From positions 20,398,001-20,462,000 of the forward strand of contig NC_047017.1 in the NCBI RefSeq assembly GCF_902652985.1: DNA of 64,000 nucleotides. The letters are read 5' to 3'. This document shows positions 1-64,000 of this stretch, one piece after another. The position numbers were made by a program, and so were the translations under genes. Position 1 is the first letter of the stretch. Every line of letters begins with the position of its first letter. The notes below the pieces were generated by a model that was given only the letters and a program-made list of their open reading frames with translations, made no database searches and was not told where the DNA came from. The stretch is from Pecten maximus. Its lineage: Eukaryota.

Positions 1-143
1 AGTAAAACCAAAGATATTTCACGAGTGCGGCTAATATTTTGATATTTTTCACTCGTGCTGCGCACTCGTGAAAAATATCAAAATATTAGCCCCACTCGTG
101 AAATATATTTGGTATTACTATAGACACTGTTAGATATCCTCTA
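1..143. mobile_element. End of a palindromic MITE-like element (hairpin 1-119), truncated by the window start
   Basis: agtaaaaccaaagatatttcacgagtgcggctaatattttgatatttttcac is the imperfect reverse complement of gtgaaaaatatcaaaatattagccccactcgtgaaatatatttggtattact. Confidence 0.6.
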
Positions 144-144
144 T

Positions 145-660
145 ATATTTAGTCCTTGTGTGATATCCCTATAATATCCACTGTATGGGTAGATAATCTG
201 GTATATTAAGTCTTTGTGTGGTATCCCTATAATATCCTCTGTATGGTTAGAAAATGTGGTATGTTTAGTCTTTGTGTGGTATCCCTGTAATATCCTTTGT
301 ATGGGTAGATAATGTGGTATATTTAGTCCCTGTGTGTTATCTCTGTAATATCCTTTATCTGTATGGGTAGATAATGCGGTATATTTAGTCCTTGTGTGCT
401 ATCCCTGTAATAACATTTGTCTATATGAGTATAAAATTTGATACATTTAGTCAGCATGTGTGTTATCCCCTGTCCTAAGGTATGGAGATTAAGTTACATT
501 TTGTCCTTACGTAATAACACTGTTATATAATTTTCACTCAGGTATATAAACTGTAGTGTATTTAGTCATTATGTAGTAACTCTATTATATCCTTTGTCCC
601 CAAGTTTAGAAATTGAAGTAGATTAAGTCCTTATGTATAACCCTGTTATATCATTTGTCT
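145..660. repeat. Degenerate tandem repeat, about 58-62 bp unit
   Basis: Recurring tttagtc(c/t)ttgtgtg..atccct(a/g)taatatcc..tgtatgggtagataa..tggta, decaying to the right. Confidence 0.75.
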
Positions 661-1391
661 CTTTTTAGTTCGCCTCAATATCAGACATCTAATATAATTA
701 TTCACTGATTACCAAATCAATCTCCTGGGTTAGTTATTTACTTTCAGCACCTCGTGTGACTTGAAATGGAAGTTTAAAAGAATCCCGCACAAAGTGCGTC
801 AGATAAGTGGCCTGTTCGATAATCTGTTTGACGGTACAAGGTTTACAAATTCGATTCACATTTGACATTTGTCGACGAAACAAATTCGTCCAGCGGGGTT
901 CACATTTGGCAAACACATTCGTCAACAGACATATCACATTGCTTCTTAAACGGGAAACATCTATTTGTTAACAATATATGTAACGAAATTTTGTGTTAAC
1001 GTTGTGATTAGGCGTTCGCTAAACTAGCAGAAATACTGCGGCGAGGTTGATGTCGGATTTCAAACATTATACCAATGCTTTAAATATGTAAATATATATG
1101 TGTCAAGTTTAAATGATCAAAGTATTAATGATTAGGCTAGATGCGAACATCAAACACGTTTGTCGAAATTGAATTCAAAATGCAGTATCTAAATACATAT
1201 TTATACATATTGTGCAACTAATTTTCTTGATATCATGACTATTCTGTAAATCATTATTAACCAGAATAAATCAACCTGGAACATTCAACATGTACAAACA
1301 CAACTACAAAAAATAAATACATACATTGTATTAGAGTTTCTTCATATTGTTATTTAATTTGAACAAAATGCGTTTATGTTTTGTTTTTCAG

Positions 1392-4300
1392 ATCATTTCG
1401 TAAGATCGTGTGACGAAAATGGCGGAAACGACAAGTGTGTTCCATGTGCTGCTGGCACATTTCTGCTGGACAAAACGTCGTCGATGCAGCACAATTACGA
1501 GTGTGTGACAGTCCCTCCGTGTTATCCAGGTATAAACATGTATATCAGATAATTAGATGCAGTATGAAATGTTATACCAACTAAATCGCCTATGAGCTAT
1601 ATTTTACTACCTGTATTTTGTTATTTTATTAACACGTAAGACTTTTTCCTCATTCAACATCTTCAGGTGTTTACCTTATAATAGAACTATCAAAAGAAGC
1701 AGGGATATTATGGTAAAAAAAGAAGATAAAACTTTTAGCACTTTCCATTACAAATTGAGAGTGAACATTTTCAGCTAATCAGAAACCGTAGAACCTAAGA
1801 TTAGCACGTGCTAATTGTAATTTATTACACAGATGTTACCCAAACGGCTCCTTTTTATATGTTTTCAGCAAACCCATGCTGTATCCTTTATATCAGTTTC
1901 AATCGAAATCGAACAATATCTAAATTTTGACCAATCAAAAGCCTCTGTGTGGTTCCTATGGCAACGAAACCCATAAATTGAATTCGCAGTCCCCAAATAC
2001 CCTTATATACAAAGGTGCTGTTGCAGAACCGCCCACAGCGATTTCTTGAAATCGACTATATTTTCCAGTAAAGCTATGAAAAATACATATGGAACCCGAA
2101 TCACTGGATAAGGGCAGTAATTCAAAGTTGAAAAATGTATGTGGAAAAAATGCACGGGCGATACAAGTGGTCCTTGTCGTACACAATAATACAACGTATT
2201 GATTTATTATGAAAATGATTTGATACAATGTCCATGGCAATGTATTATGTTCTACTATGTTTAACATACTTATAGTAGTTCCGTATTACGTATGATTCAT
2301 CATTTTTCTCACTTGACCATCTTCGTCTTCAGTACTTCTTCAAAGCTTCTCCTCCGTTGGGATGTGCCACACAAAAGTTCCCTTTGCCACTTGGTCTTTT
2401 GACTACTCACCGCGAATGGTGCTCGGCGTGTTGTTATAATTGCTGTTACGTTTTACAATTCTATTTAGTTCAGTTATTCTGTAGTAAAGTTGTCTTTGTC
2501 TCAAATAGGAAAATGGAGAACTCCTGCGTTGGGTTGGGATGTAAAGTTAAGTTCAAGTACAACCAGGTTGGCGATGGTAAAAATCCGCGAAAAATTGAGG
2601 ACTGGATGAAAGATGTTCTCCTTTCTGAAGGTGTCTTACTTTCTGAATCAACAGAAGCAAAGATGTGTCCAAAATGCTTTTTCAGATACCTCAAGAAACG
2701 TCCTGCATCCGAGAATGCCAATGAACCGGAACGGAAAAAAGCTTCCGTAGACAATGATGATTCTGGTGACGAATCTGACACTCTGGACGGGTATCTTTCT
2801 GTAGATGATTTATACTATGCCCCTTCTTCGAACAGAAAATGTAGCATTTGTCGAACTTACAACATGAAGAGTTCTAGCTGCATCAGTGAGAAAGCAAGAC
2901 ACCAGCTGCTTATCAAACATAAACTGTACATGCCTGAGAATTCCAGGGTGTGTTCAAGTCATCTTCTTGGTAAGGATATCAGTCCTGACATTGAGCCGGT
3001 TTTGACAGGGAGGGATAAACTTGTTAATCACTTAGCCACCAAGTCACCAGCTGTTATCAACGATTTACTCAAAATCATACAGAACATGTCCAATAACTTG
3101 TCACCGCTTGTATTAAACTTCGACAACATGGATGATGAAGATTGCCAAGCTTGGACAGGCTGGGATTGTAATCAATTCAATCAAATACACGATGCATGTT
3201 CCGAACATATTACTGGTACAAAAGCATTATCATCTAAGAATGCCCTTCTGCTGTTTTGGGTTAAACTCAAAACAGACATGTCTTTCACTCAGTTGGCTTC
3301 TCTTTTCCGCATTCATAAATCGAGCGTCAGCAGAATTTTCCAGATCGTTACAGATGCTCTAAATCAAGCCGTAGCTCCCACACATCTTGGTCCGGATCAC
3401 GTGTCTAGGGCGCAAGCGTTGGATCACAATACAGTTTTCACAAAAACATTCTTCGGCAACAAAGTCACTGTAATATTGGATGGTACATATATGTGTAACC
3501 CATTCTTATATGTGTACATGTCTGTGATCTTGTCATCCGTGCTGTATGTTTGACATATATGTTGACATTGACCTGGACTCGGGACATCTGCAATGCGACA
3601 AGTACGACACTGACCGGAACTCGCACTGCACGCTCCAATTTTCCGCCGGACATAACACTCTAACATCCGGTCTGCTGACCGCACCATCATTATGTATTTG
3701 GCTCGCGAGGGCAACACATCGTAATATATCATAGTATAAGCCTTAGCTGCAAAGCTGTTGAAGGATCGGGGTGCCGGATAGTCTGCCGGATAGACGTTGG
3801 GGCGCCATTGTAACAGGAGACTCTTTTCAAATATCAATCGGACAACGATTCTCTGCAACATACTTTTATTCCCTTTCATTGGGTTACTTTATACAAGAAA
3901 CCTGTAATATAAAAACACATTCTTACTCACAGAACAATGAAACGGACTATACGAATATTAAATACAGGTAAACCGAAAGTAGAATTAACACACACACACA
4001 CAAACACGTTTACTCATATATGCTGTGCTTACCAGACTATCCGGCACCCCGATCCTTCAACAGCTTTGCAGCTAAGGCTAATACTATGATATATTACGAT
4101 GTGTTGCCCTCGCGAGCCAAACACATAATGATGGTGCGGTCAGCAGACCGGATGTTAGAGTGTTATGTCCGGCGGGAAATTGGAGCGTGCAGTGCGAGTT
4201 CCGGTCAGTGTCGTACTTGTCGCATTGCAGATGTCCCGAGTCCAGGTCAATGTCAACATATATGTCAAACATACAGCACGGATGACAAGATCACAGACAT

Positions 4301-7300
4301 GTACACATATAAGACTGGGTTACATATATATATCGGCAAAAGTGAAGAACATGAGTTTCAGCGGAAAAGTTACTGCGGTAAAAAAAACCGCAACTACGTG
4401 AAGTTTATGAGTATTGTGTTCCCTAACGGTTACGTTCTAGACACTGTCGGCCCATTTCTTGGTAGTGATAATGACGCCAAAATCACTGACAAGATACTTA
4501 CCTCATTACAAAGTCTGTCAGGTATCCTAGAGGAAGAGGATCAGGTAATTGTAGACAGGGGTTTCCGAGACATTTTGAGCAAACTATCAGACGAGGGATA
4601 CGAGACTCGCATGCCGACATTTCTCAAACCTGGACAGAGTCAACATGATGGTATAAAGGCAAACACAGACAGGTGTATCACTAAAACAAGATGGGTGGTC
4701 GAAAGTTATCACTCTCGTTTCAAGCAATTCAGATTTTTTTTTAAACTGAACTCACATCAAACTACTTCATCAAAAATCTCGAAAGTCTTCTGAAAAGTGT
4801 CACGGCATGTCTGAATTGGCTACGTGGACCCATATATCAGCCTTCGTCAACAAAAGCAGCCGAAGATGAAAAAGTTGCTCTGGAGATGAAGTCACTTCTA
4901 AACAAGTCCAACATCCTAGCAGAGCGTGTTGAGAAAGAGCCAGACCTATCACGGAGAGCCAAATCCCAATGGCAGAAGCTAGAGGCAGCCCAGCTCGAGT
5001 TCCCACGTCTTGACCAAGAATATCTAGAAACTCTGGCATATGGGACGTACCAGGTGAAGTTGGCCCCCGGATACATATCGGAACATTTGACAGCAGATGG
5101 AGATTATGAAGTCATGGCATACCAACACTCTTCTGACCTGATTCGATGTCAAATCCGATCTCGTCATGAATCGCAAACGAAATACAACATATGGATCCAG
5201 TACTCAGTTACCGAACAACCACCAATACAGAATTACTACTGTACGTGTCCAACCGGTCAGAGGACTCATATCGCCAGTGTTCTCTTCTACCTTGGGGTCT
5301 ATGTCCATAGTCAGTCTCGAAAACCACTTCGACCAACCACGTTTATGCCACTGATGAAGTAAATAGCCCGCTAATATATATAATCCAGAATGTAGGGAAG
5401 ATACTACATTGAATGTTTCTGATATACACAACGTAGCGTCATTGTCACTCTTCAAAAATGATCGACAGTGTCTAGAATGTAAATGTGAAGGAATATAATA
5501 CTCATATATATATGATATTAAGTTCTAAATACACAAATAATACACGATGAGCTGAATGAGCAAGAACAAAGCACATTAGTTGTACAACAAAGTCATGGAG
5601 ATAGGAAAATTGGTAAAGGGACTAACATTATCTTGAAACAAATAGCTTCCTTGAAGGCGAATTCGTCCAATCGTGTTTACTATAATATTTCAACGTATTT
5701 CTTGTCCGGACGAGATGTCTTCACTAGCATGCAGTGCTTTCAGCACTTTGATCTATATGAAGATTTATGGGGGGTTGACTAATAGAAGTTGCAAAAACGA
5801 GGCATATCCAGCAATTCTGAAGCGCAATTTTTTTTTCATGGATTACACAAATGAATGGAGATATTTTCTATCGACAAAATTCGATAGTACTCGGGGTTTG
5901 AATTAGACAAAATGCCGTTTAAACGTGCATTCAACTTTATGAGAAATATCATTTTATGTTTGATGTCAAATTTCACAGAAACTAACGAAAAGATTCATAC
6001 AATCGATATCCGATTACATTGCCCGATATATAAATGTAATTTTAGTATAATTTTCCTTACAAACAAATAACATTTTGACCTTATAAATACTTGATAAAGT
6101 GTGCTTGTGAGTATTTACGACTTTGGTACAAAATGGCCTCGTTCTGGCATGTCCGGAACGGAACAAGGTTTTCATATGTACTATCAGATGCCCCATGGAT
6201 ATGTCTATCCGGGCATTAGGTAAAGGATCGATTTCCTTCGTGGGCGGTTTTAGAGCATTCCTGCAACAGCACCTTTTCATCGAAATCAAGCAATATCTAA
6301 ATTTCGACCAATCAACGGTCAGGGAAAGGCGGTCTTTTTGCTTTTTCCAAAAATGAACGCTGCCTTTGTTTTTGTAGTGCCATGCTACAACTACATATCA
6401 AATTGTATTAACATCAGAGGATATCATAATATTGACCAATCAGAAGTGATCGGCGGTCTTGTATATTGTGTCGATTTTTGTTGGTACTGCATTAAAGAAC
6501 ATCTTTTCTCTATCTCCCACCATTTCATTTAATTATATTAATTAGTAAAACGGTTAAAGAACGAATTAGTTTTTCGAAATTTTCAGCCAATCAGAAACCG
6601 TGGCGGCCATCTTGGTTGAATGATTGGAAAATAAATTATCAGTTGTACACCCCCTGACCATCATCAACAAGTTCCATTAAGTTCCGTCCAATATTTTTCG
6701 ATATATGTCGGAAGCATTTACGGTTGTAGAAGAAAATCACATTTGGATGTTCTACATGAATCAAACTATTTTGAAAATTTATCTAATATTTTTCTGCGTC
6801 TATAATTAATTTCAGAGGCCACCCTGAGTCGATATCTGAACTATTGCGGTGAACATCGTACCTTCTGCAAGTGTGATATTACACGAAACTTCTGCGGTCA
6901 TGATCCTTGTAATTGTGAACTTAGGACATTGTTCTTCGGTCTCGGCACCCGTGTTAAATATTAACTGTGGCTGTGACAGGTATGACTCTAAAGCTTAGGT
7001 AGGTCAATATAGTTTGGCAAAGGGAGTAATTATGTCTATTCAGTTTATGCATCATCCAAAAATATATATCAAAGACATCAGTTTGATGTGGTTCTAGTCT
7101 TACCGTCCGACCATATAAGACTGTTGCGAAGCATCTATTTCTAGGGGATTGAAGTGAATATGGCAACATTTCAGAAGGAAGGTGTATGATTATCCAAGTT
7201 GTCATTTATGCAATGTTGATATAATATACTAGTATTATATATTGTATGTCTTATATAATGATAGATTATGTGGATTTTTTTATGGGGTTTTGAATGTTTT

Positions 7301-9526
7301 TTTCTGTAGATTTCGCACCCTTCTTAACTCATCAACCTTCACGAAGATTTTTTCTTGAAGTTAGAGGGTATAGTTAGAAGGTAGAGCGGACCACAATTTG
7401 ATTGGTAACCTAAAACGAGTGTATATGTAGATTTGGGGAATCCTTATCAGTCAGTAGTAGTATTTTACCTATGAACGTCTATCAATTTATTTATTTATTT
7501 TTTTGTGTGGTATGGCATCAAACTCTGATCATAAAATCGTAAATAGGAATAAGTTAGTAGGGCGTCAATCAATGATGAAGAATTAAAAACCAGCACCATT
7601 TACAATAAATCCGTTTTGTTTAAGACTACCAACCACAACGAAAATCACGTCGATGCCGACGCCGACGCCGATGCAGACACCGACGCCGACAACAAAGTAA
7701 GTACACCAACGAGAGCAACTTCAACACAGGCGTCATCAGTAACCTTCACGACAATATCAATGCAGATAACAGGGCCGCCTGTCTCTAATCAAAAGAATAG
7801 CGGGTACTGTTTTAATGTTTTTGCTAGACAGTACGTTTTATTTAAGTGTAATGTAAATTATTTGACAAGGCTGTACAGACACTATTTGATATAGTTTCAT
7901 AGGAGTTTAAGCAGTTGTTGGGAACATCTACTTCGTGAAGTTGTTGGCTTTCAAAAGTTCTGAACTTGCATGTCATCAAAACAGGAGTCTATTCCGCAAT
8001 AGCCATATTGAATGAATGCATTTACATTCTGTGTTGCATTTGCCTGTATGTTGGTAGTAAACCAAGTTGTATTCATGAGACTGTATACTATAATTTACAG
8101 TAATTCGGTCACTGTAGGAATACAGCTCCGGGTGTTGATTAGAACAATGGCCACCATTTACTCTTGGCCTAGAGAGCTTTCGAAGTTATGGCAGAATTTT
8201 TTATAATAAAAAATGTAGTCAACACAAAATTATTATAAGCGCTATTCTTGATCTATACGAAATAATCAAATTGTCAATGTCGTCACTCTCTCAGGGGCTG
8301 ATGTTAAAGGCCCACCTTACTCGAGCTCAAAACTCAAAATCGAGCCCCTGTGAAGTTGAACATCGTCTGCTAAGTTGGGACCTAGCGACACTGATTCGAA
8401 CGAAGTGTCCCTGGAATCGTTTTCACCTATTGTCAAGACGTCTTTCATTTAGAATTTAAGAGCTGATATTCTTCATAAAATAACGTAAATCCAATTGATA
8501 GAAACGTATTACGTGTTTCCGAGGAATCGAGTCTGTCCTATGCAATATCCATTCGACGCCAGATCACTTCTAAATGATAACCGTAGATTTTAAACAATCA
8601 GAAATTGTATGCAGTTTTGAACAATTCGACGATATCTACACACGTATATGAAATATAAATGAAAGCCAAATTTGTGCAAAAGCCATTTTCTGTGTTTGCT
8701 ATTAATAACGACACGAGGAACTATATTATTCCTTCTGGAAATTTTGGCTGTTCTCCCGGTATTTGAACTTGATGACGTTGTGATAGGGTAAGCGGCAAAT
8801 TTAAACGCGTTATAACCTCTAGTAAATAAAAAAAGTCTTTATGAATGTAAATATAAGTATTGATCTGTTGCCAAATGGTAGTATACAGTCGATATGAATA
8901 CAATTTAGGTGTCAGTTAAATATTTCCTAATGGGCGGGAGACATTGTATTTATCTGTAACCCTGTCAAATTTGTAATTAGAAATAACTTCCATCTATGGA
9001 GGAATGCAGCTTGTCTACCTGTTAAACGTGACGTTTAATTATCTTTAATGTTATCATATACAACGTTTTTGTCGCTTTTATTCGCCGTTTGTAATGATAA
9101 TAATGTGGTATTAATCTAAGGATCAAGAGAAGTCGAAATATTCGTACATTGCATATCATCTATTTAACAAAAGCTTGTAAGCTGTATGACCTCTTCCCAC
9201 AAGAAATCGACTACAAATACAATTACTACAATATTGAAACAAAAATGTACTTCCACCAATGATAAAACAAATTGTGCTACAATGAACTTTACGTTTGAAT
9301 GAAAAGAAAGTCTGCATCCTACAATATACATTTATTTCCAGACTTTCAGGAGGATCTATTGCTGGAATCTGTTTTGGAGTCTTTATAGCCGGCATTGGTG
9401 TTGGTGTTGGTGTTAGTGCTGGCATTTATTTCTATAAAAGGGAAAGAGGTAAAACTTCGTCGGTGCAATAACTTTTGTAAATCAATCACTAATATTAAAT
9501 GTCTCAATTTCCTGTTTCCTGCTTTC

Positions 9527-9570
<44 letters not shown>

Positions 9571-10932
9571 GTTAAACGGAAATTGAAATTGGCCAAGTAC
9601 CGAAAGTTTATAACACTCCTGATGACAGTTGATATAATTGAAAATATTAAAACATACGTTCAATTTCCTTTCTTAGGACTAGCAACATCTAGGCACTCAC
9701 AACGACATTAAGTTGTTCGATTTCACTACTTTACACAAAATGTATTGATCAAAATCCTCTCGTGATTCAATTTTTACCGATACGCAATTAAATGCCGCTA
9801 CTATATATCTTAATTGATTAAAAAAATATGTATTGTTTGAGACCTGGGATGTTTTGGTCAGTATAAAACAAGCTAAATATTATATATTGTTTCAGAACTG
9901 ACATGGGTTGGTTTGTATAAGATATGCTGAAGAGTCTATATTGCTTCAGACCTGAGATGGGTTGGTTTGTATAAAATATGCTGAAGATTATATATTGTTT
10001 GAGACCTGGGATGTGTTGGTCAGTATAAAACATGTTAAAGATTATATATTGTTTCAGACCTGAGATGGGTTGGTCTATATAAGGCAAGTTTAAGTTATGT
10101 ACTGTTTTGTGTCTTTGACACGAACGATCTCAAGCCACATATGTCAAAACGGTGTCTCGATTGCAAATGCCCCCCTTCCCTCGTCCAAACTCTGCTACTG
10201 ATATATAAAACACTGTTAATTGTGAGGGTGTAATCGAGGATCCTTTCTAGAATTTCTCCACTTTCGATTTAAATACCAAAGGAATATTATGCTTTCATAG
10301 CTTTAAAACTTAAAATATAGGGTTACATCACAGCTTTCTTTTCTTGCCTAATCAAATTACTTGGTACATATCTTCGTTCAAAGGTGAACAATATTATCAG
10401 ATCAACAGATTTGTCATGGCGACAAAACTTGACACTTATGCCACCCTCACATGTGGTTATCTGGAAGTTATACAGTCAACTCAGAGAACTTTGGAACATG
10501 GAAGCCGAAGAGTATATAATTTGAAATGAAAAGAAATGTTTTTTGATAGTTGAACACCGGCAGGAATTTTAAGTCTTTATGTATACATATTTGTGTGTGA
10601 TATTTTACACCGTGAATATCAAATTTATGTATAATCTTTGTGAGTTAAACATGCTGATTATAATTTCATAAAACTGTAAATTATTTAGTCTTTTTTCATA
10701 GAGTATAGACTTTATATCATATGGGACTAAACGTATTTGTGTTGGAACTGTTTAAAATTCAAGTACTTTATCTATGTACTTACAATAATGAAGTGTTACA
10801 TATTTACACGATATTCACAACATAATAAACAATTATTTTTATCCGGCGTATTTTGTAGGCAGTTATACACCTGCACCAGTTACCGACGGTGAAGAGAATA
10901 CAGCGATGCAAGAATTAGGACCACGTCCCTAA
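1392..10932 (+). CDS. TNF receptor superfamily-like type I membrane protein, 3' exons (5' exons not identified; apparent frameshift, possibly a pseudogene)
   Basis: AG/GT-bounded exons: 1392-1529 (DHFVRSCDENGGNDKCVPCAAGTFLLDK...CYP, TNFR CRD-type CxPCxxGTF), 6816-6979 (Cys-rich CKCDITRNFCGHDPCNCE), 7625-7696 or 7625-7803 (Thr/Pro/Ser stalk), 9342-9448 (TM IAGICFGVFIAGIGVGVGVSAGIYFY-KRER), 10859-10932 (GSYTPAPVTDGEENTAMQELGPRP*). Phases match if a +1 shift near 6920 is corrected. AATAAA at 10981. Confidence 0.7.
3494..4324 (-). mobile_element. LTR-retrotransposon-derived fold-back insertion: full LTR (4324-3809) + PBS + inverted LTR 5' end (3494-3785)
   Basis: 292-bp inverted arms 3494-3785 and 4033-4324 (about 4 mismatches); minus-strand LTR TGTAAC...GTTACA of 516 bp with AATAAA; followed by TGGCGCCCCAACGT; flanks TATG/TATA. 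Confidence 0.8.
3794..3807 (-). other. Primer-binding site, tRNA-Lys type
   Basis: TGGCGCCCCAACGT one base after the LTR end GTTACA; the canonical tRNA-Lys(CUU) PBS begins TGGCGCCCAACGT (one extra C here). Confidence 0.75.
9529..9569 (+). repeat. Poly-G run (41 nt)
   Basis: Uninterrupted G homopolymer in an intron of the TNFR-like gene. Confidence 0.95.
9825..10085. repeat. Short tandem array, about 54 bp unit, about 5 copies
   Basis: Recurring tatattgttt(c/g)agacctg(g/a)gatg..ttggt..gtataaaa. Confidence 0.75.
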
Positions 10933-11034
10933 CCTGGCCTCGCCTTTCGTACACATAACTGGTGCGACCACTGTTTCTGAAATAAACATATCTCACGTCA
11001 CCGCCCCTTTGGACAAGTGTTTCATATATATATA

Positions 11035-12240
11035 TATAACAACAAATTAAACAGTTTACATCCAGATATCAAATACACTTTTGAGTCAAGTGAGAATACA
11101 TTGACATGTTTGGATGTTTTAATACAATTGAAAGACAGGATTATTACTACTGATCTATATTGTAAACCAACATATTCGCACAATCATTTAATTTTTTATT
11201 TTAGTCATCCTAAACATACAAACCTCAATGTACCATTTAACCTTGCATCTAGATTAGTTCCTACTGTGGGTGATAATAACAGATTAGAGGAACGACTTTG
11301 TGATTTAGTTGTGTTTTTGAAAAAAACAACATTACCCTATTGAGATAATTTTGAATGGAATAAAGAAAGCTAAGAAAAAGGGACCTTTTACTTCCCATGT
11401 CGCAAGCCAAAAGAACACAGACATTTTTCCTTTTGTGTCTACACACAATCCAAACAATTTTAATATTTTCCCGATCATTAGAAGTTTTGAGGGTTTTCTT
11501 AAGAATAGTGACAAGATGAAAAAGGTTTTGGACAGAAACAAAATCACAAATTGTAAGCGACAACCAAGAAATTTGAAACGTTTATTATGCCGTTCAAAAT
11601 TTGATTCTGAACAGCAAATTCCATGTATATCTAAATGTGGTAGACCTAGATGTGGTACATGTAAAAGTATCATAGAATGTTCCAATTTTACGTTCAAAAA
11701 TTTCAAATCAAAGCAAATATGAATTGTATATTTGCAAAAATTGTTCAGAATTTTACATTGGCCAGACGGGCAACGAAAATAGAAAACGTAAGACAGTACA
11801 TGACAGCAAATAAGAACAGACAATCTAAGATTTTTAACGGTTAGTAAACATATGTACCAATGTTCTAAAAGTGAGTTTTATGTTTTACTTATATACCAAA
11901 TGTCTAGCTCAAATGCTATAGAAGGGAATGAAAAGAAAATATGTATATTAATATATTAAAACCACGTCTTAATTCATGTAGTTCTGTGTAGTTATTGTAA
12001 AAACAGTTGTTTTCCTTTACATAATTTCTAATTGTGTGTCTTTTTATTTTGACGTCATCAATTTTGTATTTATGTGTACTTTTGGTCATTGTCTTTTATG
12101 ACGTCATCAATCTCTGTTGTTTTGACGTAACCATAGCACACAGTGATGACGTCACAAATAAGCCCTTTCATTTCACCTGAAGAGCTTGCCTTCAAAGCAT
12201 GTGAAAGCGCTTTTGATTTTCTGGTTTGTGTTTGCTGAAA
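11035..12240 (+). mobile_element. 5'-truncated, degenerate Penelope-like retroelement (RT C-terminus + GIY-YIG endonuclease region + 3' terminal region)
   Basis: LNSLHPDIKYTFE...LDVLI...TTDLYCKPT.SH..L.F.F.HPKH..NVPFNLASRL is the PLE RT thumb; KRQPRNLKRLL..SKF and KCGRPRCGTC are the linker/Zn knuckle; stops and frameshifts present. Confidence 0.85.
12170..12218 (+). ncRNA. Degenerate minimal type I hammerhead ribozyme at the Penelope-like 3' end
   Basis: ttcac-CTGAAGA-gcttgc(cttcaaa)gcatgt-GAAA-gcgc-TT-ttga; stem I is imperfect. Confidence 0.5.
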
Positions 12241-12289
12241 ATGAAAGTCTAAATTGGGGTCGATTGTCAACAGTTTAATTAGCCAGACA

Positions 12290-14880
12290 GATGTCATCAG
12301 AGCTAACCAACAGTGTATGTAATCAGAGCTAACCAACAGTGTATGTAATCAGAGCTAACCAACAGTGTATGTAATCAGAGCTAACCAACAGTGTATGTAA
12401 TCAGAGCTAACCAACAGTGTATGTAATCAGAGCTAACCAACAGTGTATATTATCAGTGCTAACCAACAGTGTATATTATCAGAGCTAACCAACAGTGTAT
12501 ATTATCAGAGCTAACCAACAGTGTATATTATCAGAGCTAACCAACAGTGTATGTTATCAGAGCTAACCAACAGTGTATGTTATCAGAGCTAACCAACAAT
12601 GTATGTTATCAGAGCTAACCAACAGTGTATATCATCAGAGCTAACCAACAGTGTATATCATCAGAGCTAACCAACAGTGTATGTCATCAGAGCTAACAGA
12701 GTATGTCATCAGAACTAACAAACAGTGTATGTCATCAGAGCTAACCAACAGTGTATATCATCAGAGCTAACCAACAGTGTATGTTATCAGAACTAACAAA
12801 CAGTGTATGTTATCAGAGCTAACAAACAGTGTATATCATCAGAGCTAACCAACAGTGTATGTTATCAGAGCTAACCAACAGTGTATGTAATCAGAGCTAA
12901 CCAACAATGTATATTATCAGAGCTAACCAACAATGTATGTTATCAGAGCTAACCAACAGTGTATGTAATCAGAGCTAACCAACAATGTATATTATCAGAG
13001 CTAACCAACAGTGTATGTTATCAGAGCTAACCAACAGTGTATATTATCAGAGCTAACCAACAGTGTATATTATCAGAGCTAACCAACAATGTATTTTATC
13101 AGAGCTAACCAGCAATGTATGTCATCAGAGCTAACCAACAGTGTATGTAATCAGAGCTAACCAACAGTGTATGTAATCAGAGCTAACCAACAGTGTATGT
13201 AATCAGAGCTAACCAACAGTGTATGTAATCAGAGCTAACCAACAGTGTATATTATCAGAGCTAACCAACAGTGTATATTATCAGAGCTAACCAACAGTGT
13301 ATATTATCAGAGCTAACCAACAGTGTATATTATCAGAGCTAACCAACAGTGTATGTTATCAGAGCTAACCAACAGTGTATGTTATCAGAGCTAACCAACA
13401 ATGTATGTTATCAGAGCTAACCAACAGTGTATGTTATCAGAGCTAACCAACAGTGTATGTTATCAGAGCTAACCAACAATGTATGTTATCAGAGCTAACC
13501 AACAGTGTATATCATCAGAGCTAACCAACAGTGTATATCATCAGAGCTAACCAACAGTGTATGTCATCAGAGCTAACAGAGTATGTCATCAGAACTAACA
13601 AACAGTGTATGTCATCAGAGCTAACCAACAGTGTATATCATCAGAGCTAACCAACAGTGTATGTTATCAGAACTAACAAACAGTGTATGTTATCAGAGCT
13701 AACAAACAGTGTATATCATCAGAGCTAACCAACAGTGTATGTTATCAGAGCTAACCAACAGTGTATGTAATCAGAGCTAACCAACAATGTATATTATCAG
13801 AGCTAACCAACAGTGTATATTATCAGAGCTAACCAACAATGTATTTTATCAGAGCTAACCAGCAATGTATGTCATCAGAGCTAACCAACAGTGTATGTAA
13901 TCAGAGCTAACCAACAGTGTATGTAATCAGAGCTAACCAACAGTGTATGTAATCAGAGCTAACCAACAGTGTATATTATCAGAGCTAACCAACAGTGTAT
14001 ATTATCAGAGCTAACCAACAGTGTATATCATCAGAGCTAACCAACAGTGTATATCATCAGAGCTAACCAACAGTGTATGTCATCAGAGCTAACAGAGTAT
14101 GTCATCAGAACTAACCAACAGTGTATATCATCAGAGCTAACCAACACTGTATGTTATCAGAACTAACAAACAGTGTATGTTATCAGAGCTAACCAACAGT
14201 GTATATCATCAGAGCTAACCAACAGTGTATGTTATCAGAGCTAACCAACAGTGTATGTAATCAGAGCTAACCAACAGTGTATATTATCAGAGCTAACAAA
14301 CAGTTTATGTTATCAGAGCTAACCAACAGTGTATGTTATCAGAGCTAACCAACAGTGTATATTATCAGAGCTAACAAACAGTTTATGTTATCAGAGCTAA
14401 CCAATTGTGTGTGTCATCAGGGCTAACCAGCAGTGTATGTTATCAGAGCTAACAAACAGTGTATGTCATCAGAGTTAACCAACAGTGTATGTCATCAGAG
14501 CTAACCAACAGTGTATGTTATCAGAGCTAACAAACAGTGTATGTTATCAGAGCTAACCAACAGTGTATATTATCAGAGCTAACAAACAGTTTGTGTTATC
14601 AGAGCTAACCAATTGTGTGTGTCATCAGGGCTAACCAGCAGTGTATGTTATCAGAGCTAACAAACAGTGTATGTCATCAGAGCTAACCAGCAGTGTATGT
14701 TATCAGAGTTAACAAACAGTGTATGCTATCAGAGCTAACAAACAGTGTATATCATCAGAGTTAACCAGAAGTGTTTGTTTTCAAAGTTAACCAGAACGGT
14801 ATGTTTTCAGAGTTAACCAAAAGTGTATGTTTTCATAGTTAACGAGAAGTGTATGTTTTAAGAGCTAAACAGAAGTGTCT
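12290..14880. repeat. Minisatellite, 26-bp unit (atcagagctaaccaacagtgtatgta), about 100 copies
   Basis: Direct reading; block duplications marked by variant units; degenerates at the right end. Confidence 0.97.
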
Positions 14881-15029
14881 ATTTCCAGCATTATTAACTT
14901 TATCAATATATCATTCGATTTTATCATTAAATTATTCGATAATGAAGTTGTGCAATAATATAACAAAGTTATACAATAATATAATGGCATGTTGCAATCA
15001 TATACGAGAGTAAAAAATATGAAGATAAA

Positions 15030-15390
15030 AGATAATGATATAATGATGAAATCAAATAATATAACAACAACAGCGTATAATATAATGGTGTAACGTAATC
15101 ATATAATGATAACATCATATAATATGATGATAAAATCAAATAATATAATGACAACATATAATAATATAACGACAAAATCGAACAATACAATGATAAAATC
15201 GAATAATATAATGACAACATATAATAATATAACGACAAAATCGAACAATACAATGATAAAATCAAATAATATAATGACAACATATAATAATATAACGACA
15301 AAATCGAACAATACAATGATAAAATCGAATAATATATTGATAAAATCGAATAATACACTGATAAAGTATAATGATATAATGAAAACATCA
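15030..15390. repeat. AT-rich 21-bp tandem repeat with 63-bp higher-order unit
   Basis: aatgataaaatcgaataatat / aatgacaacatataataatat / aacgacaaaatcgaacaatac cycling. Confidence 0.88.
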
Positions 15391-16094
15391 ATTAATATAT
15401 TATTTTAAGGTCATGTGTGATGGTTATGGCGTCCATAGCCAAGTTGTATTATTTGCGGGTACAATGTATATATCTATCAGATGTGTGTCATTTTAACCGG
15501 CCAAAGGTCAAAGCATGAAATAACACATTATGTGATAACTGCGATATACCTTCGTTCTTGTTAGTTGTGTAATGTAACTTTAACTAGTGTAGAGAATAAT
15601 TTACTTTGAAAGACGTCATATTAACTTTTCCAATCGTGTATCATCACCCGTTCATTCTGGGTTTTGATACAAGTTTAACTAATAAAGTATTGTGTTATAA
15701 ACTGGTTATCATTTGTTTTTCTTTGCTATTACATAATTTCAAAAAAAAATAATCTTGAACATTGTTGAAGAGCAAAAGCAAATTACACTGTACCTATTTT
15801 GCAATGTATTTCAGATATCGAATACAATGCTCATTTTGGGTTTAATATATCATTAAAAAAATTGTTGTCTTTCTTTTCCAATTGCTTAAAATATAGTGTC
15901 TTATTTTCAAGATATCAATATATTGTCATTGTACGCTAATAATGTTATATCACAAAAGTAAACACAATCTACTAAATCGTCTTTCCTGAAAGGCTTATTT
16001 CTATTGTTATGTTTCTTCTTTTCCTGTTCTTGTATTAATAAATAAAGTATGCTTACAATTTAAATGACCCTAAGGAATCCCAAAGGATAGCAAA

Positions 16095-18240
16095 AGGGCT
16101 CTCAGAACAACTACAGAGGATAAAGGGCTATCAGAACAACTACAGAGGATAAAGGGCTATCAGAACAACTACAGAGGATAAAGGGCTATCAGAACAACTA
16201 CAGAGGATAAAGGGCTATCAGAACAACTACAGAGGATAAAGGGCTATCAGAACAACTACAGAGGATAAAGGGCTATCAGAACAAATACAGAGGATAAAGG
16301 GCTATCAGGACAAATACAGAGGATAAAGGGCTATCAGAACAACTACAGAGGATAAAGGACTATCAGAACAACTACAGAGGATAAAGGGCTATCAGAACAA
16401 CTACAGAGGATAAAGGGCTATCAGGACAAATACAGAGGATAAAGGGCTATCAGGACAAATACAGAGGATAAAGGGATATCAGAACAAATACAGAGGATAA
16501 AGGGATATCAGAACAACTACAGAGGATAAAGGGCTATCAGAACAACTACAGAGGATAAAGGGCTATCAGGACAAATACAGAGGATAAAGGGCTATCAGGA
16601 CAAATACAGAGGATAAAGGACTATCAGGACAACTACAGAGGATAAAGGGCTATCAGGACAAATACAGAGGATAAAGGGCTATCAGAACAAATACAGAGGA
16701 TAAAGGGCTATCAGGACAACTACAGAGGATAAAGGGCTATCAGGACAACTACAGAGGATAAAGGGATATCAGAACAAATACAGAGGATAAAGGACTATCA
16801 GAACAACTACAGGGGATAAAGGGCTATCAGGACAAATACAGAGGATAAAGGGATATCAGAACAACTACAGAGGATAAAGGGCTATCAGGACAACTACAGA
16901 GGATAAAGGGCTATCAGGACAAATACAGAGGATAAAGGGATATCAGAACAAATACAGAGGATAAAGGACTATCAGAACAACTACAGGGGATAAAGGGATA
17001 TCAGAACAAATACAGAGGATAAAGGGATATCAGAACAACTACAGAGGATAAAGGGCTATCAGAACAACTACAGAGGATAAAGGGATATTAGAACAACTAC
17101 AGAGGATAAAGGGATATCAGAACAAATACAGAGGATAAAGGGATATCAGAACAACTACAGAGGATAAAGGACTATCAGAACAACTACAGAGGATAAAGGA
17201 CTATCAGAACAACTACAGAGGATAAAGGGATATCAGAACAACTACAGAGGATAAAGGGCTATCAGGACAAATACAGAGGATAAAGGGCTATCAGAACAAC
17301 TACAGAGGATAAAGGGCTATCAGGACAACTACAGAGGATAAAGGGCTATCAGAACAACTACAGAGGATAAAGGACTATCAGGACAAATACAGAGGATAAA
17401 GGGCTATCAAGACAACTACAGAGGATAAAGGACTATCAGAACAACTACAGAGGATAAAGGACTATCAGAACAACTACAGAGGATAAAGGGCTATCAGAAC
17501 AAATACAGAGGATAAAGGGCTATCAGAACAACTACAGAGGATAAAGGGCTATCAGGACAAATACAGAGGATAAAGGACTATCAGAACAACTACGGAGGAT
17601 AAAGGGCTATCAGGACAAATACAGAGGATAAAGGACTATCAGAACAACTACAGAGGATAAAGGGCTATCAGGACAAATACAGAGGATAAAGGACTATCAG
17701 AACAACTACAGAGGATAAAGGGATATCAGAACAACTACAGAGGATAAAGGGATATCAGAACAACTACAGAGGATAAAGGGCTATCAGGACAAATACAGAG
17801 GATAAAGGACTATCAGAACAACTACAGAGGATAAAGGGCTATCAGAACAACTACAGAGGATAAAGGGATATCAGAACAACTACAGAGGATAAAGGGATAT
17901 CAGAACAAATACAGAGGATAAAGGGCTATCAGAACAACTACAGAGGATAAAGGGCTATCAGAACAACTACAGAGGATAAAGGGCTATCAGGACAAATACA
18001 GAGGATAAAGGGCTATCAGAACAAATACAGAGGATAAAGGGCTATCAGAACAAATACAGAGGATAAAGGGCTATCACAACAACTACAGAGGATAAAGGGC
18101 TATCAGGACAAATACAGAGGATAAAGGGCTATCAGGACAACTACAGAGGATAAAGGGCTATCAGAACAAATACAGAGGATAAAGGGCTATCAGGACAAAT
18201 ACAGAGGATAAAGGGATATCAGAACAACTACAGGGGATAC
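16095..18240. repeat. Minisatellite, 29-bp unit (tcagaacaactacagaggataaagggcta), about 74 copies
   Basis: Direct reading; variation is confined to a few biallelic positions. Confidence 0.97.
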
Positions 18241-19084
18241 TTAAGTAGTGATAGTACCATTAGACAAACTCAGGGTATATCAATAGTCATAAGACACGCA
18301 TATAGTTACCACTGGTGGTTGCTTTAACCACTTTGATAATAAAATTTATTCCAACACTACAATTTTCTACGATGATGCTGATTATGATGTTTGTTGTTGT
18401 GGTGGTGATAATGACTGAATTGTTCATCAAATATAATGGAATTTGTATTTAAAGAATTATGAAAAAATGACCCCGCATTTTCTTTGACCGAACTGGAACT
18501 CCGTCTGTCTAACTGTAAAAGAACTTAAAATTAAACAATAAATAAATATTGCTTAAATAAATGAATGAACCAATCAATCAATCAATAAACAAATACCTCT
18601 ATAGCAGCAGTAGATGGAAACGTGAACAGGTTCGATATGCGCTGCAAAGCCATAACAAAGTATAATATATACTATGATAGTTTTGATGTTTACATATAAT
18701 AATTACTTCGTCTAAAAGGTTTTTAGAATTGTTTGTTTATGAATATAAAGAAAACATCAGGAAAATCTAGAGAGCAATTGTATAAGAAACAGCTTTATGA
18801 GGGTTTGGGAAAGTTTGATAGAAAATGTAAAAGATGCAGTGCTTGTGTTTTGTGAGCTTAAAGGAACGGAACAGATGCAGAACAAAATTAGGATGAGAAG
18901 ACCAAGATGAAGAAAGGATCAACCGAAATGGTGGTACAATGACTTTGATATACTGAAAAAAAGGGTTAATCTGAATGTGTATCCAAGTATAGGGAGACTT
19001 GCTGGTAATCAGGAACTGTAATCCACCGAAAGAAACTTTATAACTATGTGTAAACATAGGCGAATAAGCTACAAAAATACAAAT

Positions 19085-21040
19085 GTGTGGGATGATCAGA
19101 TGGAACATGGATGATATAGATAATATGTGGAATGATCAGGTGGCACATGGATGATATAGATAATATGTGGGAATGATCCGGTGACACATGGTTTATACAG
19201 ATAATATGTGGAATGATCAGGTGACACATGGATGATACAGATAATATGTGGAATGATCAGGTGGACATGGATTATACAGATAATATGTGGAATGATCAGG
19301 TGACACATGGATGATACAGATAATATGTGGAATGATCAGGTGGTACATGGATGATACAGATAATATGTGGAATGATCAGGTGGTACATGGATGATACAGA
19401 TAATATGTGGAATGATCAGGTGGGACATGGATGATACAGATAATATGTGGAATGATCAGGTGGTACATGGATGATACAGATAATATGTGGAATGATCAGG
19501 TGGAACATGGATGATATAATTAATATGTGGAATGATCAGGTGAAACATGGATGGTACAAATGTGTGGAATGATCAGGTGGAGGATGGATGATACAGATAA
19601 TATGTGAAATGATGAGGTGGAAACATAGATGATACAGATATTATGTGGAATTATCAGGTGGAAACATGGATGATATAGATATGTGGAATGATGAGGTGGA
19701 AACACGGATGGTATAGATAATATGTGGAATGATCAGGTGGAAACATGGATGATATAGATATGTGGAATGATGAGGTGGAAACACGGATGGTATAGATAAT
19801 ATGTGGAATGATCAGGTGGCACATAGATGATATAGATAATATGTGGAATGATCAGGTGGAACATGGATGGTATAGATATTATGTGGAATGATGAGGTGAC
19901 ACATGGATGATACAGATAATATGTGGGAATGATCCGGTGACACATGGTTTATACAGATAATATGTGGAATGATCAGGTGACACATGGATGATACAGACAA
20001 TATGTGGAATGATCAGGTGGTACATGGATGATACAGATAATATGTGGAATGATCAGGTGGTACATGGATGATACAGATAATATGTGGAATGATCAGGTGG
20101 GCATGGATGATACAGATAATATGTGGAATGATCAGGTGGTACATGGATGATACAGATAATATGTGGAATGATCAGGTGGAACATGGATGATATAATTAAT
20201 ATGTGGAATGATCAGGTGAAACATGGATGGTACAAATGTGTGGAATGATCAGGTGGAGGATGGATGATACAGATAATATGTGAAATGATGAGGTGGAAAC
20301 ATAGATGATACAGATATTATGTGGAATGATCAGGTGGAAACATGGATGATATAGATATGTGGAATGATGAGGTGGAAACACGGATGGTATAGATAATATG
20401 TGGAATGATCAGGTGGCACATAGATGATATGTGGAATGATCAGGTGGAACATGGATGGTATAGATATTATGTGGAATGATGAGGTGACACATGGATGATA
20501 TAGATAATATGTGGAATGATCCGGTGACACATGGTTTATACAGATAATATGTGGAATGATCAGGTGGAAACATGGATGATACAGATATGTGGAATGATCA
20601 GGTGGAAACATGGATGATATAGATATGTGGAATGATCAGGTGGAAACATGGATGATATAGATAATATGTGGAATGATCAGGTGAGACATGGATGATATAG
20701 ATATTATGTGGAATGATGAGGTGACACATGGATGATATAGATAATATGTGGAATGATGAGGTGGCACCTGGATGATACAGATAATATGTGGAACGATCAG
20801 GTGGAAACATGGATGATATAGATAATATGTGGAATGATCAGGTGGAACATGGATGATATAGATATTATGTGGAATGATGAGGTGACACATGGATGATATA
20901 GATAATATGTGGAATGATGAGGTGACACATGGATGATACAGATAATATGTGGAATGACCAGGTGGTATATGGATGATACAGATAATATGTGGAATGATCA
21001 GGTGATACATGGATGATATAGATAATATGTGGAATGCCAG
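19085..21040. repeat. Minisatellite, about 40-bp unit (ggaatgatcaggtggtacatggatgatacagataatatgt), about 49 copies
   Basis: Direct reading; internal block duplication with a 676-bp offset (identical spurious ORFs at 19520 and 20196). Confidence 0.96.
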
Positions 21041-23268
21041 GAAGACATCAAATATGTTAAACAATAAAAATATGAGTATACTTTAAAATTTGATTATTAA
21101 AGGGTTACTCACTTCCGCAAAACATCCAACAGAGCAGAATTTGAAGGGGTGGCCTCGGTTATGCTTAGTACATTTGCAGCTGGTTTTTTCTCATGAACAG
21201 TATAGCTGTTAATAGGACGTTAAACAAAAACTGTGGTGTTGTGGGATATGGGTTGTCGGCTCCGAAGCGGCAGGGTGACCAACCAGGAAAGCAAATTTCT
21301 TGTCTTTTCCTAAACATATCTATTTTACTTAGAATAATATGCACAAGTTTAGGGAATGTTTCGGTGACTTAACTGTCTAAAGTTGCAAACACTCAGTGTC
21401 AATAACTATGCTAAATTCGCTGTGCATGCGATCATTTTCTTCACAGATATCTGTTTTACATGTTTGTAGAATAAGATGTCCACATCTTAGGAAATAATTA
21501 AGAGTTGTGCGATATAATTCAAGTAATAGTTTTATGTTAATGTCGGTTTTAAGCGAAGATGTGAAATATTATTTTTATCCGGAAGAATCTGTGAGGATAC
21601 TTTGGTTACAGTTTAGGAGAGCATTGGGGTTGGGACATTAAGTATGAAAATGTGTTAAGTATGCTTACAAAGGTATTGATTTATCTCACAGTTACTGGTA
21701 TATATGTTATACAATTATTCTTTGGTGCCATCTCTATTTGAAATAAAGATATATCTAATTAATAGATTATTAGATAAATAGAGGTACATCAATTAAAAAT
21801 AGTGATACATGTTTTTAAATAGAGATATCTTTAATAAATATGTAAAAAAAAAACCCGGCTTAATTGCCAAATATCTGACTGCCAGTAATTATACAAATAA
21901 TTACGGACACCTTTATAAATTACAAAACCGTGCTAGTTCAGAGAGGAAGGGAGAGAACCCCGTTAATATTTCACCCTATGAAATGTGGTATGAATGTATG
22001 CATAAATACATATTTTATTCATGAGCTTGTTTATAAAGAATGAAGATGAGTTGAGAAATATCTGTAAATGTAATGCCTTAGATCAAAATATATGTTAGTA
22101 GCATTTATATTTGCGTACATGTTAAATAGCAAAAGTAGACAGGGAAGTTGAAACTGCATTAATTAACACGCTGGCTGTATATGTTACATGCCTAACCACA
22201 CAGTCAGTCTTGTGATCTTCCGGGGTTTTCAGAGTTTATAAGTACCATCCCATAAGGATATATACATCCGTATCTGTCATATTGAAATCCCTTGGCTAGT
22301 TGTTCTGCGCTGATATATATGTAGTTTGCAGAGAAAAAAATATATTTTGGAAGCATTTTTATTTGGGCCATTGGCATAACAAAGTAATTATTGATACAAT
22401 TGAAAATGTTCACTATAGATTTATATACATCGGCGTTATTTCTCGTACAGGTTATATTTTACTTCAAGATATCTCAAAACGGTTTTCGTGCACTCATGAT
22501 CAGAGACTTGTATATAAATACAAGTCTCTGCATGGTGTAGGCCTATATCACATAATTTTTTCATCTATCTAGATCTAGACTTCTAACATTTCTGATAAAC
22601 AATAAAAATAATTACGTGGTTTTCCGGCTATGTCGTACGTTATGATTTATAACTAAAATTGCAGAAATTTGAAGGCTCTGCAATCGACATAAATATAAGT
22701 AGGTCTAGCAGTGAAATAAGCTCAATTCCCTGCGGAGAAGGTGATCGGCAGCACACCGTTATGTCTGGGAAACAAGATTTGACCCGACTTATATTAAAGG
22801 ACGCCAAGCTCCACCAATCAATCAATCCTATTGTTGTTTTATCAGGTCGAGAGTTATTTTGTGTACAGAACCTATATCACTTCCATGGGAAAGCAGTGCA
22901 GAGTTAGAGGAAGCCTCTTTACCAGAGACGTATCTGCTTGCATGCATAAATACGTCTATACAGAGACCTATATCTCTGGTCTATATATTCTATGTCTCTG
23001 CTAAGATTCATCCTTAAATTTCTGTTAATGCTTTCATATGGATTTTTTTTTTAAAGATAAGGTATTTTCTTTATAAGGAACGTTGAGAAACTAGGGACAT
23101 ACGTACTTATCACATAACATTCTAAAATTAAACGTTTTGTGATTGTTTAGTAGCAATGACGATATAACAAATCGAAAAGTCACAGATTTAGAACTCTTCA
23201 ATTTTTTTGAGCAAACGCGGGAACCGTGGGAAATCACTTGTGAACCCCAAAGACAAGCTTAACACATT

Positions 23269-23280
23269 CAAGATGGCGAC
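23269..23280 (+). promoter_or_regulatory. YY1-like motif, probably near the PPP4R3 transcription start
   Basis: CAAGATGGCGAC about 300 bp upstream of the ATG; the YY1 consensus is CAAGATGGCGGC. Confidence 0.4.
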
Positions 23281-23573
23281 CATAATGGACTGAATGCGAT
23301 GTTTATGGTGCAAATGTTATTACAAAGTACCCCTCGAAATCCAAAGGTATTATCAGATTGTAGTGTTACTGCTTGCTATTTATATTTTGAAGAAATGATT
23401 GTTTGTTGTGACATCATTTTAACTGAATTCTAAATGGTCGAATTTGAATTTTGCAGATCGAGTGGCGGTGGATTCAATCTCGGCCAATGTCTCGTTGATC
23501 TGGATAAAAAGTGTTATATATGACAACGGGGGTAACATCTTTGGCAAGTAAAATCGGATCGTCCCCAAGTTGA

Positions 23574-41958
<18,385 letters not shown>

Positions 41959-44900
41959 CACAATCTAGTGTTATAGGATGTAGATGGACTAAGTCATTAA
42001 ATATGATGCCTCAACTGACCAACAGCCCCACCCCCAAACAGATGTCAGGGCTAAGACGGAGCACTGTCGGGTCAACTGTCGACCCCTTATAAGGCTGTGG
42101 AATGTGTCTCTTCTCATGCTTTGACCAGCATCAATAGCAGTAAGGGTGCTAGTGAAACAATCGCCTGTGATCTGTATGTGGCTTGATAGAAACTTCTACC
42201 ATTCCACTACATACATGAACTGTGGGGAATTTGATTACCAACGCAACATTTGTTGTTAGGAGATCATGTGACAATTATTGTCCTAAATCTAAATTATGTG
42301 GACCATTTGTGTTACAGAATGTTTCACCATCTGTAGAACCTCAGGATCTGAATTTTTTATCTTTTAAAAGAACTTTAAAAAGTCAAGTAAAATGAATGTG
42401 TTTGTGAGTCGGATGTGCCAATTCTACAATGATCACCCGGAAGGTATTATAGTAGATTTGAAAACATAGACCTTTTGGTCACACTGCCCTAAGTAAATTT
42501 ACAATATGAAGTTCTTTCACGGAAAGTAAATCAGCTTTTATCGTAGTGAAAGACCCACAGGGGACCTAAAGGATGCCAGTCGTTGTAGGAATCGCATTTA
42601 ACTGGGATCTCAAATCATGATGCATGCAACGTAATCCATTACTGATTATCTCCCTTGAGTTAGTAGGTACAAATGTGAAAAGCATTTCCACATCTTTGTG
42701 TGATATTTTTTAAACCAATGTGTCATTTAGTTCATTATCATTTTCATTCACATCATTTATCCATCGTTTCCATTTTCTATTCATTTTCATCTCAGTGCTT
42801 CATCAACATAGTAGCCTTGTGTTGTAAATGAATTTTTGTACAGTTAATTTAAAAAGTGAAAGTACTTGACCAATAGGTCAAAAATACGGTCACAGACTTT
42901 TCCTCTCTTCATGCTCTATAGTTTTTAAATGAGAATGACTTATTTATATATTATTAGAAGATTAAAATATTTTGTGTTGTCGAAAAATATGAGTTGGGAG
43001 GATTATTTTCTGGTAGGTTTTGTCCAAAAAAAAAATACCTGGGAGAATTATTTTCTGGCAGATTTGTAAACTATTTTGTTGCGAATAAATCTCATCTGTG
43101 CTATGTACACATAGATCCTTGCTGACGGAGTTAGACTGTCAGAGGCAGCAAGCATTATTTAAGTCTGCATGATTGGTGCATGCCCATTGTCATGTCCACG
43201 TACCATTGTTATTTGTTCCAAGAGGATGTTAAATATGTACATACTTACAAATATATATCTATATAGTAATGAAATAGTCTGTGACTTAATTTTAAATGAA
43301 TGATGGAATCACACACACAAAGCGATGGTATGAAACCCAAAAAAGAAAAACAAAACAAAACAAATCTCATGCATTTCATTATGTGACGTTTTATGTATAA
43401 ATAAGCTCATGTTTAATTAAAAAGTAAATATGACAGAAAATAAATGCAATATGAAAACATATCTATTGGTTTTTGTTTTTCGACCTCTGAGGTTAAGGTA
43501 TATGTTCAAGTGATATGCAGCAGTCAGTCATCATCTACTGGAGAAACGTCAGGTCAGGTAGCCCTGACATGTCTCTCTAAACTTGATTAAATGTAGGCCA
43601 GATGTTCAGATCATGAAATAAGATGTCGATGATAGTAATGGAAGAATACAAAAGTGGAAGAAATTACTATCCATTCAAGGTAAAAAATACTGTTGAAAGT
43701 AAAAACAGTTAAAAGTTCAAGAAAGGCCTTCAAGACAGCAGCAGATGAAAGAATAATTATCGTTTTCTACTTACCTGACCTAAGCCACGTACAGGGATAA
43801 CCTGAGCTAAAAATACAGGTTAAATATCGCCTGACCTATTGTTATTAAATGAATAGCTCGCCATGGTCCGTTTGTGCGTTATAAATGGATTACGAAATTA
43901 AAGTAAAATTGACAGATCCATGTATATCTTGACGACGCTGCAGTTTATTTGCATTTTACTTTGAATAGCAGGCTAACGAATTAAAACCGTTATTTTAATC
44001 TTCCTTTTTATCCAAGTGAATATTTTCTATCTCATCATTTTTATCTTTTAACAAAATACTTTATATCAATTATACTTTCAATGTTAAAAATTGCTTTCAA
44101 ATATGACGAGAAAAGTTCAATGGTCATAGCAAAATATAAAAAGATGCATCTTGGTGATCGAATTCCAAACCTCCAGGCTGTAAAGTGGAGGCTTTCCCAT
44201 ATCAACTAAGTAGACATGTTGATAAATGAAGTTTATATTATTACTTATAATCGGTCTAAAATTAAAATATTCGATACAACTGCATCGGAGGGCAGCTTTA
44301 TATGAATAGGATTTTAGTTGTCTTCTGGTACATAGAAGTAAGACGTTCTGAAAGTTGGTCCTCCATTCGCTGTACATGTCAAAAAAAATTTGATTTCGGG
44401 GAAAATCCCCTTCGAAAATAACGAAATAACCAGATGATGCAGCTCTACGGTCATATAATAAAATATTCATTGCAATGGTTTTTTGGCAGATAAGTATATG
44501 TTCTAGGTTTAAGGGTTGATTTCAAAAACTCACTTTTTAAAAATTGATATTTTTTCTTTCTATTTTTGAAAACTGTCATTGTTAGGTTGAAACTGGCCAA
44601 TATGCGCCATATATCTTTCGGATGCAGCACTTTAAAAGCAGTTGAACTTGCAAGTTTCGGGTTTCGATAATGCTAGATGATATATCGGAGGTGACCGGCT
44701 TGGTACCATGATATTAAGCCAATATAAAGTATCGAATGAAACTACCCAAGCTGTCGAAGTATCATCTTCATTAAAGTCAGTTAAATTGCCATTATTGAAA
44801 GTCACTTGAATCAAATAATGAGCAAGAGTACCCAAGACGGTCGGTAGGTGAAAAAGCTTTGATGCCAGGCGTCCTAAAAACAAGATATTAGAGATTATCT

Positions 44901-46081
44901 TTACGAAGAAAGATCCAATGAGAACGAACAGTTATGTGAAGTTTCTAAAAAAGAAAATTGCCAAATACTTTACCCGTCAGTTTTTTTCTCCAAGGTTGAG
45001 CTTTATCTTGCATATAATTATGATAAGGACGATGGTTTACACTTTAACATTGTTACCTCTATGAAACTTTCGTAAAAGGGACCTTATCGTGATTCTCAGA
45101 TATGGAGTTCACGGTAATTGGTTTCATAGCAGTTAAGCAAAACAGTCATATTATGCGTCTTGATTATCAAGAAAAACATAAATGACTGCGATTGAAGGAA
45201 GCTGTAAATAACTTGGCTAACGTGCGTGAAGCCAAAGCTTATAATAAATTTATAACGTTTTATAAAATAAAGATTTGGAAGGGCTTACGATTTCAAATCT
45301 TCCGTTACCCCTTGTACAGTCATCTAGATAGAGCACACCTCCAGAAATATATCAAGTTTGTACAAATAAAGTATGACTATACATGTGTATATGCAGTCTC
45401 TTGTTATAAATTACTAGATCTAGCTGATCAGTTCACACAATTCCATGGTCGGTTTTTAAAATTGTTGTGGTATTGACAGGTTATTTTGATATTTGTCGCG
45501 CACTTTTCTAATAATGCTATATATACACAGTGTAGTAATAATCGGGAAATACGATATCGTGTGTTTTTGAAGACCATTCCAGATATTACGATTTTATATG
45601 TTGTTTTTCTTTCTAGAGTTATGCCCCTTGCAACACATTGCGCTAATAATCACACACCCCCTCACCCATAATTATGTATTGTGTACCGTGTATGCAGCAA
45701 CCACACTAGTTTACCCGAGATTATAAACATACCAACTGGTCTATCAGTTCGTCAATATTAAAATTTTAATATTACTCTGTTTTTCTGTACTACTTTATTA
45801 TGGCATTACTTGGGAAATCCCGTGAGGGGAATCACCATCTCAGTGGCGGGAAATATCATTGTTTTCCGCCATCAACGGAGATGGTCTCTCATGGTAGACA
45901 AGATAAATCGGTTTGGTACGGAATATAGAAACACAAATAGCACAGGTAGGTTTCAAACTTTCATATTTAACGTCGATTTACTTCAACAGTTTTATCTTTC
46001 TCTTCACACAAACAATCGTGCTATAAATATACTTTCACGTGCATTTTAGGCTACCGGCATCCTCTTACTTTACAGCTAACA

Positions 46082-49000
46082 ATGCTGTCCATTCTACAAG
46101 ATGATGCGACGTCCACGTTTGTTGGTCTGGTCGGTGCCTCTGTGCTGAAGTATGGCTTTACGACATGGCTGGCCTCAGGCCGTCCAAAAGTCTATGAGAA
46201 GGTCGGTAAAGTTTCCAGTCTAAAACTTTACCCAGTCAAATCGTGTCGGGGCCTAGACGTCAAAACGGCCGAATGTACACCTCTAGGATTGCGCCAGTTT
46301 GGAGTCACCGACAGGTTTGTATAACCAAATGACAACCCTTACCCCCTCCCCCTCCTATTAAACACTAAAACTTAGTGACATGCAACCTAACCCCAACTCC
46401 CTGACTGTAAACCATACACCCTACCCTACCAAAGGCTCTACTTCTCAGCCCACACTTACTGTATATCATACCCCTACCCGACCAAAGGCTCTACTTCTCA
46501 GCCCACACTTACTGTAACCCACACCCCGTACCAAAGGCTCTACCTCTTAGCCCACACTGTCTGTAAACCATACCCCCTACCCTACCAAACGCTCTACCTC
46601 TCAGCCCACGTTTACTGTAAACCATACCCCTACCCTACCAAAGGCTCTACCTCTCAGCCCACGTTTACTGTAAACCCTACCCCTTACCATACCAAAGGCT
46701 CTACTTCTCAGCCCACACTGACTGTAAACCATACCCCTACCCTACCAAAGGCTCTACCTCTCAGCCCACACTTACTCCAAAATGTATGTAATGTTACAGG
46801 CAGACTGTCGTTAATTGCTTACCCAATATAAACCGTTACTTCTCAGCCCACCCTTACTCCAGGATTTACTGTGATATCGTAGACAGGTTATAAACGCCCA
46901 TCCCCTATCCCACCCTTACTTCTCCGCCCACATCCCGGATTAATATGGCTCACAGGCAGAATGTAAACGCCCAACCTTATTTCAAACCTCTTACTGCTCT
47001 GCCCAACCTAATCCCATACCCTATGCCAACGACGGGTTGTTTATGTCCATTCAATCCCATCCCAACCCCCGCATAGCTTAAACTTCCGTTAAAGCGGCTA
47101 TAACTAGAATTCATACTCGCCGAACTGCGATTTATTCTTATAAATAGTGAAATAGGTTCAAGATATAGCGATGCACGAGCCTATACCATACAAAATATTC
47201 CATAAATAGAACACTGTTATTCTCTGTTGATGTTTATAAAGATTGCTACAAAGGTCGGTTATCCTGTTTATACATTCTAATAGTAAATAAATAAATGGAT
47301 AAATAAAAAAAAAAAATAATAATGAATAAATACGATTTTTAAAAAATATAGAATTCCATACGATGTCCAAATGGTTGATGCAATCCATCATGTCATTATT
47401 TTGATAACGTATAATTCTAGTAAGCGATAAAAACTAAACTAATGTAATGTTGCGTTTTTTCCCGTCAATATCTTTGTCTAAAAAGGACCGATTTTGATTG
47501 TCAGGGCGGCGTTCATCATAAATTCATTTTGGGTTCAAATTGATCTGGCGTTGTATATTTTATTCTGATTATTGTTACGAGTATATACGTCAGCTCTGAG
47601 TTGCAAGAGGATGTGAATTTTGCTACTTATAGTTTTGCAACCCAGCAATGCTGTTTCTACTCAGAACATATCTCGGAACTCGAAACTCGAAATCTCATTA
47701 AAAATATGAGTTTGATTATTCTTATTTTATTATTGTTCGTTTTGAATAAGTGTATAAATTTGACCAACCACCTATCGAATTAAGCGACTTTCTTTGTCTT
47801 TAAAATCATAATAGAGGTTTGCTGTATAAGAGAAGGGTATTTGTAGCTAGATTGCCCACCGTGTTTATGTCAAACGGAAACAACGATTGGAATCGCAAGC
47901 GGTAATTAAGTGGAAAACAGTGATTCAAATTGATGAAAGGGGTGCCTCGAATGTGTTGTTAAAATATGTCATCGACGGAATTTCTTACCCAACTGTCTCT
48001 GATGAAATCCTTCAGAGATAACTCTTGTTGGCGAGAACAAAAGATACAAAACCTCGATACTCCAGGGGTTACGTTAGGGGTTATATGCCATGTCGAAATG
48101 GAAGGCTCAAAAACCATTATCTTGTAAATGAAATACAAATTAACTAAGTTGAACTTTGACGTACATCAAACGTACCTCCGCGTCTCCATACCGTTAAATT
48201 GACAGGCGTTGACTTAGGTAGTCGTCCTCTGTGATTTTCAAAAGAAATGCGTCGGTTTAGCGATTGCTCAGGTTTTTTCCTGACGCCAATCAATTGAATT
48301 GTCGCGTGCCTTCGATTTTTCTATGTCATATTCCAGGGGTGCCGAGATCGAAAGCGAACGTAGCCCCTCGAGTATCTAGGATGCAGGTATATCATGGACT
48401 TTATAAAGTTATGTCAATTTATCAAATTATCAGATTTATATACTTTGCTCATTTTACAACCATGTATGTACATAGTGTATATATATTAAAATGTAGGATA
48501 GAAATATGTACAGACAAATAACATAATTTATGTCCTTTTATATCGTGTGGTCACGCGGAATAATAATTACAGCATTAAAATCACATAAGAGGTTTAACTC
48601 GCATCTCAAAATTATCTTTATCTCTACGCCATTCTTGGCCGTCATCAGCTAAACTGGCAGGGTTACTGACACTGTCACTGACAGGTTAAACGAAGGGAAG
48701 TAACTCTGATATACCAAATATCTCTACGCTAGCAACACAAATGTATTCATAAATCTGTGTTCAGCCCAACCTTCTTAAACTCGCGTAAATAATCCAATAG
48801 CAGTTTTAAAAAACCTCGAAAATGATATCTCACTTAAAGTTTTTTGGAAGTTCCTTAAAATCAGCGAAATTAGATTGAGTTATATATCATATTTATCACC
48901 AAAAGTATTCTAGTCTAAGCACAAATTGTGTATTTAAGTTGAGTGCGGTACGATTGTATGAATACGGGCCCAGATGTTTCTATTTTGAGAAACAGTCAGT

Positions 49001-52000
49001 TTTGCGTTTATGACATCACAATGCCACGATGTTATCAAGATAAATATAACTGCTATTCCACCTTTTTTGAACAAGTTTCATATGTAATATAAAAATCAAA
49101 TAATCCTGATTTGGTTTTATATTGTTATACCGACACCATTTGACTAGTTATGGGGAAAAACTTTTTAGTAAAGGTAGTTATTGTAAACACTTTGTGCGTC
49201 CGTGCGAGCGTCAGTCCGCAAGTCTTCACAGCAACAATAAAACATATTGAATTATTTAAGGGGAAAGTATATTTGCGCTTTTAAAAGAAAGAAGAAAATT
49301 TACCAGTAATGGAACTACAACTAATCTGTATGATAAGCATGATGATTTCAAGATCCGAATTGTTAATTTTCCATTTCAGGATCGTAACATCCCGGCTTTC
49401 CCTATCTACGCTGTTTATGTATCCGATGTGATTCGACATGTAATGACCTGTTCCCATTGTTACGATGTCCTTGACAGATGCCGATTACTTTCTTTCGAGA
49501 GATCATGCAGGTCGATGAAGAACACGAGAAATTGTATGGTCGACGTAATGCTATTTGGAATTCGTGTTTTTCCTTCTGCGGCATGGAGTCAGATGTGATG
49601 CTCGCTGATATGCTTAGTAGTTCCCCAGTCACCACTCTACTTCTCATTTTGAGAATGTTACTTATCCCAGAATTGACCTATATTTGTATGATGGATGTCG
49701 TAGATGAAGAAGGCGATTACTGTAACCGTGGAAATTTACGCGAGGGTGCAATTTACGCTGATTACGTGGATATCTTGTGATCGCAAAACATCCTCCACGC
49801 GTATCGCGCATATTATTTTGATATCAATTTGTGTAATCTCGAAATACAAACGAAGGTGGTCGATCGCGAAGACGCTATAACCTACTGAGGTGATTGGTCA
49901 ATCATAATGATCTTGTTCCATGAGACGAGATGCCAATGTACTGAATAGCACTTATAGGACAGGAAACTGGCAGTTTAAAACTACAACCGGGGACTGAGGT
50001 ATCCAAAATGGCACCAGATTTGTTGACCGTGACGTCATCCACGAATATCGCTACTCACTCCTGTTCATTTTATTGCATGGCTATTTCAAGTCATTGAATA
50101 CAACTTGTATTTCATACATGCTTGGATGATATATTTTTTTCAGACATTGGGTTGTAACCTCACAAAACAAATGGATAACCGGTAACAAGGAACCGAAACT
50201 TACCCTAGTGACTGTTACCTTACACGAAGATACAGTGGAGATGACGGCCCCGGGTATGGAACCTCTCTTGGTCCCACTCAATCCCAAACTCGACACGGCA
50301 TTGATCCGCCATATTGGGTATGACCTCCTAACTTATCATTTATATACAACTGCTCTCCTTTATCATCAAAATATATTTACCATTGTATGGCACTGCCACT
50401 ATATAACCCTACCAATTCAGTTGCGAGTTCACCAGCTTATGAACTGCCAACTGAAATTTGAATTTGAAAATTTCCCAAAAAAAATCGCACGACAAATAAA
50501 AAAATCGCAGATGGTAAATATAAGCATTGAACGGCTTTCAGTTGGCATTCATATATGAATGCCAACTGAAAGCCGTTCAATGCTTAAATGGCCCACGCCA
50601 TTAATCTCAAACACATTTTGAAAGCAGTCATTGAGAAGTAAAGTGTGTCTGTGCAGAACAAATGCAGTTTGATATTTTATGACGAATGCAGTTTGATAGT
50701 ATATGACACATGTCAAGATGAGCTATTGTGATCGGTTTGTTGCAGCACCGGCGCAAACGCTATAGATACGCTGGATTGTGGTGACGAAGCTGCGGCTTGG
50801 TTTGCTAAGCACACGGGAAGGGAAGGAGTCAGACTGAACTACTCTCATCCTGAGCTGAAAAAACGGGAGTCAATCAATTTTAAATATCCATGGGACCACT
50901 ATGCTAAACTCGGAGACCGGGTAAGTTCAAAAACAAGATTATCAATTGAGAAGTGATGGAGCTCAACGGTTAGATGAAGGCTTGTGCTGCTTGTATAACT
51001 TGCGTTACATTACTCCGAGTTCTGGTCTCTTCTATGATAATGTATATCAGTTAACACATATGCTACTACCGGTTACATGGCATATTTTGTGATACATGTC
51101 CCACAGCGCCCTCGAGTATGTGCTACATGTTGAATAGCGCCACTTCATGTGATATTACAGATTACACAGCGCCACCTCGTGTGATATTACAGGTTACAAT
51201 AACATCTTTGCTTGATGGGCGTTAACTTGTGTAACACTACATGTTACGCGGCGCTAACCTGTGTGACACTACTTGTTACGCGGCGCTAACCTGTGTGACA
51301 CTTCATGTTGCGCAGCGCTAACTTGTGTGGCACTTCATGTTGCGCGGCGCTAACTTGTGTGGCACTTCATGTTACGCAGCCCTAACCTGTGTGACACTAC
51401 ATGTTACGCAGCCCTAACTTGTGTGACACTTCATGTTACGCAGCCCTAACTTGTGTGATCATTTTGTTAGCGCAAACATCACTCTACATAGCGTGTTTCT
51501 GTTTTCATTTTGTATCCAAATATGTACGTGTTGAACATCATACCAGGGACATGCATATATATATTAGAGACTCCACTAGCTTGGAGACTGACATAGCGTG
51601 CGCTTTTGTATTTGTGCACTGAGTCGTGAAGGCGCAGAGACGTTCATTAAGTTCGTAAGTTATTACATAAAATCAGTGATTATTTATACAAGGGCTTAAT
51701 CGGTGCCTGTGGAATTTATTCAGCTTGTTACAGATGCAAAAATTGAAAGCGATTGGACGAGAATGTTCAGAGAAAAGTGGTTCATAATAAGGTAGTGAAG
51801 TCAACTCGATGACATCTCGCTACATTGTTACTAACACATAGAGACAGTTTCCAATCCCGGTATGTGCGTTCCTTATACGTACACAGACATGTTATCTTAA
51901 TTACCGCCATCGCCAATGTCCTCACACCTTTATAGATGTTTTGTTTTAAATAAAACTTCGGTCCTCACAGATGGCCTTTTCAAACTACTGTGCCTATATG

Positions 52001-55000
52001 ATGATGACCAAGGAAAGCCTTACTGCACTGAACGCTGAGCTAGACTCACCAGTAAACATTAGCAACTTCCGCCCAAGCATAATGATGGAGGGATCGCCAG
52101 CTTTCCAGGAGGTCAGTTTTGTTGAACATGTTATTGTAGTCATCTGACATTTGCTGGTGCAAATTGGATAGGATATTATATATAAATTCTTGTTATGGAA
52201 AACATGTTTTTGTTACGCGTTGAAGAAAAGCAATGAAATCAAAAGTTATATAAAAAGAAATTTTTATAACTTTTGTCTACAAACAGGTATTTACTTTTCA
52301 GAATTGTTTGTTTTAAAGAATGTTTATAACTTTTGTCTACAAACAGGTATTTACTTTTCAGAATTGTTTGTTTTAAAGAATGTTGATAACTTTTGTCTAC
52401 AATCACGTATTTTAATTTTTTATTTGATATATAACAGGACCAGTGGGAAGCAGTAAAGATCGGCACAGTTTCCTTCAGAATGATTGACCTGTGCTCAAGG
52501 TTTGTCTATCCTATCTTAATGTCTCATATTAACTTAAGCGTACAAATGTCATTAAACTTTGGAACCCTTGGCATGTCTACACTGTAATAGTACAGAGTTC
52601 AAGTGATATAATATGAATGGATATATAAACAATAATTTAATAATGATATATATATAATTGTTATATCATTGATTTTTTCTCGCTAATATATTGTTCATAT
52701 GCAACAAAGTACATGTAAATACATATCGTTTATAGAGACAATTACATGTATGTTTTAATCGTTGAACTCTGACAGATATTTATTGAAAAGGATTTTTTTT
52801 AAAAAACGTTTCATTATTTATTAAAAAAAAACACTTTTCCGTTTAATATAAACTTAATGTTAAACATTTTCGACACGATACTTACGACAAAAACTGTCAA
52901 AAGCAAGTAACATGGGTTCATGATTTATTTTTTAGCCCACCATCATCAGATGGTGGGCTATTCAAATCGCCCTGCGTCCGTGGTCCGTGGTCCGTCGTCC
53001 GTCCGTCCGTCCGTCCCTCCGTCCGTCCGTCCGTAAACAATTCTTGTTATCGCTAATCCTCAGAGAGTACTGAAGGGATCTTTCCCAAATTTCATATGTG
53101 GGTTCCCCTTGGTGCCTAGTTATGCATATTGCATTTTGAGACCAATCGGAAAACAACATGGCCGACAGGCAGCCATCTTGGATTTTGACAATTGAAGTTT
53201 GTTATCGCTATTTCTGAGAAAGTACTGAAGGGATCTTTCTCAAATTTCATATGTAGGCTTCCCTTGGTGCCTAGTTATGCATATTGCATTTTGAGACCAA
53301 TCGGAAAACAACATGGCCGACAGGCAGCCATCTTGGATTTTGATAATTGAAGTTTGTTATCGCTATTTCTGAGAAAGTACTGAAGGGATCTTTCTCAAAT
53401 TTCATATGTAGGCTTCCCTTGGTGCTTAGTTATGCATATTGCATTTTGAGACCAATCGAAAAACAACATGGCCGACAGGCAGCCATCTTGGATTTTGATA
53501 ATTGAAGTTTGTTATCACTATTTCTGAGAAAGTACTGAAGGGATCTTTCTCAAATTTCATATGTAGGTTCCCCTTGGTTCCTAGTTATGCATATTGCATT
53601 TTGAGACCGATCGGAAAACAACATGGCCGACAGGCAGCCATCTTGGATTTTGACAATTGAAGTTTGTTATCGCTATTTCTGAGAAAGTACTGAAGGGATC
53701 TTTCTGAAATTTCATATGCAGATTCCCCTTGGTGCCTAGTTATGCATATTGCATTTTGAGACCAATAGGAAAACAACATGGCCGACAGGCAGCCATCTTG
53801 GATTTTGACAATTGAAGTTTGTTATCGCTATTTCTGAGAAAGTACTGAAGGGATCTTTCTCAAATTTCATATGTAGATTCCCCTTGGTGCCTTGTTATGC
53901 ATATTGCATTTTGAGACCAATCGGAAAACAACATGGCCGACAGGCAGCCATCTTGGATTTTGACAATTGAAGTTTGTTATTGCTATTTCTCAAAAAGCAC
54001 TGAAGGGATCTTTCTGAAATTTCATATAAAGGTTCCTCTTGGTGCCTAGTTATGCATATTGCGTTTTGAGACCAATTGGAAAACAACATGGCCGACAGGC
54101 AGCCATCTTGGATTTTGACAAGTGAAGTTTGTTATCGCTATTTCTCAGAAAGCACCAAGGGGGTCTTTCTCAAATTTCACATGTAGGTTCCTCTTGGTGC
54201 CTAGTTATGCATATTGCATTTTGAGACCAATCAGAAAACAACATGGCCGACAGGCAGCCATCTTGGATTTTGACAATTGAAGTTTGTTATTGCTATTTCT
54301 CAGAAACTTATGAAGGGATCTTTCTGAAATTTCATATAAAGGTTCCTCTTGGTGCCTAGTTATGCATATTGCATTTTGAGACTAATCTGAAAACAACATG
54401 GCCGACAGGCAGCCATCTTGGATTTTGACAATTGAAGTTTGTTATCGCTATTTCTCAGAAAGTACTGAAGGGATCTTTCTGAAATTTCATATGTAGGTTC
54501 CCCTCTGTGCCTAGTTATGCATATTGCATTTTGAGACTATTCGGAAAACAACATGGCCGACAGGCAGTCATCTTGGATTTTGACAATTGAAGTTTGTTAT
54601 CGCTATTTCTCAGAAAGGACTGAAGGGATCTTTCTCAAATTTCATATGTAGGTTCCTCTTGGTGCCTAGTTATGCATATTGCATTTTGAGACCAATCGAA
54701 AAACAACATGGCCGACAGGCAGCCATCTTGGATTTTGACAATTGAAGATTGTTATCGCTATTTATCAGAAATTGCTGAAAGGATCTTTCTGAATTTCATT
54801 TGTAGGTTGCCCTCTGTGTCTAGTTATACATATTGGATTTTGAGACCAGTCAGAAAACAACCTGGCTGACCGGCAGCCATCTTGTATTTTGAAAATTGAA
54901 GTTTGTTATCGCTATTGTACAGAAGGTACTGAAGGGATCTTTCTCAAATTTCATATGTAGGTTCCCCTTGGTCCCTGGTATTGCATTTTGGGACCAATCG

Positions 55001-56437
55001 GAAAACAACATGGCCGACAGACAGCCATTATCGCTAAATCTTAAATTTTATATATAGGTTCCCCTTGTTTGAAAAGTACTAGATCTAGAGGGCTGTTTCT
55101 GAATTTACACAGATTAGAAAGACTTAGAAGAAGGGAAAAGTAGAGAAAAGATCAATCTGACATGGAACCTATAAAGATCATTCAATGGTGGGCGCCAAGA
55201 TCCCTCTGGGATCTCTTGTTTAACTATTAGTACAATATTAAAATTTAATGAAACGGATTTATTAATCATTCAGGTATTACCGTACTCTGAATGAAGATAT
55301 TTACATAATTAGTAAAGCCTTGGCAATTTAAAAGTAACATTTAAACAATATGTCTTTCATAATACGAAAATATATTATGATATCTCAAGTCGGCAATTAG
55401 AATAATACTGAAACACACAATGGTAAGGACTACAATTTCATCGCTAAATGCATTATGTTTTTACATCAATAAATTCTAAGAGATAGAAAAAACATGCATT
55501 TTACCGGTACCAGACACATTTCTGGGACAAATCCTGGCTAATTAGTGTATTTGTAAGTCTATTGTGGATCAGATTACCTGCAAAAATAATCGTACTGTAT
55601 ATTCCTTATGCTGTAATGCAGATGTAATCTGATCAACGTTATACAAGATGAAGGCAAACATTCAGAGGCTAAGGAACCTTATACTACGTTGAGACGGTGA
55701 GTATAAATTTGTTAATTTACCTGTAAATGAAGGTAGATATTATAGAAAATGATAAAATATGGCTGGACGTAGTAATAAGTTGTCATTCAATCAATATCGG
55801 ACACTAATTTCTAATGATTCAACTGTGCAAGTGATCAGTGTAAATTTTGGATAAGGACACTTTACAAAGAGTACTAGAGGAAAAGTAATTCAAAGTTTGA
55901 CCCTTATTTCCCTCAATAATCCAACAAGTTTTCCTTCAGAGTGGTTTACAACCATTATATAAAAATGCTAATTGGAGATGCTCCATCGCCGACATCGTCT
56001 ACATTGCTTCTCAAAAAAGTGCATAAAATGGCTTCCATGGTATTGGGGGAAATATATACAATATAAGTCAGTAACAGCGCCATAAATTCAGCAAAAATAA
56101 AAACTTATTATTTTATCGATGTTTTCAATCCATCATAGTTCCTAATTGTCGGCGATGATGCACCTTTAAGAATGCTGCAAACCAAATGTTTTGATTTCTT
56201 TGCCGCTATTGAGAAAATAGAATTCATGATTCTTTAAGACTGACTAATTTCTGTCAATATCATTGATAGTTAATCTTGATATAATTTATGTTGATTCAAC
56301 TACACATACATTTTTCGGTATCCAGGATCCGGTGTTTTCCGAAGTATGGCGTCAAACCCTGTTTAGGTATCTACTTGGCGTTGGACGTGGAAGGAACGAT
56401 TAATGTGGGCGATGACGTTTACGCCATCCGGATGTAG
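46082..56437 (+). CDS. MTARC: Mitochondrial amidoxime-reducing component-like (MOSC-domain molybdoenzyme), copy 1, 7 coding exons
   Basis: Exons 46082-46314 (VGKVSSLKLYPVKSCRG...DR), 50144-50317, 50746-50920 (DCGDEAAAWF), 51971-52111 (SLTALNAEL..NFRPSI..AFQE), 52438-52499 (DQWEAVKIG..CSR), 55622-55696 (C..EPYTTLR), 56326-56437 (GTINVGDDVYAIRM*). Moco-binding CSRC motif is split over exons 5/6. Confidence 0.92.
46400..46935. repeat. C-rich minisatellite, 53-bp unit, in the first coding intron of mARC copy 1
   Basis: ctgtaaaccatacccctaccctaccaaaggctctacctctcagcccacactta, about 7 good copies plus degenerate ones. Confidence 0.9.
49300..49560 (+). mobile_element. Degenerate Penelope-like RT C-terminal fragment
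   Basis: ctgtatgataagcatgatgatttcaagatccgaattgttaattttccattt encodes LYDKHDDFKIRIVNFPF..NIP, matching the LYDKRDDF..IVNFPFL.SNIP motif. Confidence 0.6.
50521..50586. repeat. Perfect 66-bp palindrome
   Basis: taagcattgaacggctttcagttggcattcatatatgaatgccaactgaaagccgttcaatgctta equals its own reverse complement. Confidence 0.95.
51140..51458. repeat. Minisatellite, about 31-bp unit (tgtgacactacatgttacgcggcgctaacct)
   Basis: Direct reading, about 8-10 copies. Confidence 0.88.
52255..52402. repeat. 60-bp tandem duplication (about 2.4 copies) upstream of a splice acceptor
   Basis: ttataacttttgtctacaaacaggtatttacttttcagaattgtttgttttaaagaatgt repeated. Confidence 0.9.
52932..55220 (+). mobile_element. 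Non-autonomous Helentron-type (HINE/DINE-1-like) element with about 13 central 155-bp tandem repeats
   Basis: Starts in a T-run; 5' subTIR gcccaccat with adjacent inverted copy atggtgggc; (GTCC)n microsatellite; 155-bp units; 3' subTIR atggtgggc (55185) and palindrome agatccc-tct-gggatct; ends cttgtt. Confidence 0.88.
55976..56165. mobile_element. Probable Kolobok-type MITE
   Basis: agatgctccatcgccgaca ... tgtcggcgatgatgcacct followed by TTAA; left TSD is degenerate. Confidence 0.5.
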
Positions 56438-57499
56438 GAATGTGTTCATCAGGAGAATTGGCAAATGTGCTTACTACAATAACTGTTTATCGCATTAAAA
56501 GATATTAAGATATATTGGCTCGATGACACGATTTTGTTCAAAGTAAATTACCAATTATCAGTATATATGTATCTTGGGGCTGCTAAATCACATTTATCAT
56601 ATTTAGAAAAAAATCACATGCCTAGACATACTATATATATGTGTAATTTAAAAAGTATTGTATTTTGTTCAAAGTAATACATTTGTAGCCATTAATATTT
56701 ATATTTATTTGGATGCTGGTAAACCACAGTTGTCATATTCAGAAAAAAATGACATGCATAGACATAAGATATATGTGTAATTTAAACTCTATTGTATTTT
56801 TTTCTTCTAATTTTAAATTACAATATTAGATATGTTTTAACTTATATTCTAACCAATTTCTTTAAAGATAATAAATCGCCGAAATAGGAGTAATTATGGT
56901 CGATTCATACAATACAAAAAGTACAACCTACACTTTTACCACCCTCCAAATTTTTATCTTCTAATTTCATCTTTTAAATAAAGAGATATAGATAATTAAT
57001 TGCATCCACACGAAATTCAATTGTTCTCCGCAACTATAGTGCATGTGTATCTTTCATTCTTATCAACGATGCTTATTAGAATTCTGTTATTACATGTATT
57101 TATTTTGCTGGTCTTAATTATATATGTATATCTACACGATGGGTGCTATTTTAAGCATTTTTTTGGCAAGCAGTGTATATTCTATCGGCACTGTATGCCA
57201 TCTGTATACAATAGAATGATGACGTACATTAGGTTCTCGAAAGTGAAAACCAATGAAACGACATGAGGAAGCATTGTGATTCCTTACCCTTTAAAATGTC
57301 CTCTTTTTATCACGTGTTTTATCGTTGCTTATATGACTTATTTTAGCGTTCACATCATTATGTAAACAACCGTGTCGCATCAATTAGCGCATAGTAAGAT
57401 ACATTAGTGACACCAAAAATGGTAGACATCACCGGTGTGAAAACAAATTCGTAAACGTATTCCTCGATATCGATAATACGAACACAAAATGTGAAAATA

Positions 57500-57778
57500 A
57501 GTAAGGCGAGGAGAATCGGGAGGTGTTCCGAGAGGGTAAGTGATTTAGGTCAAATATAAAATGTGATCATTAGTAAGGAAAGGGAAATCGGAGGAGGTGT
57601 TCCGAGAGGGGAAGTGATTTAGGTCAAATATAAAATGTGATCATTAGTAAGGAAAGGGAAATCGGAGGTGTTCCGAGAGGGGAAGTGATTTAGGTCAAAT
57701 ATAAAATGTGATCATTAGTAAAGCTAGGAGAATCGGAGGTGTTCCGAGAGGTTAAGTCATTTAGGTCAAATATAAAAC
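57500..57778. repeat. About 71-74-bp tandem repeat, about 4 copies
   Basis: gtaagg..aggg.aatcggaggtgttccgagaggg.aagtgatttaggtcaaatataaaatgtgatcatta. Confidence 0.9.
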
Positions 57779-58139
57779 GAGAACCAACCTGACAATGACA
57801 GGTATCACATGTAGCTAAAAAGTAGAATATTTCTCAAAGAGACCACGATGTCCCGTAGTCTTCATCGGCCTACTTTGACATTACAATTCAGTAATGTTGC
57901 TGACACATTCATCATTTGTAGATGCGAGTCCCCTATTGATGTTTATTGGGTGATGGCCTTTGTCCATTTTGAATTTTACGAATTTCTAAACCATTGAATT
58001 TTGGCACGGTTCCAACCTTTAGAATTCCGATATTGAAACTTATGCAATTTATTGACTATGGCCTCTGCTCGTCCAGATTATGACATTTCTTTCGACCTAT
58101 TTAAAGTTTCCACAGTTTCAACACTACAGGCCATTATGA

Positions 58140-58181
58140 CATCACTGACGAGTTCTAGAATGACGAAACAGCTGTATGATG
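58140..58181 (+). ncRNA. Minimal type I hammerhead ribozyme
   Basis: catca-CTGACGA-gtt(ctagaat)gac-GAAA-cagctg-TA-tgatg: perfect 5-bp stem I, intact core, palindromic stem III, GUA cleavage triplet. Confidence 0.75.
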
Positions 58182-58299
58182 CAATTTAAGTCATTTTTTC
58201 TCTCTGATGTATCAAAAGCTTAGTTTGTATAGAAAATGCTAATATCCTTTGTAGTCATTTAAAATTGAAATTCGTTAGCGATGTTGCCCAAGAATCATT

Positions 58300-58660
58300 A
58301 AAGATATCTTTCTAAACCTTTGGGATATGTCCAATGTGGACCTAAATTATGTATTTCGCATCTTCAGCTTGATGAGTTATTCAAGTTATAGAAATTTCCC
58401 ATGGCCAAATGTCAGCCAAAATTGTGAATTATATAGTCTCTGGTCCTAGGGGATTGAGGGGCGGGGCCAAAAGGGGTAAAATGACTGAAATTTCAAAGCA
58501 TCTGACTTCTTTTCAAGACCCACATAAGGTAGAGTCAAATACTCTTCATAGTTGAAGGGTCTCGAGGTGCTTTACCAAAATTGTGAATTTCATAACCCTG
58601 GAGTCTCACGTTTCCACCCGAGGAGGTGTAAACTTTACAATAGTTTATACAGGGAAATCA
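58300..58660. repeat. Fragment of a Helentron-associated central repeat
   Basis: Two copies of ccaaaattgtgaattt/a...ctgg and the block gaggggcggggccaaaaggggt, resembling bivalve Helentron/satellite monomers (from recall). Confidence 0.4.
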
Positions 58661-59028
58661 TTTTTTTTTTTACTGTCATTTGTTGAATATCTATTGGAAT
58701 TAATTCTAACATTTTTGTTATGCGTATTTTTTTTATATATATATATTGATTCACACATATTCATATATCTTTAATTTACTATAAAACTTGTTTTACATAA
58801 ACGTATTATTTTAATCATTGCTAAACGTATTAATATTTATATTTATAATTATTTAAAAGATGCATCTTGTTGTTGATATACGTTCAACTAAATAAAATTT
58901 CAATTGGTTGCCATTTTTGAGTTATATGAATTTCATTGTATTTATAATGTCGAAAAGATATTCTATTTCTCTCAGACGTTTGAAATATGCTGAAGCGCCT
59001 GCTATAAAAGGAAAGGTAGTAAAGTATC

Positions 59029-59030
<2 letters not shown>

Positions 59031-59064
<34 letters not shown>
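59031..59064. repeat. (CA)n microsatellite
   Basis: Direct reading. Confidence 0.95.
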
Positions 59065-59066
<2 letters not shown>

Positions 59067-61878
59067 TATGGAGCGTCTTATAATCAAAACACAACAATTT
59101 CTTTATTAATTGCTAGAACAACCTAAATTGGCATCCTTTTTTCGATTTCAATTGCAATATTACAATTTCATGAAGCAGGTATGGAAATTATCTCCAAATC
59201 ACATTAAAATACAAGTCTTCATACATCATCATTGCCGAAAGTACACCTCTTATCCTTTATTCCAAATTGGTATAGATGTGTATTGGTAGACAATATTTAT
59301 GGTTTACTTTGAACTGAAATTTTCTTAAAATTACGTTATGTGTACAAATAAAAATATGTTTAAATGCAATCCATATTGGCTGTGACAGGTAATATTCAGC
59401 GTTATTTTGTTCAAAGTTTATCGTATTTCAAAACAACGCACCCACAGACCAGCTGAAAAAAATGCCGACGATTGAAAACTGCCAAAATGTGTATTTACAA
59501 TATATTTAAGTAAACAGAACAAAAACAGTATAAAATTATGAGGTTCAAAGGTCGACATATGTAGGACAAATAAAAACATATTGTTCTCCCTTCAAAATAT
59601 AAACATATTTGTGACAATTCTTGATTGTTAGGGACGTATGTAATATTGTAGATGACCCACAACTGACGTATTTATATACCTCTGGAACAGATACAATATT
59701 TGTACGGTTGCTTCCCTATACCCGTATACTATATACGATTTATCTTATTATATACTCACAGAAAAAAAGCTATATCTGCACAGCTCTACATATAAATTCA
59801 TATGCACACAAATAGGCTAAGTCGTAGTTAAACTTTGTATGTATATCCACGTTACAGTCGAATGTTTAACCCGGTCGGGTAACTAAACATCATGTGATTA
59901 TTTAATACAACCTAAACTTTTTAAAGCATGTTTTATATTTCTTTATTGAAATGGAAATGTACTATTACAATAACAAGTTTAGAAACTTGATTAATGTGGT
60001 TAGAATTACCAGCATTAGATGACAATTTGATGGTATACTCATATTGGCCCTGACTGAAGCTCGTATATCGCTATATATTAAACCCATTTCACTGTTTATA
60101 AGAAGAACTCGCAGTTTAATGAGTGTGACGGTTATAGTACAAGGTTAGAATCTAGACCGTACAATGTAAATCTAGTTTACTAGTGACAGATATCCACCTA
60201 AAGTGCAGCTTGGTTTAATAAATATCTTGTGAATAACTGTTGAACACAGGGTAATATTTAACATACAGGATACTGAAATAAGGGTATAATATTTGGGATC
60301 CACGAGAAAGACCTATATTAGCTTTGAAGTGAACTGCACAACAATTATGAATTTATCATGTCTAATTTGAAGTTTACGAAACTTGGCTTATCAAGAATTA
60401 AACCTTACTGTTCCAATACGCCTGTTGTTTCTCATGGAAAAAACATTATGTAGTCAGTGCGCAATTGAAGGAAATTGTCCAGAACTTGACTAACGTGAAC
60501 CCTCGAGTTTGATAACGTCATAGAAATAGGTCATTGTAAGCCTCGTGTACACCACCAGACAGCAAACTAACGGCCTTTCCTCGGCGACCCGTTCGTCAGT
60601 GAACTGGAGGCCACTGACGGTCTTTTATATACCAGCGGACCAACAGTAGGTGAGTATCTCTCTTCTTATACGCCAATTACTTATTTTTAAATATTCCCCC
60701 CTTTAACTTGATATGCTAGTTACGATGCAATAGATATAGTGTTATTATGGTCAAATATATTACCGGTATTACTTTGTTAAGTGATATCATTATTTTATTT
60801 TCAACATATATATACATGTGTATAGTGTATATATCGCTAAACAGGCGATACACTCAATGTTTGATTCATACCAAGAGTAAATGCTTTATACCTTATAACA
60901 ATTCACAACCTATGCCTGAATGGCGGATATACTTCTCAAATTACATCATTATAAAGTGCACGCAATGTTTACATGTTAAGTTTTTGACAACATTAGAAAA
61001 CATTCATTACTTCGCCATCAAAATCTAGAACACAAGCCTGCACGAAAACATTAGGTCTGTGCAAATATAGATATGCTTTGAATTCGGTGAGGCTTTTATA
61101 TATCTCGTTATAAATTATCTACTTGTTACACATTCCATAAAAAGTGAGGTTGGTTTTAAACAAAATAGCTGTGTCGCTCACTACGTATATTTACCTGTCC
61201 GTTCGTACATACTTAGGTTCGCGTCCGTGTACCACGCGATTTTAGAGCTCTGAACATCGTATTTCTACAGATTAGGTGTTTGTTTCATTCATATCCTCGA
61301 TACTAGATTAACCGACTTACACTATTATTTAAAGTCAATTTGTATTTCTATAATATAAACTGATCTCAAAGCTCTGTCTTGATATCCCCGGAAATTCTTT
61401 TCCTACATGGTTTACGTGAACCAATTCGTATATTCACCTATCCATTGTAATGTACGTTGTGTACATCGAGTTAAATTGTTGCCTTAGCACGCCTTGTTAT
61501 CGTTTGAGGATCATGATGAAGATAAGCGTCATGCTAAACATGCTACACTATAATTTAACAAAGAATTAGTATTTTAGGTATGCATTATTATCATTTACTT
61601 ATACAGATTCTGCTTACAATAAAAGTAATATTTGTAGTCATGTTCAGGTAAATTGGTATGAATTTGTTTATATCATTATAATCGTAATGTAGCGGCGATC
61701 AGAATGTTATCAGTCGTCGGCATGAATATTGTGTCAAGACTGACATAAGCTATACTGGTTTAACAGGAGAATTAGAAATATATTTTTAACATACGTAGGT
61801 TTACAACTTTCATAAAAGTAACGCCGATTCGCTAGAACAGTTCTTGGTGCCTTGATCATTCCCCTTTTATAGGTTACC

Positions 61879-63862
61879 ATGTTGTCAATTCTACAAGATG
61901 ATGCGACGTCCACTTTTGTTGGCCTTGTCGGTGCCTCTGTGCTGAAGTATGGCTTTACGACATGGCTGGCTTCAGGCCGTCCCAAAGTCTACGAGAAGGT
62001 CGGGAAAGTGTCTAGTCTACAACTTTACCCAGTGAAGTCGTGTCGGGGTCTAGATGTCAAAACGGCCGAATGTACATCTATAGGACTACGCCAGTATGGA
62101 GTCACCGACAGGTTTGTATAACCAGGAGTTTACCCCTTTCTCTCCAAACATAAACCCTCAGGGAAGATATGATGTCACAGACAAGTTTGTATACGTCTAC
62201 CCTAACCCCAAACACATAACCCTACCCTTACCTTTCCATACCTAAACATTTACCTCTCAGCCCACCATTACCATTGTGATTATGTTATAGTTTTAACCAA
62301 GCAACACCCCAACCCCAACCCCAGCCCATGTAAATGGTAAGATTGCGTCAATGCGATGTCGGGAACACATTTATATATGTCCCTCATCGTCCACAAAACA
62401 ATTGCGTCAGGGTGATGTCATAAACAGATCCGTATCCGGGTATATTCATGGTTACAAATAAGGTTGGTTTCAACTGACTTATTGATAACGCCTTGTCATC
62501 CGGGACATGTAAGTTTTGTTTATCTCGATGACTCGCCTACTTTTTCACCAATAATTCTTGAAATTGATCCATTTTGATTTTGTCTATTTTAATCACACAA
62601 GTTTGAAAAAAAGGTTGTGAAAATGTTTTTTTTTTTTGACAATGTTTGGGCATTGTCAACTGCTAGGAGCCTAGTCTTTGAAGCGTTATATAGTATGTTA
62701 AAAAGCGTTCCGGACCTAGAAAATCATAATAACTACCAATTACCACAATGTAAAGTATATAAAGTATATCAAATATATAAAGTATATAAAATCTATAAAG
62801 TATCTAAAATATATAAAGCAATACAACCTTCGCCAATAATGTAGCGATGTTGTACGAAGTTTCTTAACTATTACCTGGCAACGAAGTTATACTACCAACA
62901 CATATCTATAACCTCATAAAGATTAGGTTTAATAATAGGTACATTGTTGATGAAATAAATAGGTTGTTAACAAATTAGATACTTTGTTGTATACTTTCAT
63001 AGTTGGTGATATAGTGTACATATTTTTTTGGGAGAGAAATAAAAACTGATGCTTATCAGACGGGTATTAAACGAATGGAATAAATTTGTATATATAATGT
63101 ATATATAGTATACCATATATAATATGTATATAGTATACCATATATAATATGTATATAGTATACCATATATAATATGTATATAGTATACCATATATAATAT
63201 ATAAAAAATATTTGTCACATCATACCACAGCCTGATGTGACCGTAACTATGTTGGCTTCCATTTATACTCTTAATATAAAAGGGAATTTTCCGATATCTA
63301 TCTACAGTATATATACATGGGTATATTGAATGTGTTGGCATAAAACAAGACAGGATTACTGTTGTACGCAAATTAAGTCAAAAGAAAATACAAACTTATA
63401 TGACCAATTGACATACATCTTTAAAACATTGCCTTTGATTTGCCCATTTTCAGTTACCAACATTTAAATGGATATATACTTTAAAATGTTGTTCAAATCA
63501 AACTGAATATTGACATTTTACGTATACCTCCAGTGACTGAAGTATTAAAAACGACGTCAGGGTTGTCAACCGTGACGTCATCACGTTAAATCAAATCTTA
63601 TTGCAGTGTTATTTTGAACTGTTCCATACCACCTGTATTTCATGCATGAATGGACTGGGCGACATTTACTTTTAACTTTCGTCAGACATTGGATTCTTAG
63701 CTGCAAAAGCAACGACTGGATAAACGCCAATAGGGAGCCGAAACTTACCCTAGTGAGTGTCAAGCTGCTCGAAGATACAGTGGAGATGACAGCCCCGGGA
63801 ATGGAACCTCTCTTGGTCCCACTCAACCCCAAACTCGACACGGCAATGATCCGCCATATTGG
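61879..63862 (+). CDS. MTARC: mARC/MOSC-domain protein, tandem copy 2 (first two coding exons; continues beyond the window)
   Basis: Exons 61879-62111 and 63686-63862 are paralogous to 46082-46314 and 50144-50317; acceptor just upstream of the ATG; candidate non-coding exon ending at the gtgagt donor near 60650. Confidence 0.9.
63085..63200. repeat. AT-rich 25-bp tandem repeat
   Basis: tatagtataccatatataatatgta, about 4 copies. Confidence 0.85.
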
Positions 63863-64000
63863 GTAAGCCGATACCGCATTTTGTCATATAACAATTGATC
63901 CATTATATCATGAAAATGTGGCACCACCATTAATCTGAAACACATTGTTTTTTGAAAGAACAGCGAAAAATTTGATAAAAATGTTTTTTGAAAGAACAGC

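What the first reader, a model, noticed from the sequence alone, without database searches (positions are those of the whole stretch)
3494..4324. A MITE-like insertion that is an LTR + PBS folded back on itself, with two U3 ends
Seen: the 831-bp insert has 292-bp inverted arms. Read on the minus strand it is a complete 516-bp LTR (TGTAAC...AATAAA...GTTACA, 4324-3809), one spacer base, a tRNA-Lys-type PBS (TGGCGCCCCAACGT), a 10-nt stutter (ctatccggca/gactatccggca), then the reverse complement of the first 292 nt of the same LTR. Removing it plus 4 bp (TATG/TATA) restores the transposase frame ILDGTY(M/I)YIGKS. Established: U3-R-U5-PBS is the content of plus-strand strong-stop DNA, and TG...CA ends with 4-bp TSDs are typical of Ty3/Gypsy integrase. 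Inference: strong-stop DNA self-primed or template-switched into its own U3, and integrase inserted the product using two U3 att ends. If the junction recurs at independent loci, this is an undescribed class of integrase-mobilised, LTR-derived fold-back elements. Read-through from the LTR promoter could make hairpin RNA that silences the parent family, as Mu killer does for MuDR.
Basis: partly seen in the sequence, partly recalled or inferred. Interest (0 to 1): 0.82.

Follow-up and report, generated by a model that had tools for sequence, protein, structure and literature searches.

The report
One-off fold-back LTR insertion
An 831-bp insert that breaks a DNA-transposon gene is a single, dead-end by-product of a young Ty3/gypsy retrotransposon: one complete LTR and its primer-binding site joined to an inverted copy of the first 292 bases of the same LTR. 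It is a clean molecular fossil of a reverse-transcription accident, not a new mobile family.

Summary
Window 3494-4324 is an 831-bp insert with 292-bp inverted arms that differ at 4 positions. Read on the minus strand it is a full 516-bp LTR, one spacer base, a 14-nt tRNA-Lys-type PBS, an 8-nt stutter, then LTR bases 292 to 1 inverted.

The parent exists: a young 8.65-8.7 kb Ty3/gypsy family with 553-bp LTRs, the same PBS and 4-bp target-site duplications (TSDs). Both arms share a 40-bp deletion and two substitutions found in no other copy, so one arm was copied from the other or from a sister molecule.

The sequence breaks exactly at the end of the family's 13-nt PBS, and none of the leader follows. 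That is the content of plus-strand strong-stop DNA.

The junction and the variant PBS are each unique in the 918-Mb genome. A short-read contig from one public run spans the junction without mismatch.

Most likely this is a one-off aberrant reverse-transcription product inserted through two U3 ends. It cannot propagate, so the proposed "new class" is not supported here.

The LTR promoter lies downstream of the right arm. It can therefore transcribe only one arm and cannot make a hairpin.

The 4-bp TSD is only compatible, because the site is an (AT)n microsatellite. Two other PBS-centred inverted LTR junctions elsewhere in the genome hint at recurrence of the process, but they are unresolved.

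The parts
2357..3493 (+). Upstream part of the interrupted PIF/Harbinger-type transposase ORF (host element of the insertion)
   Evidence: ORF 2357-3553. Pfam HTH_Tnp_4 E=5.6e-10. At least 40 paralogous copies at 97-100% identity in the genome.
3490..3493 (.). Left copy of the putative 4-bp target-site duplication (TATG). The G at 3493 is absent from all paralogs examined.
   Evidence: (matches to paralogs stop at query base 399 of 400).
3494..3785 (+). Fold-back arm: LTR bases 1-292 (U3) in + orientation. Carries all 4 arm differences as derived states.
3772..3793 (+). Stutter: TGCCGGATAG, TC, TGCCGGATAG. Bases 3786-3793 are the 8-nt filler between the arm and the PBS.
   Evidence: Read directly; arm end fixed.
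3794..3807 (-). Primer-binding site TGGCGCCCCAACGT: the family's 13-nt tRNA-Lys PBS plus one extra C. The sequence breaks exactly at its leader-side end.
   Evidence: family copies read TGGCGCCCAACGT then AAATTG leader; variant unique in genome; host tRNA-Lys 3' end present 27 times, no GGGG variant.
3808..3808 (-). One-base spacer (A on the minus strand) between U5 and PBS, as in the parent elements.
3809..4324 (-). Complete 516-bp LTR, TGTAAC...GTTACA. TATAAA at window 3893-3888, AATAAA at 3870-3865. Bases 4324-4033 form the right arm.
4325..4328 (.). Right copy of the putative 4-bp target-site duplication (TATA).
4329..4793 (+). Downstream part of the interrupted transposase ORF (DDE domain), in frame with the upstream part once the insert plus 4 bp is removed.
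   Evidence: Pfam DDE_Tnp_4 E=1.2e-12. ORF 4020-4793 is in the same frame.

Best explanation
The insert is a single, non-propagating by-product of reverse transcription of a young Ty3/gypsy element. SHOWN: it consists of U3-R-U5, one spacer base and the PBS (the content of plus-strand strong-stop DNA). It is followed by an 8-nt slippage duplication and an inverted copy of U3 bases 292-1 of the same molecular lineage. Both outer ends are the U3 terminus TGTAAC. INFERRED mechanism: a plus strand primed at the PPT stalled at LTR ~292, which is a recurrent breakpoint in this family. It slipped back 12 nt and recopied 8-10 nt. It then jumped onto the 3' end of a displaced plus-strand strong-stop DNA and copied it to its 5' end. 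Alternatively, the strong-stop DNA folded back and primed on its own U3. Filling in gives a blunt 831-bp duplex with a U3 end at each terminus. The element's integrase needs only the terminal TG...CA sequence, and it inserted this duplex into the (AT)n tract of a Harbinger transposase gene with a 4-bp staggered cut. The product has no PPT, no 3' R and no coding capacity, so it cannot be copied again. Its only plausible activity is transcription of antisense-U3 RNA from its own LTR promoter, or of a hairpin by read-through from the host transposon; neither has been seen.
For: Parent family: direct LTR pairs 8.65-8.7 kb apart, LTRs with 0-1 mismatch, the PBS followed by a leader, a G-rich PPT, 4-bp TSDs TACA/TACA and CAGA/CAGA, and a pol with RT-RNaseH-integrase order. 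Sister arms: a 40-bp deletion plus substitutions at LTR 40 and 53 are shared by both arms and absent from 22 other copies. Strong-stop content: all seven exact-match family copies continue AAATTG after the PBS, while the window does not. Polymerase signature: a 10-nt stutter sits at the junction. Breakpoint hotspot: a 128-bp deletion in a propagated subfamily starts at LTR 291-294 with GGT microhomology, and an 8-bp deletion in L014 lies at 286-293. Termini and target: TG...CA at both ends, and the flanks are compatible with a 4-bp TSD on the (AT)6 allele seen in 5 of 16 paralogs. Not an assembly artefact: a 99-nt contig of run X1 (depth 31) covers 3764-3858 with 0 differences, including the extra C. 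Precedent for the chemistry: self-priming fold-back of strong-stop DNA is documented in vitro for HIV-1 minus-strand strong-stop DNA (PMC6088434). TSD-flanked abnormal LTR elements have been attributed to template switching before integration (PMC1950507). About 20 nt of a U3 or U5 end suffices for integrase (PMC7240061).
Against: The TSD is imperfect (TATG vs TATA) and lies in a microsatellite whose length varies among paralogs from 12 to 22 nt. With the commonest (AT)7 allele the duplication would be 2 bp, so integrase involvement is not proven. Canonical retroviral plus-strand strong-stop DNA copies 18 nt of the tRNA. Here only 13(+1) nt are present and the tRNA-templated GGGGC is missing. 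There is no microhomology between the PBS 3' end and LTR ~292. All 4 arm differences are derived in the fold-back arm, which is unexpected for a faithful self-copy; it could mean error-prone synthesis, a second slightly different template, or chance (one-sided p = 0.06). The contig bridging the junction has only 22 nt on the arm side, and run X1 may be the assembly's own sample. Runs X2 and X10 show no junction contig.
Confidence: 0.66

Rival explanations
1. The fold-back cDNA arose as in the best explanation, but it was captured at a chromosome break in the fragile (AT)n tract by end joining. Integrase was not involved.
For: The flanking 4-mers differ (TATG/TATA). The G at 3493 is found in none of the paralogs examined and could be an untemplated junction base. 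The (AT)n length variation means no duplication can be proven.
Against: Both termini end exactly at the TG...CA bases used by integrated family members, with no extra or missing bases. The total flank length fits a 4-bp duplication of a common allele and keeps the ORF frame.
Confidence: 0.13
2. Post-integration rearrangement. Two elements inserted head-to-head a few bp apart in the same (AT)n tract. A roughly 16-kb deletion then joined LTR position 292 of one to the PBS end of the other.
For: The TSD cannot be verified in the microsatellite. The arms differ at 4 sites, as two separate copies might. LTR ~292 is a recurrent breakpoint.
Against: This requires two independent insertions, at one site, of a variant (40-bp deletion, T40, A53) that exists nowhere else in the genome. 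It also requires a deletion breakpoint that falls by chance exactly at the last PBS base. No head-to-head pair of this family exists elsewhere.
Confidence: 0.1
3. Assembly artefact: a fold-back chimera of a long read, or a mis-join of two LTR copies.
For: Inverted repeats are a classic long-read artefact. Runs X2 and X10 show no contig over the junction, and no depth was laid on 3576-3763 in any run.
Against: A k-mer contig of run X1 (99 nt, depth 31) matches 3764-3858 perfectly. It ends where k-mers become shared with the multi-copy LTR. The ends are exact LTR termini inside an otherwise intact ORF. The arms carry private shared markers. The zero depth on the left arm is expected, because the graph collapses inverted repeats and drops rare variants.
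Confidence: 0.04
4. A member of a mobile, integrase-mobilised MITE-like family of LTR-derived fold-back elements.
For: MITE-like shape: 292-bp terminal inverted repeats and a short flanking duplication.
Against: The junction 28-mer (up to 3 mismatches) and the variant PBS are each single-copy in 918 Mb. The only inverted pair among 63 LTR matches is this locus. With no PPT and no 3' R it cannot be reverse-transcribed, and integrase cannot excise integrated DNA.
Confidence: 0.02

Closest known systems
Complex or abnormal LTR-retrotransposon insertions made by template switching before integration (Sabot & Schulman 2007, PMC1950507; rice survey, bioRxiv 10.1101/452573)
   Same: An abnormal arrangement of LTR-element parts, attributed to aberrant strand transfer during reverse transcription and inserted as one piece. 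In the rice survey most such elements are flanked by a TSD.
   Different: The abstract of Sabot & Schulman describes fusions of two parent sequences into one large daughter element. Neither text contains the words inverted, hairpin or strong-stop. Here the product is 831 bp, inverted, contains only strong-stop content, and has two U3 ends.
Self-priming (fold-back extension) of strong-stop DNA, shown in vitro for HIV-1 minus-strand strong-stop DNA (review PMC6088434)
   Same: The 3' end of a strong-stop DNA is extended on a DNA template of its own kind, giving a dead-end inverted product.
   Different: The known case concerns the minus strand, is driven by the cTAR hairpin, and was seen in vitro; it was not detected in endogenous reactions. 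The window has plus-strand content, no priming hairpin or microhomology, and the product is integrated in a germline genome.
Mu killer and other transposon inverted duplications that give hairpin RNA; LTR hairpins sought as silencing triggers for EVD (PMC11624286)
   Same: An inverted duplication of part of an active transposon family, which could yield RNA complementary to the family.
   Different: Those arise from genomic rearrangement or nested insertion, and are transcribed through both arms. Here the internal promoter lies between the arms and reads only one arm. No transcript or small RNA was observed.
MITEs and Foldback-type DNA transposons
   Same: A short non-coding insert with long terminal inverted repeats and a short flanking duplication.
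   Different: The ends are LTR U3 termini and not transposase-binding TIRs. The insert is single-copy. It descends from a retrotransposon with a 4-bp integrase-type TSD.
Solo LTR
   Same: One complete LTR of the family without coding sequence, flanked by target DNA.
   Different: A solo LTR arises by LTR-LTR recombination and retains neither the PBS nor an inverted LTR segment.

Membership tests
Ty3/gypsy (Metaviridae) LTR retrotransposon, derivative of | LTR bounded by TG...CA, with homologous full-length elements carrying two direct LTRs | tested here: met
   The LTR matches direct pairs 8.65-8.7 kb apart at 95-98% identity.
Ty3/gypsy (Metaviridae) LTR retrotransposon, derivative of | pol domain order RT, RNase H, integrase in the parent | tested here: met
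   L032 ORF 4003-8229: RVT_1 at residues 364-524, RT_RNaseH at 630-734, Integrase_H2C2 at 873-927, rve at 942-1038. The gag ORF has a PNMA-like domain.
Ty3/gypsy (Metaviridae) LTR retrotransposon, derivative of | PBS complementary to a host tRNA 3' end, placed next to U5 | tested here: met
   The family PBS of 13 nt is the complement of ACGTTGGGCG + CCA. The 22-mer ending in ACGTTGGGCG occurs 27 times exactly in the genome, in clusters. That this 22-mer is tRNA-Lys rests on my own knowledge; no locus could be passed to ARAGORN. The window copy has one extra C.
Ty3/gypsy (Metaviridae) LTR retrotransposon, derivative of | The insert itself has two direct LTRs, a PPT and gag-pol | tested here: not met
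   It has one full LTR, the PBS, and an inverted partial LTR only. It is a derivative and not an element.
Ty3/gypsy (Metaviridae) LTR retrotransposon, derivative of | 4-bp target-site duplication | tested here: inconclusive
   Parents: TACA/TACA and CAGA/CAGA. Window: TATG/TATA in an (AT)n tract. This gives 4 bp if the target was (AT)6 (5 of 16 paralogs) and 2 bp if it was (AT)7 (6 of 16, plus 1 variant).
Plus-strand strong-stop DNA content | U3-R-U5 followed by the PBS and nothing of the leader | tested here: met
   A complete LTR, the A spacer and the PBS are present. The family leader AAATTG... is absent.
Plus-strand strong-stop DNA content | The PBS part is copied from the tRNA up to the first blocking modified base (18 nt in retroviruses) | tested here: not met
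   Only 13(+1) nt are present. The tRNA-templated continuation GGGGC is absent. The 18-nt rule is from retroviruses (my own knowledge) and may not hold for a family whose PBS is 13 nt.
MITE | Many near-identical copies sharing ends with a DNA-transposon family | tested here: not met
   The junction and the PBS variant are unique in the genome. The ends are LTR U3 ends.
Hairpin-RNA silencer locus (Mu killer type) | One transcript runs through both arms | tested here: not met
   This holds for the element's own promoter: TATAAA at LTR 432 lies downstream of the right arm (LTR 1-292), so only the left arm is transcribed. Read-through from the host transposase promoter was not testable.
Hairpin-RNA silencer locus (Mu killer type) | Small RNAs from the arms and silencing of the parent family | not testable with these tools
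   No small-RNA data were available. The one run guessed to be RNA (X13) had no contig on the junction. Parent copies with 0-1 LTR mismatches suggest recent activity.

The most novel reading that the evidence does not exclude
Strong-stop DNA that fails strand transfer may be a recurrent source of integrated inverted LTR structures in this genome. In this reading, the products either fold onto U3 (this locus) or pair head-to-head through the self-complementary 3' end of the tRNA-Lys PBS. That would explain the 22-nt quasi-palindrome found at three loci, and a TRIM locus where an LTR-PBS13 is joined to an inverted LTR-PBS-leader. Such by-products would be a regular, integrase-competent way of seeding antisense or hairpin loci against the parent families.
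Probability: 0.12. Interest if true: 0.65.

Novelty: new variant of a known kind. Interest (0 to 1): 0.4.

Why it matters
Aberrant products of reverse transcription are mostly known from test-tube reactions and from direct (tandem) complex elements in plant genomes. This locus preserves, base for base, an inverted product that has strong-stop DNA content, a polymerase stutter at the switch point and two U3 termini. It suggests that such a molecule can reach the germline genome.

It is useful in three ways. It is a natural example for models of plus-strand transfer failure. It points to a pause or breakpoint site at LTR ~292 of this family. It shows how an LTR-derived inverted repeat can arise in one step, without nested insertions, which bears on how silencing triggers against LTR elements might originate. 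As a single, non-propagating copy with no expression evidence, its biological impact is probably limited to knocking out one of many Harbinger transposase copies.

Tried and rejected
- **Recurrence of the junction.** I searched the 28-mer with up to 3 mismatches and the variant PBS. Each is found only in the window.
- **Other fold-backs next to a tRNA-Lys PBS.** I examined 28 LTR-end + PBS sites and PBS sites followed by a pyrimidine. Seven are normal copies of this family. L083 has no inverted repeat. L079 and L074 are complex and old, and are not clean equivalents.
- **Autointegration.** Rejected. The inner junction joins LTR 292 to the PBS end, and neither is an LTR terminus.
- **Genomic fold-back inversion at a break.** Rejected. 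Such a duplication would include flanking DNA and would not stop at U3 base 1.
- **A tRNA variant as the source of the extra C.** No GGGG variant appears among the matches to the tRNA 3' end.
- **Microhomology between the PBS 3' end and LTR ~292.** None was found by inspection.
- **CpG or APOBEC-type pattern in the 4 arm differences.** None (G>T, C>T, G>A, T>A).
- **Population presence or absence.** Logan contigs cannot separate this locus from at least 40 empty paralogs. The skip joints at 3488-3492 to 4324 come from those paralogs.
- **Earlier findings of the scan.** Nothing was returned.
- **Literature.** Six searches found no description of an integrated LTR-PBS-inverted-U3 element.
- **Fetching C1:15060995 and C17:21163135.** Not done.


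Full report
**What is there**

Window 3494-4324 is an 831-bp insert inside an open reading frame. Its arms, 3494-3785 and 4033-4324, are 292 bp long, ungapped, and differ at 4 positions.

Read on the minus strand, the insert runs as follows:
- a 516-bp LTR, TGTAAC...GTTACA (4324-3809);
- one A (3808);
- the primer-binding site TGGCGCCCCAACGT (3807-3794);
- eight filler bases (3793-3786);
- LTR bases 292 to 1 in reverse complement.

On the plus strand, the motif TGCCGGATAG occurs at 3772-3781 and again at 3784-3793, separated by TC. As one RNA strand the insert folds into a nearly uninterrupted stem (-620 kcal/mol).

**The parent family exists and is young**

The LTR gives 63 matches in the 918-Mb assembly, including several direct pairs 4.7-8.1 kb apart. 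I inspected two elements in full, L032 and L033. Both show:
- length 8,700 and 8,649 bp;
- 553-bp LTRs with 1 and 0 mismatches between the two LTRs;
- the spacer A and the PBS TGGCGCCCAACGT, followed by a leader that begins AAATTG;
- a G-rich polypurine tract;
- perfect 4-bp target-site duplications, TACA/TACA and CAGA/CAGA.

The long ORF has the domain order reverse transcriptase, RNase H, integrase. The gag ORF carries a PNMA-like domain. That places the family in Ty3/gypsy.

The 13-nt PBS is the complement of the last 10 encoded bases plus CCA of a tRNA. That tRNA's 3' 22-mer occurs 27 times exactly in the genome, in tRNA-like clusters. Calling it tRNA-Lys rests on my own knowledge of the conserved animal tRNA-Lys(CUU) sequence; I could not pass a locus to ARAGORN.

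**The two arms are sisters**

Every other copy of the LTR has 40 extra bases between positions 30 and 31. Both window arms lack them. Both arms also share T at position 40 and A at position 53, which none of 22 other copies has.

So one arm was copied from the other, or both came from the same rare source. They are not two unrelated insertions. All four arm differences are derived states in the left (fold-back) arm, while the right arm keeps the family state. That asymmetry is suggestive only (one-sided p = 0.06). It could reflect error-prone synthesis, a second co-packaged template, or chance.

**The inner junction**

All seven exact-match family copies continue from the PBS into the same leader. 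In the window the sequence breaks exactly after the last PBS base, and no leader is present. A complete LTR, the spacer and the PBS is the content of plus-strand strong-stop DNA.

Two details depart from the textbook:
- Only 13 (+1) nt of PBS are present, and not the 18 nt that retroviruses copy from the tRNA.
- There is one extra C, which is unique in the genome and is not explained by any tRNA gene variant.

The other side of the junction, LTR 292/293, is a recurrent breakpoint. A subfamily that has since propagated (L019-L024) carries a 128-bp deletion from 291-294 to 421-423, across a GGT microhomology. Copy L014 has an 8-bp deletion at 286-293. Three independent events within about 10 bp, together with a slip-back duplication at the junction, point to a polymerase that pauses and switches template there.

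**Target and ends**

The host is a PIF/Harbinger-type transposase gene, with HTH_Tnp_4 upstream and DDE_Tnp_4 downstream. It belongs to a family with at least 40 copies at 97-100% identity.

The insertion site is an (AT)n run inside the ORF. Among 16 paralogs, n is 6 in five copies and 7 in six (a seventh 14-nt copy has one substitution); the remaining four have 8, 9 (two copies) or 11 repeats. The window flanks total 16 nt. That is a 4-bp duplication (TATA) if the target was (AT)6, which also keeps the reading frame.

The left copy reads TATG, and that G is absent from all paralogs examined. The TSD is therefore compatible with the family's 4 bp but cannot be proven.

Both outer ends are the exact U3 terminus. 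The family's two LTR ends share TGTAAC, so a two-U3 substrate offers integrase what it normally sees. About 20 terminal bases of U3 or U5 suffice for retroviral integrases (PMC7240061).

**Copy number and reality**

The 28-nt junction is unique in the genome even with 3 mismatches allowed. No other inverted pair of this LTR exists.

In Logan contigs of run X1, a 99-nt contig (depth 31) covers 3764-3858 with no difference, including the filler and the extra C. It ends where k-mers become shared with the multi-copy LTR. That argues against a long-read fold-back artefact, although X1 may be the assembly's own sample and only 22 nt lie on the arm side.

In X2 and X10, the small depth in the junction bin is fully explained by contigs of other copies that start at 3808/3809. 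The junction is therefore not seen in those runs, and contigs cannot prove absence. The many "skip" joints come from the empty paralogs.

**Mechanism**

Best explanation (0.66): a plus strand stalled at LTR ~292, slipped back 12 nt, and then jumped to the 3' end of a free plus-strand strong-stop DNA and copied it. Alternatively, that strong-stop DNA primed on its own U3. Fill-in gives a blunt duplex with two U3 ends, and integrase inserted it. Only the anatomy is shown; the order of the steps is inferred.

Rivals:
- capture of the same cDNA at a break by end joining (0.13);
- two head-to-head insertions followed by a deletion (0.10), disfavoured by the private shared markers and by the breakpoint falling exactly at the PBS end;
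- assembly artefact (0.04);
- a mobile family (0.02).

The product lacks a PPT and a 3' R, so it cannot be reverse-transcribed again, and integrase does not excise integrated DNA. Recurrence of the same junction was therefore never likely.

**The silencing idea**

TATAAA is at LTR 432 and AATAAA at LTR 455. Both arms are LTR 1-292, which is U3 upstream of the start site. The LTR promoter therefore reads U5, the PBS and the left arm only, giving an antisense-U3 RNA and not a hairpin.

Such an RNA could pair with the U3 at the 3' end of family transcripts. A true hairpin would need read-through from the Harbinger promoter. No RNA evidence for either was found: the one run guessed to be RNA had no contig on the junction.

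**Comparison with the literature**

Template switching before integration is an accepted source of TSD-flanked complex LTR elements (PMC1950507; bioRxiv 10.1101/452573). Those are fusions of parent elements, and neither text contains the words inverted, hairpin or strong-stop.

Fold-back self-priming is documented for HIV-1 minus-strand strong-stop DNA in vitro, as a dead-end product (PMC6088434).

LTR hairpins have been looked for as silencing triggers. They are attributed to nested or tandem insertions, with Mu killer as the model (PMC11624286).

Six searches found no description of an integrated LTR-PBS-inverted-U3 product. I rate this a new variant of a known kind.

**Seen in passing and bearing on recurrence**

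Among 28 LTR-end + tRNA-Lys-PBS sites, two others carry inverted structures centred on the PBS.
- L079, in a TRIM-like family about 426 bp long, has an LTR followed by exactly 13 nt of PBS and 10 filler bases. Then comes an inverted leader-PBS-LTR. Its arms are 90-95% alike.
- L074 has U5-PBS joined head-to-head to PBS-U5 through a 22-nt quasi-palindrome.

That same 22-mer occurs at three loci in the genome. The last 14 nt of an 18-nt tRNA-Lys PBS are self-complementary at 12 of 14 positions, so two strong-stop DNAs could prime on each other; this is inference. They keep open, at low probability, a broader class of strong-stop-derived inverted LTR junctions.

**Limits**

I had no raw reads, no small-RNA data and no population data. 

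Noticed in passing
L079:1275-1938 (G000:C13, about 31.788 Mb): A TRIM-like family of about 426 bp with ~160-bp LTRs and a tRNA-Lys PBS. Here a complete copy on the minus strand is followed by an extra 13-nt PBS and 10 filler bases. Then comes an inverted, truncated LTR-PBS-leader; the arms are 90-95% alike. It is flanked by about 33 copies of a 32-bp satellite that also occurs once beside the other arm. This may be a second PBS-end fold-back, but it is old and complex.
   Followed up: partly
L074:1356-1537 (G000:C10:26565118); also G000:C1:15060995 and G000:C17:21163135: A U5-PBS joined head-to-head to a PBS-U5 through the 22-nt quasi-palindrome TGGCGCCCAACGTGGGGCGCCA. The same 22-mer is present at three loci. 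The 3' 14 nt of an 18-nt tRNA-Lys PBS are self-complementary at 12 of 14 positions, which could let two strong-stop DNAs prime on each other.
   Followed up: partly
window 3478-3493 / 4325-4337 and paralogs L036-L054: The Harbinger transposase ORF contains a coding (AT)n microsatellite. Its length varies among 16 copies: 12 nt in 5 copies, 14 nt in 7 (one with a substitution), 16 nt in 1, 18 nt in 2 and 22 nt in 1. Only the 12-nt and 18-nt forms keep the reading frame, so more than half of these near-identical copies are frameshifted at this point.
   Followed up: partly
window about 36818-37852: A near-perfect palindrome of about 1 kb, with arms of roughly 485 bp (98-100% complementary) and a 63-bp loop. 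Each arm has an internal A/T run near its outer end, next to a TA-rich stretch. It has no similarity to the LTR and was not identified.
   Followed up: no
L019-L024 (G000:C17:21130587, C8:6148054, C5:40516108/40520842, C4:20689906/20697873): A propagated subfamily of the same LTR carries a 128-bp internal deletion (LTR 295-422) across a GGT microhomology. Its left breakpoint coincides with the fold-back point in the window. Some of these elements are shorter, with LTR pairs 4.7 kb apart on C5.
   Followed up: partly
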